Sequence record: NC_042136.1
Direction: 5' to 3' (one strand)
Length of the DNA: 64,000 nucleotides
Every line of letters begins with the position of its first letter. Within the stretch, counting starts at the first letter, position 1. The position numbers and the translations under genes were made by a program. Below the pieces are notes generated by a model. That model was not told the origin of the DNA and did no database searches. It was given only the letters and a program-made list of their open reading frames with translations. Of the stretch, positions 1 through 64,000 are shown piece by piece.

Positions 1-15
1 AAAACGGAGAGTCTA

Positions 16-3000
16 ATGGCTAATACGAATACAGGTGTCGGTCCTCGTAAACTCACTATGAAACGTAGTGATGGGAAACCAGACACGGACATCATTAGTG
101 ACGCTAATGGTAAGTGGTCCATCGATGTAGGTAGCGAAGGTAAAGGTAAAGTTACTTTCCAATTCTTCAGTGGTGAAGAAAAACTCGGTGAACAAGAAAT
201 TAACTTTGTTCAGAAAACAGATCTCCTAGACGGGTTTGATAATCTGTCAACGAAAAACTACAGCAACGTTAAAGGGTTGGTCCTCAATGACAAACTCGCT
301 CCTATCAGTGATGTAGTACTGGACTTCTCTTACAGTGTAGATGGCGCAGCCGCAGTAACAGGTAAGACTTACCCTTCTTCTAACACTGGTCTATTTACTT
401 TCAGCTTACCTACTGATGAAATGGTCGGTAAAAGTAAAGTAGAAGTGACCGTGACTTACGATGGGACTACAGCTACTCGCACATTTGATTTAGTGGACGA
501 ATACTTACCCGCTAACTTCGCCACACTTCACGCTCCCGTCCAAGTGCGTCCCGATGAGACAATGACGGTGTACGGTAAAGCTTTCTACGATTACAACGCT
601 CTGCCTTTGTTGGGTCCAAGTCGTAAGTTGTTTTACTTTGACAAACACCCAGCGATGATGCACGACGTTACCGATGCACTAGAAGACAACGGGTTCTTTA
701 AACTAGAAATTCCGGCCACCGGTTACTTTAGCGTAATCAACAATGGCGGAGTTACACAACAAGGTATTAACGTGGTTAAGGAGCTTACTCCTCCACACTT
801 GTTCCGTGTTGCTCCTCGTAGCTTGATGATCTTTGATAGCAGCTGGGCGGGTTCTTCATCAGAATGGTGGGGTCGTGTTTTTGATGAAAACGGTAACACT
901 CCTAATCTGATCAACGGCAATGTGGTTTGTGCTGACTTGCGTATGTCTCGTCAATACAAATCGGCGTCATTCAACAGTGACGGTTCGGTCGAGAACTGGT
1001 TAAGTGTAGATGAAGATGCGAAAAACCCTTACTGCTTTGTGGACGGTCGCATGGTTCTACCTAACATGACTCGTTACAACCACAGTGGTGACATGTTTAA
1101 CCTAGCCGCTGGGACCACTAACTGGGTTCGCGCTGGCAAACCAGTGGTTAACGCCTTTGCTTATACCGACGAAGTGAGTATTCCTAAAGCAGGCGTTTCC
1201 GTTAAACTAAGTTCTATCGAGAACGGTGTTCGTACTGAAATCGGCACAGCGGTAACTGACAAATACGGCGTGGTCAAGTTTGATGTTCCAGCACGTGAAG
1301 AACCTACTCGTTTAGAGATGGTAGCGGAAGCTGGTGAATTCGAATTGTTCTTTGTGAACGACTGGGTGGATCCAGCTAAATTCAAAGTGGCTACTGACAT
1401 CACGTTGCCATTCATTCCGCCGATCTATTTCGATGGTTACATCCAAATCAACTTTGATCCTATCGACCAAAACGGTGAGCGATTCAACTTGGATCCTCAA
1501 ATCACTTATGAAGGGATGCACATGCAAATTCGTGACTATCCGTTCTTCCGTCCTTACTTGGACTTAGGTGACAACCAAGGCCGTTACATGTTCTCACTGC
1601 AATCAGCACAAGACAAGTTCCCTAGTCGTACTCGTATTGCGATGACGTGTGATGAGCTGAGTGTGGAGAAAGATTTGGTCATAGGTTCAGCAGAAGGTAT
1701 TAACCCGTTGATCTATGCAGCTGGCGCTGGCGTGGCAGGTTTCCCTATCACCGCAGGTTGGCGCATCCTAGATGTGAATAAAGCTCCGTTGTCTGGTAAA
1801 ACGGTTAAAGTTTGGTACGATAAAGTAGAAGGCGAGCCAGCTCATACTTTGACCACGGACAAATACGGTAGTGTATTGGCGGACATTCCTTGGAAACCAC
1901 TAAACTATACTCGTACCATCATTATCCAATCTGAAGGTGATGAGTTCACACAACAACTAATGTGGACTAAGAAACCTACGGGTAGTGAAATCGATCTACG
2001 TTTCTCTTCAGCACAAATGGCTGGAGACAAATGGTTCCTAGACATCGAAGTACGCGACAAACCGGGTAATGTGTTGTACGACAACGATTGTGCGTTGTAT
2101 GAGATTTTCCTCGACAACAAAGCTGGGATGTACCTCAAAGACGAAGACCTCTTAACAGGTCGTTACCAAAACCGTTCTGGGCAATTCAGCATGAATTGGC
2201 CGAGTGATGATACTAAGATCACGGAATGGGTTTACTTCACCGAGTCTGGTTTCAAAGAGTTCACCTTTGATAAAGACAACTTAACCAGTCCGCAATCCGC
2301 TCCGGTTACAGCGCTTAAGGTACAACCTTGGTCTACTAAGCGTGGTTCTAATGAAAGTTCTTCTTTCCTTGAAATCTACGCATCAGACGCTGATGGTAAA
2401 CCAGTGGCGAATGCCGAAATTGAAGTTCACAAAACTGATGCGAATGGCGATCTTTACACCACGGTTCTTACGAACGATAAAGGTGTTGCGCACTACGAAA
2501 CCACTCATGTTAAGACGATCGGTGCTGAAACATTATTCTTCCAATGTGATGGTGTTAATACCACCACCACCGTAGAATGGGCGAACGATCCTCTTATCGG
2601 TGCTATGTTCCACGATATCGATTGGACGTTGGATGTTGCTGAAGGTCATAACGGTATTATCGTCGGACGTGTGAGCAACTACACAGGCGCACCGATTCCG
2701 AAAGATAACTTTAACATCAGCGTTTACGATGCGGTAACGGGTGAAACGTTAAGTGGTATCGGTACGCGTACTTTCGACGACGGTCGTTTTGAGATCTCCG
2801 TACCGGGCACTGGTGTTAAAGACTACGTACTTGGGACGGATGAAGGGTTTTATCCTTTCCGAATGATTTGGTCAGACATCCCGCTAGTGAATCCTGCGGA
2901 CCTAGTACTATCTGATACCACATCTAAAGTCTTCGTGAAAGATGAAGAGATGTTGTTGACGGGTTATGTAGTGGATGCTGAAGGTAACCGCTTACGTCTT

Positions 3001-4908
3001 ACTGGTGTTCCGCAAGTAGCGACCAAAGCAAGTAACGAAGGTTACACCAATACACCGTTGTTCGCTCCGGATGGTTACTTTGTGTCTTACCAATATCCAG
3101 ATGCGCTTGGTGACGTCAGTATCGATTGGTTAGTCGACGGCACTAACATCACTACCATGACATTCCCTGTAGTGGGTGAAGTGTTGTTAGAAACCACACT
3201 GATGAGTATCACTGAACCTTACTACCAAACACCTGCTAAGTTAGTGGCCTTGGTTACGGAAGTTGAAACCGAGAAACCGTTAGAAGGTGCTTACGTGGAA
3301 CTGAAAGGTGACAGTGTTAAAGGTAAAGTGGGTGGGGTAACAGATCAAGATGGTTTAGTGCACATCGAGACTCCGTTCCCTGAACAAGACGCTGCATCTT
3401 TGACGTTCACTTTAAGTTACGGTGGATACGAAGAAGAGAAAACCATCACTTGGGTTTCTCGTAACGTTGTGCCAGCCGCAGAGTTCTTGAATCTAAAAGA
3501 GAAAGACAAATGCAGTGAAGGTGAAGCTTACACTACTCGTGTTGGGTTGGGTTACAACGGTCGCCCTGCTACAGTTGACACCACCTTACACCTATACGAC
3601 TTCGGTACTAAGACTTACACTGAACTCACTAATGCTATCGAGTCTAAAAACAGTGTGAGCTTTACTATTCCGGTTCACGGCACAGGTGTACACAAATTCG
3701 CTCTGTGCGGTTCTAGTGCTTACCAAGAGTTTGAAGTCGAGTGGGTTGATGGTATCTACGATCCAGTGGACAGTGTACACTTTAGCAGTAATGGAAACAC
3801 CGCTGAAGTCGGTGCGACTGCGGTAATCAGTGGTTACTTGATGCAAGGCAGTACAGGTTACTTAGCAACTAAAGAAGAACCATTGTTCGTTCGTCGTGTT
3901 ACTGACGGTCATGTGTTCGAAGGTATTTCTAAAGTTGGTGGTGGTTTTGAAGTCACCGTAGAAGTCGATGTGAAAGGTGAAGTGTACTTTGAGGTTTACC
4001 GTCGTCCTGAGGCTATCCTAGGTGAAGCTATGTTGAATGGTATCGAGGTAGGTTCGGTAACTATGGTTCCGGGTGCTAACCAAATCATACCTCTAGACGA
4101 GTACCCTTACCTACCAGTGTACGTCCGCGATAGCGATGGTAACCCTATCGAGGGCGCAGAAGTTGTAGTGACACTGAAAGGTGGTGATGGTACGGTATTG
4201 ACCAGTGATACGACTGACGTATTCGGTTACATCGATCTATGGCCTGAAGGTCGCGCAGATTCAGGTACGTTGACTTACGTTATGACGTTCGGCAGTAAAC
4301 AAGTTGAACACACCGTGACGTTCACAGACGATACCAGCATTCCTTACACCATTTACTCGTTCGCTCCTCGTCGTTGGACTAACGGTGAATCATTCCGCAT
4401 GGCTGGTTACATTCTGGACTACGATAACAACCCAGTCAAGGATGTTAATTTGGGTCGTGTTTGGTTCGGTATGGGTGATGCAGTTGACATCACAAATGCG
4501 GTGGATGAACACGGTCGTTTCGAAATCGAAGTACCAGCAAGTATTCACACTAATGACTCTGATGGTCTATCGTTGTACACCACTTCAACTTACGACACGA
4601 ACTGGATCTACTACGATGACGATGTCATGATGCCTCACCATATCGAGTGGGATACTGAATTCCCTACCACACTCAACGAGAACGAGACATTCACCATGTC
4701 TGGTAAGGTGGTGGATAAAGATGGTGTTGTGGTTCCTATCAACAACCGCTTGTCGTCTCGTACTGATAGCAACGATTACGGTCGCGCAGATGTTAGTGAT
4801 GGTGTGTTCAGCATTCAGCTTGTTGCTAGCAAAGCAGGTAATCATGCGTTCATGTTCTACTTTAATAACGAAGGTTACGTAGGACGTCAAATAGTGACTG
4901 TCTCTTAA
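16..4908 (+). CDS. Giant Ig-like repeat virion protein (putative fibre/adhesin), 1630 aa
   Basis: GGAG RBS at 6-9; beta-rich repeats with recurring D-x-x-G-x-P and T-D-x-x-G motifs typical of Ig-like/prealbumin-like modules; N-terminal ~65 aa shared with the next two ORFs. Confidence 0.6.
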   Translation: MANTNTGVGPRKLTMKRSDGKPDTDIISDANGKWSIDVGSEGKGKVTFQFFSGEEKLGEQEINFVQKTDLLDGFDNLSTKNYSNVKGLVLNDKLAPISDVVLDFSYSVDGAAAVTGKTYPSSNTGLFTFSLPTDEMVGKSKVEVTVTYDGTTATRTFDLVDEYLPANFATLHAPVQVRPDETMTVYGKAFYDYNALPLLGPSRKLFYFDKHPAMMHDVTDALEDNGFFKLEIPATGYFSVINNGGVTQQGINVVKELTPPHLFRVAPRSLMIFDSSWAGSSSEWWGRVFDENGNTPNLINGNVVCADLRMSRQYKSASFNSDGSVENWLSVDEDAKNPYCFVDGRMVLPNMTRYNHSGDMFNLAAGTTNWVRAGKPVVNAFAYTDEVSIPKAGVSVKLSSIENGVRTEIGTAVTDKYGVVKFDVPAREEPTRLEMVAEAGEFELFFVNDWVDPAKFKVATDITLPFIPPIYFDGYIQINFDPIDQNGERFNLDPQITYEGMHMQIRDYPFFRPYLDLGDNQGRYMFSLQSAQDKFPSRTRIAMTCDELSVEKDLVIGSAEGINPLIYAAGAGVAGFPITAGWRILDVNKAPLSGKTVKVWYDKVEGEPAHTLTTDKYGSVLADIPWKPLNYTRTIIIQSEGDEFTQQLMWTKKPTGSEIDLRFSSAQMAGDKWFLDIEVRDKPGNVLYDNDCALYEIFLDNKAGMYLKDEDLLTGRYQNRSGQFSMNWPSDDTKITEWVYFTESGFKEFTFDKDNLTSPQSAPVTALKVQPWSTKRGSNESSSFLEIYASDADGKPVANAEIEVHKTDANGDLYTTVLTNDKGVAHYETTHVKTIGAETLFFQCDGVNTTTTVEWANDPLIGAMFHDIDWTLDVAEGHNGIIVGRVSNYTGAPIPKDNFNISVYDAVTGETLSGIGTRTFDDGRFEISVPGTGVKDYVLGTDEGFYPFRMIWSDIPLVNPADLVLSDTTSKVFVKDEEMLLTGYVVDAEGNRLRLTGVPQVATKASNEGYTNTPLFAPDGYFVSYQYPDALGDVSIDWLVDGTNITTMTFPVVGEVLLETTLMSITEPYYQTPAKLVALVTEVETEKPLEGAYVELKGDSVKGKVGGVTDQDGLVHIETPFPEQDAASLTFTLSYGGYEEEKTITWVSRNVVPAAEFLNLKEKDKCSEGEAYTTRVGLGYNGRPATVDTTLHLYDFGTKTYTELTNAIESKNSVSFTIPVHGTGVHKFALCGSSAYQEFEVEWVDGIYDPVDSVHFSSNGNTAEVGATAVISGYLMQGSTGYLATKEEPLFVRRVTDGHVFEGISKVGGGFEVTVEVDVKGEVYFEVYRRPEAILGEAMLNGIEVGSVTMVPGANQIIPLDEYPYLPVYVRDSDGNPIEGAEVVVTLKGGDGTVLTSDTTDVFGYIDLWPEGRADSGTLTYVMTFGSKQVEHTVTFTDDTSIPYTIYSFAPRRWTNGESFRMAGYILDYDNNPVKDVNLGRVWFGMGDAVDITNAVDEHGRFEIEVPASIHTNDSDGLSLYTTSTYDTNWIYYDDDVMMPHHIEWDTEFPTTLNENETFTMSGKVVDKDGVVVPINNRLSSRTDSNDYGRADVSDGVFSIQLVASKAGNHAFMFYFNNEGYVGRQIVTVS

Positions 4909-4919
4909 CTTAAGTAAAT

Positions 4920-4950
4920 GTTGCTCTCCTTAGGGGGAGCAACTCTTTTT
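4920..4950 (+). terminator. Intrinsic terminator
   Basis: GTTGCTC...GAGCAAC stem followed by a T-run. Confidence 0.7.
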
Positions 4951-4966
4951 AATAACAGAGGAAATT

Positions 4967-7894
4967 ATGGCTGAAGAATTAGTCAAAGGTTTGACTGGTA
5001 AATCCAATTCACCATTCGTCATTAAACGTGACGACGGCGGAGACGATGTAACTGTCACACCAGCCGCTGACGGGTCTTGGTCGGTAGAGTTAAGCTCCGA
5101 AGTAAAGAAAACGGTGAATTTCAGTTTCGTAGTAGGGACCGAAGAAAAAGCCAGTCTATCTATTCCGTTCGTTGACGTGGAACGTTTTGAAGACGTCAAC
5201 TATTCCGTAGTTACCACGGAAGTAGGACGCTCTGCTAAAATCCATACCGCGCCTATCGAAAACTGGGGGCGTAATCCGGTTCCTCACAATAGTGTGCGTT
5301 TCTATTACGCTGACACCGACGAACTAATCGGTAAAGTGTTTACGGATAAATACGGGATTGCTTCTATTGAGGTCCCAGCCGAGTCTGAACAAAAAACGCG
5401 TAGTGTGGAAGCTCGTTGTGGTTCTCGCAAGAAAACATTTAACATCGAGTGGAAAGCGGCGGGTCAGTCACCTAAAGTCTTCATCGAAGATCTACGTGTC
5501 ACCGATAAAGTCGAAGACATCAAAGTTGGTAGACTGAGTTGTGTGGTGGTGAATGAACACGGTGAATCACTTCCAGATATGGAAATCGGTATTTACGATT
5601 TGGATAGACTGACAGACGTTACTGATGGTAACTATGAAAGTCTCGGTGATACTCACTTCGTTGCTTGGGACGATCCAGATTGGGGTGTTGTTAATTCACC
5701 ACGTCACTTGATGGTGTACTGTGGTGACTTCCATCAGGAAATCGAAGTCGTTGATGGTGATTACATTAATACAGTTCCAACTAAGGCGAACTTAGTAAGT
5801 GATTTCTCGGCAGCGATAGCTTACGGCCATCCTGTTATGGCGGAAGTTGGGTTCAACGATGAAGGGGATGATTTCGAAATCCACGGGTACCAGTATGGTC
5901 GTTTTGAATCCAGTGATAGTCAGGATCGTGATACGTTTAACATGCGTCCTAAAGGCACTTCCATTTTCCCTATGGAAACTTATTGGGGTAGGGATCGTAC
6001 TTACAAAGTCATGAACAAAGATCGCACTGAGTTACTGGAGTTCCCGGTTAAGTTCGCTATTATCCGTGACTTCTTTATGTTCTGTCCAGTAACCACGGCA
6101 TTGAAAAACACCACGTTTACGGTTCCTTACTACGTAGAAGGTACTGACGGCAAACCTATGGCCGGTGTGAAGGTTTCTTTGAAAGAAGTAGGGGTAGGTA
6201 AAGATTTCTACGTAGAAGGTGGTACAGACGACCGTGGATTTGTTTATTTGGACGTTCCTTATGTGGAAGGTGAATCTCAGCGTAAGTTCCGAGCACGTTG
6301 TGGTCTGAAAGACATTGACGTGGATCTAACATGGGATGACGGTACGGGCTTACACCCTACCACGTTCACTAACTTGCAACACGAAGAAATTGGTGATGCT
6401 TTAATTCACGATATTTACGTTCAAGATAAGGACGTTAAACAAATCGGTGAGCAGTTCATTGAAATCCGAGCAACGTTGTTGGACCAGAACGGAAATCCTT
6501 GTGAATACACTGAGTTCTTAGTACATGATGATCGTGGTAATACCGTTGGGACGTACGAGTGTAATGACGAAGGTAAGATTTATCTAAAATACCGAGGTAA
6601 TGCCGGTTATCATAATCTGACCTTTATCTCAGGTAATGCGGTGTTGACTACCTCTTTCCGTCTTAAAGGTGTTAAGAAAATGCTGCCGTTCGCCACGGGC
6701 GATCTGTTAGTAAAACCGGGAGTTACCGCAGACATTCCATTCTTCTACTTAGATGAATGGGGTGAACCGGTCGCTAATAAACAAATCCATTGTACCTTTG
6801 ATGACCCTACTCATAACTACGGTAGTTCTTCTACTGATAAGTACGGGTTCGGCGTAGGACACGCCTACGACACCCACTTGAATGAACCTCACACTACGTT
6901 CTACTTAGTTGACAAAGACGACACGTCTACCATGTTGTCTTACAACCTAGTCTTTACTGACGAGGCGAATCCTTATCCTGCTTCAGTAGGTTTGTGGAAA
7001 TGGTCTAAGGGCACCACACCTACGGTAGGTGGACACTACGGTATGTACTTCCATCACGCCGATAAAACAGCGCCGTATACCGATGAAGTATTGTACGGTT
7101 GGGTGTGTCCGAGTACAGGTGAACACGATCTATATAAGCGTCAACCTGATGAAAACGGATTAGTCGTCTTTGATTCCTATCCAGTAGGGAACAACGACAC
7201 ACCTTATCTGGAAGTCTTCGCGGGGAACAACGGTAATACGATGACGATATCGTACAGTGTAACCGAACCATTACATGGTCGCGCTACTATCGATCCAGCG
7301 TCTATCCCTGATGAGATTTTATCATCTACACCGTTCACACTTCGAGGACAACTCCACGCTCCTGATGGTGGCCCTTATGACGTAAACCAAGAACACACTG
7401 TTCGTATTTTCGGTGTTCCGGTTAACCTTTCTGGTGGCAATGGTCGTACTTCTTCCATTTACTCTGACCGAGAAGGTGAGTTTGAAATTGAATTCATCGT
7501 TTCAAAACCGGGTGATCACTTGTTCTTAATCCATACGTCAGCAGAAGACTATTTGACTTCGTTGGCTAAAGAGGTCAAACAAGGTCCAGTAGCGGTGGGT
7601 TCCAAATTCACTAAACCTGATTTGGAACAACCAATTTACGTTGGTGATCGTGTTCCTATTGAAGGTGGTTGGGTGGACGCGGATGGTAATTATGTCTACA
7701 TAGAAGATACGGTTAACTACTCTTTGGATGGTCGACGTTTCTACTCTAACGATGGGGTGTCTATCCAAGACTACACGTTTGATCATAGTGGTAGTACGAT
7801 CAACACGGAAGGTGAACACACGTACACCGTGGAAGGTCATGACGGTCATAAAGCCGAAATTACTTTCACGGTACTTCCTAAACCTGCGGAATAA
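4967..7894 (+). CDS. Ig-like repeat virion protein, paralog 2, 975 aa
   Basis: GAGG RBS; N-terminal IKRDDG...DGSWSV module shared with ORFs 16 and 7954; repeated TDKYG/TDDRG motifs. Confidence 0.6.
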   Translation: MAEELVKGLTGKSNSPFVIKRDDGGDDVTVTPAADGSWSVELSSEVKKTVNFSFVVGTEEKASLSIPFVDVERFEDVNYSVVTTEVGRSAKIHTAPIENWGRNPVPHNSVRFYYADTDELIGKVFTDKYGIASIEVPAESEQKTRSVEARCGSRKKTFNIEWKAAGQSPKVFIEDLRVTDKVEDIKVGRLSCVVVNEHGESLPDMEIGIYDLDRLTDVTDGNYESLGDTHFVAWDDPDWGVVNSPRHLMVYCGDFHQEIEVVDGDYINTVPTKANLVSDFSAAIAYGHPVMAEVGFNDEGDDFEIHGYQYGRFESSDSQDRDTFNMRPKGTSIFPMETYWGRDRTYKVMNKDRTELLEFPVKFAIIRDFFMFCPVTTALKNTTFTVPYYVEGTDGKPMAGVKVSLKEVGVGKDFYVEGGTDDRGFVYLDVPYVEGESQRKFRARCGLKDIDVDLTWDDGTGLHPTTFTNLQHEEIGDALIHDIYVQDKDVKQIGEQFIEIRATLLDQNGNPCEYTEFLVHDDRGNTVGTYECNDEGKIYLKYRGNAGYHNLTFISGNAVLTTSFRLKGVKKMLPFATGDLLVKPGVTADIPFFYLDEWGEPVANKQIHCTFDDPTHNYGSSSTDKYGFGVGHAYDTHLNEPHTTFYLVDKDDTSTMLSYNLVFTDEANPYPASVGLWKWSKGTTPTVGGHYGMYFHHADKTAPYTDEVLYGWVCPSTGEHDLYKRQPDENGLVVFDSYPVGNNDTPYLEVFAGNNGNTMTISYSVTEPLHGRATIDPASIPDEILSSTPFTLRGQLHAPDGGPYDVNQEHTVRIFGVPVNLSGGNGRTSSIYSDREGEFEIEFIVSKPGDHLFLIHTSAEDYLTSLAKEVKQGPVAVGSKFTKPDLEQPIYVGDRVPIEGGWVDADGNYVYIEDTVNYSLDGRRFYSNDGVSIQDYTFDHSGSTINTEGEHTYTVEGHDGHKAEITFTVLPKPAE

Positions 7895-7903
7895 ACAAAA
7901 CGT

Positions 7904-7938
7904 TATATACTCGGTGGGTTACACCGAGTATATACTTT
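7904..7938 (+). terminator. Intrinsic terminator
   Basis: 13-bp stem TATATACTCGGTG/CACCGAGTATATA. Confidence 0.65.
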
Positions 7939-7953
7939 AATAAGGAATGAACA

Positions 7954-10233
7954 ATGAGCGAAGATTTAAAACCGGGTGATCCTATCGAACTCACTATTAA
8001 ACGTGATGACGGTTTACCTGATTCCACGGTAATGACCAAACCAGATGGAACGTGGGAACTCGAAGTCACACCAGTAGGTAGTCCGGGTAAGGTAACGTTC
8101 ACCGTTCACCACGGCATTCGTAAGTTGGGCGAGCACGCTATCTCTTTTTCTGGTATGCCTTTCTCTGCTGAGATTTTGTCAGGGGCGTATCCGATAATGC
8201 CTTTTGATGAAGATAGAGTCGTTACGTACCAGTTAAAAGATAAAGACGGTAATAACTACCATCCGGGTGAGGGTGAGTTTCTGAGCATCCGTACTACGGA
8301 AGCAAGTTACGAAAACTTAGACATTCCTATCCCTAGCACCGGGATTGTGGAAATCCCTTGGGGTAAAACCAGCTTAGGGAAAGAGTCACACGTGCTGAAA
8401 AACAGTAATGACGAGGTGCTCAACCAATACGACAATGAATACATCGTAGTGGATTCGTCTACGATAGTGTACCAAGGTTCTTCTCCTAAATTAGGTGAAT
8501 CTTGGATGACTTTTGGTATGTTGACCGACCTTAATGGTAACGCGATACCAAATGCACCTGCCCGTATTCATTCGTTGACTAATGGGTATGAGTTCGATCA
8601 GACTATGGTGACTGATGAGAATGGGATTATTCCTATCTTACTCGATCCCCCTGCTGGTACTGATGAATTCGATCTTGAATTAGAAATACTTTCAGGTGGC
8701 ACAGAAGAAACGAGTGACATAACTTGGTCGGAAGACAACACGAGTTCAAAAGGGACCGTGGTATTAGATCCCACTCCCGCCGAAATATCTGAAGATGACA
8801 CTATGGTCTTTAAGGGTATTATCAAGGATAACAACGGTGACGGGATCCCTAATGCTCCCTATGACGTTTATCGTAAAGACGCAACGGGTGAAATCTACCA
8901 CGATGATAGATACACCGCTGACGAACAAGGCCACTTCACCATTGACTTTTGGTTAGAAGTAGGTAACCTTGCTATTTACGTCGCCACGGGTGAACACTAT
9001 CAACATAGAAACCTGACTGTGTATGGTGAACCGGGTATTGATCAGATTGGTTCTGGTACAACCAGAATTGCTTACGGTAAAGACTTCCCCGTTTACATGT
9101 ACTGTAACGACAAATACGGAAAACCGGCTGTCGGTAAAACGGTATCTTTTAAATATGTCGACCACCAAGGAGGTCAAACTGAAGTAGCAGGGACTGCTGA
9201 CACCGATGAGTTTGGTTTAGTGAACTGGACCATTCCTTGGGAGAAGGTTCAAGCCTATCACAGTCTTCGTGGTGAAATTGAAGAAGATTATGCTACCTTT
9301 ATATTCGAGGCTGCCCCAGAAAACGTAGTGGTTCCTGAATCTGTCGAAATCATTGTTAAACCGACTAAGCTCCATCCTTATCAACCCGGTACGATAGCTG
9401 GTTTTGTGATGGGTTCGGACGGTAAACCCGTGACTGAAAGAACTAATCTGTATGGGAATTACAATAATTTCAATGGTTCCATTTACATCACTACAGATGA
9501 AGATGGGTATTTTGAATCCAGACTGGGTTCAGCTCAATCAGAACACGAACAAGGTTACAGCTTTTACTTTGGTCGTGGTATAGAGTTAACTCGTGTGGAT
9601 GTTGCTTGGACTGATGGTGAAGGTCCGTTATACGAGATCTTCCGATTCGATTATCCTAATTACCCAAATGGTATTGGTTTATCAGAAACCATTACTTTGA
9701 CCGGTAAAATGGTGAACCAAGCTTGGTTGGCAGCCAGAGATAAAGTGGTACCTATGGAACTCACTGTTAAGGTGATGAAAGGTGCGGAACTTATCTCTAC
9801 TCATAAAACCGTGTGTGAAGACACAGGTGTGTTCTCTGTTGACATTAACACCCCAGATACCGGCGATAAGTTCGATGTTTGGTTATCAACACCTGATGGG
9901 AGTCATCAAGACCGTCTGCGTATTTGGATTGGTCCTGAGCGTATTAAGAAGATCATCATTACTGAACCGACTCCAAGCAGTGTTCCACAAGGTAGTTCTT
10001 CTATAACAGTGGGATGTCAATACCTCGATGAAAATGGTCAAGGTATTGCTAACGCCAGAATCACCATCTACGGTATTGATCCATTTAACGGTGGTTGGGG
10101 TTACGCTGGATCAGGTAGAACCGATTCAGAAGGTAAAATGACGACGAATGTTTACGTCCGTGGTCAAGATGTTTTGAAACTGCGCTTCATGGACGATCGC
10201 ACAGAAACCTTCATTGATATCCCGTTTGAATAA
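7954..10233 (+). CDS. Ig-like repeat virion protein, paralog 3, 759 aa
   Basis: AAGGA RBS; N-terminal IKRDDG...DGTWEL module; repeated DxNGxxIPNA / TDExG motifs. Confidence 0.6.
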   Translation: MSEDLKPGDPIELTIKRDDGLPDSTVMTKPDGTWELEVTPVGSPGKVTFTVHHGIRKLGEHAISFSGMPFSAEILSGAYPIMPFDEDRVVTYQLKDKDGNNYHPGEGEFLSIRTTEASYENLDIPIPSTGIVEIPWGKTSLGKESHVLKNSNDEVLNQYDNEYIVVDSSTIVYQGSSPKLGESWMTFGMLTDLNGNAIPNAPARIHSLTNGYEFDQTMVTDENGIIPILLDPPAGTDEFDLELEILSGGTEETSDITWSEDNTSSKGTVVLDPTPAEISEDDTMVFKGIIKDNNGDGIPNAPYDVYRKDATGEIYHDDRYTADEQGHFTIDFWLEVGNLAIYVATGEHYQHRNLTVYGEPGIDQIGSGTTRIAYGKDFPVYMYCNDKYGKPAVGKTVSFKYVDHQGGQTEVAGTADTDEFGLVNWTIPWEKVQAYHSLRGEIEEDYATFIFEAAPENVVVPESVEIIVKPTKLHPYQPGTIAGFVMGSDGKPVTERTNLYGNYNNFNGSIYITTDEDGYFESRLGSAQSEHEQGYSFYFGRGIELTRVDVAWTDGEGPLYEIFRFDYPNYPNGIGLSETITLTGKMVNQAWLAARDKVVPMELTVKVMKGAELISTHKTVCEDTGVFSVDINTPDTGDKFDVWLSTPDGSHQDRLRIWIGPERIKKIIITEPTPSSVPQGSSSITVGCQYLDENGQGIANARITIYGIDPFNGGWGYAGSGRTDSEGKMTTNVYVRGQDVLKLRFMDDRTETFIDIPFE

Positions 10234-10246
10234 AAACCATTAAACT

Positions 10247-10281
10247 TAACCAAGTAGGGAACATCCCCTACTTGGTTATTA
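10247..10281 (+). terminator. Intrinsic terminator
   Basis: 13-bp stem TAACCAAGTAGGG/CCCTACTTGGTTA. Confidence 0.65.
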
Positions 10282-10321
10282 CCCGATCGTATAGTGACCT
10301 AGTCAACAAGAGAGCATTATC

Positions 10322-12655
10322 ATGGGAGTACCACTAGGATTTAATTTAGAAGAACAGCAGGCCGTTCTAAAGTACTTAGAAATAGAACAAGACCGTTTAC
10401 CTACGAAAATGGTAGACGATCCATCTGACGACATTCCAGAGCGTTCTTGGGAGGAACTACTAGCAGCTCATTGGGAAGAAGATACGTTAAAGTCTATTAA
10501 GACCGTGCGCTTCATGAAAGACTTCCAACGTTATCGTGCAAGACCAGATTTAAAAACAACCAACACTTCCTTTATCCGCACCATGGATGTGTTTCGTAAG
10601 ATGAAGGTGAAGAACTGTGCCTTCCACTTACAGCTTAATAACCCGGCGTTGGTGGGTGTGGATCCTCGTGACCCTAACTTAACTGATGATCAACGTTTGA
10701 TGATCATGCAAGAAATGCGAGAGAACTTCTGGTATTTCTTACGTGAAGTGTGTCACTTGAACGGAGGTATTCGTTTTCGTGCTAACCGTGCTAACATCAG
10801 TTTCGCTTGGTGTTGGTTGAACCATTTGACCACCATGTTGATTCTTCCTCGTCAGCAAGGTAAAACAGTTACAGCACAATGTATCTTTTTCTGGCTGACT
10901 TACATCAGTGGTCGTGCATACGAATCTCACTTAATCACACTAAAAGACGATAACCGACAACAATTTGTTGACGCCATTAAAGGTATCCGGAACAACATAC
11001 CTTCGTGGATGACCAACGTCACCTATCGGGATAAGGATGCAGGTAACTCTTTAACGTATTCAGCTTTTGGTGATGAGGTTAAGAACAAGCTCACCATCTC
11101 GGTTCCTCAGATCGGACAAGAAGCTGCACGAAACGTAGGTCGTGGTTTGACCATCAAGTCTCGTTTCATAGATGAACCTGCGTACATAAAGTGGATGGAA
11201 GAGATCCTCAACGGTGCAGGTCCTTCTACATTGACGGCTCGTGAGAACGCTCGTCGTCTAAATGAACCTTACGCGACCGGTTTCATCACAACACCAGCCA
11301 GTGTCCTGACGGAGTCTGGTGCATACATGTACAACATCCTCATGGAGTCTACGGAATGGCGTGAGAACTATTTCGATACTTACGGTGAATCTCATCTCTA
11401 CGATGTGTTGTTGAAGAACGCTCCTAAAGCGACCACCAGTCCTTCTGTCGGGATGGTGTTCAACTACCTACAACTTGGTAAAGACCGCGATTGGGTTAAA
11501 CGTACCATTGATGAACTTAAGCTTTCACTTAGTGAGGCTAAGATTGACTTGTTGTTAATGTGGGATGACAACGGTAAAGGTAAACTGTTTGATGACGAAA
11601 CTCGTGATGCTCTGAATGATGCTAAACGTGGACGAGTCTGGAGCCAACAAATCAACGGAACGTCATTGTTTTTCGACTGGTTTATTTCTCCAGAAGAACA
11701 TGCCGAAATCATGAGTGGTGCTAAAGCAAGTACTTTCTACTTGATTGGTCTGGACACTTCTGGTGCGGTAGGTCGAGATGCTTGTACCATCGTAGTTCGT
11801 GATATTCGTAACGGCAAGGTAGTGGGTGTAGGGCGTTATCAGCGTGCTTTCTTAACTGAGGTAGGTACCGTGGTTCAAACGTTGCTTACAGAGCTTCCTG
11901 ATTCGTTATTGATACCAGAACGTAACTATGCTCACCACATGATCGATCAGTTGTTGCAATCGTTACCAGCAATGGGACTAGATCCGTTTAAGAAGATCTA
12001 TAACCGTATTTTCCAAGATCCGATGAAGTACCAAAACCATTATCGTGATATCAAAGCCCGTAGCTTCGGTAATCGAAATGATGCGTTCTATCTCAAATAC
12101 AAAGAGTTCTTTGGATTTAATACTGGTGCGAAGTCTCGTGAGACAATGTACGGTTTCCTAGAAGAAGCGGTAAGCTTAACCGGTAGCGGTACTCATTACA
12201 CCAAGTTGATCGATGAGTTAACTAACTTGAAATTGAAGAACGGTCGTATCGACCACGATACCGGGAACCACGATGATATCGTTATCAGTTGGTTGTTGAC
12301 GTACTGGTTTATTAAACTGGGAGAAAACAAAAACGAATACGGTATCCCGAATGGTATCTCTTTAAGTTCGGTTGATATGCTTCGTTTAGGGGATGCTAAG
12401 AAAGAGCTTCCTGATCCTGTTCAAGAAAAACGCACAGCGTTTTATAAACAGAAAATCGAAGAAGTTACTGAGATGTTGTTCAATACCGACGATCCTGTTA
12501 TCGCTGCTCGTTTAGAAGCCGCTTTAGATCGACTTCATGCACTGATCCCTAATGAGGTGCGTAAATCGATTACTATTGATGACGTTAAACGTAAAGCAGA
12601 AGAAGAACGTAATCGTCGTTTATTGGAAAACAAGCGTGTTCGTCCTCGTCGATAA
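10322..12655 (+). CDS. terL: Terminase large subunit (phiKZ-type)
   Basis: Walker A LILPRQQGKT, Walker B RFIDEP, RNase H-like nuclease acidic motifs IGLDTSG and HDDIVISW. Confidence 0.9.
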   Translation: MGVPLGFNLEEQQAVLKYLEIEQDRLPTKMVDDPSDDIPERSWEELLAAHWEEDTLKSIKTVRFMKDFQRYRARPDLKTTNTSFIRTMDVFRKMKVKNCAFHLQLNNPALVGVDPRDPNLTDDQRLMIMQEMRENFWYFLREVCHLNGGIRFRANRANISFAWCWLNHLTTMLILPRQQGKTVTAQCIFFWLTYISGRAYESHLITLKDDNRQQFVDAIKGIRNNIPSWMTNVTYRDKDAGNSLTYSAFGDEVKNKLTISVPQIGQEAARNVGRGLTIKSRFIDEPAYIKWMEEILNGAGPSTLTARENARRLNEPYATGFITTPASVLTESGAYMYNILMESTEWRENYFDTYGESHLYDVLLKNAPKATTSPSVGMVFNYLQLGKDRDWVKRTIDELKLSLSEAKIDLLLMWDDNGKGKLFDDETRDALNDAKRGRVWSQQINGTSLFFDWFISPEEHAEIMSGAKASTFYLIGLDTSGAVGRDACTIVVRDIRNGKVVGVGRYQRAFLTEVGTVVQTLLTELPDSLLIPERNYAHHMIDQLLQSLPAMGLDPFKKIYNRIFQDPMKYQNHYRDIKARSFGNRNDAFYLKYKEFFGFNTGAKSRETMYGFLEEAVSLTGSGTHYTKLIDELTNLKLKNGRIDHDTGNHDDIVISWLLTYWFIKLGENKNEYGIPNGISLSSVDMLRLGDAKKELPDPVQEKRTAFYKQKIEEVTEMLFNTDDPVIAARLEAALDRLHALIPNEVRKSITIDDVKRKAEEERNRRLLENKRVRPRR

Positions 12656-12673
12656 ATAATCAAAAAAGCAAAA

Positions 12674-12707
12674 ATAACTCCTACCTCCCAAGGGAGGTAG
12701 GAGTTAT
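12674..12707. terminator. Bidirectional terminator-like palindrome
   Basis: ATAACTCCTACCTCCC-AA-GGGAGGTAGGAGTTAT between convergent transcription units. Confidence 0.7.
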
Positions 12708-12985
12708 AAGTACGCCAAATCCTTCATCATGGTTAACGCCAACCAACCATAACAAAGTTTCTCAACAAAGAGGAGTTATCATGTGCTTTCACAAACCCAA
12801 ACTTATGTCAACACATAGTATTACCCTACGGTTAAAAATCACAACCTAGGTATTTAAGTTTTTCGTAGACTTCTTCGACATCTTTAGAAATAATAACGGC
12901 GGTATCACAGAAGTCATGCATCGCACGGAAATACCAATCGGAACAATCTTGGAAAATTTCTTCATAATTAATTCCTTAAAAGCAT

Positions 12986-13015
12986 AAAAAATAGGGGAGT
13001 ATATGACTACCCTAT
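12986..13015 (-). terminator. Intrinsic terminator of the 456-aa gene
   Basis: ATAGGG/CCCTAT stem with an A-run on the + strand (U-run on the - strand) just past the stop. Confidence 0.55.
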
Positions 13016-13025
13016 GTAGTTAGAA

Positions 13026-14396
13026 TTAATTACGATCTTTAGTTAGAACACGTAACACGATATACAACATTAACGCGGTACGTAACGAAGAATAAGTGAC
13101 ACGAGTACGGATCCCTGTTAGGTCTTGTACGATGTCATCTCCCATAGCACGCATGCGCAATACCGACTCGTTTTGGTTACGAGGGGAAGCGTAAGTACCA
13201 GCCATACGGTTAATGACTTCTCGTAAGTTGGTTTGCTTAATACGGTTGTTGGTTAAGTATTCGAATAAATGGGTTAATACTTCATCCACGAACAGTCGGT
13301 AAATATCCCCACGCTTGCTCTTAGATTGGTAATTCCCCGGGAACTCTTTAAGGACGCGTTCCAGTTTATCCTTAGGAGCGTTATCGATTTTCTTAACAAT
13401 CAAGTCCGCGTATTCTTCACGATAGAAACCAGTAGGGGCGCTTAAGATTTGCTTAGCGTAGTTTTTGTAGACGTTAACTTGCTTAGCTATCTCTTTAACC
13501 GTCATCCCTTCTTCCATGTTCACTTGAGCTTTATCAAGTTGCATAATGTTGGTACGGTTCTTCACATCATGAAATACTTTGTTGATGTCATTCACCAAAC
13601 CACGAAGACGGTCTTGGATATCACCTACCATGTAAATGATTTTCTTATCATCATTCATGTTCATGAACGTTTTGTAGTGAATGCCGGTAGTAGGACTCAG
13701 GATGTACTCAGCACGCGCTAGGAACAGCGCTCGCCAGCTTTCGTACTTTTTGATGTCATACTTCAGGCTAAGACGGTTATACGTCTCATAGACGATCTCA
13801 GGCTTCGCTAGGTACTTATAGTCGTTATGGATCATCGAGGTAATACATTTACAATGATACATAAAGAGTACAATGATTTGCGCTTCGCGTTTCATCCCAC
13901 CCGGAAGTTGCTTGGATTGTTGGATTTTCCATAGCAAATAAGGGATGGTCAAGTTAAAGACATCACCGGTTACCGCCCAGTCTTTATTCACCCACTTACA
14001 CTCATGAAGGTTTTCTTTCAACTCTTCTTCGTCCACGTCCCAAATGTCCGTAAACCATTCGTTGCGGTCAGCGGTCGTGAACACGATTTTCTGCAAACCT
14101 AGATAAGGGGAACCAAAGAACTCACCATAGTCCGTTATCCCTACTTTGCGAGTAGTGAAACTGAACATGTACTGTTTGAGTCGGGTTGCCCATTTGGTGT
14201 CGATAACTAGATCACGTCCAAATTCTTCACAGACGTCCAGTATGGCGTTGTCACGCTTAAACTGGAAGTTAGGTATTAGTGACTCCATACCGTCCACTAG
14301 CATTGGATCTAGGGACTCATACGGGGTATCATTAAATAGACTTACGGTGGGTTCGTAAAAAGACTCCCCTCCGAATACGTCGTAAAACTTATCCAT
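13026..14396 (-). CDS. Probable virion head protein of phiKZ-like phages, 456 aa
   Basis: Next to terL; acidic N-terminus with G-x-E|S sites matching the phiKZ prohead protease consensus [S/A/G]-x-E. Confidence 0.5.
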   Translation of the reverse strand: MDKFYDVFGGESFYEPTVSLFNDTPYESLDPMLVDGMESLIPNFQFKRDNAILDVCEEFGRDLVIDTKWATRLKQYMFSFTTRKVGITDYGEFFGSPYLGLQKIVFTTADRNEWFTDIWDVDEEELKENLHECKWVNKDWAVTGDVFNLTIPYLLWKIQQSKQLPGGMKREAQIIVLFMYHCKCITSMIHNDYKYLAKPEIVYETYNRLSLKYDIKKYESWRALFLARAEYILSPTTGIHYKTFMNMNDDKKIIYMVGDIQDRLRGLVNDINKVFHDVKNRTNIMQLDKAQVNMEEGMTVKEIAKQVNVYKNYAKQILSAPTGFYREEYADLIVKKIDNAPKDKLERVLKEFPGNYQSKSKRGDIYRLFVDEVLTHLFEYLTNNRIKQTNLREVINRMAGTYASPRNQNESVLRMRAMGDDIVQDLTGIRTRVTYSSLRTALMLYIVLRVLTKDRN

Positions 14397-15241
14397 TACA
14401 TTCTCCTTGGGACAGACTTACGAATCATTTCAGCTTTGCGGTTGGTATCGGAGTACGACATGTATTTCAACCACTCTTCTTCAAAGTACTCGTTGTAATC
14501 TTTCCAAGCATCTTGATAACCATAAACTTCATCACGGATTGAGTCTACGTTAACACCACCACGTACCACACCTTCGTTAATTTTGTTACGCAGGTTTTTG
14601 TAGATATGTGCTTTAGTCGCCAGTGAAACCAAATGTGCGAAATAAGGATAAGCTCTAGGGTTGATGTGAGATAGGTTATCGTCGGACTCCAATACTGCGC
14701 GTGCAGTCATAGAGAAAATGCCCGCCGGACAGTTATGAATAATGAAAGTGTTATTACCAACGACTTGGATATTGGTGAAAGTTTGCGGAATAGCACGGTT
14801 AGAACGCATGCCATTAATCATGCCGGATAACATGTCGTTCAGGGTGCCTTCGCCGCAGCCTACGTTTTGTGAAGCCATGGACAACACCCCACTGGAGGCA
14901 CCGATAGAACCTTGGTACACTTCCGCTACAGAAACGATCTTACGACCGCCCGTAATAAAGTCCGGAACTTGGACTTGCAACTTAGATTGACCTAAGTCAA
15001 TAATACTGGATCCCGTTAAGTCTAGGAGTTCGGTAATACCACCTTGGATATTACATCGCTTGAGGACAACGCCGTGTATAACACGTTCTCGTAAACCTTG
15101 TTCAACACTGTAGTTTAACGGGTCTTGCAACCAGTTGTCCACGACGTTTTGATTGGGGTTGGCGAAAGCGAGTTCTAACACGTAACTGGAGATGTCCCCA
15201 CCTTCTACCACTTCGTTGATCGCATAATCTACACAGTTCAT
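14396..15241 (-). CDS. Probable virion structural protein, 281 aa
   Basis: AAGGTG RBS, translationally coupled (TAATG overlap) to the 456-aa gene; location next to terL. Confidence 0.45.
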   Translation of the reverse strand: MNCVDYAINEVVEGGDISSYVLELAFANPNQNVVDNWLQDPLNYSVEQGLRERVIHGVVLKRCNIQGGITELLDLTGSSIIDLGQSKLQVQVPDFITGGRKIVSVAEVYQGSIGASSGVLSMASQNVGCGEGTLNDMLSGMINGMRSNRAIPQTFTNIQVVGNNTFIIHNCPAGIFSMTARAVLESDDNLSHINPRAYPYFAHLVSLATKAHIYKNLRNKINEGVVRGGVNVDSIRDEVYGYQDAWKDYNEYFEEEWLKYMSYSDTNRKAEMIRKSVPRRM

Positions 15242-15308
15242 AATACGTCACCTTAATAGGGTTGATGAGGGTTGGTGTTCAATAAAATTCCAAAATGCAA
15301 AATAAGGG

Positions 15309-15339
15309 GGTGGGGTGAACGCACCCCACCTATCCTTTT
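15309..15339 (+). terminator. Terminator-like hairpin
   Basis: GGTGGGGTG-AACG-CACCCCACC followed by TATCCTTTT. Confidence 0.5.
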
Positions 15340-15523
15340 AATTATGTGACCTGAATACTAACTCGAGAGCAAACCCTTATGTCTTTTCGACGACCGAAGA
15401 CAACCAACCACAGTGTCATTCGTAAAAAGTTATTTGCTATAGGATGGTAATAGGGATTTAATGTGGAACTTCTTTAACTGGGAGCTCCTATTATTGAACC
15501 TTATACCTTAACAGGAGAAAGAG

Positions 15524-16117
15524 ATGGCTAAGCCCATAGAACAAGTGTTACGTGCACTCCAATACGTCATTTTAAACATGTTCTATTATAACTTTGAAGC
15601 TTTAGTTATACTAGGACATCAAGAAATCACTTCGACCAATTCTGGTAGTGTATGTTTCTTCCATGCACCGAAAGCCCTAGGTGGGATTTCCATCCACATG
15701 GTTCGAGATAGTAAAGCTAAGTACTACATCGAATTCAAGAACTTGCCGTATGATCTTGGTCCTCGAGACGTCATCGTTAAACTGGGTACGGGTAAGCATC
15801 TGATTAACCACCGAGTGATGAACGACTTAGGGGTACGCTTAAACGCGTTCCTAGACACCAGTGAATACCTCGCTAGCATGTCGGTGTTAAAGAAACACGC
15901 TTTGCGTTTCTACAGCGAACAAGTAACGGTGGTTAAACCTAGTTTCTTTGCTCGCCTGTTCGGCACCAAGACCGTGAATTACTCGGGAGCGTTTGATCGA
16001 GTTAATCTACCGGGTTTGATCGGCAAGCATTACACCGATTGGAAAATGTTAGATGGCGTCAGTAATCACACCACACACGTTAGTCTGTACGGTGACATCT
16101 CAAGAGAAGTAAAATAA
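15524..16117 (+). CDS. Hypothetical protein, 197 aa
   Basis: AGGAG RBS; followed by a strong terminator. Confidence 0.75.
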   Translation: MAKPIEQVLRALQYVILNMFYYNFEALVILGHQEITSTNSGSVCFFHAPKALGGISIHMVRDSKAKYYIEFKNLPYDLGPRDVIVKLGTGKHLINHRVMNDLGVRLNAFLDTSEYLASMSVLKKHALRFYSEQVTVVKPSFFARLFGTKTVNYSGAFDRVNLPGLIGKHYTDWKMLDGVSNHTTHVSLYGDISREVK

Positions 16118-16118
16118 C

Positions 16119-16161
16119 ATAGTGGTCGGGAACTTCGGTTCCCGACCACTATTCTACTTTT
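16119..16161 (+). terminator. Intrinsic terminator with UUCG loop
   Basis: 15-bp stem ATAGTGGTCGGGAAC-TTCG-GTTCCCGACCACTAT followed by a T-rich tail. Confidence 0.8.
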
Positions 16162-16176
16162 ATGATTTTTTAGATC

Positions 16177-16192
16177 TATATTATCAAAGTGA
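16177..16192 (+). promoter_or_regulatory. Early (virion RNAP) promoter motif
   Basis: TATATTAT-caa-AGTGA; resembles the phiKZ early consensus TATATTAC and recurs in the window. Confidence 0.6.
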
Positions 16193-16227
16193 ATGCTTAT
16201 CACTTATTTAAATATTGGAGACTCACA

Positions 16228-16860
16228 ATGAATTTTAATGAAGCAAAACAATACGTCGGTGCTACTATGTTACATGACTTCACCACACAGCTCCCAGACG
16301 TGCTCAGAATTTACCGTAATCAAGTCTTTAAGGAAACCTTAGTGACTGTTGCTAAAGTGGACGTAGGACGCGTACCGTTCGTTATTTGCTTAGAACGACG
16401 GGAACAACTCATTCGTGTGATGGTGAAGAATGCCCAAGTCCTCAGCAACGAGCACCCAGACCTCCACAGCGAAGTTTGGGAGATCATCGATGTCGATAAC
16501 GTGACTGACGTCGAAGAAGTTATGAATACGTTATATCGTTGTTTTGACAAACTGTTCGACGAACAACTTACTTTAAACAAACTGCAAAGTTACAGTAAGT
16601 TCATGATTGATAATGTATCGATCCGTCAACATCCTATCAAGTCTAATTTCTTTACGGAGTTCTTAGGCAAACGTGTGATGGGTGAGTACGAACTCATGCC
16701 TAATCGAAAAGTCTCTTTCATCGTTAAAGAAGGATTCTTTTTCAGTAAACCTAGTGCGGTATTCCGTTTCGAAGAAGTGGATATTACAGGTCGTTTACGT
16801 GTAATAGAAACGACTCGAAGTGAAGTATACCGTTATGTCACCAACAACACGAGCGAATAG
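16228..16860 (+). CDS. Hypothetical early protein, 210 aa
   Basis: Start moved to the ATG at 16228 behind a GGAG RBS; the track start lies inside the promoter. Confidence 0.75.
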   Translation: MNFNEAKQYVGATMLHDFTTQLPDVLRIYRNQVFKETLVTVAKVDVGRVPFVICLERREQLIRVMVKNAQVLSNEHPDLHSEVWEIIDVDNVTDVEEVMNTLYRCFDKLFDEQLTLNKLQSYSKFMIDNVSIRQHPIKSNFFTEFLGKRVMGEYELMPNRKVSFIVKEGFFFSKPSAVFRFEEVDITGRLRVIETTRSEVYRYVTNNTSE

Positions 16861-16868
16861 GAGGGCTT

Positions 16869-17339
16869 ATGTTGGTAGAAGCGTTTTTAAATAGCCACTT
16901 ACTCCCGGTGGATGTATTGAACGAAAATGCTTATGAGATGTTCTCTAAGTGTCTTCCTGCTTACCGCAGTCAAATTCTTTATGACCACTTAGGAGAAGCA
17001 TTGATCGATGATCCTGACTACGAGTTATGGACTAAACACTATCAGTGGGATGAAGTGTTCTTTGAGATACCGGGGTTGTATGTGAGCTCGTTGGGTAACG
17101 TCTATGACAGTCTACGAGGTCAATTCATCGATACCGTGGTTAATCCCGATACGGGTAGTGTGGAGTGTCCTTATCACGTAGGAGACGTACAAGGTATACT
17201 GAAAGTAGATCGAGCAGTAGCTAGTATGTTCGTTCCTAGTTTCTTGCCTTATCCACTGACTAAGATGTATCCTGTTCACAAAGACTATGACTTAACGAAT
17301 GTTCGTCATAATAATTTGGAATGGAATCTTAAAGGTTAA
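16869..17339 (+). CDS. Degenerate NUMOD4/HNH endonuclease-like protein, 156 aa
   Basis: YVSSLGNV (NUMOD4), KVDRAVASMFVP (canonical VHRLVA) and HKD..TNVRHNNLEW, with the protein ending just after NLEW. Confidence 0.6.
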   Translation: MLVEAFLNSHLLPVDVLNENAYEMFSKCLPAYRSQILYDHLGEALIDDPDYELWTKHYQWDEVFFEIPGLYVSSLGNVYDSLRGQFIDTVVNPDTGSVECPYHVGDVQGILKVDRAVASMFVPSFLPYPLTKMYPVHKDYDLTNVRHNNLEWNLKG

Positions 17340-17341
17340 CG

Positions 17342-17377
17342 GTTTACTGGGCTCGTCATAGGGTCCAGTAAACTTTT
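17342..17377 (+). terminator. Intrinsic terminator
   Basis: GTTTACTGG...CCAGTAAAC stem followed by TTTT. Confidence 0.65.
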
Positions 17378-17489
17378 ACAAGTGGGTGACTATACTATAC
17401 TAGAAAAACCTTTTTACATTTCACTTTTTGAACGCCTTTTTCCACATGATTTTGCACTCTAAAAATGCAAGGTCTTAAGGGGGAGGGGG

Positions 17490-17545
17490 GTTCAAGGTTG
17501 GGGTGTTCAAGGTTGATCGGTGTTCAAGGTTAGTCGGTTCAAGTT
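17490..17545. repeat. Four spaced direct repeats GTTCAAGGTT (iteron-like)
   Basis: Copies at 17490, 17505, 17522 and (GTTCAAGTT) 17537; start-to-start spacing 15/17/15. Confidence 0.8.
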
Positions 17546-17903
17546 AGTTAAAAGATTCGGGCAACGCCCAAGATGATTAATGTTAATATATTAATATATC
17601 CAAGTTATAAAGTATGACATTCCTTAGAACGTAATGAGTTTACGAATGGAGTGGTTAAGGTAATGAGTCATACGTTAGTAGCATAGCGAACGATACTCGT
17701 TAGAGGAGAGTTCTAGCGGAGCAGTAGTAGGGTATACTGACGCATACTGTTTTTTATTTACATTTTAATTAAATATCGTAATAACTTAAGATTAGAGTTC
17801 TTATTAAGAGAATTCTAATGAGTAAGAGTTTATACTGCTTTTTAAATATTTTTAAAGAGTTATGGCAACAACACGTTAAATAAGCTTTATAGGAGCATAG
17901 ACC

Positions 17904-18935
17904 ATGTACATGAACAAACCAGAACTGAAAGTAGAAGTTAAACTAGCGTTACGCGTATTAGCTCGAGAGTGGGTACGACAAGCAGTAGATATGATCCAAT
18001 ACCGTAGCGTTGACGCTAATGATGTCATCGGTATCGTTAAACCTGCTGGTAAAACCATCGGTGTAGGTACACATAAGTCAGGTAAAGATCTTTACTTGGT
18101 ATTAAGTGGTCTCCCGTTTGACTTTAGCGTAATAGGAATGCGTTCAGATGAAATTGCTATTCCGTTTAAACTAGGGGATGATCTACGAGGTAATCCAGCA
18201 GTTAGGTTAGTGTTAGAGTCTAACGTGACACTGGGTCAGGAGATGTTATTACGTCTGATGCAAAACCCAGACTTTAACCAAGAACTCCAACTCGACGTGG
18301 AAACTGGTAACATTAGAGAAGGAGGAGACTTCCGCTTAGGGAAAGTAGGAACGCCTTACGTTCGTATTTCTTTTTGTGGTATTGGGGAGGACCTCTTCTT
18401 ATCTACTGAACGTACACCAGACTTTAACTCTTACGAGTTTGATAAAAACGTGTTAGCGGGTCGTAGAGCAATAGTTAAAGTCATCGGTAATAAACTAGTA
18501 GATCGACTACCAACGTTAGTAGAACAAGAACTACTACAATACCGAGTCGTGTTAGGGGATGAGCGTTATCCTACTATTAACCTAATTAACTTAGGAGTAC
18601 AACACTACGAAGGTATTACCGTTAACATAGCACGCGTAGGGATGGATTATGAACTTAACGTGTTCCATGACGGGAAATCATCTTCATACGTTATCCCTAA
18701 GCAAGTACACGAACGTAAGGCGATGCTGGGTGAACTGATGTGGTATCTTAAAGACATCTTAACCATGAACGAGATCGATCAAGAAGCCTTGATCGATTAC
18801 CTTAAAACTTACGTTAACCAAACTACCGACTACGGCATCATCGCTGGTAACGTCGATACTGAAATCGATATCTTCTTAGCAGATGGTATCACTAACCAAC
18901 CTACCAACATCACTTTGTTAGAACAGGAGCTTTAA
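17904..18935 (+). CDS. Hypothetical protein, 343 aa (paralog of the next ORF)
   Basis: AGGAG RBS; shares LALRxLAxxWVxQA and NVLAxRxA blocks with 18938..19885. Confidence 0.75.
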   Translation: MYMNKPELKVEVKLALRVLAREWVRQAVDMIQYRSVDANDVIGIVKPAGKTIGVGTHKSGKDLYLVLSGLPFDFSVIGMRSDEIAIPFKLGDDLRGNPAVRLVLESNVTLGQEMLLRLMQNPDFNQELQLDVETGNIREGGDFRLGKVGTPYVRISFCGIGEDLFLSTERTPDFNSYEFDKNVLAGRRAIVKVIGNKLVDRLPTLVEQELLQYRVVLGDERYPTINLINLGVQHYEGITVNIARVGMDYELNVFHDGKSSSYVIPKQVHERKAMLGELMWYLKDILTMNEIDQEALIDYLKTYVNQTTDYGIIAGNVDTEIDIFLADGITNQPTNITLLEQEL

Positions 18936-18937
18936 TC

Positions 18938-19885
18938 ATGAGACTACAAGAACGTTTAACGTACACTTTAGCTTTACGAGCGTTAGCACAAGCATGGGTG
19001 GAACAAGCCGGCTTACTCGCTCAGAAAACCGAACGACAATTAGACGAGAACATTTTCGTAGGGGTAACAGAAATCCCTTGGAATGGTGAAACGTTGATGG
19101 TTAAGATCGTAGATCGTCGAGCACAATCATACACGATCCACACCGAAGGATTTCGACACATCGGTTTACCGAACATTCGGATCGAACTCCCGTTAGGGGA
19201 TAAGGTGTCGAATAGTCCTAACGAGGACCTACAAACCATCCTAAACGAGGTAGACATCTTGAGTCGCAATACCCTTACTCATTTGGTATTAGAAACCACA
19301 TGGTCAATTAAGGGGACGTCTACGGTATCGAACTACGGGACGACTTACTTAGCGTATGAAGGTGACGGGTACCCTATGGAGTTAAAACACAAAGACGGTA
19401 GTTTGGTTTACGAGTTAGCTCCGAACGTATTAGCTCAGCGTAAGGCTTGTGCTAAATGGTTGTTCAACGAAAGCTTAAATGAACTCCCTATGATCATCGA
19501 GCGTTTGTTGGAAGAACAAGGGGGAAGCGAAGTAGACATACTTAACATCCATATCTTCGAAGAGAACATACATCGTATCATTTTGAAACGTTATGGTTCA
19601 GAGGTCCGTCTAGTTGTTATTTTGGATCATCCTTCCAATTACTTTGAAATGCCATTACTTCGTGTCTACGAATACCGTAAAGCGCAGATCAAAGAACTTA
19701 TCCGTCAACTTCGTAATCAGGAGATCGTCTCTCCGGGAGAAGTTGAACTTATCCACGAAATGGTTAAACGTATGGAATTTGATAAGAACGAGTTAGGAGT
19801 TTTCCATTACGTAGATGAGAAAGCACTCGTTTCCGTTAAAGAAAGTGCTATGCCATTCCATAACAGTCGTCGTTTCGAAATCTAA
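18938..19885 (+). CDS. Hypothetical protein, 315 aa (paralog of the previous ORF)
   Basis: AGGAG RBS; shared blocks with 17904..18935. Confidence 0.75.
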   Translation: MRLQERLTYTLALRALAQAWVEQAGLLAQKTERQLDENIFVGVTEIPWNGETLMVKIVDRRAQSYTIHTEGFRHIGLPNIRIELPLGDKVSNSPNEDLQTILNEVDILSRNTLTHLVLETTWSIKGTSTVSNYGTTYLAYEGDGYPMELKHKDGSLVYELAPNVLAQRKACAKWLFNESLNELPMIIERLLEEQGGSEVDILNIHIFEENIHRIILKRYGSEVRLVVILDHPSNYFEMPLLRVYEYRKAQIKELIRQLRNQEIVSPGEVELIHEMVKRMEFDKNELGVFHYVDEKALVSVKESAMPFHNSRRFEI

Positions 19886-19943
19886 CACCAATACACCTAG
19901 GAGGGGATAAAACCTCTCCTAGGACTTTACAGGAGCTTTAAAC

Positions 19944-20558
19944 GTGATAAAACCGCAAGACTCTTACTTAGTTGTACACATCCTACGTACGGTTCAAAAA
20001 GAACCACTCCCATTCATCCAAGATATCTTTGATCGTTGGTTGACCATAGGTCGTACAACACATGAATACGGTGGGTTGACTATTAACATTGGACTCAAAC
20101 GTATGGAGCACCGTACAGGAATGGGAGAGTTCACTATGAAAATCAGTGGGCTGCCTGACATCCACCGACCTTCTAATGACATCCCGGGGAGTTACTACGA
20201 ACGTGAACCGTTTCTCTTTGCCTTTGAGCAATCTTTGTTCTTCGATAAAGTGGAAGTGAGTAAGATGTTAACTCACAACTTAGAGAAATACTTAGGGATG
20301 TACGACAACTTCGAGTTTAAGGAAGCTAAGAAGTACTTAGGCGGTCGGGTGAAAGAAGTGGTCACTGAACACTACCCACTCGCCATGAGTTTAACACGCA
20401 GCAACTTGATTAACCGTATTGGGTTATCTCATTTTGATTTCTTGGTGGTGGTCGAACCTAAGGTCGTAGGCGGTAAACTTCGTCTTTATCCGGAGTCCAC
20501 TCTCAACGTTGGTCCCGAGAAACAACTCAAAGTTAAATACGACGAGTTCACCGTATAG
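19944..20558 (+). CDS. Hypothetical protein, 204 aa
   Basis: AGGAG RBS, GTG start, terminator downstream. Confidence 0.7.
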   Translation: MIKPQDSYLVVHILRTVQKEPLPFIQDIFDRWLTIGRTTHEYGGLTINIGLKRMEHRTGMGEFTMKISGLPDIHRPSNDIPGSYYEREPFLFAFEQSLFFDKVEVSKMLTHNLEKYLGMYDNFEFKEAKKYLGGRVKEVVTEHYPLAMSLTRSNLINRIGLSHFDFLVVVEPKVVGGKLRLYPESTLNVGPEKQLKVKYDEFTV

Positions 20559-20561
20559 TCT

Positions 20562-20596
20562 AAAACGTCCCATAATCGCTTATGGGACGTTTTTTA
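20562..20596 (+). terminator. Intrinsic terminator
   Basis: AAAACGTCCCATAA-TCGC-TTATGGGACGTTTT. Confidence 0.75.
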
Positions 20597-20661
20597 GAGA
20601 TTAGCAATGGAACTATCAATTCATTCCTAATCTTTAACTAAGCTTTATACAGGAGCAAATA

Positions 20662-21003
20662 ATGGAACAATTAAAACAAGATTTGGATCACATCTTAATG
20701 GATCTTATTCAACGTGCTCGTAAACATGGATCTGCACGATACATTAACGATATGTTGGATCTTAAACTCGATATCGTTAAAAACGACGTGGTGTTTGACA
20801 TGAACGGTGAAATCCATCACTTCAACGCTTTACGTTTATTAAACCTAAGAGCGTACACCAAAACCTTACGTTTGAATGTCGAGGACTATTTGTCTCACTT
20901 AGATAAACAGTCTGCTAAGACTGATGTTGACTTGATGTGGTACATGCATGCCACTCACGCGGTAAGACATCTAGTCGAGTCTTTAAAGTCACTGGTGAAA
21001 TAA
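20662..21003 (+). CDS. Hypothetical protein, 113 aa
   Basis: AGGAG RBS; terminator hairpin at 21016-21044. Confidence 0.7.
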   Translation: MEQLKQDLDHILMDLIQRARKHGSARYINDMLDLKLDIVKNDVVFDMNGEIHHFNALRLLNLRAYTKTLRLNVEDYLSHLDKQSAKTDVDLMWYMHATHAVRHLVESLKSLVK

Positions 21004-21119
21004 ACTGAGATATCTCCTTAGGAGTCCTATTGGGACTCCTAAGGCTTTAATTGTTATTCATTCGATAAATCATACCAACTCATTAATTAAAACGCTTATA
21101 ACGCGTTATAGGAACTATT

Positions 21120-21848
21120 ATGCCTAAATGTAAATTCGATCTTAAAGCAACTAACCCAACTAATGCTAACGAAGTTCGTATTAATCGCGGTAAGATGGGA
21201 GAGCTGTTCTACGTCACCCGTAGTTTGGTGGACGCGGAAGGCTGGGTGACTCAGCTCATGAATAAAGTTGTTCATAACTATCAACGCCGAAATGGTACTG
21301 CTAGCATAAAACCTGATGTAAGTCTGTTGACTTTACCACCGATGGCTTACAGTGATAAAGGGATAGAGTATTTGGTGGTAGGGGATCGTCTTCCTACCGA
21401 TGTTTCACTTAATAATCGATTTGAAGTGAGGGTTGCTTACGTCCCTGCTAATAACCGACCTTACCAATTAGAGTTCACCGCTCCCTCGTTTCTGTTTCCG
21501 GAGATTGCTTTGGATTACGATAAGGAATACGTTACGGTTAAGTTTACTTTCGCAGCTCAACCTGATCAAGCGGATATCAAACGTACTATTAACGATTACC
21601 TTGGTTATTTCCCTTACAACGCAGATCAGGCTTATGAAGAGTTTTGTGGGCTAGTACGAGCGGAACTACGTAAACCTCAATTCAACTGGTTTGGTAAGAG
21701 TGGTAAATACGTAGTTAACATGACGGGTACTCGTCACCATAATGTCACGTACTATGCAGTAAGACGTAAACTACGTAAGGATGAAATCTACGCTGAATGT
21801 TTACTCCGTACTTTGATGGTTCCTAGCACTACGATAATCGTAAAGTAG
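21120..21848 (+). CDS. Hypothetical protein, 242 aa
   Basis: AGGA RBS; long ORF with phage-like codon usage. Confidence 0.7.
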   Translation: MPKCKFDLKATNPTNANEVRINRGKMGELFYVTRSLVDAEGWVTQLMNKVVHNYQRRNGTASIKPDVSLLTLPPMAYSDKGIEYLVVGDRLPTDVSLNNRFEVRVAYVPANNRPYQLEFTAPSFLFPEIALDYDKEYVTVKFTFAAQPDQADIKRTINDYLGYFPYNADQAYEEFCGLVRAELRKPQFNWFGKSGKYVVNMTGTRHHNVTYYAVRRKLRKDEIYAECLLRTLMVPSTTIIVK

Positions 21849-22092
21849 ATTTTTAGTGGATATATATATTATATGTACTAAATAAAAATGTCGAAGACCC
21901 CCTAAAAAGGATGGGAAAGGGTTTTTATTGCATTTGAGTTGAGAGTACTCCTTAGAGTGAACTATGAGGTACGAGTAGTGAACGGTGAGTGTTGTAGTAC
22001 GAAGTACGTAGACACGATGAAAAGGAGTGTACTCTTCAACGAGAATGTAGTACTACCACTGTAAGGGGAGTACGGTAAGGGATTTATAAATC

Positions 22093-22108
22093 TATATTAC
22101 TTAGAAGT
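22093..22108 (+). promoter_or_regulatory. Early promoter motif
   Basis: Exact TATATTAC (phiKZ early consensus) upstream of ORF 22178. Confidence 0.65.
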
Positions 22109-22177
22109 AAAGTAAAACTGTTTTAAACATACTTATAGGTAATACGGATACCATAGACGACAAGCGAGTTTTTAGTT

Positions 22178-22945
22178 ATGAACAGAGTACAAACCATACC
22201 ACATACGAACGTTCATCACGTTCACGGATCAATCGTTACCAGTAACGGTAGACTGAATCGACAAACCAACATTATGATCACGATCAAGGGTCATAAGCAA
22301 GTACGGTTAACCAGAGCACAAAACTGGATAAAGCATTTAACGAAACTACGAGATGGGTTTCCTATTCACTTAATCGATCAAGCGGAAGAGTTATGCTTTA
22401 AGGAAGTACTATTACCGACTTACAAAGATTACGCCGTTAATGTTCCTTATTTGAGTTGTATGTTGCGGTGGGAAGGATTAGAACTATTCGTTCTACCGGG
22501 GTTCTTAGGGAACGCGGTGAGTGCGGAAGGTAAGGTTTACGAGCTGTACTTAGACGAAAGTAAGAAAGAATGGTACTGGGCAGAGATCTATCCTAATCAA
22601 AACGATTGTTATGATTTGATCAACAGCATCGACGGGGATATGTTAGAGCTCAGCGTAGAAGACATTATCTATTTGTTGAAGAGTGATCACGTCACTACAC
22701 AACAAGTCATCGATTTCTACGAGAAGCGTAACGTAGATCGTAAAGCAGAATTAGCGTTAGGAGATGGTTGGGTGAGTATTGATCCAGTAGACGCAGATAA
22801 AACAGAAGCGTTCGGGTTATTAGACAAAGATAACGTGGTCGTTACTTTAGATACTAAACCAAAAACCGTCGTAGAAGCTTTCCTACGAGCTTACCACCAA
22901 GTTAACGGAGATGCCTTAGACTGGCGTAGTCAAGTCGCCGTATAA
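22178..22945 (+). CDS. Hypothetical early protein, 255 aa
   Basis: Downstream of an early promoter; LPGFLGNAVSAEGKV is faintly NUMOD4-like. Confidence 0.65.
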   Translation: MNRVQTIPHTNVHHVHGSIVTSNGRLNRQTNIMITIKGHKQVRLTRAQNWIKHLTKLRDGFPIHLIDQAEELCFKEVLLPTYKDYAVNVPYLSCMLRWEGLELFVLPGFLGNAVSAEGKVYELYLDESKKEWYWAEIYPNQNDCYDLINSIDGDMLELSVEDIIYLLKSDHVTTQQVIDFYEKRNVDRKAELALGDGWVSIDPVDADKTEAFGLLDKDNVVVTLDTKPKTVVEAFLRAYHQVNGDALDWRSQVAV

Positions 22946-23021
22946 GCTTATCACGCCCTACCTCAGCTAAATACTGGGGTAGGGGTTATTTTTCATTTTA
23001 CATTTATTTAAGGATAGCACC

Positions 23022-24170
23022 ATGTCCAACGTCTACGTTCCTAGACTACCAGTTAGTGATGTTAGAGAAGTAAACCAAACTTTTAATTATTTAAAGTCCC
23101 ATTTCAAAACAACAGGATTGATTAGTGAAGTATGCGCTCACCTCAACATCACACCTCATCAACTACGTTACCTGTTTGCTAAAGATGGACTAGAAACCCC
23201 TAAATACTATTTAGCGAAGTTACGTAGTGAATACGCCATGCATGAAGTCACTACGACCGAACGTCCTATTAGCGAGATTATGTCCGATCTCCTTTACGAG
23301 AACGTCCACCGTTTTACAAACTGGTACGTGTTTCACGCTAAACTATCTCCTATTAAGCATCGCATCGCAGTCAAAATGCAAGAACAAGGTAAACAACCAT
23401 CGATGGATACTCCGACTGATGTAGCTAAACGTTTGAAAAACAAAATCGACACAGAGTTTACCGACATCATAGAAATCAAGTCTATCATGGAAGACACCGT
23501 GTTTGCTGATGTCAGTGTACGTCGAGCATTTAAGCGCTTAACTAACCATGCTCCGAAAGAGTACTTGATCAAAGTCCAATGTGATTACGTAGCAAGACGT
23601 ATTAAGAAAGATGGTTGGATAAAACAATCCATTTTGAAACACGTCAAGCAAAGTCGTATTACCGGGTTCAACAACATGTTCAAGAAACATTACGGGATGA
23701 CCACATTTGAATACGGACGAGTGCATAGTTTTGGTTATACTGCGATGGTGTGTGGTGTACAACGCTGGGTAAACCAACACTTAATGGATGAGATCTTAGA
23801 ACACTTAGCCGAAGAAGTCTTCACGGACCATCAACCTATAAGAGACATCCAGAAGTTCTACGGGATCCACTACGGTAACTGGTCTAAGATGTTTGAACAA
23901 ACGGTAGGGATGAACGCTAAATGCACATACCGTGCTTTAGAGCTCGAAGGAGCACTATATCTAATCCAACACACCAGTTGGAACATCGAGCGTATCATCA
24001 GTGTCGCAACCAGTGGCAATAGAAGTTCTTTTTGTATGTCGTTCCGTTCTCACTTTGGTTTAACTCCGACGGAAGCCCGTCGTTATCCTGAACGTGTTAT
24101 GCGTTTAAAGGGAACAGAAGGATTAAGAAAATATATCGAGGTAGGTGTTAAGAACATCACACTAAGTTAA
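23022..24170 (+). CDS. AraC-family protein made of three tandem DNA-binding domains, 382 aa
   Basis: Three repeats of the AraC double-HTH pattern ending in LSPIKHR, FKKHYGMTTFEYG and FRSHFGLTPTEAR; no ligand-binding domain. Confidence 0.8.
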   Translation: MSNVYVPRLPVSDVREVNQTFNYLKSHFKTTGLISEVCAHLNITPHQLRYLFAKDGLETPKYYLAKLRSEYAMHEVTTTERPISEIMSDLLYENVHRFTNWYVFHAKLSPIKHRIAVKMQEQGKQPSMDTPTDVAKRLKNKIDTEFTDIIEIKSIMEDTVFADVSVRRAFKRLTNHAPKEYLIKVQCDYVARRIKKDGWIKQSILKHVKQSRITGFNNMFKKHYGMTTFEYGRVHSFGYTAMVCGVQRWVNQHLMDEILEHLAEEVFTDHQPIRDIQKFYGIHYGNWSKMFEQTVGMNAKCTYRALELEGALYLIQHTSWNIERIISVATSGNRSSFCMSFRSHFGLTPTEARRYPERVMRLKGTEGLRKYIEVGVKNITLS

Positions 24171-24181
24171 GGTAATAAACC

Positions 24182-24889
24182 ATGAAAGCAGAATTTAGAG
24201 ATAAGCTTTTTAAAGATACGTTAAAATGGATAGACAACAACTTTCATCGTTCCATTCGTGCTAAAGACATCGGTGATCAACTGGGTATGAGTATGAATAA
24301 CGTGACTGATCTGTTTCGCCGTCAACTGGATACCACGCCCGGAGAATATCTCCGGGTTGTTCGGATGAAACACGCCAAACAACTATTGATGAAAGGCGTT
24401 AGACCAACCTCAGTTTACAAACAAACCGGCTACAGTTCTTACCGCGCTTTCACTAGAGTCTATCAAATACACTTTGGTGTCCAACCTTCCCAAGACTACC
24501 ATTACTTCATGGGAGTGATAACGGAACCGATGGCAACACCACAAATGGACACACTTTATCCATTTGCCTTACGGAAACGTATCGTCGATTATGTCAAAGA
24601 CAACATTCAGTGTAATTACACGTTACGTGATCTAGAATCTCGTTTCAAGTTACCGGGGAGTTGTTTAGGAGAAATGTTCGTGCACTATTACGACCAGACC
24701 TATACGGACTGGCGTAAATCTTTACGCATGCGCATGGCTTCAGACTTAATCCGAGATAACCCGAAGATTGACGTAACACGTATCCATGGACAACTTGGCA
24801 TCTGTTCCTTCCAATACTTCGTAACTTTATTTAAACAACACTACCGTACGCATCCTCAATCGTACGCGAATGCATTCAAGAGAAAATGA
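24182..24889 (+). CDS. AraC-family protein with two DNA-binding domains, 235 aa
   Basis: LFRRQLDTTPGEYLRVVRMKHAKQLL...GYSSYRAFTRVYQIHFGVQP, plus a second repeat ending FKQHYRTHPQSY. Confidence 0.85.
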   Translation: MKAEFRDKLFKDTLKWIDNNFHRSIRAKDIGDQLGMSMNNVTDLFRRQLDTTPGEYLRVVRMKHAKQLLMKGVRPTSVYKQTGYSSYRAFTRVYQIHFGVQPSQDYHYFMGVITEPMATPQMDTLYPFALRKRIVDYVKDNIQCNYTLRDLESRFKLPGSCLGEMFVHYYDQTYTDWRKSLRMRMASDLIRDNPKIDVTRIHGQLGICSFQYFVTLFKQHYRTHPQSYANAFKRK

Positions 24890-25596
24890 ATATGACTGAC
24901 CACGAATTAGCACTACAAATCCAAGACTACGTTAAAGAAATCTATATGAAACCTCGTCCATCTAACTTGGTTTACACTAAGTTCAATATGAGTGGACCTG
25001 TCATGGGACGTTTCTTGGAACGATTAAATCATCCTTCAATCAAAGTAATGTTGGTGGAAGCCCGTATGGAGCGAGCGAAAGAACTCCTAGCACAAGACAT
25101 GGTTAATGTTCCGGGGATCCATACCCATGTAGGTTACTCTACTCGTAATAGTTTCGAGCGTCGTTTCAAAGATCACGTTGGTATGTCCCCAGCGGTCTAT
25201 CGCAAAAAGATCCAAGAACAACAAACCGAGCAAGAACACATGACTTACTCTAAACGAGTTAACGAGGTTACTCAAAACGAACTCCGTAAATACTTGATCA
25301 AACACTTCCGGGAACCAGAACTGACGTTGAACCGTGTGCAAGATGTTTTTAACCTCAGCAAGGATGAGATCCAAGAGATCATCGGCATCGTTTACAATTG
25401 CACGTTTGAAGAACGACTCTTAACTATGCGTTTAGAAGAAGTCGGTAACCTTTTAGTGAAAACCACACGAACACCACGACAACTCTCTACCGAGTGTGGG
25501 TTTGTGAGTTATCACTATTTCGTGGGTCAATTCACTAAACGTTTTACGGTAGGTCCTAAACACTATCGTCAACTAAAATTAATCAAGGCTATATAA
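24886..25596 (+). CDS. AraC-family protein with two DNA-binding domains, 236 aa
   Basis: RMERAKELL...VGYSTRNSFERRFKDHVGMSPAVYR and CGFVSYHYFVGQFTKRFTVGPKHYR; ATGA overlap with the previous gene. Confidence 0.85.
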   Translation: MNMTDHELALQIQDYVKEIYMKPRPSNLVYTKFNMSGPVMGRFLERLNHPSIKVMLVEARMERAKELLAQDMVNVPGIHTHVGYSTRNSFERRFKDHVGMSPAVYRKKIQEQQTEQEHMTYSKRVNEVTQNELRKYLIKHFREPELTLNRVQDVFNLSKDEIQEIIGIVYNCTFEERLLTMRLEEVGNLLVKTTRTPRQLSTECGFVSYHYFVGQFTKRFTVGPKHYRQLKLIKAI

Positions 25597-25605
25597 CTGG
25601 GGTGT
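25590..25605 (+). promoter_or_regulatory. Early promoter motif facing a non-coding region
   Basis: TATATAAC-tgg-GGTGT, overlapping the stop codon of the third AraC gene. Confidence 0.65.
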
Positions 25606-25790
25606 AATACTATGTGGGTAATGACTAGCTGACCATCTAAATGAAGAATTGAACAATCTTGGTGTATACCGCAATTGACGACATAATTTGGAATCTATCC
25701 TCGGCACCCACATCACCCTTTCACTAATTGGGTGTACAAAACGGGTATAAAGCGCAAGGCCGTCATTTTACGATGACGGCACTTATTATG
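25606..25790 (+). ncRNA. Putative structured small RNA 1
   Basis: Lies between an early promoter and the hairpin GCCGTCAT/ATGACGGC (25759-25780); no usable + ORF; stems ATGTGGGT/ACCCACAT and CACCC/GGGTG. Confidence 0.4.
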
Positions 25791-25859
25791 TTGGAAAGTA
25801 AGTACATGAATGTTTATTCCCTTGTTTTCATTTTTGTTGAGCCCTTACTTTCTGACGCC

Positions 25860-26089
25860 ATATATCGGCGGAAGGTTTCCTTCATTCCCTGTCGCCGGTA
25901 AGTTCACCTGACCGCATCGATAAAGGTGAATAGCTGTCTCTACAGCCGGCTGTGCTCTTTCCCAACATGGGTCCTCCAATTCCCCTGTTGGTCCTCCTTG
26001 TGAGAGCATAGTTCGGGTGTTCCGACACCGCCACTGCTTTCATGCAATGCTTTGCAAACCATCTCCTTGACGGGAGATGGTTCTTTTTT
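25860..26089 (+). ncRNA. Putative structured small RNA 2 (multi-branch, CCUCC-rich loops)
   Basis: GC-rich non-coding stretch with about 7 nested or adjacent helices, G-U pairs on the + strand, ending in an intrinsic terminator. Confidence 0.5.
26057..26089 (+). terminator. Intrinsic terminator
   Basis: AACCATCTCC-TTGACG-GGAGATGGTT followed by CTTTTTT. Confidence 0.8.
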
Positions 26090-26235
26090 GCTTTTATACT
26101 TATTTTAAACTTTACGGTAAACTTCCTGTAACGCTTTCTAAGCCTGTTTACCCCATCTTACCACCCAATGTAAAGGGTAACTGCGTGCGCCATCATTTAG
26201 GTGCGTTTCAAGCGGTTTAAACACGGAATTAACTT

Positions 26236-26529
26236 ATGAGTCAAAACAACTTATCTATCGTCGGGGTTTGTTTCTCAGATTATCAAGATCTGATAAACGA
26301 CACCCGTAATGACAATCTTGGGCTAGCGCTCATACAAGAAGCATTATTGGATCAAGGTTACCACGTCAACCATGTACAGTATGTCGAAGGTGACCCATCC
26401 ACATTAGCGGAAGTGCGTGCTTATGTTCGTGGAGCTATCTCTGATCAATCGAATGGAATACCTACTAATGTGAACGTCGGAATCAAACCGGCAAATCAAC
26501 ATTGTTATTCCGTATTGTTTTTTAAATAG
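26236..26529 (+). CDS. Hypothetical protein, 97 aa
   Basis: First ORF of a tightly packed operon of small genes. Confidence 0.65.
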   Translation: MSQNNLSIVGVCFSDYQDLINDTRNDNLGLALIQEALLDQGYHVNHVQYVEGDPSTLAEVRAYVRGAISDQSNGIPTNVNVGIKPANQHCYSVLFFK

Positions 26530-26537
26530 AGGTTACT

Positions 26538-26993
26538 ATGTATTTTGTAGATACACGTGGGATGACTGACAGTCTACTCACTTTCGATGCTGTTGGATCA
26601 ACTCGAGTAGAATTATCACCGTACCCAACGATTATTATAGAGGACGTGATTGTGTTGTATAACTCAGGTGACGAATCCAATCTATATGAACGCATTGGTC
26701 ATATCACGAAAGCAATGAGTAATAACCTAGCGGTAGAACAACTTTATCTTTCCGTTTACAACGGACTTAAAGATTATGCTCGCAGCGCAGGGTGGGATCC
26801 TCGTATCATGGTGAAATTAAGTGATTACCGTGGACGAGACCACAGCGGAGAAATAGTCCAGTTACTTATTGTTATGGATTTAGATATGACAATGGAAACA
26901 CGTTACGATCCATTTAGCCCTACGACGTCTTTAGGAGAAATGATCAGTGATAACCCAACTCCCGATCAAATGTCAAACTTCATCCAGTCATAA
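26538..26993 (+). CDS. Hypothetical acidic protein, 151 aa
   Basis: GAGG RBS; packed operon. Confidence 0.7.
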   Translation: MYFVDTRGMTDSLLTFDAVGSTRVELSPYPTIIIEDVIVLYNSGDESNLYERIGHITKAMSNNLAVEQLYLSVYNGLKDYARSAGWDPRIMVKLSDYRGRDHSGEIVQLLIVMDLDMTMETRYDPFSPTTSLGEMISDNPTPDQMSNFIQS

Positions 26994-27528
26994 CACTTAT
27001 TCGTTAGGGGTTTCTGACGTTTACGATACCATCGCTGGACGTTTAATGTGGGATAACGACAAACGTAATATCCCTATTCCCAAAATAGGTGCGGTAGCCA
27101 GTGCCCTCATGGCATACACAGTAATGTCTATCGCCGACCATACTAATTTCGAATACCGTCGATTACCAAGTGATCGACACGGTTACACACCGTTGTATGT
27201 ATTTAACAAACCGAAAGATAGCATGGATTTCGTCTTTGCAGAAAACTACAGTGAATACGATACTCGAGTATTGCGTGACTATTATACCGCGGATGCCTTG
27301 GAGGTAATTGTGGACGATATCCGTTATTTGATATTGTCGGAACTTTACCGAATGACGCCCAACACGTATTTCAGTCATAAGGTGACAATCTCTTTACCTC
27401 ACGTTCGATGTTTGTTCGTGACGATACATAACGAAGACATGGTGGAGTGTGATGAAGATATTATTCATGATGGAGCCGATGGCGGACTTCATCTCCCGGA
27501 GGGACTTAGTTCGATTTACGGGGATTGA
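26947..27528 (+). CDS. Hypothetical protein, up to 193 aa (start uncertain)
   Basis: Packed operon; the true start may lie downstream. Confidence 0.6.
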   Translation: MITQLPIKCQTSSSHNTYSLGVSDVYDTIAGRLMWDNDKRNIPIPKIGAVASALMAYTVMSIADHTNFEYRRLPSDRHGYTPLYVFNKPKDSMDFVFAENYSEYDTRVLRDYYTADALEVIVDDIRYLILSELYRMTPNTYFSHKVTISLPHVRCLFVTIHNEDMVECDEDIIHDGADGGLHLPEGLSSIYGD

Positions 27529-27835
27529 ACAAGGACCTTTATTACATACTTTCTTTGTAGTGGCGTATGAAAACGTCATCTCATATGGAAGGACAGGTGC
27601 GGTAGAGTTAGCCAAAGGAAACATGCTCAGTCAAGTATTAGAAAACCTAATACGTTTAGATTTGAGTAACGACTTTCCTTGGTTAACCACCGCGCATGAA
27701 CTTAAAGCTCTTGGTGTCATCCTAGTGGAAGCAATGGATGACTTACTCACAGGAAATTCAATCATTAGTTACCAGCCTGTGCCGAAGACTAAATTCCCTC
27801 AGGCTATGGTAGTGGAGTGTGTACGTGAACAATAA
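27449..27835 (+). CDS. Hypothetical protein, up to 128 aa (start uncertain)
   Basis: Packed operon. Confidence 0.6.
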   Translation: MMKILFMMEPMADFISRRDLVRFTGIEQGPLLHTFFVVAYENVISYGRTGAVELAKGNMLSQVLENLIRLDLSNDFPWLTTAHELKALGVILVEAMDDLLTGNSIISYQPVPKTKFPQAMVVECVREQ

Positions 27836-28154
27836 TAAAACTTTTTCTCATTCATTGACGGTCCCACCGGCGACCAACATGGATGATTTGTGTGCCTTTA
27901 TAGGTAAACTAGTAGCAGCTCGTGGCGTGACTCATAACCTTTACGTTATGTCGGACAACGAATTGGATCACCCTATCCCAGAGTCCAAACAACAACTCTT
28001 GGCTGAAGCAATCCAGTTGAGTCAAGTTTTGGCTTCGGTATGTAACCAATACACCAACGTGGAACTCACCGAAGCCAAATTCGCCATGAATCAAGTAATC
28101 CTTATGTTTACTTGTTCAGGAGATCGAACTCATGAATACATACCTATTGGCTAG
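27819..28154 (+). CDS. Hypothetical protein, 111 aa
   Basis: GGAG RBS, GTG start, overlaps neighbours. Confidence 0.6.
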   Translation: MYVNNNKTFSHSLTVPPATNMDDLCAFIGKLVAARGVTHNLYVMSDNELDHPIPESKQQLLAEAIQLSQVLASVCNQYTNVELTEAKFAMNQVILMFTCSGDRTHEYIPIG

Positions 28155-28461
28155 TGTCGATTACCCGGCATTAACGAGTTATGTTAATCGGTTGTATGAT
28201 GAAGATCACGCGGTACTCACCACGGAAATGTTAGGAACTCATTTAACAACCCATTTAGCGATGTTGAATGATAAAGGGGAAGACCCTGACCCAGTCCTAA
28301 CCGAGATGTTATTTATCAATCCCATGTTTCACCTCACCCATTTCCCGGTTATGATAGATCGTACAGCGTTTACGATAACTTGGGAAAACGGTTTGGTTTG
28401 TGAGTGTCCCATGATCATACTCATGCGACGGCTTTATTACGATCATTTCTATAGGCAGTAA
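28132..28461 (+). CDS. Hypothetical protein, 109 aa
   Basis: AGGAG RBS. Confidence 0.7.
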   Translation: MNTYLLASVDYPALTSYVNRLYDEDHAVLTTEMLGTHLTTHLAMLNDKGEDPDPVLTEMLFINPMFHLTHFPVMIDRTAFTITWENGLVCECPMIILMRRLYYDHFYRQ

Positions 28462-28486
28462 GCCTACCAACTTAGGAGAAATATCA

Positions 28487-28894
28487 GTGATTTACAACAT
28501 TGGTCAAGAAGACCTAATCAGTTTCCGTATCGTGGAGTCTGGTTTAATGAACAGTGGTTTCGAGGGAGTAACTTACCAAGGGACTGTTGGACATGCGGTG
28601 GCAGTAATGGTGTCGCAAGACATCAATATCAAACACCAAAACCTTCGCACTTATTTCAAGTCAGCGTACCCCGATGCGATTAATCCTACCGACTACCAAT
28701 ACATCTTGGTTCGTCACCCTAACGGCATCGTAGAAGCCATTGGTGAACCTTGGATTGTTAAGAACTCACTTAAAGTCGTGAACACTCAATCTAAAGTCAT
28801 CACCATTAGTAACTGGTCAGAATGGTTCGGTGAACCTATCAAAGATTTGTTGGCTTCACTTGGTGCTAACTACACCATCACCGACAAAGAATAA
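28487..28894 (+). CDS. Hypothetical protein upstream of the DNA polymerase, 135 aa
   Basis: AGGAG RBS; beta-rich; similar genes are recalled at this position in phiKZ-like phages; terminator follows. Confidence 0.7.
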   Translation: MIYNIGQEDLISFRIVESGLMNSGFEGVTYQGTVGHAVAVMVSQDINIKHQNLRTYFKSAYPDAINPTDYQYILVRHPNGIVEAIGEPWIVKNSLKVVNTQSKVITISNWSEWFGEPIKDLLASLGANYTITDKE

Positions 28895-28958
28895 ATCCCT
28901 ACCCTACCCGTAATGGGTAGGGTAGTTTACCGCTTTCTTATTTTTTTGGAGATTTGTC

Positions 28959-29399
28959 ATGTGTGAATGTAACCCATCAGAAGAACTGGTTTTCAACGAA
29001 GAACAGAAAAATGTATGGCAAAAAGCTTACCCGTTAATCACCATGGAAGGATACCAAGGTCCCTTTGCTTATTTGGATCTAACGTTAACTTGGTTTTGTC
29101 CACGTTGTTGTGATTTGTCTAAACCGTTATTACTTAACCGAGAAAAAACTGTCCTTTATTGTGACAGTCATCCTCATACATGTGAATACACTTATGCTAA
29201 TTTCGAAACACGTAAAGCCAAACGGACCTTTTTGAGCTCACAATACCGTTTGCCGTTGTCCTTAGAAGAATGCCGAGATAATGTGTTAAAACGCCTTGAA
29301 CTTGATGTGTTAGGAATGAAACAACAACGTGACCGTTTAGGAACCCGTATCGAAGAAAAACAAGAACATATTATACAGCTAAAAAATACTTGGAAGTAA
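28959..29399 (+). CDS. Hypothetical Cys-rich (putative Zn-binding) coiled-coil protein, 146 aa
   Basis: GGAG RBS; CPRCC and CDSHPHTC motifs; C-terminal heptad pattern. Confidence 0.6.
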   Translation: MCECNPSEELVFNEEQKNVWQKAYPLITMEGYQGPFAYLDLTLTWFCPRCCDLSKPLLLNREKTVLYCDSHPHTCEYTYANFETRKAKRTFLSSQYRLPLSLEECRDNVLKRLELDVLGMKQQRDRLGTRIEEKQEHIIQLKNTWK

Positions 29400-29458
29400 T
29401 CCTTAACTCCAAGGTGAATGATTTAGCATAAATTACAATTTTACTTTGGAGTGATACA

Positions 29459-31531
29459 ATGATTCAACCAATGTTGTCTCCGTTTGTCGATCCTGACTAT
29501 CATTCTGATAGAAACATCGTTAAACATTACCATCACCAAATGGTAAACTACGTTCAGAAACGTTTTAATGTAACCGAGGAACAAGCTAAAAAGGTTATAC
29601 TAAAGAACTTCCGACCTAATAACGGTACTTACGAAGATCGTAAGTTTAAAGTCTTAGAGAAAAACAAATATGGCGATCGTGAACTTAAAATCATGAAAGC
29701 CACTCAATTCTTCGAGAACGTTCATAGCAACAACTACCATTTAAGTCCGTCCATGGTAGGATATAAAAACTCAGAAGAAGAACAATCCGTTAACTCCATC
29801 GGTACAGAACGATTCTTAACTTTGCGTAAGCTCTATAAAGGGAAACGGCAAGAAGCGAAAGGTTCTGGGGATAAGTGGGCTGAGAAAACTTTTGACGTTA
29901 TCCAAAACGCCCTAAAAATCTTTAACAACGCTCAGTCTGGTGCGATGTCTTCTAACGGGACACCATTAGTGAATAAATCCGGTCATACGACGTTGACTTC
30001 TACATGTCGTGGCTTAACGTCAACTGCTAATATTTGTAACGAGAAACTGCTAGCAGGTAACCGACTCTACAACACTTTTGAAAACACCTTACAAAACATC
30101 ATCTCAACGGTGCAATACACCGACCTAGAGAAAATGCAAAGTGTGATGGATAAGTTAGGGATGCGACACGCCACTGTAGATGAAGTCATGAACATGATAC
30201 GTCACTCTACTGGTCGTTACTGGCGTAATGCGTCTAGAATGAAAATCATCGAAGAAATGGTCAATGTGTTTAAACCAGTCGAACTCACCGCGTTGTTGTG
30301 TGTGATGGACTTAGAAGGTTTACGTGTGACCAACAATAAAGTGTTGTACGAATTCCTAGATGATTTTTCTAAAGTTCCTGAAATCCCAGAAGGGGCTAAA
30401 GCGGAGGATTACCCAAAACCTGACAACGGTGACCGTTACGTACTGTGTGTGTCTAAGATCGTCGGCAAACCTTCTCAACTGCAACTCAACCATTTGAACT
30501 CATGGCATTTAGAATGTGAGATGAAATGGAAAGAGTTCATCGAAGTGTTCTTGAAACAAGAGATCCCACCGTCTGGTGTGTACAACATCAAAGACATGAT
30601 TCGCGAAGTAGTATTGACGTCGGATACCGACTCATCAATCTACACCGTGGATACCGTTGTTGACCAGTACACCAAAGACCGTGCTACATCTCTTCGTACT
30701 AACGGTGTATTGACTTATTTCGTTCGTATGATAGCGGTTCACCAACATGCTCAGTTCTCTGAGAACATGAACGTGGCGAAACGATTCCGTTACCGTTTGA
30801 ACATGAAGAACGAGTATTTGTTCGGAGCTTATGTAACGACGACGATGTCTAAACACTACTATGCAACACAGCTCATGGTGGAAGGTGTGATGAACAAAGA
30901 AGTCGAGATGGAGATCAAAGGGGTACACCTACGGTCTGCTAAGATTGCGGCGAACATCAAAGCTTTTGCTCATGGTCTAATGCGGGAAGTGTTAGATGCC
31001 ATCCACGAACACCGTCAATTGGACGCAGCGGATATTTTGTTCCGAGCCGCCGAGTTAGAACGTGAAATCATTCGTGATGTGGAAGATGGTAAATGGGTCT
31101 GGTTAACTAAGTCCACGATTAAGGATGGTGAAATTTACGCGAATCCAGAATCGTCTGTTTTCCAATACCATGTGCTATGGGAAAGGTTATTTGCTAAGAA
31201 ATACGGACATGCACCGGAGTTACCTTATACTGCGATTAAGGTAAACGCGAAAACCCTGAACCGCGCCACCATTAAAGAGTGGGTGGATGGATTAGAACCA
31301 GAGATGAAGAAAGCAGCCGAGTCTCACTTAGGTGACACCACGAAGCTAACGACCATCTATGTTCCAGAAGAATGTTTGGGTGAATCAGGGATACCTAAAG
31401 AAGTGATTCAAGCAGCGGACATTCGTTCTATCATCAAACAGAACTTGAAATGTGTGTACGCGGTATTGGAGTCTTTAGGTCTCTTTATCGTAAACCAAAA
31501 AATAACTCGCATTATCAGTGACGAGCATTAA
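29459..31531 (+). CDS. Family B DNA polymerase, motif B/C subunit (phiKZ gp50-like)
   Basis: LKIFNNAQSG (motif B), TSDTDS (motif C), KHYY and IKGV motifs; no exonuclease domain or motif A. Confidence 0.85.
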   Translation: MIQPMLSPFVDPDYHSDRNIVKHYHHQMVNYVQKRFNVTEEQAKKVILKNFRPNNGTYEDRKFKVLEKNKYGDRELKIMKATQFFENVHSNNYHLSPSMVGYKNSEEEQSVNSIGTERFLTLRKLYKGKRQEAKGSGDKWAEKTFDVIQNALKIFNNAQSGAMSSNGTPLVNKSGHTTLTSTCRGLTSTANICNEKLLAGNRLYNTFENTLQNIISTVQYTDLEKMQSVMDKLGMRHATVDEVMNMIRHSTGRYWRNASRMKIIEEMVNVFKPVELTALLCVMDLEGLRVTNNKVLYEFLDDFSKVPEIPEGAKAEDYPKPDNGDRYVLCVSKIVGKPSQLQLNHLNSWHLECEMKWKEFIEVFLKQEIPPSGVYNIKDMIREVVLTSDTDSSIYTVDTVVDQYTKDRATSLRTNGVLTYFVRMIAVHQHAQFSENMNVAKRFRYRLNMKNEYLFGAYVTTTMSKHYYATQLMVEGVMNKEVEMEIKGVHLRSAKIAANIKAFAHGLMREVLDAIHEHRQLDAADILFRAAELEREIIRDVEDGKWVWLTKSTIKDGEIYANPESSVFQYHVLWERLFAKKYGHAPELPYTAIKVNAKTLNRATIKEWVDGLEPEMKKAAESHLGDTTKLTTIYVPEECLGESGIPKEVIQAADIRSIIKQNLKCVYAVLESLGLFIVNQKITRIISDEH

Positions 31532-31533
31532 TA

Positions 31534-31562
31534 ATCCCGTGGGGCTTTCACCCCACGGGACT
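31534..31562. terminator. Bidirectional terminator
   Basis: TCCCGTGGGG-CTTTCA-CCCCACGGGA between convergent genes. Confidence 0.7.
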
Positions 31563-31565
31563 ACC

Positions 31566-32672
31566 TTAATGTTTTACACTTTTTTCAAGTTCTTCTCGTA
31601 AACCCAAATAGCGTTTAATTAAACTCGGGTTACGGATATTACTCGTTGCTAGTTTAGCATCTTGCAGTAACCAACGTTCCACATTACTTTTCATTACCCC
31701 GTTAGTGTTTCGGGTTAGTTTGTTGTAATTAAGGTGCGTGGTTAAAGCTTTCATGTACGCGAAGTTCCAAACCCAGCGAGATCTTAGGTACAAGGCATAA
31801 CGTCCGGGATTCATCCATTGAGTTGGATTGTGTTCCACCAAAGGCAAGCTATCTAGCTTCTGTAAACATCCTAGGAAGTGTTCTAAATTACGTACAGGGT
31901 TTTTGCTTAATAAAGTATGCAAATCTTTTACGTGACGTTTTAGGAGTGTTTCTACAGGGTTAATAGCGAACGTAGTACGCGGGACACTCACCAGTGACTC
32001 TGGCGCAACACCGGTTAACATCCCTTGGTATAACGCATTCATTACCACTAAACGATTACCCAATATTTGAGCGTTCATCAAAGGATACGGGAGCCATGTT
32101 TCTGGTTTAGGATCAAAGCCGTATATTTGAGCGTCTCTTAAATAACGCCAGTAAGCGACGGCTAATGCCATTAAGTCAACACCGATGATGGCTAACTTAG
32201 TGGGTTTATTATCGAGTGGTTTATCACCGACTGGTCTAAAATCCAACTGGGTGGACTCAGTATAGACTGGAATAAATGGACAGAGTTTTTTCTCATCCAT
32301 GTTAAGATATTCAGTAAAGTCACACTGAGGCGGTAATGATATTAGAAGCTCAGAAAAGTCTTCTTTGTATAAGACGCTTCGCTGCAATTTGCCTGAGTTA
32401 TAAACTCCAACTAAACCACCGTTGCTTGCCCAGCGTTCTGTTTTAAAGTCTATAACGTTGTGTAGTTCTTCTTCGGTCCAACTCGGATCGATCTGCATGA
32501 ACTCCAACAAAGCGACTAACGGATGCTCGTGAGGAACACGGTACGTCGTATTTAATACCCGTTGTTCGAGTTGTTCTTGGTTGAACTTACAAACCCGTTT
32601 TAAGTTACTCACATTACTATAACTGTAAACTGCATTTGTAATAGAGTTCAACCCAGTATATAGTGTTTGCAT
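31566..32672 (-). CDS. Conserved phiKZ-like core protein between polymerase and chimallin, 368 aa
   Basis: Long ORF; synteny with the phiKZ gp50-gp54 interval. Confidence 0.65.
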   Translation of the reverse strand: MQTLYTGLNSITNAVYSYSNVSNLKRVCKFNQEQLEQRVLNTTYRVPHEHPLVALLEFMQIDPSWTEEELHNVIDFKTERWASNGGLVGVYNSGKLQRSVLYKEDFSELLISLPPQCDFTEYLNMDEKKLCPFIPVYTESTQLDFRPVGDKPLDNKPTKLAIIGVDLMALAVAYWRYLRDAQIYGFDPKPETWLPYPLMNAQILGNRLVVMNALYQGMLTGVAPESLVSVPRTTFAINPVETLLKRHVKDLHTLLSKNPVRNLEHFLGCLQKLDSLPLVEHNPTQWMNPGRYALYLRSRWVWNFAYMKALTTHLNYNKLTRNTNGVMKSNVERWLLQDAKLATSNIRNPSLIKRYLGLREELEKSVKH

Positions 32673-32800
32673 AAACTGGTTACCATTCTATGTAAATAAA
32701 AAACTTTCTCCGACCGTAAGGTTGGGGTGACGAGGACTAGTATTGGAATATTTTTGACATAAAATCGAGGATTTACCTGAGTCCTAAAATATTTCAGTCC

Positions 32801-32816
32801 TATATAACTTAGGTGT
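32801..32816 (+). promoter_or_regulatory. Early promoter motif of chmA
   Basis: TATATAAC-tta-GGTGT. Confidence 0.7.
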
Positions 32817-32887
32817 TAAGCAATGGATATAAATCCAAAACTTAATGTTTAATAACGTTATTGAATATTAATTCGTAAGGATCACTT

Positions 32888-34996
32888 ATGGCGATCGGCG
32901 GTAAAGACGATTGGGAAAAAGTAATTGAAGAAAATGAACGTAATACTAGTGACGTTCCATCTCAAGAACCTATCCCAGAACAACCAATTGTAAAACAACC
33001 AACCACATCTCAAACTGCACAACAAGGAGCAGAAAAAATGTCTCAAGCAAATAAAACACAATCTCTACTAGACTTCGCATCAGTTCTTGGTATGAACTCT
33101 GTAATGTCTGGCGGTCGTTCAGTTCCTGTTGTGAACGAAGTAATGAAAGCTTTGAACGACTTTAAAGAAGAGAAAGGTAAATCTTCTCTAGCACCTGCAC
33201 TACAAGCCATCATCCCTCAAGAAGTTATTTCTATGGATGCTAACTTGTCTCCAGTGCTACCGGGCATCATCCTAGCGCGCCGTGTTGGTACTTCAATGAT
33301 CATCGCTCCTATCATGTTCTCTAACCGTGAACTAGCGATTCAACTTGAAGAGATCCACACTAACGGTCTAATGGGTCAAAACACTCCAAGCAAAGTTCAG
33401 ATCAAACAAGCACCTAACCGTTACATGGATAGCAACGTTATCCGTAACATCATGGACTCGATCAAACTTCGCTACGCTGCGGATGGTGTTAACGATGTTC
33501 AACTGATCACTTCTCGCGTAATCAACTTGGAAGATTACCAAACTCCAGAAAACAAAGAAGCAGGTCTACCTCAGTTGCTTACTGGTGTCATCCTAGATGA
33601 GTGGGAACGTGGTATGAAGATCACACTAACCAAAGCAATGGTTAAAGCGCAACACGATCTGAAAACTCCGTTCATTGACTCTAAAGGTCAAATCGATAAA
33701 AACGCTTACGGTCCAACTAAGTCTGCTACAGCGCGTATCGAATCAGTGAAAACTCAAAGCGGTGCACCTCTAACTATCGATGGTGTTCCATGTTCAGCGA
33801 ACATGACCGTTCAGCTTCAAACTGCGCCAAAAGAAGGTCAACACCTAAATTCAGATGCCGCTCGTGGTATCGTAACAGCTTACTCTACTGTACAGCTTAT
33901 CGGTGTACCTTTCGCAGTTTACACAGCGAACCTAATGTCTCGTCCACAACAAATGGCGTTCAACCCAATGATGAATGCTGGTGTTGACGCGTACCCTCAC
34001 GGTTACCACCCACTACAAGCAGTTGTTGTAATGAACACTGCACGTGCACAAGCACAAATGGGTAACAACTCTGGTATCGCTTCATTCCTAATGGGTCTGT
34101 ACGCGAACATGACGGTTAACCACAACCACTTGTTCACTGAGCCACTACGTCTAATGTCTAACGGTGCTCGCGGTAACTTGTCTCACATTGAACGTCGTAT
34201 CGATGACATGATCATGGGTGCACTTCCAAAACGTGATGACAAAACTAAGATCACTGAAGCTCGTCTAAAAGACATGGACTTCACTTCAAGCTGGATCCGT
34301 CGTAACATTGCACCACATGCATCTTACGCGATCGACCTAGCAGAGTTCGGTAACGAAGCAGCCCTAGGCAACTTCCTACTTAACCTAGCAGGTAAAACCA
34401 ACAATGCTTCTGAGAACAAGATGACAGTAGTTCGTGTTCTTGATGCCATCACAGATGGTGAAGCAACTCGTCGCATCAACGAAAACCGTCAAGCTGGTAA
34501 AGGTTGGACTATGGACAAAGATATCCTTTGTGCATCTTCTATCATCCTACCAGTAGGTACATTCAAACACAACGGCCAACTACACTCGTTGGAAGAAGTG
34601 GATGAAATGTTCCTAAGCCGTCTGTGCCCAACTGATTCAACTCCAATGATTCAGTACCTAGGCGCTATCTACGGTGACAACGGTCAAACTCCAGAAGCAG
34701 TGCGTCGTTACAAAATGACTACTATGCTTCCTACTTTGATCAACGATGATGTGAACATCACTGGTACAGCTCGTCGTCACTACGTGTCTCCTGAGTTCGC
34801 TGAGTTCCTAGGTCTATGTCTAGACAAACTAGGTAACTTGAACGCTTCTGGTACTATGGGTACGTTCGCTTCTAACGTTGCGATCTACGCTCCATCAGTT
34901 GAGTTCGCAGTAATGGCAGCAGCAGGTGCTTCTGGTGCTTACATGGCTACTAACGGCGGCTTGATGGGTAACGCTTCTGGTGTTACTTACGCTTAA
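32888..34996 (+). CDS. chmA: Chimallin (major phage nuclear shell protein)
   Basis: Directly upstream of nvRNAP beta'; blocks ASYAIDLAEFGNEAAL, IILPVGTF and VNITGTARRHYVSPEF align by eye with recalled 201phi2-1 gp105 segments; disordered N-tail, Gly/Ala-rich C-tail; highly expressed codon usage. Confidence 0.85.
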   Translation: MAIGGKDDWEKVIEENERNTSDVPSQEPIPEQPIVKQPTTSQTAQQGAEKMSQANKTQSLLDFASVLGMNSVMSGGRSVPVVNEVMKALNDFKEEKGKSSLAPALQAIIPQEVISMDANLSPVLPGIILARRVGTSMIIAPIMFSNRELAIQLEEIHTNGLMGQNTPSKVQIKQAPNRYMDSNVIRNIMDSIKLRYAADGVNDVQLITSRVINLEDYQTPENKEAGLPQLLTGVILDEWERGMKITLTKAMVKAQHDLKTPFIDSKGQIDKNAYGPTKSATARIESVKTQSGAPLTIDGVPCSANMTVQLQTAPKEGQHLNSDAARGIVTAYSTVQLIGVPFAVYTANLMSRPQQMAFNPMMNAGVDAYPHGYHPLQAVVVMNTARAQAQMGNNSGIASFLMGLYANMTVNHNHLFTEPLRLMSNGARGNLSHIERRIDDMIMGALPKRDDKTKITEARLKDMDFTSSWIRRNIAPHASYAIDLAEFGNEAALGNFLLNLAGKTNNASENKMTVVRVLDAITDGEATRRINENRQAGKGWTMDKDILCASSIILPVGTFKHNGQLHSLEEVDEMFLSRLCPTDSTPMIQYLGAIYGDNGQTPEAVRRYKMTTMLPTLINDDVNITGTARRHYVSPEFAEFLGLCLDKLGNLNASGTMGTFASNVAIYAPSVEFAVMAAAGASGAYMATNGGLMGNASGVTYA

Positions 34997-35088
34997 GCAA
35001 CTTTACGTTGTGAGTTCTAAGGGTGGAGGGCGAAAGTCCTCCACTCCTTTTTATCGTTTTATAATTTTTTGTCAATAAAGGAGATCCT

Positions 35089-37079
35089 GTGATGTCACAC
35101 GTTACCGACGATATTGCAGTAAACGTATTAGCTGGAGAATCATTTGAAGATCTATTGCCTATTAAGCAATTTGAACGATACCAACAACAACTTGGCTATC
35201 GCATAACTGATGACCAGTCTTACTATGCTCCTCTTTATCCTGCGTTTCGTAATTACGATTTCGCGCATGATACGTCTAAGTCTCAACCTATTTACTTGAA
35301 CGACTTTGATTTCTGTTTAGAAGAAGACCGAGAGCGATTAGAAAAACTAATACGTGTGGACTTTGATACGGATACTTTTGAAACGACCGCATCGTGTGGT
35401 TGTGAAAAACCGTTGAAGGGCAACCACCTAATTGGTTCTGGTCGTGTGTGTAAGAACTGTGGTAACCAAGTAGAACGTTTGGTCGACACCGAACTAACTA
35501 CAAAAGTCTGGCTACGCTTACCCACCGGTGTTCATTCTTTCATTAACCCGGCGTTCTATCGCACATTCTTGCAAAAGATAGCGACAGCGTCACCTAAGAT
35601 AGAAATCATTACGTACATCATTGATCCTTCTTATCGTCGTAAAATAAACTCACAAAGCTCAGAGAAACTCCGAGAGCTCCAAAGTCATCTACGTTTGTTA
35701 TTAAACAAATTAGACTTGAATGAATTCGTTGTACACGCGGATACCATCATGGAGCATTTCTTATTAGGGGAAGGTCGTAAGATCACCGCTCTTAAGAACT
35801 CGGATGCCAAAGAGATCATGTGTGGGTTCATTGACTTTAAAGATGAAGTGTTCACCAAGTATCTACCAGTTCCTAATAAGCTCTCCACGGTTATTGAGAA
35901 ATCAGGTAAAGAACGTTATGCGTCTTCTAGTCAGCTTAAAATGGATTCAACGTATATGTCCATTGCTGATACGAAAGACACTACCGATCTTTATACGGTG
36001 AATGAGTTTGATATCAGTGCTAGCATTGATCGTGTTGGTAAAGGTATCGTCGCCTTATCTCAACAAAACGCTGCACAAATGAAAGACTTCTTATTCCCTA
36101 AACCGGGAGCAGCACGTAAGCTGGTAGCCTCTGGTTCATTGCCACTGACAGGACGTTCAGTTATTACGTCTAAAACCGGTATCCATAACCCGGGAATGAT
36201 TGAAGTTCCTTGGATTATGGCACTGGCTCAATTAGAGAAACACATTTTATCTCATTTATATCGTAAGGGATACAGTCCGACGGCAGCCTTAGAAAAGATT
36301 TCTAAAGCAGCTCATTATTTGGATCCTGACATCGATGCGTTCTTTGCTTATCATGAAGAACGAAATGACATTGTGTGTAAATCTGGTCGTATGCCATCCA
36401 TCCAGTATCTCTCTCGCCGGACGTTCTTCGCCCGCATTAAACGAGATCTGGGAGACCAATCTATAGGACTTCCAATACTGTCAGTAGGTCCTTTTAATGC
36501 TGACTTCGACGGTGAATATTTGCCGTCTTTAAACTTCTTTAATTGCTGGAACTCCGTAAAGCTCTATTTACTACAATAGTTGAGTGATCGACTATGAATG
36601 TGGACGAAAGTCAGAAATAAAAATAGAGATGTCCTATGCTTAATATCCTTATCTGGGATTAGATGAGGTGCTAAGGGATGTGTAATCGGAAATCAGCAGC
36701 GAAGACTCTCACGTAGAGTAACGTTCAACGACTAGGTGGGGAGAAGTCTCCTCGAACAGGAAGAGTGGAATCAAGGAATGATGAAGCTAAGATATAGTCT
36801 CGCCCGGTGTGAAAGTATCGGAAGTCACCATTTGGGAGGTGACTGGCGGATTAACGACCCGCTTTAAAAAGCACTAGCAATAGTGTAACAATGTGTGCGG
36901 ACCAGATGGTCCTATTCTTCCTGCCTGATCTAAGATCTAAGGCAGTTAGTTATGGGGCATTCGGTCACCAGTCAGTATTTGATGAAAATAAACCATTCAC
37001 CATTAGTCGACACTATAAACAACCGTCGACCAACTTGATGAATATCAACAACGTAATGCGTAAACTGGAGTTCAAGTAA
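35089..37079 (+). CDS. Non-virion RNAP beta' N-terminal subunit (phiKZ gp55-56.1-like), spliced: exon 1 35089-36513, exon 2 36900-37079, 534 aa
   Basis: Zn-finger CGC...CKNCG, TGRSVI and RMPS motifs; splicing restores the catalytic FNADFDG|DQM motif in frame. Confidence 0.9.
36514..36899 (+). mobile_element. Group I self-splicing intron without an ORF, 386 nt
   Basis: P1 GACGGT/GCCGTC with U-G at the 5' splice site; P AATTGCTGGAA (36541), Q AATCAGCAGC (36691), R GTTCAACGACTA (36723), S AAGATATAGTCT (36789); terminal G at 36899. Confidence 0.92.
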
Positions 37080-37730
37080 ATGAATATTTGTCGAGCATTC
37101 TCCATGGGTACTGCCGGAGTGGTACACGACAATCAAATGCAGTCTTATGCGAACATGATTCAGATGAACTATAGTCAAATCCAAGGTGTTGGGGGATGGC
37201 TAGCAGATGGTGCTTCTGATTTCATGAGTACCTTTAACAACTTTGTGAGTTCTCGTGCTTGGGATTTAGCGAGTAAAATACGAGGTCAGCAAGAAACAAC
37301 GATCGGTTATTATGATATCGGTCGAGCGACCTCAGTAGAAGCTCTACAAGCGTCTCAGGGCTTTATGCGAGATTACATTATGGCTATGCCGGGTGTAATG
37401 GAACTTTACGAACAAGGCGAGTTCAGTGGCTGGGAAGGACACATCAGTGATTGGTGTACAGGCGTAGGTGAAGACAACATCTACTACCGTCGTCAAATGC
37501 ACGGTGTGTTACAACTAGACACGGTCGATGATGTTCATACCGCGCGTACAAAACACTACTATGACTCCGTAGCGGGTACTGGATTAAGTGTGCGTGAACG
37601 ATTTGATCTAGCGGCGACTCGCCAAGCAACGAACCACTACCTAGCGAACAGTCTATTCGACATTACTAGTGGAGAAGGTAAATTGCGTAAATCTGCTCAA
37701 GAAGAGTTGGAACAAAAAGAAGGGGAGTAA
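37080..37730 (+). CDS. Conserved hypothetical core protein, 216 aa
   Basis: ATG directly follows the stop of RNAP exon 2. Confidence 0.75.
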   Translation: MNICRAFSMGTAGVVHDNQMQSYANMIQMNYSQIQGVGGWLADGASDFMSTFNNFVSSRAWDLASKIRGQQETTIGYYDIGRATSVEALQASQGFMRDYIMAMPGVMELYEQGEFSGWEGHISDWCTGVGEDNIYYRRQMHGVLQLDTVDDVHTARTKHYYDSVAGTGLSVRERFDLAATRQATNHYLANSLFDITSGEGKLRKSAQEELEQKEGE

Positions 37731-37757
37731 TCCCCTTTTATTTTTAAAGGTAAAAGC

Positions 37758-38231
37758 ATGTCTCATTTAAACATCGTGAAACACCGTCGTATGGTTATCT
37801 TTAAGAAAAAGGATATCACCTTAGGTGTTATTAAACTCCTCCGTTCCCTAAAGAAGCGTCCTGAAAAGAAGCGTTTCTTATTAGTAGAATACGGTCGTCC
37901 TATCCACGATCATATCACGCCTAAATACGCCGTATTAAAACTCAAGTGTTTTGAGTACGACGATGAAGGTAATTTGACCGCATCAGTAACTGCCGCGGAT
38001 TCCCACAACCCAACCGTAAACCTAGGTAATGGTAAAGTCAGCCTCGGTCAACTGTTACTCAGTTCAGAAAAACCAACCTTCTCGTTTGTAAGTGAAATGG
38101 TTAAGCGCCCAGTGCAAAAGGACGGTCAACCAGTGATCGATGAAAAGGGTCGACAACAGTTCTTCAATAATTGTTTGATCTATGTAGAGCCGGAACAAAA
38201 ACCAATTTTATCAGTAAGTTCACAGTCGTAA
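37758..38231 (+). CDS. Hypothetical basic protein, 157 aa
   Basis: AAGG RBS. Confidence 0.65.
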   Translation: MSHLNIVKHRRMVIFKKKDITLGVIKLLRSLKKRPEKKRFLLVEYGRPIHDHITPKYAVLKLKCFEYDDEGNLTASVTAADSHNPTVNLGNGKVSLGQLLLSSEKPTFSFVSEMVKRPVQKDGQPVIDEKGRQQFFNNCLIYVEPEQKPILSVSSQS

Positions 38232-38256
38232 ATTGACATGGAGTTTATTTCAAACC

Positions 38257-38272
38257 TATATAGTTAAGGTGT
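38257..38272 (+). promoter_or_regulatory. Early promoter motif
   Basis: TATATAGT-taa-GGTGT. Confidence 0.7.
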
Positions 38273-38306
38273 AAAGTAATATACTTAAACTTATTAGGAG
38301 TTCCCC

Positions 38307-38441
38307 ATGAAAGATTACGTAAACGCAAAAACTGAAAGCGAAACTAAATCAACTAAAGTAGCTTGGTACCGTACTAATGGTGCGATCTGTTCACTGATGT
38401 TATTTAGTTTATACGTAGCTGTTCAATACGGCAATTGGTAA
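38307..38441 (+). CDS. Small early protein with hydrophobic C-terminal segment, 44 aa (not in ORF track)
   Basis: Own promoter, AGGAG RBS, MKDYVNAKTESETKSTKVAWYRTNGAICSLMLFSLYVAVQYGNW, followed by a TTCG-loop hairpin. Confidence 0.75.
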   Translation: MKDYVNAKTESETKSTKVAWYRTNGAICSLMLFSLYVAVQYGNW

Positions 38442-38500
38442 TAACTTCCCCTACCTTCGGGTAGGGGATCCCTAACTATCCTTATTTTTTTGGAGTTTTT

Positions 38501-38926
38501 ATGGGTAAAGAGTTTGTTGTCGGTACGATGTCCACACTAGGACAAATCACTGAGTCCCCCGAACTCGCTATGGACCGACACATCGCTTATTGGTTTGCCG
38601 CTCGTCGTAGCCAAGGTATGACCATTGGTGAGACCAGTTCTTTTGAGTGGGTGTTAATGAAAGCCCAAGGTTCACAACAACGTGTCGTTGATGATGTACG
38701 TGAATCTTTGAAGTTATACTTTGAAGAACTTTTTGAAAAAGTAGAAGTGTCAGCAGAAGCCGAGGGTTTTGATAACGATCGTGATGGTCGTTTCCATTTG
38801 TATATTCAAGTTTCCGCCATGTATAATCAACGATGGTATGATCTCGGTCACGCCGTTTCAGTATCAGGGCAATCCTTCCAACTTATCAACCAAGGACGTC
38901 TCAATGCAAAAGCAAGACAAAACTAA
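38501..38926 (+). CDS. Conserved hypothetical protein, 141 aa
   Basis: GGAG RBS; first gene of the SbcD operon. Confidence 0.7.
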   Translation: MGKEFVVGTMSTLGQITESPELAMDRHIAYWFAARRSQGMTIGETSSFEWVLMKAQGSQQRVVDDVRESLKLYFEELFEKVEVSAEAEGFDNDRDGRFHLYIQVSAMYNQRWYDLGHAVSVSGQSFQLINQGRLNAKARQN

Positions 38927-39902
38927 AAAACAACCGGTAGTAGAAACCAAAGTGGAAGAAACGACGGTTGAAGAAACCACTATTGTAGAAACAACACAGG
39001 AGTCGACAGATGTTCCCGAAACTGATGTTGTCGATCACACTGAAGCTGATTCCGTGTCCGATGAAGACGACGAAGACATTATCCCAGAAAACGATGAGTA
39101 TGAGTATCTGCAACGAGTTGAAGTTAGCAGTGAAAAACACCAAGCTCGTCTAAAAGAAGATTTTGGTTGGATCGGTAATTTGAAGATTGAAGATGTAGAC
39201 GGACAACGCGCCATTCGTGATGAGTCTGGTACTTACATCATTTCTGATGCTTCCATTACGGAAAGTGCTTTTGTCCAACGTTGGCTTGATCAGTTCGCTC
39301 TAGGTTATGTTGGGACGTCTAACTACTTTGACGCTACCACATGGGGTAAGCTCACACACGGTCATCAACGTGGTGTCGTGGTTACTGACGACGAAGGTAA
39401 ACCACTATTCGTTATTCCACCGTTATCTCGTGCACCTTTCACACCTACGGAACAATACGTGTTAGATTTGGCACATAAGTCTTACACTAACGCGGCAAGT
39501 GCAGAAGAAACAGGTGATACACACCGTGCTCAAGAAATCATCACACAGACTTCTAGCCTGATCAAACAACATATCAGTGATGAGTCGGTGACGGTAACTG
39601 ATTTGATTCCAGATTGGTTCTATGAAAAATACCACGTCGTACCATACATTAAGCGTTCTCTTGTTTATTGTCGTGATATCTATGGTTTGAACCCAGCGTT
39701 CCATGCGGACTGGGAAATGGCAGAAGGTATCTTCACAGACATTTACAAACGTCGTGCACTATCCGAATACCAACTTCGTTTCATGGAAATCCTAACTTCC
39801 GGTGAATGGACACCGCCAGAATACGAAGTGGTGGAAGATCTCGGTAATCCGCAACCGCGTGTACCATCTAACAGTACGGACTTTGATCCTTTTGATAACT
39901 GA
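38904..39902 (+). CDS. Hypothetical protein with acidic N-terminus, 332 aa
   Basis: Start moved to the ATG at 38904 behind an AAGGA RBS. Confidence 0.7.
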   Translation: MQKQDKTKKQPVVETKVEETTVEETTIVETTQESTDVPETDVVDHTEADSVSDEDDEDIIPENDEYEYLQRVEVSSEKHQARLKEDFGWIGNLKIEDVDGQRAIRDESGTYIISDASITESAFVQRWLDQFALGYVGTSNYFDATTWGKLTHGHQRGVVVTDDEGKPLFVIPPLSRAPFTPTEQYVLDLAHKSYTNAASAEETGDTHRAQEIITQTSSLIKQHISDESVTVTDLIPDWFYEKYHVVPYIKRSLVYCRDIYGLNPAFHADWEMAEGIFTDIYKRRALSEYQLRFMEILTSGEWTPPEYEVVEDLGNPQPRVPSNSTDFDPFDN

Positions 39903-39906
39903 TTAG

Positions 39907-41049
39907 TTGGAAGTTAAATTTATGAAAAATGACCACTTGTTTGGGTTGTGGTTTAGTGATCAACACACACTGCACAACAATACACCAACGCAACATGTGT
40001 TGTATAACGCGAGTCAATTCCTGACCCGTAGTCACAATCTAGAAGAAGTGGACCTCGTCGTATTTGGAGGGGACTTCTACGATCGACTCGTAGATACATC
40101 TCACCCTGATATGCGAGCGACTCAACACTGGATACGTGATTTCTTATTGGAATGTTTGAAGCACAACGTGATTGTGAGGGTGCTTGAAGGTACATCGTCG
40201 CATGACCGTGAACAACCTGAGAACTTCATCGTCCAGTGTCCGGAAGGTCTTAACCTTAAATGGGTGAAAGAGCTCTCCTATGAACGCATAGACGAGTTAG
40301 GGATCGATATGATCTATGTACCCGACAACATGGGTGGTGTAAGTCCTGATACGATTTGGGACCGTACCTTGGCATTGCTGACCGACAACGGGGTTAGTAA
40401 AGTAGACTATGTTTGGTTCCATGGTGCTTTTGAATATCAGATCCCTCTTAAATTTAGCAAACACTCACATTCCGAAGTAAAATGGCAATCCATCGTCAAA
40501 CGTAATTTGTTTGCGGGACATGTCCACATCCCTTCGGAGTACGGTAAAATCCGTGTTAGTGGTTCTTTTGATCGCACTCGCCATGGGGAAGAACATCCTA
40601 AAGGCGGTTATGAGTTCTGGTGGGATCCTAAGTCGGATTGGTGTGATACCAAGTTCTGGGAGAACAAAAACGCCCTTCCTTATTACCGTGTATTGCAACA
40701 CCCGGATGACACCAATGATGAATTACTGGATCGTGTGAACCAAGTAATTCAGTTGAAGAAACCTCAACCTAAATCTCGTATACAAATACGTGGTAGAAAT
40801 GGGGCGTTAATAAAAGGTGTCACGGAATACTTGCAAGCCACTTATCCTGATCTGTTCTTCGACATTGATTCTTCTAGTCAGATGGAGAAAGAGATTTCCC
40901 AAGACACAGTAAACGATTTGACCTACGAAGGGGTTGACATCAATGAACACAATTATTGTGATCATTTGGTACAGTTCATGACTGGGACTGAAAAGTATAC
41001 TGCTGAAGAAATAAGTGAAACCGCAGAATTATTGAAGGAGTTCTTATGA
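39907..41049 (+). CDS. SbcD/Mre11-like metallophosphoesterase nuclease
   Basis: SDQH, GGDFYD, GTSSHD, FHG and GHVH metal-binding motifs; ATG at 39922 is an alternative start. Confidence 0.88.
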   Translation: MEVKFMKNDHLFGLWFSDQHTLHNNTPTQHVLYNASQFLTRSHNLEEVDLVVFGGDFYDRLVDTSHPDMRATQHWIRDFLLECLKHNVIVRVLEGTSSHDREQPENFIVQCPEGLNLKWVKELSYERIDELGIDMIYVPDNMGGVSPDTIWDRTLALLTDNGVSKVDYVWFHGAFEYQIPLKFSKHSHSEVKWQSIVKRNLFAGHVHIPSEYGKIRVSGSFDRTRHGEEHPKGGYEFWWDPKSDWCDTKFWENKNALPYYRVLQHPDDTNDELLDRVNQVIQLKKPQPKSRIQIRGRNGALIKGVTEYLQATYPDLFFDIDSSSQMEKEISQDTVNDLTYEGVDINEHNYCDHLVQFMTGTEKYTAEEISETAELLKEFL

Positions 41050-41834
41050 GAGAACTTGGGGAACTAGGGATGTCCTACGGGACATCCATGGCTTTTGAAA
41101 CGGATGAAGCCAAACACGCCATCCCGTTAGCAGATACGTTGTTGATCAATCTACGGACGCTGGTTCGTAATGTTCATAACGCCTACCCTACGGACGATCC
41201 ATTGAACGACGACATGGACTCTTTATCAGCGGCTTTATTAGAGGACGTTAAAATCATCGCCAGTAGTTTGGCTGAGATTTCACCTCGTAAAGCCATTCAT
41301 GTAGAGATCTACTACCCGTCGTACAAATCAATGAAGTCGAAGTTTCCACACGCCGATTTGTGGACACCTCGCACACCTAAGCAAATAGCTCTAAACACCT
41401 TGTTAGAAAGTGTTGCTAAAGCATTCATAAAAGAATACCCTAGTCTGGTCACCTTGACGGATTGTGGTATGCCTGAGTTCAAGGGCAAGGGTTTGGTGAT
41501 CACTCATCACGTAGTGGACTTGGTATTGACTGAGTCTTGGTCACGTCTAAACCTACTCGAATCTCAAACCGGTGCCGTTAAACCATATTTGATGTGGTAC
41601 ACCAAACTCACCGGCAGTGGTAATGAAAACATTCCACTCAACAAAATGACCATACAAGTCTTCGGCGATAAATCTACGAACTTCTTTGGGCAAAAAGCCT
41701 CCATAAAGAAACTCGTTAAGGATTTAGCGGATAAAGCGAATTGGACCTCCGCGACCACACCACAACGTGCTCGTAATTCAGTCACCACGTATTTGACTGG
41801 TGTCGATAAAGAAGGGCTGTTGTTGTTCTGGTAA
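41046..41834 (+). CDS. Conserved core protein, possibly a 5'-nuclease/PIN-like fold, 262 aa
   Basis: ATGA overlap with the nuclease gene; D-x-x-L-I-N-L-R-T-L and V-F-G-D motifs are loosely FEN/PIN-like. Confidence 0.45.
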   Translation: MRELGELGMSYGTSMAFETDEAKHAIPLADTLLINLRTLVRNVHNAYPTDDPLNDDMDSLSAALLEDVKIIASSLAEISPRKAIHVEIYYPSYKSMKSKFPHADLWTPRTPKQIALNTLLESVAKAFIKEYPSLVTLTDCGMPEFKGKGLVITHHVVDLVLTESWSRLNLLESQTGAVKPYLMWYTKLTGSGNENIPLNKMTIQVFGDKSTNFFGQKASIKKLVKDLADKANWTSATTPQRARNSVTTYLTGVDKEGLLLFW

Positions 41835-41906
41835 CTCATCACCAGAGTGACCAACTATTAGCGCAAAAGAATTTTTAATCAAACTAATTTAAAAAGGTAG
41901 ATCAAC

Positions 41907-42641
41907 ATGTCACAACCACAAGGCAATGCTCGTCAAAAAACTATTTTCAACGACTTCTACGGCGTACACCCTACTACACTACAACCAGTAGAAGGTGCTA
42001 AGTTCCCGGGTCAAATGCTTTGGGAAATTGCGAACAACGGTAAAATCCTGTTCAAAGCCGACGATAAACGTTACAACCCTAACGACCAACAAGCGTACAA
42101 AAAGAAAGAATGTGAAATGGGCTACGGCGACCGTAACGCAATCTTTGAACTGTTGCTAGAAGCAGCCTCTGATCCAACGTTCACTAAAGCGCAGTACACG
42201 GTTAAGAAACGTTCATTCATCCGTCAAAACGGTCAATCTAAAATGTCTGACCAACCTATCGCTCAAGGTCAGTTCACTATTATCCGTGACCAACAAGGCG
42301 TGGTGTCACTAGGCTACTCTCGTGGTGATTACAAAATCCTGTTCACGTTTGACCGCCCGGGATTCTCTGAACTTAACTTCTTCGAAAACGGCGAATGGGT
42401 TTCAGGTGCTGGTCGTATGTCCCAAATCTGGGTACGTTCTTACGTTAACCGTGTTCGTAAATTCCTAGACCAGAAAGAAGACGAAAACTACCAACCACCA
42501 AAACCTAAGAATGGCGGTGGTAACAACAACTGGGGTGGTAACAACAACGGTAACGGCGGAAACGGTGGCGGTAATAATAACAACGGCGGTTGGGGTGACT
42601 CTAACAGCGGTAGTGACGATTACGACGACATCCCGTTCTAA
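41907..42641 (+). CDS. SSB-like protein with Gly/Asn linker and DDYDDIPF tail, 244 aa
   Basis: C-terminus closely matches the bacterial SSB tail (DFDDDIPF) after a low-complexity linker. Confidence 0.55.
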   Translation: MSQPQGNARQKTIFNDFYGVHPTTLQPVEGAKFPGQMLWEIANNGKILFKADDKRYNPNDQQAYKKKECEMGYGDRNAIFELLLEAASDPTFTKAQYTVKKRSFIRQNGQSKMSDQPIAQGQFTIIRDQQGVVSLGYSRGDYKILFTFDRPGFSELNFFENGEWVSGAGRMSQIWVRSYVNRVRKFLDQKEDENYQPPKPKNGGGNNNWGGNNNGNGGNGGGNNNNGGWGDSNSGSDDYDDIPF

Positions 42642-42716
42642 TCAATCATAATCCAATACAGGGAGAGGTCTCGCGACCTCTCCCCGGTTTTCTATGTCGT
42701 TAAATTTTTTCAAATC

Positions 42717-42732
42717 TATATTATCTTGGTGT
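42717..42732 (+). promoter_or_regulatory. Early promoter motif
   Basis: TATATTAT-ctt-GGTGT after the terminator hairpin at 42661-42684. Confidence 0.7.
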
Positions 42733-42751
42733 AATCCATAGGAGATTAAAA

Positions 42752-44326
42752 ATGGAAATCGCTATAACCAACGCCACCATATCTCAATTCAAAGGAGTTA
42801 TGGTTACTCATGGGCAGGAATCAGTAAGTTTCGCTGCTCATTCCAAAACTCATTGCGGGACCACCAAAGATAACCTGTTTGAAACAGTTAATGAATATTT
42901 CGGTTCATTGTCTGAATCTAAACAACTGGAGATCTTTAAACAATTCCAGAAAGCCAAGAGTATTTTAGATCCAGCTTTTGCTGACGCGGAAGGTATTGAT
43001 GATGAACTCCTACGTAATCATCGAGACTATCGTTTTCTGATAGACCGACTATCACCGGTAGTTAGAAACATTTATCAACTCATCGATTTACGTAACTATA
43101 CGTATTTCTTAAAACAATCAGGCGTGTGTGCACCACCTAAGGGTTTAAAGGAAACCGTCGCTCGTGGCGAATACCATGCTGAACAAACCATCAACCCAAC
43201 GGAATATGAACAGATCGCAGAACTCGCTTTGTTGATGCGACCTTGTTTTCCTATATTCTCAGGGATGATGCAAAAATCTAAAGAGATCACCGGGGACGAA
43301 TATAAAGAAGTCGTTACCGCGGGATTGTTCAAAGATATGGATGTGTTCGTTAACCACCATGGTTGGAACAAAATTCGTAACTACATGAACTACTTTTATT
43401 CCAGTAATGGAGTAAACTCATTACAGCTATCTTTGATCTCTGAAGACTCCTACGTCAACCATGCTTTTTATTCAGCGTTATTCAGTCGTCTAGGTTCAAC
43501 TCATATCCCATCGAAAGACAATTCGAAGAACATCGCTAAGTCGTTGTATTCCGTAGCGAAACAATACTCAGCACCTTCGTCTCGTATTCGTGAGAAACGA
43601 TTGACCGCTAAAGATGAAATGAATGAAAAGCGAAGTTTGTATGAGATCTACTTCCTTAAAGAAGAAGTGAGCTCAGCAGACGAAGAAGCCCACGGTGAGT
43701 ATTTCTCGATGGGTCTATTTGATAACACTGATCGTCGTCTTACTGAAGGGGTATTCGACATTCCTTGTATGGGATTAAAGATCAAGAACACGAAGTTAGT
43801 AGAGTGGGTCTATGATCAGATTCCGAGTAACTGGGAATTCGAACTGCAACCCCATATCTTTAAACTGTTACAACTGGCTTTCGTAGAAGGGATTTCTTAC
43901 AACATCTATTTGTCATTAGATCACGACCAGCTCATGGCGGCTATGTCGCTTGCCACGGTCAAACTGCATGAGATGGGTTACACTAAACTTGCCACATTGG
44001 TGTGCACGGTATATGACCCAGAACAACCTCGTAGTTTGACTGATGAGATCTTTGCACTCGATGCAGCAGATAAAGAAATGTTGGAAAGTTTGTGTGCGGT
44101 CTATCGTGGGACCTCTGGGTTATCTACGGATAACGAAGCGGTAATCTCCGCGAATGAGTTCCTAAAAGAACTTGGGAACGGACAATGGTCTTCTATTATC
44201 GAAGACGGGATGTTAGACGACCCTGAAGTCATGCGAAATGCAGACCAAGGTGATTTGTTTGAAGTCGAACTTGATCGTTCACTCAAACAAGAGTTTTTAA
44301 ATCTAGTTAAAGAAGTGAACTCTTAG
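42752..44326 (+). CDS. nvRNAP promoter-specificity subunit (phiKZ gp68-like), 524 aa
   Basis: Size, helical character and position two genes after the SbcD-like gene's neighbour, ahead of the gp69/70-like genes and nvRNAP beta. Confidence 0.7.
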   Translation: MEIAITNATISQFKGVMVTHGQESVSFAAHSKTHCGTTKDNLFETVNEYFGSLSESKQLEIFKQFQKAKSILDPAFADAEGIDDELLRNHRDYRFLIDRLSPVVRNIYQLIDLRNYTYFLKQSGVCAPPKGLKETVARGEYHAEQTINPTEYEQIAELALLMRPCFPIFSGMMQKSKEITGDEYKEVVTAGLFKDMDVFVNHHGWNKIRNYMNYFYSSNGVNSLQLSLISEDSYVNHAFYSALFSRLGSTHIPSKDNSKNIAKSLYSVAKQYSAPSSRIREKRLTAKDEMNEKRSLYEIYFLKEEVSSADEEAHGEYFSMGLFDNTDRRLTEGVFDIPCMGLKIKNTKLVEWVYDQIPSNWEFELQPHIFKLLQLAFVEGISYNIYLSLDHDQLMAAMSLATVKLHEMGYTKLATLVCTVYDPEQPRSLTDEIFALDAADKEMLESLCAVYRGTSGLSTDNEAVISANEFLKELGNGQWSSIIEDGMLDDPEVMRNADQGDLFEVELDRSLKQEFLNLVKEVNS

Positions 44327-44375
44327 TTCACTTTTTCATTAAACGTTATATCAACGAAATATTAAGGAATTTTCC

Positions 44376-45845
44376 ATGGCTACTCTTACTCTTACACAAG
44401 CTGTTGTAGGTCTATCTAACTCTTACCAACAACATCAACTACGTGCACATGCTGTAAACGTTGATGCTTCGGACATGAATGAATTGCTGGCAGCTCGTCT
44501 AGGTAATACGAGTAAAGTTGCGCCAGTTCAAATGCATGAGATCGCCAGTCGTTCTGGTGGCGTTGCGACACAATCAGGTGGTGCTGCGTTTATCGAAGAC
44601 GGTTGGGCTGAGTCTCGTGGCCTTGCAACATTGGAATTTGAAATCACTGGCGCGTCTCCAGTACAATCTCAAACATTAACCGTATACGGTTACATGCATG
44701 GCGGTTCACCAACTATGATGGGTGGTCAACTTCCACCTGACATCAAGTTCGTTCCAGTTAAAATGTGGTTGATGGAAACTCAAGCCTCTATGGATGGTTC
44801 TGGCTTCCCAGTAGAAACACGTCGTATGAACCAAGCGGGTCAATTCTTGCTGAATGACAACAGTATGATGCAAGGTCTCCACACGGTACGTCCTATGGAT
44901 GTGGTTAACTCGGTATCTGCTTTAGCCGCATTTGATAACGAAGATGTACCGGGAGGTGGTCTAGACGGATTTGGTGGTGCAACATCAGGTCTGCTTTCAA
45001 CAGTAGGTATGAACATCAGTAAATCCACCAACAACTCTACGGTGGATTACGCAGAGACCATCTTAACCGCGGCGACTACCGCATCTTTTGAACGCGAGTA
45101 TGCAGGAGACCGTTATTCAGCAATATGCGCAGCAACTGGTGGTAACTCTATTAAAGAGATCTCATTAGAGCAAAACCCATTCATTAAAGTGATGCGTCGT
45201 ACTTTGGGTTATGTACAAATGAACGGCTTCGATGGCTTCACACTTGGTGAGATCGCTACGGTATTTGAAAACTTTGGTCAAGTTACTAACGTTATGTTGA
45301 CTGATACCGATTCTTTCAATGTGATCGACCACCGTTACAACTCTAACGAGATGAATGGTTCTACTTACGAAACCTTAATCTGTTCAGAACTAAACAACCT
45401 AGCTAACGCGATGATGAACGATTACCGTTTGTCTTACTTCCACATTCGTGCTTCAAACAACGTTCAAGACGGTATGGGTCAAATCATGGTAAACGACCTA
45501 CCAGTTGCTTACCAGCTTGGTGAATCTGCTCCGATTGCATCTAAAGACCCAGATTGGCAGTTTAATGCTACGTCGGGTGTAGAGGCCTTCCTAGCGAACT
45601 TCTACGCCAAGTACAACTCTGCACTTATCCACGAACGTACCATCGTTGATTTCGAAATCAACGCTTCATTGTTTGGCGAGACCGAAGTACACGTTGCTTT
45701 GTCTGGACAACAAAACAATGTTCATAAAGAAGTCTTTGGTACTATGGCGGGTAACCGTTTTGATCCTACCTTGGTAACCACCGAAGGTCTAGGTCAATCC
45801 GTAAACGGTTTTTACTCTAACCTAGTTAACTACATGAATTTCTAA
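44376..45845 (+). CDS. picA: Nuclear protein import factor PicA/Imp1 (phiKZ gp69-like), 489 aa
   Basis: Immediately after the gp68-like gene in the chimallivirus core block; called by synteny, not by alignment. Confidence 0.6.
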   Translation: MATLTLTQAVVGLSNSYQQHQLRAHAVNVDASDMNELLAARLGNTSKVAPVQMHEIASRSGGVATQSGGAAFIEDGWAESRGLATLEFEITGASPVQSQTLTVYGYMHGGSPTMMGGQLPPDIKFVPVKMWLMETQASMDGSGFPVETRRMNQAGQFLLNDNSMMQGLHTVRPMDVVNSVSALAAFDNEDVPGGGLDGFGGATSGLLSTVGMNISKSTNNSTVDYAETILTAATTASFEREYAGDRYSAICAATGGNSIKEISLEQNPFIKVMRRTLGYVQMNGFDGFTLGEIATVFENFGQVTNVMLTDTDSFNVIDHRYNSNEMNGSTYETLICSELNNLANAMMNDYRLSYFHIRASNNVQDGMGQIMVNDLPVAYQLGESAPIASKDPDWQFNATSGVEAFLANFYAKYNSALIHERTIVDFEINASLFGETEVHVALSGQQNNVHKEVFGTMAGNRFDPTLVTTEGLGQSVNGFYSNLVNYMNF

Positions 45846-45932
45846 CCCCATCGGTCGTAGTAGAAGAAAGCGCGCTCGGACACTACGACTTTTTATCCCA
45901 TCATTATTGATCAATATAAAGGAAATTTCCAA

Positions 45933-47345
45933 ATGAACGAACTGAATAAATTGTACGTTGCTATTACTCGTACTTGGAACGCTACCCATGATGAAGACGG
46001 TAAGCTTTCACTAGAACTCGATGGTAACTCTTACCCTATCCGTCTGGATGACATGGACGTTTACCTACCGTTTAACTCTGCGCTAGAATCCGACACGACA
46101 GAAAAAGTATTCTTCCACCCAGCGTGTGAGTCTATTATTTCTAAAGAAACGGAAATCTTCCGCATCATTCGTAAAATGGCTGGTCTGCAAATCTTGACAC
46201 ACTTCAAGAAGTTTGCTCCGGTGTTATTCGATGTTGCTAACAAGAAAGCAAAACGTGGTCTACGTAATGACTTACTAGAACGCATCGAAGTTATCAAAAC
46301 AGCGAAAACCAACCAGCGTAAAGAAGTTATCCAAATCTTCGATCACATGAACGTAGAGATGGAAGCTGAAGATAATCTAGATCGTCGCTTCGTACACTTC
46401 GATATTAAACGTGGTGGTCGTAGTAAGTTGACTGGTGAGAAAATCTACTACAGCTGTAAACCGATCTTCCCGTTCTACAACGAATTGGTGCGTCGTCTAA
46501 CTCGTACCGAAGGTGAAGCGGGTAATCGTCCTGTGAAACTGTTGGGTAAAGAGTTTACTCGTGGCGCTTTGGTCGTGGCTGAAGAAATCTTCCGTTTTGT
46601 GTTACCGGGTGTGGAGGATCCATTGGCGTACGAACAAGAACAAATGACCGCAGAAGCTGCGCGTTTTGTGGTATTTGTGAATACGTACACTACAATGATC
46701 AGTGACATGAACAACCTACAAAACACGTTCCGTTCGGAATTTGATAAAGTGGGTGTTTACGAAATTGATACTTCTTACACCGCACTGCTAGAAGACATCG
46801 ATGTACTCTACAAACAAGTTCCACCAATGGCGTATAATTCTCAGTCTTCTAATACCGAAGTGAAGACCGAAGTTCAAACACACCAAATGGTAAACTCGTT
46901 GATGAATCAAACATCACACGTTACCAGTAACGTTACACCATCTAGCGTGCAACAACAAACTCAGATGGTAGATAACGCAACGAATGCAGCGAACGGTTTT
47001 GTTAACGAAGTTAAAGCCAGTCTGCAACCGGGTGAAACATGGATCGGTGTGACACAAGAGCCTGTCTCTGGTCATTTCATCCACTCCATCCAAACCATGC
47101 AAGGCCCTGTTCAGATCCGTTACTCACGTCAAGGTAACTTTTTGAGCCGTGAGTCTAGCATGATGGCTGGTATGGGTGGTATGAACAACATGAACCCATA
47201 CGGCTACAACATGCAACAGATGCAACTAGCTGCTATGTTATCTGGTAACATGAATCCTGCGGTAGCGGGTCAACCTACTTACCAACAACCAGTGAGTGCA
47301 ACTGGCACTTACCACCCAACAACTGAAGCAGCATCAACTTGGTAA
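45933..47345 (+). CDS. Conserved core protein (phiKZ gp70-like), 470 aa
   Basis: Synteny; FFHPACES motif; Gln/Met-rich disordered C-terminus. Confidence 0.65.
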   Translation: MNELNKLYVAITRTWNATHDEDGKLSLELDGNSYPIRLDDMDVYLPFNSALESDTTEKVFFHPACESIISKETEIFRIIRKMAGLQILTHFKKFAPVLFDVANKKAKRGLRNDLLERIEVIKTAKTNQRKEVIQIFDHMNVEMEAEDNLDRRFVHFDIKRGGRSKLTGEKIYYSCKPIFPFYNELVRRLTRTEGEAGNRPVKLLGKEFTRGALVVAEEIFRFVLPGVEDPLAYEQEQMTAEAARFVVFVNTYTTMISDMNNLQNTFRSEFDKVGVYEIDTSYTALLEDIDVLYKQVPPMAYNSQSSNTEVKTEVQTHQMVNSLMNQTSHVTSNVTPSSVQQQTQMVDNATNAANGFVNEVKASLQPGETWIGVTQEPVSGHFIHSIQTMQGPVQIRYSRQGNFLSRESSMMAGMGGMNNMNPYGYNMQQMQLAAMLSGNMNPAVAGQPTYQQPVSATGTYHPTTEAASTW

Positions 47346-47408
47346 TACCTTTAGGTCGTCCTCGAAAGGGGACGACCGCCTTATTCAACCTTTTAGGAGA
47401 TTTACATC

Positions 47409-48029
47409 ATGGCGTTTAAGAAACTAACTAGCGCAGAGATCCGCGCATTAGACGAAGATCAATTAGAAGCTTACTTGGAGCAAGTCGCTATCCACGACCC
47501 ATTTGACTGGGATAAATACATTGAAGAGAACAAAGTAGAACGTCCTATCCGTAAACCTAACTACCGTCCTACGGAATTAGATGAAGAAGACCCTAACGCA
47601 GTCTACACACTCTTCGCGGCTTCTATTAGCGAATTAGACAAAGCAGGTGTGACTGGACGAGAAGTAATTGAGCACGTTAATGCTCTCATCGAGAAAGATG
47701 AAGCTTACGCCACATTAGGTTATGTTCCTCCTATTGAACGCATCTATTACGAGAACACCAAAAACGGCATTACCGGTTACGGGAATATGATTCGCAACTA
47801 TTCCAACCTAAACCCAAAACACATTGGTGTCAAGATCCACGGTATTCGTATGACCGGTCGTGGGATTCATGTGGATTTTCTTCCTCATGGACCTAAAGCT
47901 GGTGTGGTGGAAAACTGGATTAAAACCGAAAATCTCTCTTTCCGTTTCTACTTACGAGTAGGACTAAATGTTGATCTAGAGCCTCAATTCATCACTTTCG
48001 ATTTGGACCGAGAAATCTTCTTACCTTAA
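47409..48029 (+). CDS. Hypothetical protein, 206 aa
   Basis: AGGAG RBS; flanked by terminator hairpins. Confidence 0.7.
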   Translation: MAFKKLTSAEIRALDEDQLEAYLEQVAIHDPFDWDKYIEENKVERPIRKPNYRPTELDEEDPNAVYTLFAASISELDKAGVTGREVIEHVNALIEKDEAYATLGYVPPIERIYYENTKNGITGYGNMIRNYSNLNPKHIGVKIHGIRMTGRGIHVDFLPHGPKAGVVENWIKTENLSFRFYLRVGLNVDLEPQFITFDLDREIFLP

Positions 48030-48071
48030 ATAAGCACCTACCCCCATGTCGGGGGTAGGTACTCATTATCA

Positions 48072-48416
48072 TTATTTTTTGCGGATCAGGTTAGTACGTT
48101 GTATTAATTTATTAATAACTGCGGTGTCAACTATTAGGACTTCTTTCATATCACCTACGTAATCACTAGGGTTTTCTACATCGTTTAAAAAGGCGATGGT
48201 CCAGTGCATATGTTGAGGTACTTTAAAAGATTCTAATATCAATCGATAGAAGTCGTATCGGTGGGCGTGCTGGAAACTGATATCCGTAATGGGATAACTG
48301 CCAGCGACGGACAACAAATATTCTTTATTAGAACGAATCATGACACGGTATTCGTCTGTAAAGAACTGGTCCATTGGAGGTGGTAGATCAATAGCCATTT
48401 TCCTATACCTTTTCAA
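48072..48416 (-). CDS. Conserved small protein divergent from nvRNAP beta, up to 114 aa
   Basis: Likely start MAIDL at 48398; shares a terminator with ORF 47409. Confidence 0.6.
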   Translation of the reverse strand: MKRYRKMAIDLPPPMDQFFTDEYRVMIRSNKEYLLSVAGSYPITDISFQHAHRYDFYRLILESFKVPQHMHWTIAFLNDVENPSDYVGDMKEVLIVDTAVINKLIQRTNLIRKK

Positions 48417-48419
48417 ACC

Positions 48420-48435
48420 TATATTATCAGGGTGT
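48420..48435 (+). promoter_or_regulatory. Early promoter motif of nvRNAP beta
   Basis: TATATTAT-cag-GGTGT. Confidence 0.7.
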
Positions 48436-48466
48436 GAACCAACCTAAATATCTAAGGGTAGTCCAA

Positions 48467-50569
48467 ATGGAAATCTATAAAATCGAAAACCAAATCTTAC
48501 CAGAAGTGTGCAGTGTCGGTATTAACCTTAGCGTTTCACCACACAATGCTTCGTCTGGTCGTAAGTACATGTTTGGTAACATGATCTCTAAATCGTGCAG
48601 AGCTAAAGGGATCACTAACCGACGTCTTACTTCGGGGTTTGAACGTCAATACGGGGACCATGCTCGTAAGATCGTAGCGCCGTGTAACATGGAAGTAGAG
48701 TTAGTAGTATACCGTAAGTCAATTAACTCTAATGAAGCTCATACCGACGACTGGGGTTCCATACACGTCGTTTACTTTGACGCTGACATGCAACGTTATG
48801 ATGTGTTACATCTACCTAAATATCACACCCATAACTTCTATGTTGGTTTTGAATACCTTTACGAGAAAGAAATGTTGAACCGTTTACGTAAAGGAGCAAC
48901 TTATGCGAAAGGCGAAGTGTTTGCTAAATCACCTGGGATTAGTGATACCGGGGAATGGAAATTTGGATTAGAAACCTTAGTCGCAGGTATGACATTACCA
49001 GCTACCGAAGAAGATGGAATTATGGTGCGTGATGACTACCTAGATCGTCTTATGGTGATGTTTGAACACGTTCGTAAGTTCAGTTGGAATGAAGCTGAGT
49101 ATATTCCGGTTAACCTTTACGGAACACTGGAGAACCCTAAAGCGTTTCCTGAGAACGGTGAACGAGTCCGGGATGATGGTTTGGTAATGGCATTCCGTCG
49201 ACGTGATAGTCATTCTGCTTTAGTCTCGTTAACTAAGAAAGCTCTCATGCGTCCTGACCGACTCTATGACGTTAAGTTCTATGCTCCTCCGGGTTCTGTA
49301 GTAAAGAATATCGAAGTGCGTTCAGAACGCCTTAAGGACCGTTCTAATAACCGTAGAGTAGAGAAGCCTAGTTACCCACACACTAAACTGTTGGAACAAT
49401 ACGAGATCGAAGACAACAACATGTGGTACTCGTTGAAGTCTTGGTATTACCAGCAAACCAAACGTTACGGTAAACATGAAACACTGCCCTTTACCAGTGA
49501 ACTAAATGCTTTCATCTATCAAGCGTTTGGTAATGTGACCAAAGACTATGCTTTAAACAAACCTAACTTCACTAAACGCACACACCGCAATAAGTCTCTA
49601 TTAGACTGGAACGTTAAAGTTACACTTAAAGAAGACGTGGCTGGTAAAGTGCGTTTCAAGCTTTCAGACTGCGTGGGTGGTAAAGGAGTTATAGTTAAAG
49701 TCTTTAAGAAGGAAGACGCTCCCGTAGATGAGTATGGACGTTCACCAGAGATCATCATTAACAACACACCGGCGTTCCGTCGACAAATCTACGCATCTCT
49801 GATGGAAGCATCTATTAACTTTATCAACCTCAACGTTTATGATGAAGTGATGGCGCTTAGAGAGCAAGGAGATTATCGTGGTGCCTTTAAAGTGTTGTGT
49901 CGTTTCTATGAAACTATTTCACCAGAGTTCTATGAGATAGTTAAGAATGTGAGTTCAGCGGACGAGAACTTTATGTTCGAACACATTGACCACATTAAGA
50001 AAGAAGCGATGATCTCGGTACAACGTCGTAGTGATTCGGAAATCGTTGGGGTAGAGGTAATCCGTCGCCTATCAGAGCAATACGGTAATTACAAACCAAC
50101 GTGTGTGACTTACACTAACGAACTAGGAGAACGCGAACGTACACTAGAGCCGGTATTGATCAGTTCTATGTACTATTTATTGTTGGATAAGTTTGGTACA
50201 GAAATGTCTTCGGAGTCATTCCCGAAACGTAATTTGTACGGTTTACCAGCGAAACTGAATGCCAATGATAAATACAACAAATACTACCGTAGTAAGGTTG
50301 ACCGTAATACTGGTGAAACCGAAGGTCGTATCGCGGTATCTCATGAGGGGGGAGAAGAAACGGCTCGTATGTTAACTTTAGCTAACTCACCTGAAGCTGC
50401 TCGTATGGCGATCAAACGTATTATACGTAGCGATGACCCGTTTGCCGTACCAGAAGTCATCAAGAGAGATGAATATAAAACGAACCGTGCTTTACAACTA
50501 AGCATGAACATGTTAACTGACGCTGGTTATGAATTAAGGACTGAAAATGAAAACGATTACTCTGCGTGA
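48467..50569 (+). CDS. Non-virion RNAP beta subunit (phiKZ gp71-73-like), uninterrupted, 700 aa
   Basis: GLETLVAGM..ATEEDG, FKLSDCVGGKGVI, PEIIIN, YYLLLDK and TGETEGR correspond to RpoB conserved regions; start moved to the ATG at 48467. Confidence 0.88.
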   Translation: MEIYKIENQILPEVCSVGINLSVSPHNASSGRKYMFGNMISKSCRAKGITNRRLTSGFERQYGDHARKIVAPCNMEVELVVYRKSINSNEAHTDDWGSIHVVYFDADMQRYDVLHLPKYHTHNFYVGFEYLYEKEMLNRLRKGATYAKGEVFAKSPGISDTGEWKFGLETLVAGMTLPATEEDGIMVRDDYLDRLMVMFEHVRKFSWNEAEYIPVNLYGTLENPKAFPENGERVRDDGLVMAFRRRDSHSALVSLTKKALMRPDRLYDVKFYAPPGSVVKNIEVRSERLKDRSNNRRVEKPSYPHTKLLEQYEIEDNNMWYSLKSWYYQQTKRYGKHETLPFTSELNAFIYQAFGNVTKDYALNKPNFTKRTHRNKSLLDWNVKVTLKEDVAGKVRFKLSDCVGGKGVIVKVFKKEDAPVDEYGRSPEIIINNTPAFRRQIYASLMEASINFINLNVYDEVMALREQGDYRGAFKVLCRFYETISPEFYEIVKNVSSADENFMFEHIDHIKKEAMISVQRRSDSEIVGVEVIRRLSEQYGNYKPTCVTYTNELGERERTLEPVLISSMYYLLLDKFGTEMSSESFPKRNLYGLPAKLNANDKYNKYYRSKVDRNTGETEGRIAVSHEGGEETARMLTLANSPEAARMAIKRIIRSDDPFAVPEVIKRDEYKTNRALQLSMNMLTDAGYELRTENENDYSA

Positions 50570-52532
50570 ATTCGCTAACTTAACTGAACATCAAGTTATC
50601 GGGTGGCGGAAAGATCTTATCAAAGTAAAGGTGGTCGGTGACGAAGGTGACGAATTAGTAAGTAATACCTACGATTTGATCATGACGTGGTATGGATTAG
50701 AACTCCATCGTCGCTATGAACACCTAAACATTCCTTACACTACCAAGGAGATCATACATTGTAAAGTCTACAACGACGCTACGTTACAACGTCCTTTGCA
50801 GTACATGTTAGACATCTTGATGGAGTACGTAAACGATCCCGTGGAAGCGGACTTAATTAAACAGATCGTCTATGTTTGGCATTTTAAGATCAATAACATT
50901 TTGGTATACCTCGGGTCTCCCGGGGTTATCTCTGCTACCGCAGAAGACGTTATGGAGGTCTTTAATCATCCTAAGATCGCGGACATCCGTGAACGTTTAA
51001 GAAAATGTAAGATCAACTATGATGAAGCAGAAGAAGAATTCAAGCAAACGGTACTTCATGAACCAACGTTAGATTTTTCTACTTTCATCATGCAAGCTCG
51101 TACAGGTGCGGTGTCGATCAACCAAGGTTTCCAAACGTTCATATCTCGTGGTGCTTGTTTTGATTTGAACAACCGAATCATGCCAAACCCTATTGAACCG
51201 TCCTTCGCTGAAGGTATTACTAACCTAGCAGATATCCTAGCGGAATCTCGTTCGGCAGGTAAAGCACTGGTCTCAAACGGTAAGGCGCTAGAAGACTCGG
51301 AATGGTTCCACCGTAAGGTACACTTAACCGCATCACCGGTCAAGGACATCGATCATTACCATGATTGTGGTACGGATACTTTAGTTCCTATCGTCTTAAA
51401 GTCTAAAGCTTTGATAAACTCTTTAGCCGGTAAATATTACAAAGGTGAGGATGATCAATTAAAGTTATTAACCAGAGAACGATTAAAGGAACTCAAAGTA
51501 GGAGATACTATCCGAATCCGTTCTATGCAGTTTTGTCGTAACGAGAAAGCACCATGTGCAGTTTGTTATGGTCAAATGCGTATGTCGGTACCTTATAACG
51601 TTATCATGCGTAAATCGGCTAACCCGGGGATGCTCAGTGGCACAGCAGTGGCAGAGCCTATCGGTCAAGGTATGTTGTCAACTAAACACTTTATGCGACA
51701 TGTACAAGCGGTACCTTTCATGGTAATGTCGGGTGACGAGGAATACATCACTACGGATGGTGATAACATTTTCTTGAAACCAGAAGTCGTTAAAGCGAAT
51801 ACCCGCATTCAACTTCCGGTAAGTATGATCAGTGAACTTACCGACTTGCGTTCTATGGAGAACTTAGACGAAATCCAAGACGATCAATTGACGTGTTTCC
51901 CAACACTGACGTTGACGTATGAAATGGAAGACCCTATGTTACCGGGAACCAAGACACAAACCACGGTGCACTTAGACACACAAGTGAGTTCACGTCAAGC
52001 GAGAATGTCCCCAGCGTTCATCGAATACGCGATCAATAAAGGTTGGGAGAAAACCAAGAAGTATTTGGAAATCGATATCAATGAGTTTGATCACACTGAG
52101 GCTTTGCTAACCCTGCCTTATGTGTATGAAGACTTGGATAAATACCGCAGTGAAATCGAATCGTTCCTAGCGTTGTCACGACGCAATAAAGCTTGGCGAG
52201 ATACTCAAGTTACACCTGAGTTCTTTGGTCAAGTGATGGTGGACTTCTGGACCTTGATCGACCGTAAGTTCAAGAACATCAACATGGTACATATAGAAAC
52301 TCTATTGCATGCCACCACAGCTGTAGCGCCTAGTGAGGGATTGTATAGATTGCCTGTGGGGGACGAACCACGGTACTTCATCCCATTTAAGAATGCGATT
52401 GAGAACCGTGGGTTTGGTAGCTTGATGATTTATCAAGGGCAACCTAAAGTCATCGAAGCACCCTCTACCTTTTATGTGAAAGAGCGTCAAGCCACGGCAA
52501 TGGAGTGTTTCTTTACTAACTCTGTTAATTAG
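50547..52532 (+). CDS. Non-virion RNAP beta' C-terminal subunit (phiKZ gp74-like), 661 aa
   Basis: Bridge-helix region ESRSAGKALVSNGKALEDSEWFHRK, DCGT, RSMQFC..CAVCYG and trigger loop AEPIGQGMLSTKH. Confidence 0.88.
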   Translation: MKTITLREFANLTEHQVIGWRKDLIKVKVVGDEGDELVSNTYDLIMTWYGLELHRRYEHLNIPYTTKEIIHCKVYNDATLQRPLQYMLDILMEYVNDPVEADLIKQIVYVWHFKINNILVYLGSPGVISATAEDVMEVFNHPKIADIRERLRKCKINYDEAEEEFKQTVLHEPTLDFSTFIMQARTGAVSINQGFQTFISRGACFDLNNRIMPNPIEPSFAEGITNLADILAESRSAGKALVSNGKALEDSEWFHRKVHLTASPVKDIDHYHDCGTDTLVPIVLKSKALINSLAGKYYKGEDDQLKLLTRERLKELKVGDTIRIRSMQFCRNEKAPCAVCYGQMRMSVPYNVIMRKSANPGMLSGTAVAEPIGQGMLSTKHFMRHVQAVPFMVMSGDEEYITTDGDNIFLKPEVVKANTRIQLPVSMISELTDLRSMENLDEIQDDQLTCFPTLTLTYEMEDPMLPGTKTQTTVHLDTQVSSRQARMSPAFIEYAINKGWEKTKKYLEIDINEFDHTEALLTLPYVYEDLDKYRSEIESFLALSRRNKAWRDTQVTPEFFGQVMVDFWTLIDRKFKNINMVHIETLLHATTAVAPSEGLYRLPVGDEPRYFIPFKNAIENRGFGSLMIYQGQPKVIEAPSTFYVKERQATAMECFFTNSVN

Positions 52533-52540
52533 GAGGCAAC

Positions 52541-54667
52541 ATGCGCTCAACCGTAACGGTATGGAAGGGCGGGACTTACCTAAGAATAACAGACTACAAA
52601 GCGCCGTTCGTGCAAGATGTCATTATGCCGTTTTGCCGACGTCGCTTGTATCGTTTAGGAAAGGTACCTATACCCGGTACTCGACAAAAACGAACGGTAG
52701 TCACGCATTCTTTTGCTCGCATGAATAACGACCGTAGTGAATTCCGTATCTCAGCGGGCTTATTAGAAGACTTCATCCAGTTCATGGAAGGTGTCGGATA
52801 TAAAGAAGCTCGCGTGAAGATTAAAGACGAACCGGTTATTAAAGGGAAAGACGTAGAGTTCAAGTGGAAAGAGGGTTGGGGTGAACCTAGACCACATCAG
52901 GTTGATTGGTGTGAGTACCAATTACAGAATGGTCCGGTTAAGGTAAACAACGCTCAAACAGGTGATGGGAAAGCGCAACCACTGTACTCCAAAGTCTTAA
53001 CACCACATGGTTTTGTTAAGATGGGTGATATCCGTTTAGGTGATGAAGTCATTGCTAAAGACGGGACCCCAAGTAGAGTCACCGGGGTGTACCCTCAAGG
53101 GCTAAAACCCATTCACAAAGTGTTGTTGTCAGACGACCGTGTAATTGAGTGTGCAGACGAGCACTTATGGACGGTCTACCACAATGATGAATGGAAAACC
53201 TTGCAAGCTCAAGAGATTCGAGAGACTCTCCGAAAAGGTGAGCGTTACCACTTACCTCTGTTTGTAGGGAATCCGATTTCTCAGGCCGAGTTGGATCGCA
53301 TTAGCACCAAACCGACTTATGAAGAACGTTCGGACTCGTTTGAACACCTGATTAAGATCCGTGATTTGTTCCACGCCGCTGGCGGTACTGCTTCAGTACG
53401 TCGTGATCGCGGAACATGGTTGTTGAAAGCTACCCGATACACCAAAGATCCGAAAGCACTGGAGATCGTAGACATTACGATCAGTGGTAAGACGGAGATG
53501 CAGTGTATTGAGATCGATCACCCAGAACACCTCTATGTGACTGATCGCTATGTAGTGACACACAACACCTTCATGGCGACTCACACCATGGTGAACACCG
53601 GTAAGCGTACATTAATTACGTGTTTACCTCGTTACACCTCTATTTGGTTCGAGTCACTTGGTGCGGCTGTTGAACTGAATCCAGAAGACATCATGTTGGT
53701 GGGGAACGGTAAGATCGAAGAAGCAGCAGAGACCATTAAGTCTGGTCGAGCGGACCCTAAGATCATCATCCTTCCCCTCACTCGTTACGATACGTATCTG
53801 AAGCGAGAACGTGAAGAAGACATCCCTTGTTTGGATGAAGTCTTTACTGACATGGAGATCGGATTCCGTATCATGGATGAAGCACACGAAGATATTTATC
53901 GTGTGTATATGTCTATGTTGTTCGGTAACTTTGAGAAAACCATCGCGTTGTCTGCCACCTTAAAGGCGGATGACCCGTTCGTGAATGACATCTATCGTTA
54001 TGTCTATCCGTACAAAATGCGACTCAAAGAGCCAGAGTACAAAAAGTACATCGACGTTATTGCGTATCATCACTACATTGATATGCAGAAATACCGAATC
54101 AACACCAAAGGCTTTGGTGGGTATTCTCACGTCAAGTACGAACAAGCCATAATGAAGACCCCGAAACTCTATTTGCAATACTTAGAGTTGTGCAAGCAAG
54201 CTTTCGAAGAATTCTACGTGAATGATCACAAAGAAGGACAAAAGTGTTTGTGGTTCTTTAGTACGGTGGAAATGGCAACTCGGATGAAAGAGGACTTCGA
54301 GAAAGCGTATCCGGACATGGATATCTGGAAGTTCACTAACGCCGAGTCTAAGAACAAAGAGACAGAAATGTCTTATATGGAACACCAAGTCGTGTTTACC
54401 ACACCGCAGTCTTGTGGTACTGGTAAGGACATTCCAGACTTGGCGGTGGCCTTCAGTCCTTATGCTTGTTCATCCCGTCAACGCAACGACCAGATGTTAG
54501 GTCGTACCCGTCCGTTGAAGAACTACCCGGGCGACAGTCCGAAGTTCGTCTACTTTGTGTGTACTTCGATCCCTAAACAGAAAGAGTACCATCAAAAACG
54601 GAAAGAACTGTTCGCAGTGAAATCAAAAACACATAAGAACATTAATTCGTTCCACCATATCGTGTAA
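52541..54667 (+). CDS. Superfamily 2 helicase (phiKZ gp75-like) containing an intein
   Basis: Q-motif PRPHQ, Walker A AQTGDGK|T after splicing, IMDEAH, LSAT, GTGKDIPDL and QMLGR motifs. Confidence 0.9.
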   Translation: MRSTVTVWKGGTYLRITDYKAPFVQDVIMPFCRRRLYRLGKVPIPGTRQKRTVVTHSFARMNNDRSEFRISAGLLEDFIQFMEGVGYKEARVKIKDEPVIKGKDVEFKWKEGWGEPRPHQVDWCEYQLQNGPVKVNNAQTGDGKAQPLYSKVLTPHGFVKMGDIRLGDEVIAKDGTPSRVTGVYPQGLKPIHKVLLSDDRVIECADEHLWTVYHNDEWKTLQAQEIRETLRKGERYHLPLFVGNPISQAELDRISTKPTYEERSDSFEHLIKIRDLFHAAGGTASVRRDRGTWLLKATRYTKDPKALEIVDITISGKTEMQCIEIDHPEHLYVTDRYVVTHNTFMATHTMVNTGKRTLITCLPRYTSIWFESLGAAVELNPEDIMLVGNGKIEEAAETIKSGRADPKIIILPLTRYDTYLKREREEDIPCLDEVFTDMEIGFRIMDEAHEDIYRVYMSMLFGNFEKTIALSATLKADDPFVNDIYRYVYPYKMRLKEPEYKKYIDVIAYHHYIDMQKYRINTKGFGGYSHVKYEQAIMKTPKLYLQYLELCKQAFEEFYVNDHKEGQKCLWFFSTVEMATRMKEDFEKAYPDMDIWKFTNAESKNKETEMSYMEHQVVFTTPQSCGTGKDIPDLAVAFSPYACSSRQRNDQMLGRTRPLKNYPGDSPKFVYFVCTSIPKQKEYHQKRKELFAVKSKTHKNINSFHHIV
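52973..53566 (+). mobile_element. Class 3 mini-intein, 198 aa (residues 145-342)
   Basis: Starts AQPLYSKVLTPHG; block B ADEHLW, block F MQCIEI, block G VVTHN, +1 Thr; W-C-T triplet; only a remnant of a LAGLIDADG domain. Confidence 0.88.
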
Positions 54668-54699
54668 CCCTAAATATCGGTCCGAAATTTATTCGGACC

Positions 54700-54715
54700 G
54701 ATATTATCTAAGTGT
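54700..54715 (+). promoter_or_regulatory. Early promoter motif overlapping a 14-bp inverted repeat
   Basis: GATATTAT-cta-AGTGT; inverted repeat at 54673-54705. Confidence 0.55.
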
Positions 54716-54734
54716 ATTCCACAGAGGGCATCTC

Positions 54735-55079
54735 ATGTCACTAAACCAAGTTAGTATAGTGTTGAACCTCCCAATCAATGCTACCTATTACCCGTTGTTT
54801 AAAGATGAAAATGCTTTAAAGTTCTTAGGGAATGAAATCTTAAAGGATTATGGTAAAGAAGCCGTGATCGAACACGACGACATCGAAGAATGGAAAATGA
54901 ACCTACTTGCTGATTTAGCCAAGGTACTTATGTCCGAAGAAGATGGTCGTATTTTCTTATCGCAACTCAGCCGAGCTTACACAGAACAACAGGTGTTAAA
55001 AGAGTCAGGAGTCAAAAAGAGTTTAGTTTATTTATTGTTCTGTGACCAACAGGACGATGATAATGATTGCAACGACTGA
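54735..55079 (+). CDS. Hypothetical acidic early protein, 114 aa
   Basis: GAGG RBS after the promoter motif. Confidence 0.7.
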   Translation: MSLNQVSIVLNLPINATYYPLFKDENALKFLGNEILKDYGKEAVIEHDDIEEWKMNLLADLAKVLMSEEDGRIFLSQLSRAYTEQQVLKESGVKKSLVYLLFCDQQDDDNDCND

Positions 55080-55515
55080 TACCTATTTAACGGTTTACGT
55101 TAATATTAACAACCAATGGAACTATCCTTTAGACTCCTTTATGGTTGTTGTCGAACATTTGGTTGATTTTCTCATAGAAGGTAAAATGACACCCGAAGAC
55201 AGTTTAACCAGTCTATCATATTTAGTCGATTACCAAGTCGAATGTACGTACCATCCGGGGATCTCTACGGACCTGTCGGATTACTACATCATGACACAAA
55301 TAGAAAATCGTTTCTTCGAACTCTATGAAACTGCTAAGGAGTTGTTGTCCATCATACTGAGTGAACACCCCGAACTTCGCTCTATGTATACGTTTAACAT
55401 AGAAGACGTCAACATAGTTAAACAAAACGATGAGTGGGCTCTATTGGCAATAACCGGAAAACCTTTCGTAAGGAGCTTGTTATGTCCACCACCGATACCC
55501 CCGCTGTGTACGTGA
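55042..55515 (+). CDS. Hypothetical acidic protein, up to 157 aa
   Basis: Packed operon; start may be a few codons downstream behind AGGA. Confidence 0.65.
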   Translation: MTNRTMIMIATTDTYLTVYVNINNQWNYPLDSFMVVVEHLVDFLIEGKMTPEDSLTSLSYLVDYQVECTYHPGISTDLSDYYIMTQIENRFFELYETAKELLSIILSEHPELRSMYTFNIEDVNIVKQNDEWALLAITGKPFVRSLLCPPPIPPLCT

Positions 55516-55901
55516 ATGTGGTGTTCACACATCTTACACCGAACAATGAGTATATATCACACGAAATGTATCAAATGGCTTTAGGGATACTGTTGTGTGA
55601 TATTTTCTTAACCGGGTCTTACCAGCCCGGTATCATCGCAAGAGCGGTGGAAACCACCATGGGTGAAATGGAAGCAGCGGATGCCGGTCTTACTTATTCT
55701 TATGCGTATGACCAAGTCTACGGTGATCTACACACGTATTTAGAAGACACCATCCATAACCCTATTAACCTTGAACCTTTATCCTCTTTAGTAAGCTTGT
55801 ACGGTACCGGAGAGATCTATACTGTACAGCATTCGTTGTGTAATGCAAGCATTATATTGTTAGTAACACCACAACCAATAAGAAAATTTACCTCTCATTA
55901 A
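55482..55901 (+). CDS. Hypothetical acidic protein, 139 aa
   Basis: Start moved to the ATG at 55482 behind AAGGAG. Confidence 0.7.
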   Translation: MSTTDTPAVYVNVVFTHLTPNNEYISHEMYQMALGILLCDIFLTGSYQPGIIARAVETTMGEMEAADAGLTYSYAYDQVYGDLHTYLEDTIHNPINLEPLSSLVSLYGTGEIYTVQHSLCNASIILLVTPQPIRKFTSH

Positions 55902-55913
55902 GGAACAATTATC

Positions 55914-56360
55914 ATGCAATTCAATCTAATTTCTAACGCACCTCTAGCTGTCAACGAAGCAACTGCTCTTTACTCTACTGAAGTACAAACAGGTCTTTTC
56001 CTTCTAGTGCTAGAAGAACTGGCTGCGGCTAAGCGTTTAGAGTTGGTAGGTGAAGAAAACGTCCCTACTGGTGAAGACGAAGTACCAGACGAACTAGAGA
56101 CGTTAGGTAAGGTTACTCAAATTGCTGAGAACTCAGTAGGCGAATGTCCGGAAGACCGTACCGAAGAAGAACACGAGTCGATGATTGAGATTCTAGTTGA
56201 AGACTTGAACACTCGTCTTAGTAAGATCACCGAAGGTTTCCTATCTAACGAAATCAACTCTGATCAACTTAACGTAATCGCAGGTATCGATTGGTCAACA
56301 CCTAAAGATCTAAGCTGGACGACATCAGAGTCTGGTGGTTTTGTATTTGTACTTGCTTAA
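55914..56360 (+). CDS. Highly acidic small protein, 148 aa
   Basis: AAGGA RBS; about 30 D/E versus about 7 K/R by hand count. Confidence 0.75.
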   Translation: MQFNLISNAPLAVNEATALYSTEVQTGLFLLVLEELAAAKRLELVGEENVPTGEDEVPDELETLGKVTQIAENSVGECPEDRTEEEHESMIEILVEDLNTRLSKITEGFLSNEINSDQLNVIAGIDWSTPKDLSWTTSESGGFVFVLA

Positions 56361-56376
56361 TAAGTTAAACGCATAA

Positions 56377-56410
56377 ATAACTCCGTACTCCCTCAGGAGT
56401 ACGGAGTTAT
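56377..56410. terminator. Bidirectional terminator-like palindrome
   Basis: ATAACTCCGTACTCC/GGAGTACGGAGTTAT arms between convergent units. Confidence 0.7.
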
Positions 56411-56580
56411 AACTGTTCTCATTTTTTTTGATGAAAAAAGTGGGGATGAAACATCCCCAAATATATCCGACCCAACTTAGATCGGACAACCCATCAGAAA
56501 GGACATTTATCATGTCATATAATAGGTATCCAGACATGCCTTAAAACGCCCTGTATGAGCTCAGGTTGAGTTTTAGACAC

Positions 56581-57882
56581 TTATTCGAATAGTTCTCCTA
56601 ATTCGTATTCTCTAACGCTCATACCACTAACGTGCATCCCCTTCATTTTTTGTAGCATGAAGTTTGTCGCGATATCAGAACATTCCATGGAAACACCGTC
56701 TTCAGAACTACCCAAACCCTCACCCAAACAGACCTTACAGAAATTACCCTCACTAGTTTTACAAACGTTAGGAGTGCGCATTCTCACTACTTTACCAACT
56801 AAGTGGTTTTCGTTACCAGACCAAAGTTTAAGTTCGTTCGTACTCGTCATGTAGTAACAACCCGTCCACATGCCTAGTTGGTCTTCAGTCATGGTAACTT
56901 CTTCGTACAAGGTCGTTTTACAATCTTCTTCACTTCTGCTAATACGAGATGTTAAACGCTGGATATCCTTAACCGCAGCACCACCTTCACCCGTTGCTTT
57001 ACCACGGTCATAAGAACCCGCTATCGCAGTGTTGATGTAGTTGTGGAGTTCATCAGGATCCCATCCGTCATCCAACGACTTATGAAGGAATTTGTATTCA
57101 CCCGTGTTCCAGTCTTGCTCAACACCAAATGCGATGAACATGCGTTTACGGGCGTTATCGATGAACTTCTTGTTAATGAAGAAATCTTTAGACGGACCGT
57201 TTAACTGGATCTCCATATCCTTGGCAACTAACTGGTCAATAATCCAAGCGGCTTTGATCGGATCCTTGATAGCATCTGGGTTTTCTTTTAGGAGTTTCTC
57301 TTTCAACTCTAATAGAGCTGGATCAACCGTCAAGGCTTGAGTAGAAGCGGCTTTACAGAAAACGTTGTTCATCCCCATTAAGTAGTTGAATTGACGAGTG
57401 ATCTTAAGACATTCGTCCACACTTGCTTTACCAGCTGGTAAATCTTCACCCTCTTCAGGATTATCTACCATCAACAATTTAATCACCCCTTTAACAAACC
57501 CACCGTTCATTTGTCGGTTATGGTAAGGAGTGCGGTCTTGCAAACACTCGTAGAACACGCAACGGTTAACCAGAAGAATCCCTAAGGTGGTTTCCAGCGG
57601 TTCTTTAACACGAGGGTCAAAGTCTTCGTCAATAGTGATACGTTCATCTTTATAAACAAATGGTTGACTTAGATCACCTTCAACGTAGGTCTTGTCTTCA
57701 GTGTTGTTATTGAAAAAGTAAAATCCATTTTCATCTCGATGTAAAGCGAACATCGTTTTTGATAAACGCTGGTTGGTTTCTTCGTTATCATTGAGTTTAG
57801 TAAAGACACTCAACAACCAAGCTTTTTTCTGATAACAACGTGCTCGGAAACAGAGTTTAAGATACTCATGCTTCTTCATCAT
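56581..57882 (-). CDS. Virion RNAP beta' C-terminal subunit (phiKZ gp80-like), 433 aa
   Basis: SYDRGKATGEGG..KDIQR, EEDCKT, RTPNVC...CKVCLG and MLQKMKGMH match the RpoC bridge helix, Zn site and trigger loop; AAGGAGG RBS places the start at 57882. Confidence 0.85.
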   Translation of the reverse strand: MMKKHEYLKLCFRARCYQKKAWLLSVFTKLNDNEETNQRLSKTMFALHRDENGFYFFNNNTEDKTYVEGDLSQPFVYKDERITIDEDFDPRVKEPLETTLGILLVNRCVFYECLQDRTPYHNRQMNGGFVKGVIKLLMVDNPEEGEDLPAGKASVDECLKITRQFNYLMGMNNVFCKAASTQALTVDPALLELKEKLLKENPDAIKDPIKAAWIIDQLVAKDMEIQLNGPSKDFFINKKFIDNARKRMFIAFGVEQDWNTGEYKFLHKSLDDGWDPDELHNYINTAIAGSYDRGKATGEGGAAVKDIQRLTSRISRSEEDCKTTLYEEVTMTEDQLGMWTGCYYMTSTNELKLWSGNENHLVGKVVRMRTPNVCKTSEGNFCKVCLGEGLGSSEDGVSMECSDIATNFMLQKMKGMHVSGMSVREYELGELFE

Positions 57883-58783
57883 AGTGGATACCTCCTTCAA
57901 GGTTAATCTCCTCAGCGACTTTTTCCGCTCGGTAGATCAAAGTAACGTCTTCTACGTTTTCTTCTATCACCTGTTTGATTTGGTCCCAGAAGCGATCATT
58001 AGGAGTTTCACTAATCAAAGAGAAACCAAATAGCTCTTTCACGTAACGTTCAGGAGAATCTGCAATAATAGAAGCGAGTTCCAAATGATAGAAACTTAAC
58101 AGCGTTAAGAATCCCATGCCGACAGTACCATTGTTACGAACGTGCTTCCCGGCCAATGTATCGTTAATAAAAGCAGCATTAGCTCGAATACGTTTCACCA
58201 CAAACTCTGGTACTTCCGCTATACCGTCCGAGACGATCAGACTGATACGTAGTGTCTCCATTAGGTATTCAGAACACTCTAGGATCAAATAGTTTAAATC
58301 TTCAATCACCGGCGTTTCAGGTGTCATATCGTAGAGCTTACGGAACAACTCAATAAAACGATCTTTAGGATCCAGATCACGCATCTCTAAGATTTCACTT
58401 AGACCTTGTAAATCTTCGTAACCATTTAATAAGTAGATGACATCAACAACTTGATATAGAGTGTGGAGTTTGTTAGCTTCCACGTACTCCAAATCCACCG
58501 TAATGCCAAACTTAACTAGCTGTTCAATTATATTGTTCACTAGCAGCTCTAGGATGATAGTCTTTTGTTCTAACGCCGTGGAGTCGTCATCTGCCAAGAT
58601 GTTGGCGATAGTACTTACTAACACATTCTCCTCATCGGTGATGGCTAGCAACGTATAGACACGTTCAATCAGATCTTTGGTCTCAGGAGTCAGCCAAGCG
58701 CTGTAGTTAATCCAAGGAGTACCCAAATCTTTAGTTAAAAGTTCCACATTGGTTAAGTCCAGTGCGGGCAAAAAATTACTCAT
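57866..58783 (-). CDS. Hypothetical helical acidic protein, 305 aa
   Basis: GAGAGG RBS; overlaps the start of the vRNAP gene. Confidence 0.7.
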   Translation of the reverse strand: MSNFLPALDLTNVELLTKDLGTPWINYSAWLTPETKDLIERVYTLLAITDEENVLVSTIANILADDDSTALEQKTIILELLVNNIIEQLVKFGITVDLEYVEANKLHTLYQVVDVIYLLNGYEDLQGLSEILEMRDLDPKDRFIELFRKLYDMTPETPVIEDLNYLILECSEYLMETLRISLIVSDGIAEVPEFVVKRIRANAAFINDTLAGKHVRNNGTVGMGFLTLLSFYHLELASIIADSPERYVKELFGFSLISETPNDRFWDQIKQVIEENVEDVTLIYRAEKVAEEINLEGGIHYDEEA

Positions 58784-58812
58784 AAAAACCTCTCATTCAG
58801 AAGGAACATAAA

Positions 58813-59577
58813 ATGTCAAAAATTAGTAAACACAAACAGAACAAACGTAAAGCTCGCCAACGTCAAGTCCAAGCTCGTAAAGTGAAAGAGCGTCAAATTG
58901 ATCGTGAGCAAGCAAAACTGGAAGAACAAATCCGTAATAACTTCGGCAGTGAACACGCGATGAGTGACGAAATGAAGTCCGACGCTAAAAAGTCTATGTG
59001 GAAAGTGTTCAGTTCATTGCCACCCGAGTTACAAGACCAAGTTTTGAAAGAGTACACGTCAGGTAAAAACAAGGTCGATTCTTTTGACATCGAAGGTGTT
59101 TCTAATCTCCTAGGTGAAACCATCAATCGTTACATGCATCCACATGCATTGGTTGAAGTCCTAGAATGGATGGAAGACGCTATTGAACTAACCGTTCCTG
59201 ATGAACTCCGTCCTCTTATTGAACAACTAGACAAAGAAGTCGTGGCCTTCATCGGCAATGCTTCGCTAGTACTCGGTCGTTTCGAAGTCATTAGTAAAGA
59301 ACCAGATCCAACTAAACGATCTGAGATGTTGTATGAAGATGAGACGATTTCAGATCGTTTGATTCCTGCTCTAACTTCTTACCAACAAACGTACGATGAC
59401 GTCATCACTCCTATTATGGAATTTGCTGAGCAATACGCTGATCTCGTCGATGAGCGTGTTAAAGCTTACGCGGAAGAAAATAATATCGAGTCTATTCAAG
59501 AAGCAACTCGAGCTATCCATCTAAAACGTGTTGAAAAATACTTTGATCGTGAGGCGATTAAGAATGCAACCATCTAA
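58813..59577 (+). CDS. Hypothetical helical protein with basic N-terminus, 254 aa
   Basis: AAGGA RBS. Confidence 0.7.
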   Translation: MSKISKHKQNKRKARQRQVQARKVKERQIDREQAKLEEQIRNNFGSEHAMSDEMKSDAKKSMWKVFSSLPPELQDQVLKEYTSGKNKVDSFDIEGVSNLLGETINRYMHPHALVEVLEWMEDAIELTVPDELRPLIEQLDKEVVAFIGNASLVLGRFEVISKEPDPTKRSEMLYEDETISDRLIPALTSYQQTYDDVITPIMEFAEQYADLVDERVKAYAEENNIESIQEATRAIHLKRVEKYFDREAIKNATI

Positions 59578-61183
59578 CGAAAATCAACCACCTAAAATCC
59601 GAGATAAACACACCTCGGAAAATACCACCATGAAAAACTCGGTGAGTCCTAAACTCCCAACCAAATATGAGTTGGCGAAAGGAGAATCCGACCCAGTACT
59701 TAACTTCATGTTGGGAACTACCAAAGCTGAGTTCGAACCAATGATGCGTTTGGTGTTGAGCTGGTCTCGTTATAAAGCTGCGGTCCACGAAGGGGAAGCG
59801 CCTAAAGCGGAGATAGCTCGACTACGTGGTAATTACGAACAACTTCGTGACGACATGTTCCCTAACATGCCAGAAGAAGAACTCGAAACCAAAATGGGAC
59901 ACTTCCTATCCTTCCATCGTAATTACGTTGAACTGGCTTATTTCCGTAACACTGATTTACTTAACCGTCCTTGGGAGAACGAATCCGAGTTTGCTGATGG
60001 TAAGTTCGAACACGATGTGGTGAAGCGTTATCCGGGTGCTAAGAATGCGGCAACTTCTATTAGTGAAAGCATGAAGCGTGCATCTCAACGTAAGAGCCGT
60101 ACCCCTAATGGTTATGACGTATTGTTACGTGACTCGTTCATTCAAATTCGTTTAGAACCAAGTGATCTGTTGGAGCTCGGTGCAGTCGCTGACCGTATCA
60201 ATAAAGAAATCCATGGTTACGTGCAAACGATTAACGGTAACTCACTCACATTGATTCGCGCTTCTATCTATCGTGTTTTCTGGGAATACTTGTGTGAGAA
60301 AATCAGTCAACACTCAGTAACTGATGTTGATGAACCTCGTGACCTTGCTCGTTTGATTAAGCTTAGTGATCTCCGCGTACTGTTCACGGAGCTATTAGGT
60401 GAAGTCATGGCGAACGGTATCCCGATGACGGTACATTGTAACCAGTCTGGTTGTGATTGGGTTGATGTTCTTAAAGCAGACCCGTACACGATGTTGTGGC
60501 ATGACAAATCGATGCTAACGAGTGAACAAGCCGCAGCACTAGGTAACTTGAAGAACTTCGCCGAGCGTTATTCTTCAGAAGAAGTCTTGGCGTTACAATC
60601 TCAGTACCAGTTCGTCGAAGAAACACACATCATGTTCTCAGACGATACACAACGTATTGACTTTGAACAACCAACGATCAGTGAATACTTCCTAGCGTTT
60701 GACGTGTTCATGGAATACATCGGTCCTTCTATTCGTGAAATCCGTAGTGAGACTTTAGATGACAAAGACTTCGAATCTAAGTTATCTAACTTAGTTGATA
60801 CAGTCCGTGGTTTGGAATATCTACACTGGTGCTCTAAGCTTACGGTTTATCCTGATGAAGGCAGTGATGAAGAACCTCAAGTGTTCTTACGTTCAGATAA
60901 CCCTATCGAGTTCTTTAACGGTCTTATCGGTGTTATTGATCCTGACGACGATGTAACATCTAAGGTGATTCGTTGGTGTGTCGCACACGGTCCTGAAATG
61001 AGTTGTAGTGTGGTTGGTATGTCTAATGCGACCTGTCCTAAGTGTGGTAAAGAAACACATGGTGGACACACTGCACACGGCATTACACCGATTGACCCGT
61101 TCATGAGTTTTTTCGTCCTGACCCGCCAAGCGATCGCAGAGCGAGCAGTAACTCGAGCTATTATCGCTCCGAACACCCTTTAG
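59564..61183 (+). CDS. Conserved protein with Zn-ribbon motifs, T4 gp26/tail-assembly-chaperone-like, 539 aa
   Basis: CNQSGC and CPKCG motifs; ends ...IDPFMSFF-VL; start moved to the ATG at 59564 behind GAGG. Confidence 0.55.
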   Translation: MQPSNENQPPKIRDKHTSENTTMKNSVSPKLPTKYELAKGESDPVLNFMLGTTKAEFEPMMRLVLSWSRYKAAVHEGEAPKAEIARLRGNYEQLRDDMFPNMPEEELETKMGHFLSFHRNYVELAYFRNTDLLNRPWENESEFADGKFEHDVVKRYPGAKNAATSISESMKRASQRKSRTPNGYDVLLRDSFIQIRLEPSDLLELGAVADRINKEIHGYVQTINGNSLTLIRASIYRVFWEYLCEKISQHSVTDVDEPRDLARLIKLSDLRVLFTELLGEVMANGIPMTVHCNQSGCDWVDVLKADPYTMLWHDKSMLTSEQAAALGNLKNFAERYSSEEVLALQSQYQFVEETHIMFSDDTQRIDFEQPTISEYFLAFDVFMEYIGPSIREIRSETLDDKDFESKLSNLVDTVRGLEYLHWCSKLTVYPDEGSDEEPQVFLRSDNPIEFFNGLIGVIDPDDDVTSKVIRWCVAHGPEMSCSVVGMSNATCPKCGKETHGGHTAHGITPIDPFMSFFVLTRQAIAERAVTRAIIAPNTL

Positions 61184-61227
61184 ATGGTGGGTTACTAACC
61201 GGTCACCGTTTCCATCAGTTCCGTCAA

Positions 61228-61638
61228 ATGATACAACGTTTGGATCCCGATAACCTAGGAGAAATCCAACATCAAACGATCGCCCTTATGTTGTATCGTG
61301 CCGGTTACGGTCAGATAGAAGCTGGTGTACCGGCTCCGGGGGACGACATTCGTTATGACGAAGAAGGTTACGACTATGATCACCCTTGGGCTATTAAACA
61401 ACGTGCTTACGAATTCGCCTTTTACGAGCTAGAAGAAATCTTCGGAGACTTTAACACTTATCTTAAATTCACACCTAAACAGATAGATCAAATATCCAGA
61501 GGGGTGAGGGAAGGTGCTAAAGCTTTAGCTATGCGTAAAGAAGAAGCAGCTAAGCGCGTCAATAAACCTAAGGAATTAGTTGAAGCTGAACGTCAACTGA
61601 GTGAATACGCTAACTTCGGTCTATCCAGCGGGTCTTAA
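61228..61638 (+). CDS. Small conserved protein, possibly the -1 frameshift extension of the upstream gene
   Basis: No SD before the ATG; frame open back to 61096 and through the slippery T TTT TTC at 61108-61114. Confidence 0.6.
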   Translation: MIQRLDPDNLGEIQHQTIALMLYRAGYGQIEAGVPAPGDDIRYDEEGYDYDHPWAIKQRAYEFAFYELEEIFGDFNTYLKFTPKQIDQISRGVREGAKALAMRKEEAAKRVNKPKELVEAERQLSEYANFGLSSGS

Positions 61639-61718
61639 TAAACGTCGTCTGTCCTAACGGGCAGACGTCTTTTTTCAATTCTATGTTTGTTTCACAAGCC
61701 CTTTAAGAGGATATACAC

Positions 61719-62276
61719 ATGGGTAAGTACACACCACCTAAGTCAACAAAAACATTCGAGCAAGTAGAACCTAAACAAGAAGTTGCGGAACTTCCAGTGG
61801 AACGTGCTGCCGAGTCTGAGAAATTCGAAGTCAAAGATGCATCAGCCGCGGAGATCCTTTCTAACAAGATCAATAACTTTATTGATCTATTGGCGGGACG
61901 TCGTAATGTTCCTAGTGAACAATACGGTAAAGAACAATTGCTGTTCATGGCGGCATTAGACGAAACCATCAAACAAGAATACTCAGTGTTTACTACCGTG
62001 ATGGATAAAATGGTAAACCGTGTTCGTGTGGAGAAAAAAGCGTTCTCTATGGATCGTTTGTTCGTCCACACTCAACATAAAGAAGTGCGTGCGGCTAAGA
62101 CCGATGCTTACATCCAGAAACACATCACTTTGATGTCTGCGGTTGTGACACTTGGTCGTAACCTACGTGATCGTCAACGTGTGGGTCGTCAAGTAGATAT
62201 CGTGACACTGACTAAGGGTTACCACCCTAAAGCAGCACAAAACCTACAAAACTATTTCACTAAAACCTACGGTTAA
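61719..62276 (+). CDS. Conserved hypothetical protein, 185 aa
   Basis: GAGGA RBS; bounded by terminator hairpins. Confidence 0.75.
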   Translation: MGKYTPPKSTKTFEQVEPKQEVAELPVERAAESEKFEVKDASAAEILSNKINNFIDLLAGRRNVPSEQYGKEQLLFMAALDETIKQEYSVFTTVMDKMVNRVRVEKKAFSMDRLFVHTQHKEVRAAKTDAYIQKHITLMSAVVTLGRNLRDRQRVGRQVDIVTLTKGYHPKAAQNLQNYFTKTYG

Positions 62277-62292
62277 TTTACATCCGATCATA

Positions 62293-62327
62293 ATAACTAC
62301 TACTCCCTTTGCGGGAGTAGTAGTTAT
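62293..62327 (+). terminator. Terminator-like palindrome
   Basis: ATAACTACTACTCCC-TTTGC-GGGAGTAGTAGTTAT. Confidence 0.7.
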
Positions 62328-62364
62328 ATCGGTGTTATTTTTAACATACAGTTTATTTCAGATC

Positions 62365-62380
62365 TATATAGTCTAGGTGT
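62365..62380 (+). promoter_or_regulatory. Early promoter motif
   Basis: TATATAGT-cta-GGTGT. Confidence 0.7.
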
Positions 62381-62431
62381 ATAAGCATAAGCATGTACTT
62401 AAACTATCTAACCTTTATTGAGGAAACTATC

Positions 62432-62788
62432 ATGGAAATGACTAAAACAACTAAAGCACGCCTAGCAACAGTAGCAGCAACAGCAGTTAACGCAACAGTA
62501 GCAGCAACTCTATTTGACTCTAAAGCTATCGCGGCTTACCACCTAGTTACTGGTGGTATCCAAACTGCTATGACTGAAGTACCTGACGACTTTGAATACG
62601 GTAACAAAGAAATGGCAATCCACACTGGTAGCATGCTAGCAGGTGGTACACTAGCATCATCTCTACTAAAAGTAGTTGGCATGGCAATCGACAAAGCTAC
62701 ACTACCTGAAGAAGATGAAGCAACTACAGAAGAAGTGAATCAATTGATCACTGAGCTTACTGGTTTAGAAAACCCAGAAGAAGCATAA
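62432..62788 (+). CDS. Early Ala/Thr-rich protein with hydrophobic segments and acidic tail, 118 aa
   Basis: Own promoter, GAGGA RBS, highly expressed codon usage. Confidence 0.75.
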   Translation: MEMTKTTKARLATVAATAVNATVAATLFDSKAIAAYHLVTGGIQTAMTEVPDDFEYGNKEMAIHTGSMLAGGTLASSLLKVVGMAIDKATLPEEDEATTEEVNQLITELTGLENPEEA

Positions 62789-62794
62789 TAAGAA

Positions 62795-62828
62795 TAACTA
62801 CCTACCTCCGAAAGGAGGTAGGTAGTTA
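62795..62828. terminator. Bidirectional terminator
   Basis: TAACTACCTACCTCC-GAAA-GGAGGTAGGTAGTTA between convergent genes. Confidence 0.75.
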
Positions 62829-62848
62829 ACAGTTCTTTATTTTTTTGT

Positions 62849-64000
62849 CTAAGCTGCTTTCGGTAAAGCCTCACCGAATTCTTCTTCAAAGAGTTCTGGG
62901 AAGACTTCTTCCATTTCTTCGAATCCCGGGAAACGATGTAACGTCTGACACAAACTCACCGCATTAGCTTTTGGCGAGGAAGCGTAGTTGACTCCGACTT
63001 CACGGAACTCCAATGGATTCAATCCTTGTATCGCACACGCTTCTATTCTCGTGGTCTTATTCGAAACGTTAAGCGCTACGGTGGCCGTAGGGTATGCACC
63101 CTCCACGTCAACGTCATCGGTTAAACCACGTCCTCTAGAACGTATGTGTGGCATCCCTATGAATATCGCTTTACCGTTATCCGCATTTTTCTCAGTTTCT
63201 AATAAAGCAATCCAATCACCCAATGTCGGTTTATGTTTATCCAATTCATCTTTACCACCACGTCCCTTGGTTCCCCAAATGTAACCATGCTCCGCAGCAA
63301 TGAAAGATAACTCGTTAGAGATACATTTCGGTTGAGATGGATAATCAAAGAACTCCGTAGACTTTAATAGCAATGGTAAGTTCAGTGCAATGTCGTTGGT
63401 TTTCTCATCTTGTTCTTCGATAACCAAGTTATCAGAGATGTTGTACATGCAGTATTCGAACTTAGCATTACGTTGCATCCATCTGTGCCAAGCACCTTTA
63501 CCTTGGGTTAGATGAGACCCTTTATCCGTGTAAAGCTTACCCTCGATGCCGTTGTCTTGTGCAGTGAATTCCAATGAGTAAGATTCTTTCTTACCTTTAG
63601 GAGCATTCTTAATCGCGTAGAAACTAGCACCGTCCAACCACTGCCATTTAGCCGCCGCTCGAACCGTAGGGTATTGCTCTTGCCACTCTAACGGTTGGGA
63701 GTCACCGTTCTCTTTACGTTTGTGAGTACGTCCCTTATCGTATTTGTAGTAATGAAACTCTTTAGGGATACTAGGGTCTGAGTAAACTTCTTCTAGATTA
63801 CGATTACCCATAATCAACGCATGTTCATTACGCTGCATATCGTAGGAAGCGTTCCATGATGAAATGAAATCTGGTTCCCACATATGCCAAACTTTAATGT
63901 TGTTCTCAACACATTCAGTTTGAGTATCCACTAAGTTGTAATGCACCGTAGCGTTACGTCGTCTTAGACGTTCACCGATCAGTTCTTCTTCTGACGCTTT
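62849..64000 (-). CDS. Family B DNA polymerase exonuclease/motif A subunit (phiKZ gp82-like), 5' end outside the window
   Basis: ExoII ISSWNASYDM, ExoIII YNISD and polymerase motif A DVDVEGAYPT; frame open to the window edge. Confidence 0.82.
   Translation of the reverse strand, partial: KASEEELIGERLRRRNATVHYNLVDTQTECVENNIKVWHMWEPDFISSWNASYDMQRNEHALIMGNRNLEEVYSDPSIPKEFHYYKYDKGRTHKRKENGDSQPLEWQEQYPTVRAAAKWQWLDGASFYAIKNAPKGKKESYSLEFTAQDNGIEGKLYTDKGSHLTQGKGAWHRWMQRNAKFEYCMYNISDNLVIEEQDEKTNDIALNLPLLLKSTEFFDYPSQPKCISNELSFIAAEHGYIWGTKGRGGKDELDKHKPTLGDWIALLETEKNADNGKAIFIGMPHIRSRGRGLTDDVDVEGAYPTATVALNVSNKTTRIEACAIQGLNPLEFREVGVNYASSPKANAVSLCQTLHRFPGFEEMEEVFPELFEEEFGEALPKAA

Follow-up and report, generated by a model that had tools for sequence, protein, structure and literature searches.

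Little is known about how nucleus-forming jumbo phages time early, middle and late gene expression, or about the accessory factors that direct their two unusual RNA polymerases or deal with the host chromosome. A locus of VP4B, a Vibrio jumbo phage of this nucleus-forming kind (Gorgonvirinae, Tidunavirus), raises the question of what a lytic phage does with three adjacent genes assembled from AraC-type DNA-binding units. The locus was analysed within a window of 64,000 nucleotides from NC_042136.1, and all features located below lie on its plus strand. We propose, tentatively and at a probability of roughly 0.4, that the three genes constitute an early operon of multivalent AraC-unit DNA readers, leaning towards sites on the phage's own DNA. 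Such clade-wide, probably early proteins of two to three AraC units are a concrete and easily tested candidate for the factors in question.

Architecture of the array proteins

Gene A (gp065; 23022..24170) encodes 382 aa with three AraC-type units (residues ~1-125, 126-245 and 246-382), gene B (gp066; 24182..24889) encodes 235 aa with two units (residues ~1-112 and 113-235), and gene C (gp067; 24886..25596) encodes 236 aa (234 aa if translation begins at the ATG of 24892), also with two units. All three give significant full-length matches to the phrog_7620 profile (E 8e-175, 1e-74 and 4e-61 for A, B and C). The coupling of start and stop codons described in an earlier note on this DNA stands in part. 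An ATGA overlap of genes B and C requires gene C to start at the ATG of 24886, whereas RefSeq places its start at 24892, and genes A and B lie 11 nt apart in VP4B. In the relatives, both junctions are usually overlaps of 4-30 nt.

The 3+2+2 arrangement of complete AraC units with two helix-turn-helix motifs (HTHs), read by the earlier note from the letters, is confirmed by two of the checks that it suggested, a profile search and, for gene A, structure prediction. Pfam HTH_18 matches three, two and two stretches in genes A, B and C (E 1e-26, 2e-26 and 8e-23), and seven isolated pieces of 117-132 aa each match it alone (E 4e-17 to 2e-7), two of the seven falling just below the cut-off of 33.6 bits. 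Scanning the whole genome returns the same seven units and one weak additional match elsewhere. Pfam detects no other domain in genes A-C, and the units use up the chain lengths. The AlphaFold2 model of the 382 aa of gene A (pLDDT 89, pTM 0.62) consists of three units of seven helices each, to which only a short beta hairpin at residues 240-249 and a single helix at the C terminus are added, and therefore has no space for a sensor or dimerisation domain, in agreement with the absence of both noted before. Single units superpose on solved AraC-type domains in Foldseek with TM 0.72-0.86, from MarA (1bl0; TM 0.72, rmsd 2.4) to YesN (TM 0.86).

Each unit thus has the make-up of the AraC/XylS module, about 100 aa in seven helices with two HTHs joined by a long helix. 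The chains depart from the classical AraC/XylS layout (AraC, XylS, ToxT, ExsA), in which an N-terminal ligand/dimerisation domain precedes one C-terminal DNA-binding domain (DBD), and equally from the single monomeric unit of the MarA/SoxS/RamA type, as they carry three, two and two units. A sequence search of the PDB with gene B returns AraC-type domains, RamA, SoxS and MarA, the array proteins score far under the cut-offs of the NCBIfam models for MarA, SoxS and RamA, and the ESM Atlas places genes A and B in generic small AraC clusters. Every VP4B unit is basic (pI 8.6-10.0), as are nearly all in the relatives. In the AraC/XylS family, helices 3 and 6 mediate the sequence-specific contact with DNA. 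The recognition helices of the first HTH are acidic in some units of the array (C2 and, in part, B2) and helix 6 often lacks its conserved arginine, so that perhaps not all HTHs contact DNA.

A fourth gene, recognised here for the first time as array-like, lies elsewhere in the VP4B genome. Gene D is diverged and comprises about 2.5 AraC-like units, which hhalign detects at 98%, 85% and 94% and the HMM of the clade's units at E 4.8e-16; its structural model, derived from a 4-sequence alignment and poor (pLDDT 53), was used for the helix pattern only. The phage records with gene D are the same 15 that have the array, and a strong early-type site (41.5 bits) is located ~50 nt upstream of the gene. 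With the seven units of the array, the phage total comes to ~9.5, each kept separately. The earlier note was silent on gene D, on the upstream early promoter and hairpin, and on the bacterial tandem AraC proteins, all considered below or here.

Conservation and divergence within the Gorgonvirinae

Nine more Gorgonvirinae-like phages or contigs have the 3+2+2 operon in syntenic position, and a more distant contig carries the three-unit gene alone, without genes B and C. The architecture is found in 15 of 50,697 phage records, all of them Gorgonvirinae, which bears out the rarity among phages that had been supposed. A search of 1.84 billion representative proteins yields six orthologue clusters of the three-unit protein, all from Gorgonvirinae-like phages; word-indexed protein searches return close relatives only, and when IMG/VR is scanned with the alignment of gene A, pTD1 is the only phage among the matches listed. 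The locus is present in DNA runs, mostly of aquaculture metagenomes, with no RNA run among those listed.

In a tree of the units, every one of the seven positions comes out as a separate clade, with the lowest attainable number of label changes (6), meaning that all seven are older than the phage group. Comparison with pTD1 gives pN 0.16-0.22 and pS 0.72-0.78; by this measure the array genes are under purifying selection, although they evolve rapidly. Translation of 31 array genes from 11 loci encounters zero stop codons and zero frameshifts.

Between close relatives, the positions equivalent to the base contacts of MarA are 88% conserved against 68% elsewhere (p 0.0014), and between genera 11-21% against 26-31%, in a comparison of related, non-independent pairs of which two of the four between-genus pairs are not significant. 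The lower conservation of the contact positions between genera extends to a pair of phages that are both reported on V. parahaemolyticus and were combined in one cocktail (PMC10587174). This pattern fits specific readers whose targets would drift along with the phage.

Signals upstream and downstream of the array

The array is preceded by a conserved 255-aa gene (phrog_24322; 22178..22945), the first gene of the transcription unit, with 54-76% identity in full-array relatives and 43% in contig L007; the ESM Atlas returns nothing for it. Upstream of this gene is an early-type promoter-like site (22077..22114), composed of CTATATTAC, ~5 nt and then G, whose score of 26.9 bits is partly circular, since this site is one of the 15 that went into the early-promoter matrix. 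The CTATAT(T/A)AC core recurs 80-110 nt upstream of the orthologue in eight relatives, and in contig L007 it precedes a different, inserted gene. The motif parallels the early consensus of phage AR9, TATATTAT-N6-G (PMC5312081), and also occurs 87 nt upstream of the putative chimallin gene of VP4B, which the Pfam chimallin model does not match and which was identified via homology to a contig gene that has such a match. Between the 255-aa gene and gene A, a G+C-rich hairpin followed by a T-run (22956..22994) resembles a terminator or attenuator. It is present at the equivalent place in nine relatives, with stems that differ but compensate, and is absent in L007. Genes A-C would most likely form one operon, expressed early and read through the hairpin from a virion RNA polymerase-type promoter one gene upstream. 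However, the hairpin may end transcription, which counts against the early timing.

At the other end, the earlier note had placed an early promoter. An early-promoter-like site (25574..25611) does overlap the stop of gene C, at 24.6 bits and rank 23 of 24 on the phage's own early-promoter matrix (best shuffle 21), in VP4B and pTD1 only. Its TATATAAC core coincides with the last gene C codons of these two phages and is absent at the array end in phiKT1028 and the Aphroditevirus-like phages. An early promoter here is plausible for VP4B and pTD1, and the claim is to be narrowed to them. Directly after the array, a TATGTG block (25611..25616) is conserved in 10 of 10 relatives. It may be a late promoter of the phiKZ type, where the non-virion RNA polymerase (nvRNAP) recognises TATG and starts at the G (PMC5312081), or the 5' end of a non-coding RNA. 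The combination GTGTA...TATGT found after the array was considered as a recurring promoter class and rejected, having only 6 scattered matches genome-wide. The block opens a conserved, structured non-coding stretch of ~450 nt (25617..26095), in which two hairpins (25759-25780, 26057-26082) resemble terminators; a search of the gap downstream of the array against Rfam returns no family. This stretch is best regarded as a neighbour of the array.

Targets of the array proteins and known systems

In the proposed reading, covalent fusion would do what ordinary AraC regulators leave to a dimerisation domain. A single unit is expected to cover about 20 bp, in the manner of MarA, and one protein would therefore clamp two or three adjacent sites, spanning 40-60 bp; alternatively, each protein might bridge separate sites. 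Architecture, conservation, purifying selection, basic charge and promoter context are observed; we infer the DNA binding, the early expression, this multivalent mode and the target, and lean towards lineage-specific sites in phage DNA, where the proteins could contribute to gene timing or to chromosome organisation inside the phage nucleus. In the Chimalliviridae the phage DNA is enclosed, away from the cytoplasm, so that the array proteins would reach it only if imported. Iterated candidate sites were sought by k-mer enrichment in the genome and in upstream regions, which gave only the early-promoter motif, the Shine-Dalgarno sequence and T-runs. The other enriched 10-mers were discarded as binding sites, being coding-sequence words.

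AraC activators usually act via sigma-70 and the alpha subunit of the host RNA polymerase. Phages of this family use their own RNA polymerases, for which we know of no sigma-70 or alpha equivalents; on phage DNA the units would accordingly have to work on a non-canonical polymerase or as chromosome architecture. A more elaborate, and unlikely, version is a polydactyl system, derived from a bacterial activator domain, in which four imported proteins with ~9.5 individually specialised units would read long composite sites in phage DNA and so set the timing or the organisation of transcription by both RNA polymerases of the phage.

The same multivalent readers might instead act on the host chromosome, coating or reading Vibrio DNA so as to activate, silence or compact host genes in the course of takeover. 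This is a possible reading, though we hold it doubtful. As phage DNA is enclosed, early cytoplasmic proteins would meet host DNA by default; the early-type promoter context agrees with such a role, AraC-family activation runs through the host RNA polymerase, and the genes resemble many host-interaction genes in being accessory, confined to the clade and fast evolving. A regulator of Erwinia phage RAY, gp094, provides a precedent, microscopy having located it on the host nucleoid (PMC10299810; PMC13282480). The reading heads, however, are not conserved among phages of the same or closely related Vibrio hosts, which is unexpected for a conserved host target, although their drift is compatible with low-specificity binding or with lineage-specific targets. 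Were the proteins to bind the host nucleoid non-specifically, they would be a modest addition to host-takeover biology. It is improbable that the units are protein-binding decoys, titrating for example the alpha-CTD or sigma-70 region 4 of the host RNA polymerase. Host transcription would then be shut down through the surfaces that MarA and SoxS touch. SoxS and MarA do bind RNA polymerase when not on DNA, several of the array's recognition helices have an atypical or acidic make-up, and multiple copies per chain would increase avidity. But the units are basic throughout, their DNA-facing positions are the best conserved between close relatives, and polymerase contact residues were not identified among them, none that are conserved family-wide being defined.

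A functional link between the array proteins and the neighbouring non-coding RNA, by binding or by regulation, has little probability. The earlier note had suggested that the two might belong to a single host-takeover module; what the comparison offers for this is synteny. The array adjoins the non-coding stretch in 10 of 10 relatives, including the distant contig with gene A only, but the whole 12-kb block, as far as the DNA polymerase gene, is syntenic throughout, so this adjacency weighs little. Moreover, gene D is located elsewhere, the non-coding stretch seems to be equipped with a start signal and terminators of its own, and AraC domains are, to our knowledge, not RNA binders. Most improbable of all is that these are ordinary bacterial regulators acquired by the phage, or duplicates in decay that serve no particular function. 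Bacterial proteins with two AraC domains do exist, and a bacterial-looking contig even pairs a DBD-only double of 255 aa with a DBD-only single-unit protein. Yet the best non-phage match to the array reaches only 25% identity (E 2.8e-10) and the seven units predate the clade, so that the array is not a recent bacterial capture; the strong purifying selection and the intact reading frames speak against decay.

AraC-like HTH factors were already remarked in the jumbo phages of group 1 (Iyer et al., 2021, PMC7824862), and phrog_7620 and the RefSeq label 'transcriptional regulator' refer to the same genes or family, whose AraC-type HTH had been recognised. No account of the DBD-only concatenation, the seven conserved positions, gene D or the promoter context was found in the literature, and two recent reviews mention no phage transcription factor except one RAY regulator. 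RAY gp094 resembles the array in being an accessory HTH regulator of a chimallivirus. By contrast, it is an XRE-type protein of a different HTH superfamily, consists of a single domain and is not homologous.

Closer in build are uncharacterised bacterial tandem-AraC proteins with two HTH_18 units per chain. Some have no further domain (P0026, 255 aa; P0023, 241 aa), and others add a PocR sensor (P0014) or an AraC_binding domain (P0050) to the two units. An AlphaFold DB cluster of this type aligns with the second and third units of gene A (221 residues, rmsd 3.8). They share at most 20-28% identity with gene A, none is characterised and none occurs in a 3+2+2 operon; among tandem-AraC proteins, a three-unit protein close to gene A was found only on a phage contig. 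The array may offer a natural case of long-site specificity achieved by chaining AraC domains, a class whose tandem-domain members in the databases are unstudied.

The closest characterised structures by sequence are MarA, SoxS and RamA (E 1e-6 to 4e-6; TM 0.72-0.74). Like the array units, they have the 7-helix, two-HTH fold without a sensor or dimerisation domain. However, they are single units of 107-129 aa that bind one 20-bp site as monomers and recruit the host RNA polymerase, whereas the phage units, at 13-30% identity to them, are fused two or three to a chain and distributed over four genes of a lytic phage.

Architecture and descent of the AraC-unit genes

Over bases 22900-25800 the sequence matches Vibrio phage VP4B (NC_042136 / KC131130) with 100% identity, and the window covers positions 62001-126000 of that genome, on the + strand. 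VP4B is a 236 kb phage of V. harveyi (Gorgonvirinae, Tidunavirus) and one of the nucleus-forming jumbo phages; in its relatives phiKT1019 and phiKT1028 formation of the chimallin shell has been demonstrated (PMC10587174). Three consecutive + strand genes, labeled "transcriptional regulator" in RefSeq, encode AraC-type units, each a complete two-HTH DNA-binding module: gene A (gp065, 23022-24170, 382 aa) encodes three, gene B (gp066, 24182-24889, 235 aa) two, and gene C (gp067, 24886-25596, 236 aa) two. Pfam HTH_18 matches A three times (E 1e-26), B twice (2e-26) and C twice (8e-23), and no other domain was found in these proteins. When cut into single pieces of 117-132 aa, all seven units match HTH_18 by themselves (E 4e-17 to 2e-7), two of the seven scoring slightly below the curated cut-off. 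An AlphaFold2 model of the gene A protein (12-sequence alignment, pLDDT 89.4, pTM 0.62) predicts three 7-helix units, with short linkers and one β hairpin (240-249) between them, and a terminal helix. In Foldseek comparisons with solved AraC-type domains, single units resemble YesN (TM 0.86), 3oio (0.77), SoxS (0.74) and MarA (0.72). By sequence, the nearest characterized structures are RamA, SoxS and MarA, with the uncharacterized AraC-type domains 3oio and 3mn2 scoring slightly higher. The earlier reading of a 3+2+2 array of 14 HTHs, devoid of a sensing or dimerization domain, is therefore correct. The coupling of start and stop codons that accompanied it is weaker than claimed: in VP4B, 11 nt separate A from B, and the B-C overlap (ATGA) depends on choosing the first of two ATGs. 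In relatives, overlap is usual at both junctions. For the gene C orthologue of phage pTD1 (gp140, L002:6866-7576), the RefSeq start, which gives 197 aa, is probably placed too far downstream: the reading frame is open as far back as 6866, and translation from the ATG at 6872 gives a 234-aa protein in alignment with the remaining orthologues.

The array has a narrow distribution. Searches with A and B (tblastn) recovered the family in 15 of 50,697 phage records, all Gorgonvirinae from Vibrio or Photobacterium, the remaining matches being single domains in doubtful "phage" records. Among 1.84 billion representative proteins, HMMER placed six clusters at E < 1e-30 with gene A, all of 382-392 aa and from such phages or contigs of up to 244 kb. 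The next match, a three-unit protein of 366 aa (E 4e-10), lies on a 71-kb contig that encodes chimallin and PhuZ as well as a DNA polymerase sharing 73% identity with that of VP4B; of the array genes, this contig has A only. Synteny of the 3+2+2 operon extends to pTD1, phiKT1028, PDCC-1, Aphrodite1, phiKT1019, USC-1 and three metagenome contigs. When 73 units are compared in a tree, every one of the seven positions comes out as its own clade (6 label changes, the minimum possible), so all seven units predate the divergence of these phages, and none has since been lost or homogenized. Between VP4B and pTD1, pN is low (0.16-0.22) against a saturated pS (0.72-0.78), a sign of strong purifying selection on the array genes. 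A, B and C are nevertheless among the fastest-evolving syntenic genes, their identity to Aphrodite1 being 27%, 37% and 27%, respectively, vs. 38-60% for neighboring genes.

A genome scan with HTH_18 gave an eighth, weak match at genome 206640-206864, beyond the window. It lies in gene D (genome 206556-207500, L006:3057-4001; 314 aa, phrog_27247, annotated as hypothetical), which encodes about 2.5 diverged AraC-like units and is likewise DBD-only. Against the phage unit profile (hhalign) gene D gives three alignments, at 98%, 85% and 94%, and a unit HMM built without it also detects it (full E 4.8e-16), the third match being a half unit; its predicted structure model is poor. Together with the seven array units, this gives the phage four DBD-only proteins with a total of about 9.5 AraC-like units. 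Gene D adjoins an RNase H gene, is present in the same 15 Gorgonvirinae records as the array, and diverges equally fast.

Early-promoter-like sites and the non-coding stretch

A motif with the consensus TAaaTttTTtCAAAtCTATATTAtcaagGTGTAA is strongly over-represented genome-wide and in upstream regions, and resembles the early (virion RNA polymerase) consensus mapped in phage AR9, TATATTAT-N6-G (PMC5312081). A matrix scan of the whole genome found 24 early-promoter-like sites, every one on the + strand, with scores of 22-44 bits; shuffled genomes yielded 0-2 sites and a maximum of 21 bits. Those in the VP4B window lie at 16177, 22093, 25590, 32801, 38257, 42717, 48420, 54700 and 62365. The putative chimallin gene (32888-34996) has one such site 87 nt ahead of it, and another, of 41.5 bits, is about 50 nt upstream of gene D. 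The site at 22093 precedes the conserved gene immediately upstream of A (22178-22945, + strand; 255 aa, phrog_24322), the first of the transcription unit. Eight relatives have the core of this site ahead of the orthologous gene; in L007, the distant contig with gene A only, the core precedes a different gene that has been inserted. Conservation of the 255-aa gene is far higher than that of the AraC genes, at 54-76% among phages with the complete array and 43% in L007, and its only family match is a weak, uninformative one to RXYLT1_N (E 3.5e-4). A T-run hairpin separates this gene from A; its stem varies in sequence yet stays paired in nine relatives, and the 27-45 nt from the hairpin to the ATG of A contain no early motif. 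Our inference is that read-through supplies A-C early in infection, at a level below that of the upstream gene.

In VP4B, a site that overlaps the stop codon of C reaches 24.6 bits and ranks 23rd among the 24, so the early promoter that the earlier note placed where the array ends is plausible for this phage and for pTD1. The TATATAAC core of the site coincides with the last codons of C (Ala-Ile-stop) and occurs in these two phages only. Common to all ten relatives is a TATGTG block directly after the stop codon, which opens a non-coding stretch (25611-26095, roughly 450 nt) conserved in ten phages. In phiKZ the non-virion polymerase promoter is TATG, with G as the start site (PMC5312081), and by analogy the TATGTG block may act as a promoter of this type. 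The stretch contains the conserved blocks GGTGTATACCGCGAG, GTATAAAGCG, AGCCGGCTG and CAGTTCGGGT, a long-range helix whose pairing is kept through compensatory changes on both sides, and an intrinsic terminator; an Rfam search of it gave no family matches. When window 25597-26235 is compared with loci L004, L005 and L007-L011, the PhuZ tubulin gene follows the stretch in Aphroditevirus-like phages and is missing from precisely this position in VP4B, pTD1 and phiKT1028; loss of PhuZ in the Tidunavirus lineage has been published (PMC10587174, PMC11724907).

Two further features were seen in the window. Four copies of GGTTCAAGGTT, spaced 15-17 bp apart (17481-17545), lie within a 560-bp gene-free region; they resemble iterons and may mark an origin or an array for protein binding. 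Rfam also matches a group I intron at 36461-36821 (54.9 bits, E 3.5e-11), a match that overlaps the ORF at 35089-36579 at its end.

Probable function and targets

The likely mechanism is multivalent reading of DNA by proteins that would be produced early. The VP4B units are basic, with pI 8.6-10.0, and so, with few exceptions, are those of relatives. Through a HMMER alignment to 1bl0, the base-contact residues of MarA (W42, Q45, R46, Q91, Q92, T93, T95 and R96) were mapped onto the units. The equivalent positions are 88% identical between VP4B and pTD1, vs. 68% for the rest (p 0.0014), whereas between genera they are 11-21% identical, vs. 26-31% (p 0.006 to 0.2). Lower identity at contact positions is also seen between phiKT1028 and phiKT1019, V. 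parahaemolyticus phages that have been combined as a cocktail (PMC10587174). This pattern fits specific reading heads retuned between lineages, and speaks mildly against both conserved host targets and decay. Contact with DNA need not involve all 14 HTHs, since the first HTH is acidic in some cases (unit C2) and helix 6 often lacks its usual arginine. The DNA of nucleus-forming phages is enclosed, and the proteins would thus need import to reach phage targets, which counts against such targets. So does RAY gp094, an accessory HTH regulator of a chimallivirus that sits on the host nucleoid (PMC10299810, PMC13282480). On balance, phage DNA ranks slightly ahead of host DNA as the candidate target of A-C.

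Relation to known regulators

Existing annotation labels genes A-C as regulators, and Iyer et al., 2021 (PMC7824862) devote one sentence to AraC-like HTH factors of jumbo phages. In the literature searched, the DBD-only concatenated design, the seven separately conserved units, the fourth gene and the early-type promoter context appear undescribed; no paper on bacterial tandem-AraC proteins was found. The possibility that such arrays are common in bacteria and were simply captured is not borne out, since the bacterial tandem proteins are at most 25% identical to the phage proteins, none being close and none characterized. The tandem architecture is nonetheless not unique to phages. AlphaFold DB clusters align across two or three units, and among the weaker matches are proteins from bacteria or metagenomes in which HTH_18 occurs twice, some of them with a PocR or AraC_binding sensor and others DBD-only (241 and 255 aa). 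On one bacterial-looking metagenome contig, which also carries VanW, LexA and β-lactamase-family genes, a gene for a DBD-only double AraC protein (255 aa) precedes one for a DBD-only protein with a single unit (139 aa; L014:617-2062), and this pair is an uncharacterized bacterial parallel to the phage arrangement.

Follow-up and report, generated by a model that had tools for sequence, protein, structure and literature searches.

The window analysed here is a 64,000-nt stretch from Vibrio phage VP4B (NC_042136), a Tidunavirus within the Gorgonvirinae, a clade of nucleus-forming chimalliviruses (window position 25600 corresponds to position 87600 of the record). Its RNA element sits in a 640-nt gap without an annotated gene, with the third of three tandem AraC/HTH_18 genes upstream and a conserved 97-aa open reading frame downstream. 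An earlier note had drawn attention to 230 bases within this gap (25860-26089) as a GC-rich, structured element; GC content is indeed 0.51 there versus 0.43 for the window. The features of the locus are as follows.

24886-25596, plus strand: AraC3, third of the three tandem AraC/HTH_18 genes, upstream neighbour of the RNA
25611-25614, plus strand: TATG, putative late-type promoter of the phage non-virion RNA polymerase with G25614 as +1; invariant in 8 homologues
25612-25713, plus strand: 5' domain closed by helix S1 (25612-25619 with 25706-25713); covariation
25661-25672, plus strand: invariant hairpin motif GGUGUAUACCGC inside the 5' domain
25714-25734, plus strand: hairpin H2 (CACCC/GGGUG); MFE fold
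25745-25756, plus strand: conserved single-stranded block GUAUAAAGCGCA; kept in 6 of 8 homologues
25759-25780, plus strand: hairpin H3 (GCCGUCA/UGACGGC), no U-run behind it; four variants, all paired
25787-25790, plus strand: second TATG, possible internal start for a nested RNA of ~300 nt; kept only in VP4B and pTD1
25790-25856, plus strand: domain of helix M1 (25793-25802 with 25844-25853, extendable to 25790-25856)
25863-25900, plus strand: hairpin P1 (UAUCGGCGG/UCGCCGGUA), including the GAAGG/CCTTC region; MFE fold only
25902-25931, plus strand: hairpin P2 (GUUCACCU/AGGUGAAU); covariation
25933-25946, plus strand: hairpin P3 (GCUGU CUCU ACAGC); one compensatory change
25946-26016, plus strand: rod; pairing in 8 homologues
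25946-25949 with 26013-26016, plus strand: rod base, invariant CCGG with UCGG; one invariant G-U
25950-25958 with 26003-26011, plus strand: rod, CUGUGCUCU with AGAGCAUAG
25962-25967 with 25986-25991, plus strand: apical hairpin of the rod, CCAACA/UGUUGG; stem covaries within the genus
25972-25981, plus strand: apical loop UCCUCCAAUU, anti-Shine-Dalgarno-like; predicted unpaired probability 0.96
25991-26001, plus strand: internal-loop motif GUCCUCCUUGU, containing CCUCCUU; predicted unpaired probability 0.95
26017-26029, plus strand: P5 hairpin region (GUGU UCCG ACAC); sequence kept only in pTD1
26032-26039, plus strand: single-stranded block CACUGCUU upstream of the terminator; CACUGC invariant in 8 of 8 homologues
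26057-26089, plus strand: intrinsic terminator AACCAUCUCC/GGAGAUGGUU followed by C-U6, the 3' end of the RNA; six variants, all paired
26236-26529, plus strand: conserved, unannotated 97-aa open reading frame, downstream neighbour of the RNA

All nine Gorgonvirinae genomes, namely VP4B, pTD1, phiKT1028, phiKT1019 (Eric), Aphrodite1, USC-1, 5 TSL-2019, 2 TSL-2019 and PDCC-1, carry a homologue of 430-574 nt at this position; the pTD1 region was found by blastn and the other relatives through synteny via the 97-aa gene. In every homologue an invariant TATGT lies 15-25 nt past the AraC3 stop codon, and common anchors (AGCCGGCUG, CAGUUCGGRU, CACUGC and the terminator, followed by YUUUUUUGC) mark out a conserved element from the TATG (25611-25614) through the terminator and its U-run (26057-26089). 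Because the TATG, these anchors, the S1 pairing and the terminator are shared, we take the RNA to span 25611 to ~26089. With a probability of roughly 0.9, we read the locus as an independent plus-strand gene whose product is a highly structured noncoding RNA of some 478 nt (25614 to ~26089, counted from the G of TATG); the 230 bases flagged earlier make up its 3' half. The earlier proposal of a structured plus-strand jumbo-phage RNA ending at a terminator is borne out by covariation, G-U bias and synteny, with a correction to its boundaries, as the conserved element begins ~250 nt further upstream, at 25611.

Late promoters of the phiKZ non-virion polymerase are defined by TATG, whose G is the +1 position (PMC4666361). 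The VP4B element carries this mark of a phiKZ-type late unit at its start site, and its 5' helix begins at the G of the motif. The VP4B context of this TATG (GTAATACTATGTG) recurs as a near-exact second copy on the minus strand at window positions 12826-12814, a related context (GTAACATTCTATGTG) precedes the major head gene by ~80 nt, and GTAAYA..CTATGTG is common to the RNA, the region upstream of the major head gene and a second RNA candidate. The latter is a 153-nt ORF-free unit (12662-12814, minus strand) that runs from the TATG context to a strong terminator, folds with a z-score of -6.2, and is kept in pTD1, phiKT1028 and phiKT1019, where the single-stranded GAUAACUCCU, which exposes CUCCU, is invariant. 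A second unit with the same promoter context and CUCCU lends support to the promoter assignment and to the notion that these phages make repeated use of CUCCU-exposing RNAs. Judging from the sequence, transcription of the VP4B RNA would start at the G of the invariant TATG, the first transcribed bases would at once form the closing helix of the 100-nt 5' domain, and transcription would stop at the conserved intrinsic terminator. The latter has the expected G+C-rich hairpin followed by a U-run, with YUUUUUUGC invariant behind the hairpin in the homologues; a terminator with a T-run had already been recognized in the earlier note, and it (26057-26082 plus T6) is supported by covariation.

Covariation across related jumbo phages, a check that the earlier note had proposed, revealed compensatory changes throughout the homologues. 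Since a whole-length MAFFT alignment across genera is structurally unreliable in the middle region, helices were tabulated phage by phage, and at least 11 of them stay paired through compensatory changes among the 8 distinct sequences compared, 5 of which are closely related. The tabulated helices are S1, H3, M1, Hx, Ha, Hb, Hc, P2, the rod (P4a, P4b, P4c) and the terminator; most occur in three to six sequence variants, all complementary, and M1 has six over seven homologues, every one paired. Excluding the invariant Hb, they comprise 499 Watson-Crick pairs, 32 G-U pairs and 1 A-C pair, a G-U count that is somewhat biased because some helices were picked by eye on the plus strand. For S1, the bases after the TATG pair in every phage with a segment ~100 nt downstream, in five variants that are all perfect:

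VP4B: 5' arm AUGUGGGU, 3' arm ACCCACAU
pTD1: 5' arm UGUGGUGAGA, 3' arm UCUCACCACA
phiKT1028: 5' arm UGUGAACAGAA, 3' arm UUCUGUUCACA
phiKT1019: 5' arm UGUAAGCGA, 3' arm UCGCUUACA
Aphrodite1: 5' arm UGUGAGCGGU, 3' arm ACCGCUCACA

In a model-fitted alignment S1 is paired in 97% of cells, versus 33-45% in slid controls, with 6 of its 10 pairs changed on both sides. The rod is paired in 100% of cells over the 8 homologues, with 4 pairs changed on both sides. Both beat all 500 shuffles and all slid registers, and 9-10 pairs per tested domain were altered on both sides. The base of the rod accounts for two invariant blocks, which pair with each other: CCGG with UCGG, including an invariant G-U, and CUG... 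with ...CAG across a bulged U, giving a helix (CCGGCUG/CAGUUCGG) of invariant sequence in 8 of 8 homologues. Compared with shuffled sequences, the full element folds with a z-score of -4.7 on the plus strand and -2.4 on the minus strand, and the flagged stretch with -4.7 and -3.3, respectively. The longest open reading frames of the homologues (33-70 aa) vary in strand and position; the earlier description of the stretch as ORF-free is thus inexact, in that frames of up to 57 aa exist, and correct in that none is conserved in position. Compensatory substitutions among homologues, together with this lack of a conserved reading frame, are the marks of a structured noncoding RNA. The G-U excess, the U-run of the terminator and the TATG place this RNA on the plus strand.

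The middle third of the RNA differs by genus, with P1 and P2 in Tidunavirus and Hx, Ha, Hb and Hc in Aphroditevirus. H2 has analogous hairpins in pTD1 and phiKT1028 and is absent from Aphrodite1 and USC-1. P1 is poorly conserved among the Tidunaviruses and shows no clear covariation, and the GAAGG/CCTTC pairing proposed earlier for this region is ambiguous, as a longer local hairpin competes with it. P2 carries a compensatory change from A-U to G-C in pTD1 and reads UUCAU/AUGAA in phiKT1028; its 5' arm and loop contain the 9-mer CCUGACCGC (25907-25915), found at a collinear position in the RNAs of Aphroditevirus. Four to five of the helices listed in the earlier note were supported, two to three were ambiguous and two found no support. 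TTCACCT/AGGTGAA (P2), TGTGCTCT/AGAGCATA (P4b) and CCAACA/TGTTGG (P4c) all show compensatory changes in relatives. CTGT/ACAG and GGTGT/ACACC could be read in two ways, as their partners can swap to extend the rod, with one compensatory change for each reading; the 3' arm of P3 would then pair with 26018-26020. GGCGG/CCGCC was not upheld, its 3' arm being CCACC in pTD1 with no compensating change, and GCCGG/CCGGC clashes with the CCGG/UCGG pairing that is invariant in 8 of 8 homologues. The P5 site bears a different hairpin in the homologues other than pTD1, and the pTD1 version of the block at 26032-26039 is CACUGCGU. The AAAGCG of the block at 25745-25756 may pair over a long range with UGCUUU (26035-26040), an interaction predicted in the MFE fold with little comparative support.

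The history of the neighbouring gene bears on whether this RNA is a gene in its own right. In the Aphroditevirus group the homologous noncoding block lies between AraC3 and the tubulin gene phuZ. No tblastn match to phuZ was obtained in the three Tidunaviruses VP4B, pTD1 and phiKT1028, where the terminator is followed by a short filler and then by a conserved block upstream of the 97-aa gene; loss of phuZ in pTD1 and Ariel (phiKT1028) has already been published (PMC11724907, PMC10587174). These three phages nevertheless keep the RNA, with compensatory changes among them, and such a clean loss of phuZ with retention of the RNA and its covarying structure implies an independent gene. Protein identity of AraC3 between the genera is 25-31%, and the anchors and 9-mers of the RNA are invariant.

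The RNA is very probably specific to the Gorgonvirinae nucleus-forming jumbo phages and absent from Rfam. A model of the 5' domain (R1) matched just the 8 homologues, and R1 together with three-anchor patterns (AGCCGGCT..AGTTCGGRT..CACTGC) recovered no further homologues in IMG/VR, JGI metagenomes or GTDB genomes. The three-anchor pattern gave 32 matches in the metagenomes, all of high GC, one with a T-run, and none of those searched fitting R1; 21 matches in GTDB genomes, not one of which came from Vibrio or had the 5' domain; and, in IMG/VR, nothing beyond known isolates and one chance match. An exact-word scan of IMG/VR with two conserved cores returned VP4B and pTD1, plus a chance match in high-GC coding sequence (L005), and locus searches anchored on proteins added no phages. 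The 5'-domain model had no match around phuZ in the nearest other chimalliviruses, Klebsiella phage Miami, Aeromonas phage PS1 and Shewanella phage FishSpeaker. The earlier impression that the element belongs to no known RNA family agrees with our search of Rfam 15: at the gathering threshold the whole window yielded just a group I intron located elsewhere, and at E<=10 positions 25550-26300 yielded weak chance matches dominated by the terminator (best 25 bits against a threshold of 49). ARAGORN detected no tRNA or tmRNA. Group I and II introns, an HDV-like ribozyme, a cobalamin riboswitch (GCCACUG), a CRISPR-repeat mimic and a T-loop were each considered and dropped, as no model matched and their defining features were absent. 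We found no description of the RNA in the searchable literature, and its most fitting classification is as a new family of structured noncoding RNA encoded by phages.

As the earlier note had observed, GGTCCTCC occurs twice (25970-25977 and 25990-25997), placing CCTCC at 25973 and 25993; both copies are predicted to be ~95% unpaired, and the second gives CCUCCUU, which is the core of the 16S rRNA 3' tail. CCTCC/GGAGG is depleted in the window (38 observed versus 69 expected) and CCTCC is found on the plus strand at 0.2-0.4 per kb, so the two copies within 25 nt of the VP4B RNA compare with 0.1 expected (P ~0.005). At least one CCUCC is present in 6 of 7 homologues, at three independent locations; phiKT1019 has none and carries CUCCUU, at the M1 site, and GCUCCA instead. 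In the three Tidunaviruses the UCCUCCA apical loop (UCCUCCAAUU in VP4B, UCCUCCAAUA in pTD1, UUCCUCCAG in phiKT1028) is kept over covarying stems (CCAACA/UGUUGG plus GGG/CCC in VP4B, CUAAUAGG/CCUAUUAG in pTD1, AAGG/CCUU in phiKT1028). The rod apex of the other genus does not carry the motif; unpaired CCUCC lies elsewhere there, within M1 for Aphrodite1 and USC-1 and inside an insertion for 2 TSL-2019 and PDCC-1. An unpaired CCUCC or CUCCUU is therefore present in 8 of 8 homologues at differing positions: the exposed, conserved C-rich motif of RNAs of the RNAIII, RsaE and cuckoo type is there, without a fixed place. The 11-mer GUCCUCCUUGU is the longest exact string common to the VP4B and Aphrodite1 RNAs and their sole shared string of at least 9 nt that is not collinear; it is also non-collinear in USC-1 and is degenerate in pTD1 (UUCUCCUUAG) and phiKT1028. 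A rare and unpaired motif that recurs at non-homologous sites suggests, from these comparisons, that selection acts on the CCUCC motif itself, which is short and not conserved in position between genera (joint chance probability ~0.002, from small background samples).

Since the loops copy the sequence by which the ribosome docks mRNA, the RNA may act on translation. The most likely function is, by analogy with RNAIII, that of a late, stable, trans-acting RNA that turns its anti-Shine-Dalgarno loops against Shine-Dalgarno regions, or else that of a decoy of the 16S tail; we favour the former, tentatively and at somewhat less than even odds. The covarying scaffold would present at least one single-stranded, C-rich copy of the anti-Shine-Dalgarno core (UCCUCCA, GUCCUCCUUGU); the RNA would build up late and work in trans, as S. 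aureus RNAIII does, and its loops would pair with GGAGG-type ribosome-binding sites, lowering or re-ranking the translation of those mRNAs. Candidate segments for pairing with leaders of host Vibrio transcripts are GUCCUCCUUGU and CACUGCUUU. Loop conservation and motif recurrence provide circumstantial support for such an action. In the 236-kb VP4B genome, sites with extended complementarity to the CCUCC loops did not exceed chance; one 10/11 complement match at the ribosome-binding site of gp032 falls within chance expectation. The invariant CCGG/UCGG rod base, the CACUGCUU block and the terminator may be protein-binding or stability modules. An RNA made in the phage nucleus must reach the cytoplasm to act on translation.

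A 480-nt scaffold with an invariant helical sequence exceeds the requirements of a simple seed-bearing small RNA, a hint that it binds protein or has another activity. The strongest competing reading is that of a protein-binding scaffold or decoy, an RNA that works mainly as a ribonucleoprotein titrating a host or phage protein (bS21, Hfq, ProQ or an RNase) through the CCGG/UCGG core with its bulged U and G-G mismatch, through ACCGC repeats, or through the hairpin-plus-CCUCCUU mimic. It would explain why the CCGGCUG/CAGUUCGG helix is invariant in sequence rather than covarying in 8 of 8 homologues, and would be consistent with a size and multi-domain fold resembling those of large noncoding RNAs and with the lack of an RNA target in the phage genome. 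ACCGC is the most enriched 5-mer of the VP4B RNA (15 versus 2.3 expected), but occurs just once each in pTD1 and phiKT1028. The CCUCCU mimic of OLE RNA, which binds bS21, provides a precedent (PMC12054373), but that mimic is paired to a Shine-Dalgarno-like strand, whereas the CCUCC motifs here are unpaired. No candidate partner protein emerged, and we regard this reading as doubtful.

It is unlikely that the locus encodes two separate RNAs, a 5' RNA of ~170 nt (25614-25781) ending at H3 and a 3' RNA of ~300 nt (25790-26089) starting at the second TATG. H3 was scored as terminator-like in the terminator scan, the second TATG lies in a 12-nt block (CACTTATTATGT) that is identical in VP4B and pTD1 although its flanks diverge, and in the MFE fold M1 starts at the G of this TATG as S1 does at the first. 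The second TATG is, however, absent from the other six homologues, H3 lacks a U-run, and Aphrodite1 and USC-1 have neither H2 nor H3. Also conceivable, though improbable, is a late, abundant RNA whose scaffold imitates the 3' tail of 16S rRNA by a hairpin with CCUCCUU behind it, together with UCCUCCA loops, and soaks up strong Shine-Dalgarno leaders or bS21, re-ranking cytoplasmic translation toward phage mRNAs exported from the phage nucleus. The RNA would then be one of a small set, the second being that at 12662-12814 on the minus strand.

A role in cis appears improbable. The RNA would then be the long 5' UTR or attenuator of its downstream gene, phuZ in Aphroditevirus, with the terminator setting read-through and the free RNA a by-product of premature termination, as in the 5'-UTR-derived sRNAs of phage 201phi2-1; such sRNAs have been described in a giant phage (PMC11512511). 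In the five relatives that encode phuZ the terminator lies ~38 nt before its start with no obvious promoter between, and a CUCCUU loop could pair with the AAGGAG ribosome-binding site of phuZ. A pure phuZ leader is nonetheless unlikely because the Tidunaviruses, having deleted phuZ, keep and compensate the RNA; moreover, a conserved block of its own precedes the next gene in both genera, and no conserved antiterminator pairing was found.

The position between regulator genes and a tubulin-type segregation gene, with small reading frames of up to 57 aa, might also suggest a DNA-level element (a replication origin, a PhuZ partition site or an AraC-like operator) or a small protein gene. We consider this very improbable, as compensatory changes connect arms separated by ~100 nt and allow G-U pairs, neither iterons nor a skew switch is present, the reading frames are conserved neither in position nor in frame, and the element is kept without phuZ. 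Finally, we give next to no credence to a minus-strand CsrA sponge with GGA/GGAGG loops, which the earlier note had weighed on the strength of a TTTACC-N17-TATAAA match: the sequence is there (TTTACC at 26121-26116, TATAAA at 26098-26093; a 9/12 sigma-70-like match at 26121-26093), GGAGGA occurs twice and the flagged stretch has a minus-strand z-score of -3.3, but the match fails the -10 rule of the promoter scan, which gave no site, there is no CsrB-family Rfam match, the full-length z-score is just -2.4, the comparative helices hold 32 G-U versus 1 A-C pair, the invariant G-U of the rod would become an A-C mismatch, and the U-run and TATG are plus-strand features kept in all homologues.

Among known systems, S. 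aureus RNAIII is a multi-hairpin regulatory RNA of ~500 nt whose C-rich loops pair with Shine-Dalgarno regions and which acts in trans. The VP4B RNA resembles RNAIII in its size of ~500 nt and intrinsic terminator, and both RNAIII and RsaE/RoxS in its C-rich loops, but shares no sequence or covariance-model similarity with RNAIII, has no embedded peptide gene like hld, and is encoded by a phage of a Gram-negative host behind a putative phage-polymerase-type promoter. GOLLD and ROOL, RNAs of hundreds of nucleotides with many covarying helices and unresolved function, are likewise found in phage genomes; the VP4B RNA matches neither covariance model, is smaller and is confined to one subfamily of nine genomes. 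CsrB and RsmZ would be comparable in their repeated loop GGA if the minus strand were read, but the strand evidence opposes this, with just two GGAGGA motifs, no Rfam match and no array of loop GGA motifs on the transcribed strand. OLE RNA (~600 nt) is also complex and conserved, with an exact copy of the 16S anti-Shine-Dalgarno core, CCUCCU, and is bound by bS21 (PMC12054373). The likeness to this large conserved noncoding RNA lies in the copy of that core; OLE, in contrast, is chromosomal in Bacillota, its mimic is paired within P6 whereas the motif here is single-stranded, and no Rfam match to OLE was obtained. The nucleus-forming jumbo phages phiKZ and 201phi2-1 produce noncoding transcripts that run from a phage promoter to a terminator upstream of a gene (PMC11512511), but these sRNAs are shorter (<250 nt) and map to different loci, one example being the region in front of the tail gene gp182/gp277; anti-Shine-Dalgarno loops have not been reported for them.

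Almost nothing is known of noncoding RNAs in nucleus-forming jumbo phages, and a recent review merely mentions that phiKZ expresses some (PMC13282480). In phages that are being developed for aquaculture therapy, the RNA described here would represent a structured RNA family that is absent from the catalogues, unusually large and well supported. Its retention and compensatory evolution after loss of the tubulin gene argue for a function of its own, as does its slower evolution compared with that of the flanking proteins. If its anti-Shine-Dalgarno loops act on translation, it would represent a phage RNA strategy for controlling host ribosomes.

The main RNA of VP4B, a structured ncRNA gene of ~478 nt, always lies directly 3' of three tandem AraC/HTH_18 paralogues (listed below with the other features of the window). 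Homologues of AraC3, the paralogue next to the RNA, were confined to the same nine phages as the main RNA, and their between-genera identity was just 25-31%. In phiKZ, host RNA polymerase is not used; if the same holds for VP4B, AraC-type activators would have no evident role there. On the other side of the main RNA, the 97-aa ORF is kept in all Gorgonvirinae genomes with 38-60% identity, and no Pfam domain was found in it.

Features of the window (coordinates, strand where assigned, description)
12662-12826, minus strand: second ncRNA candidate, with promoter context, fold, terminator and conservation
12707-12675, minus strand: strong terminator and U-run of the second ncRNA candidate
23022-25596, plus strand: three tandem AraC/HTH_18 paralogues (382, 235 and 236 aa)
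25668, 25911 and 26027: ACCGC sites in the VP4B main RNA
26083-26235: scar left by phuZ loss
26236-26529, plus strand: 97-aa ORF, unannotated in the VP4B record
36461-36821, plus strand: group I intron, matching Rfam RF00028 over the full length of the model (54.9 bits)

Within the scar left by loss of the tubulin gene phuZ, the spacer 3' of the terminator (26083-26113) matches its Aphroditevirus counterpart as far as the phuZ ribosome-binding site. Next come ~55 nt of Tidunavirus-specific filler and then a block (~26170-26235; ...GTAAAGGGTAACTGCG...CATCATTTAGGTGCG...) that both genera conserve 5' of the gene for the 97-aa protein.

Inspection of the main RNA and its homologues revealed a palindrome, CAUCGAUG, that is invariant inside helix M1 among RNAs of the Aphroditevirus group (L012, L008, L009, L011), and CAUCGAU in the loop of helix P2 in VP4B (25915-25921); these motifs may be intermolecular (dimerisation) contacts. 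The most over-represented 5-mer across the homologous RNAs was ACCGC (15 observed vs 2.3 expected), with 3-4 sites each in VP4B, phiKT1019, Aphrodite1 and 2 TSL-2019, and only one each in pTD1 and phiKT1028. The ribosome-binding site of gp032 (ACACGGAGGAC; VP4B record 34530-34540, L076) complements the GUCCUCCUUGU loop at 10/11 positions, a match whose frequency is within chance expectation, and gp032 is therefore only a weak lead as a putative target of this loop.

The sequence GTAACATTCTATGTG, located ~80 nt 5' of the major head protein gene (L078:38408-38422, corresponding to VP4B record 164307-164321), is similar to the promoter context of the main RNA and is a candidate late-promoter consensus of VP4B.

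The second ncRNA candidate, flanked by the terminase gene and gp054, comprises 153 ORF-free nt 3' of a promoter context (GGGTAATACTATG; G+1 at 12814, minus strand), has a fold with a z of -6.2, and is kept in pTD1, phiKT1028 and phiKT1019. Its terminator sequence, AUAACUCCUACCUCCC...GGGAGGUAGGAGUUAU, recurs in several copies in each Gorgonvirinae genome (4-5 places per related genome), and similar copies were detected by blastn in some Aeromonas jumbo phages. The single-stranded, invariant segment GAUAACUCCU (12780-12771) repeats the 5' arm of the candidate's own terminator, and might therefore serve either as a seed or as a structural switch.
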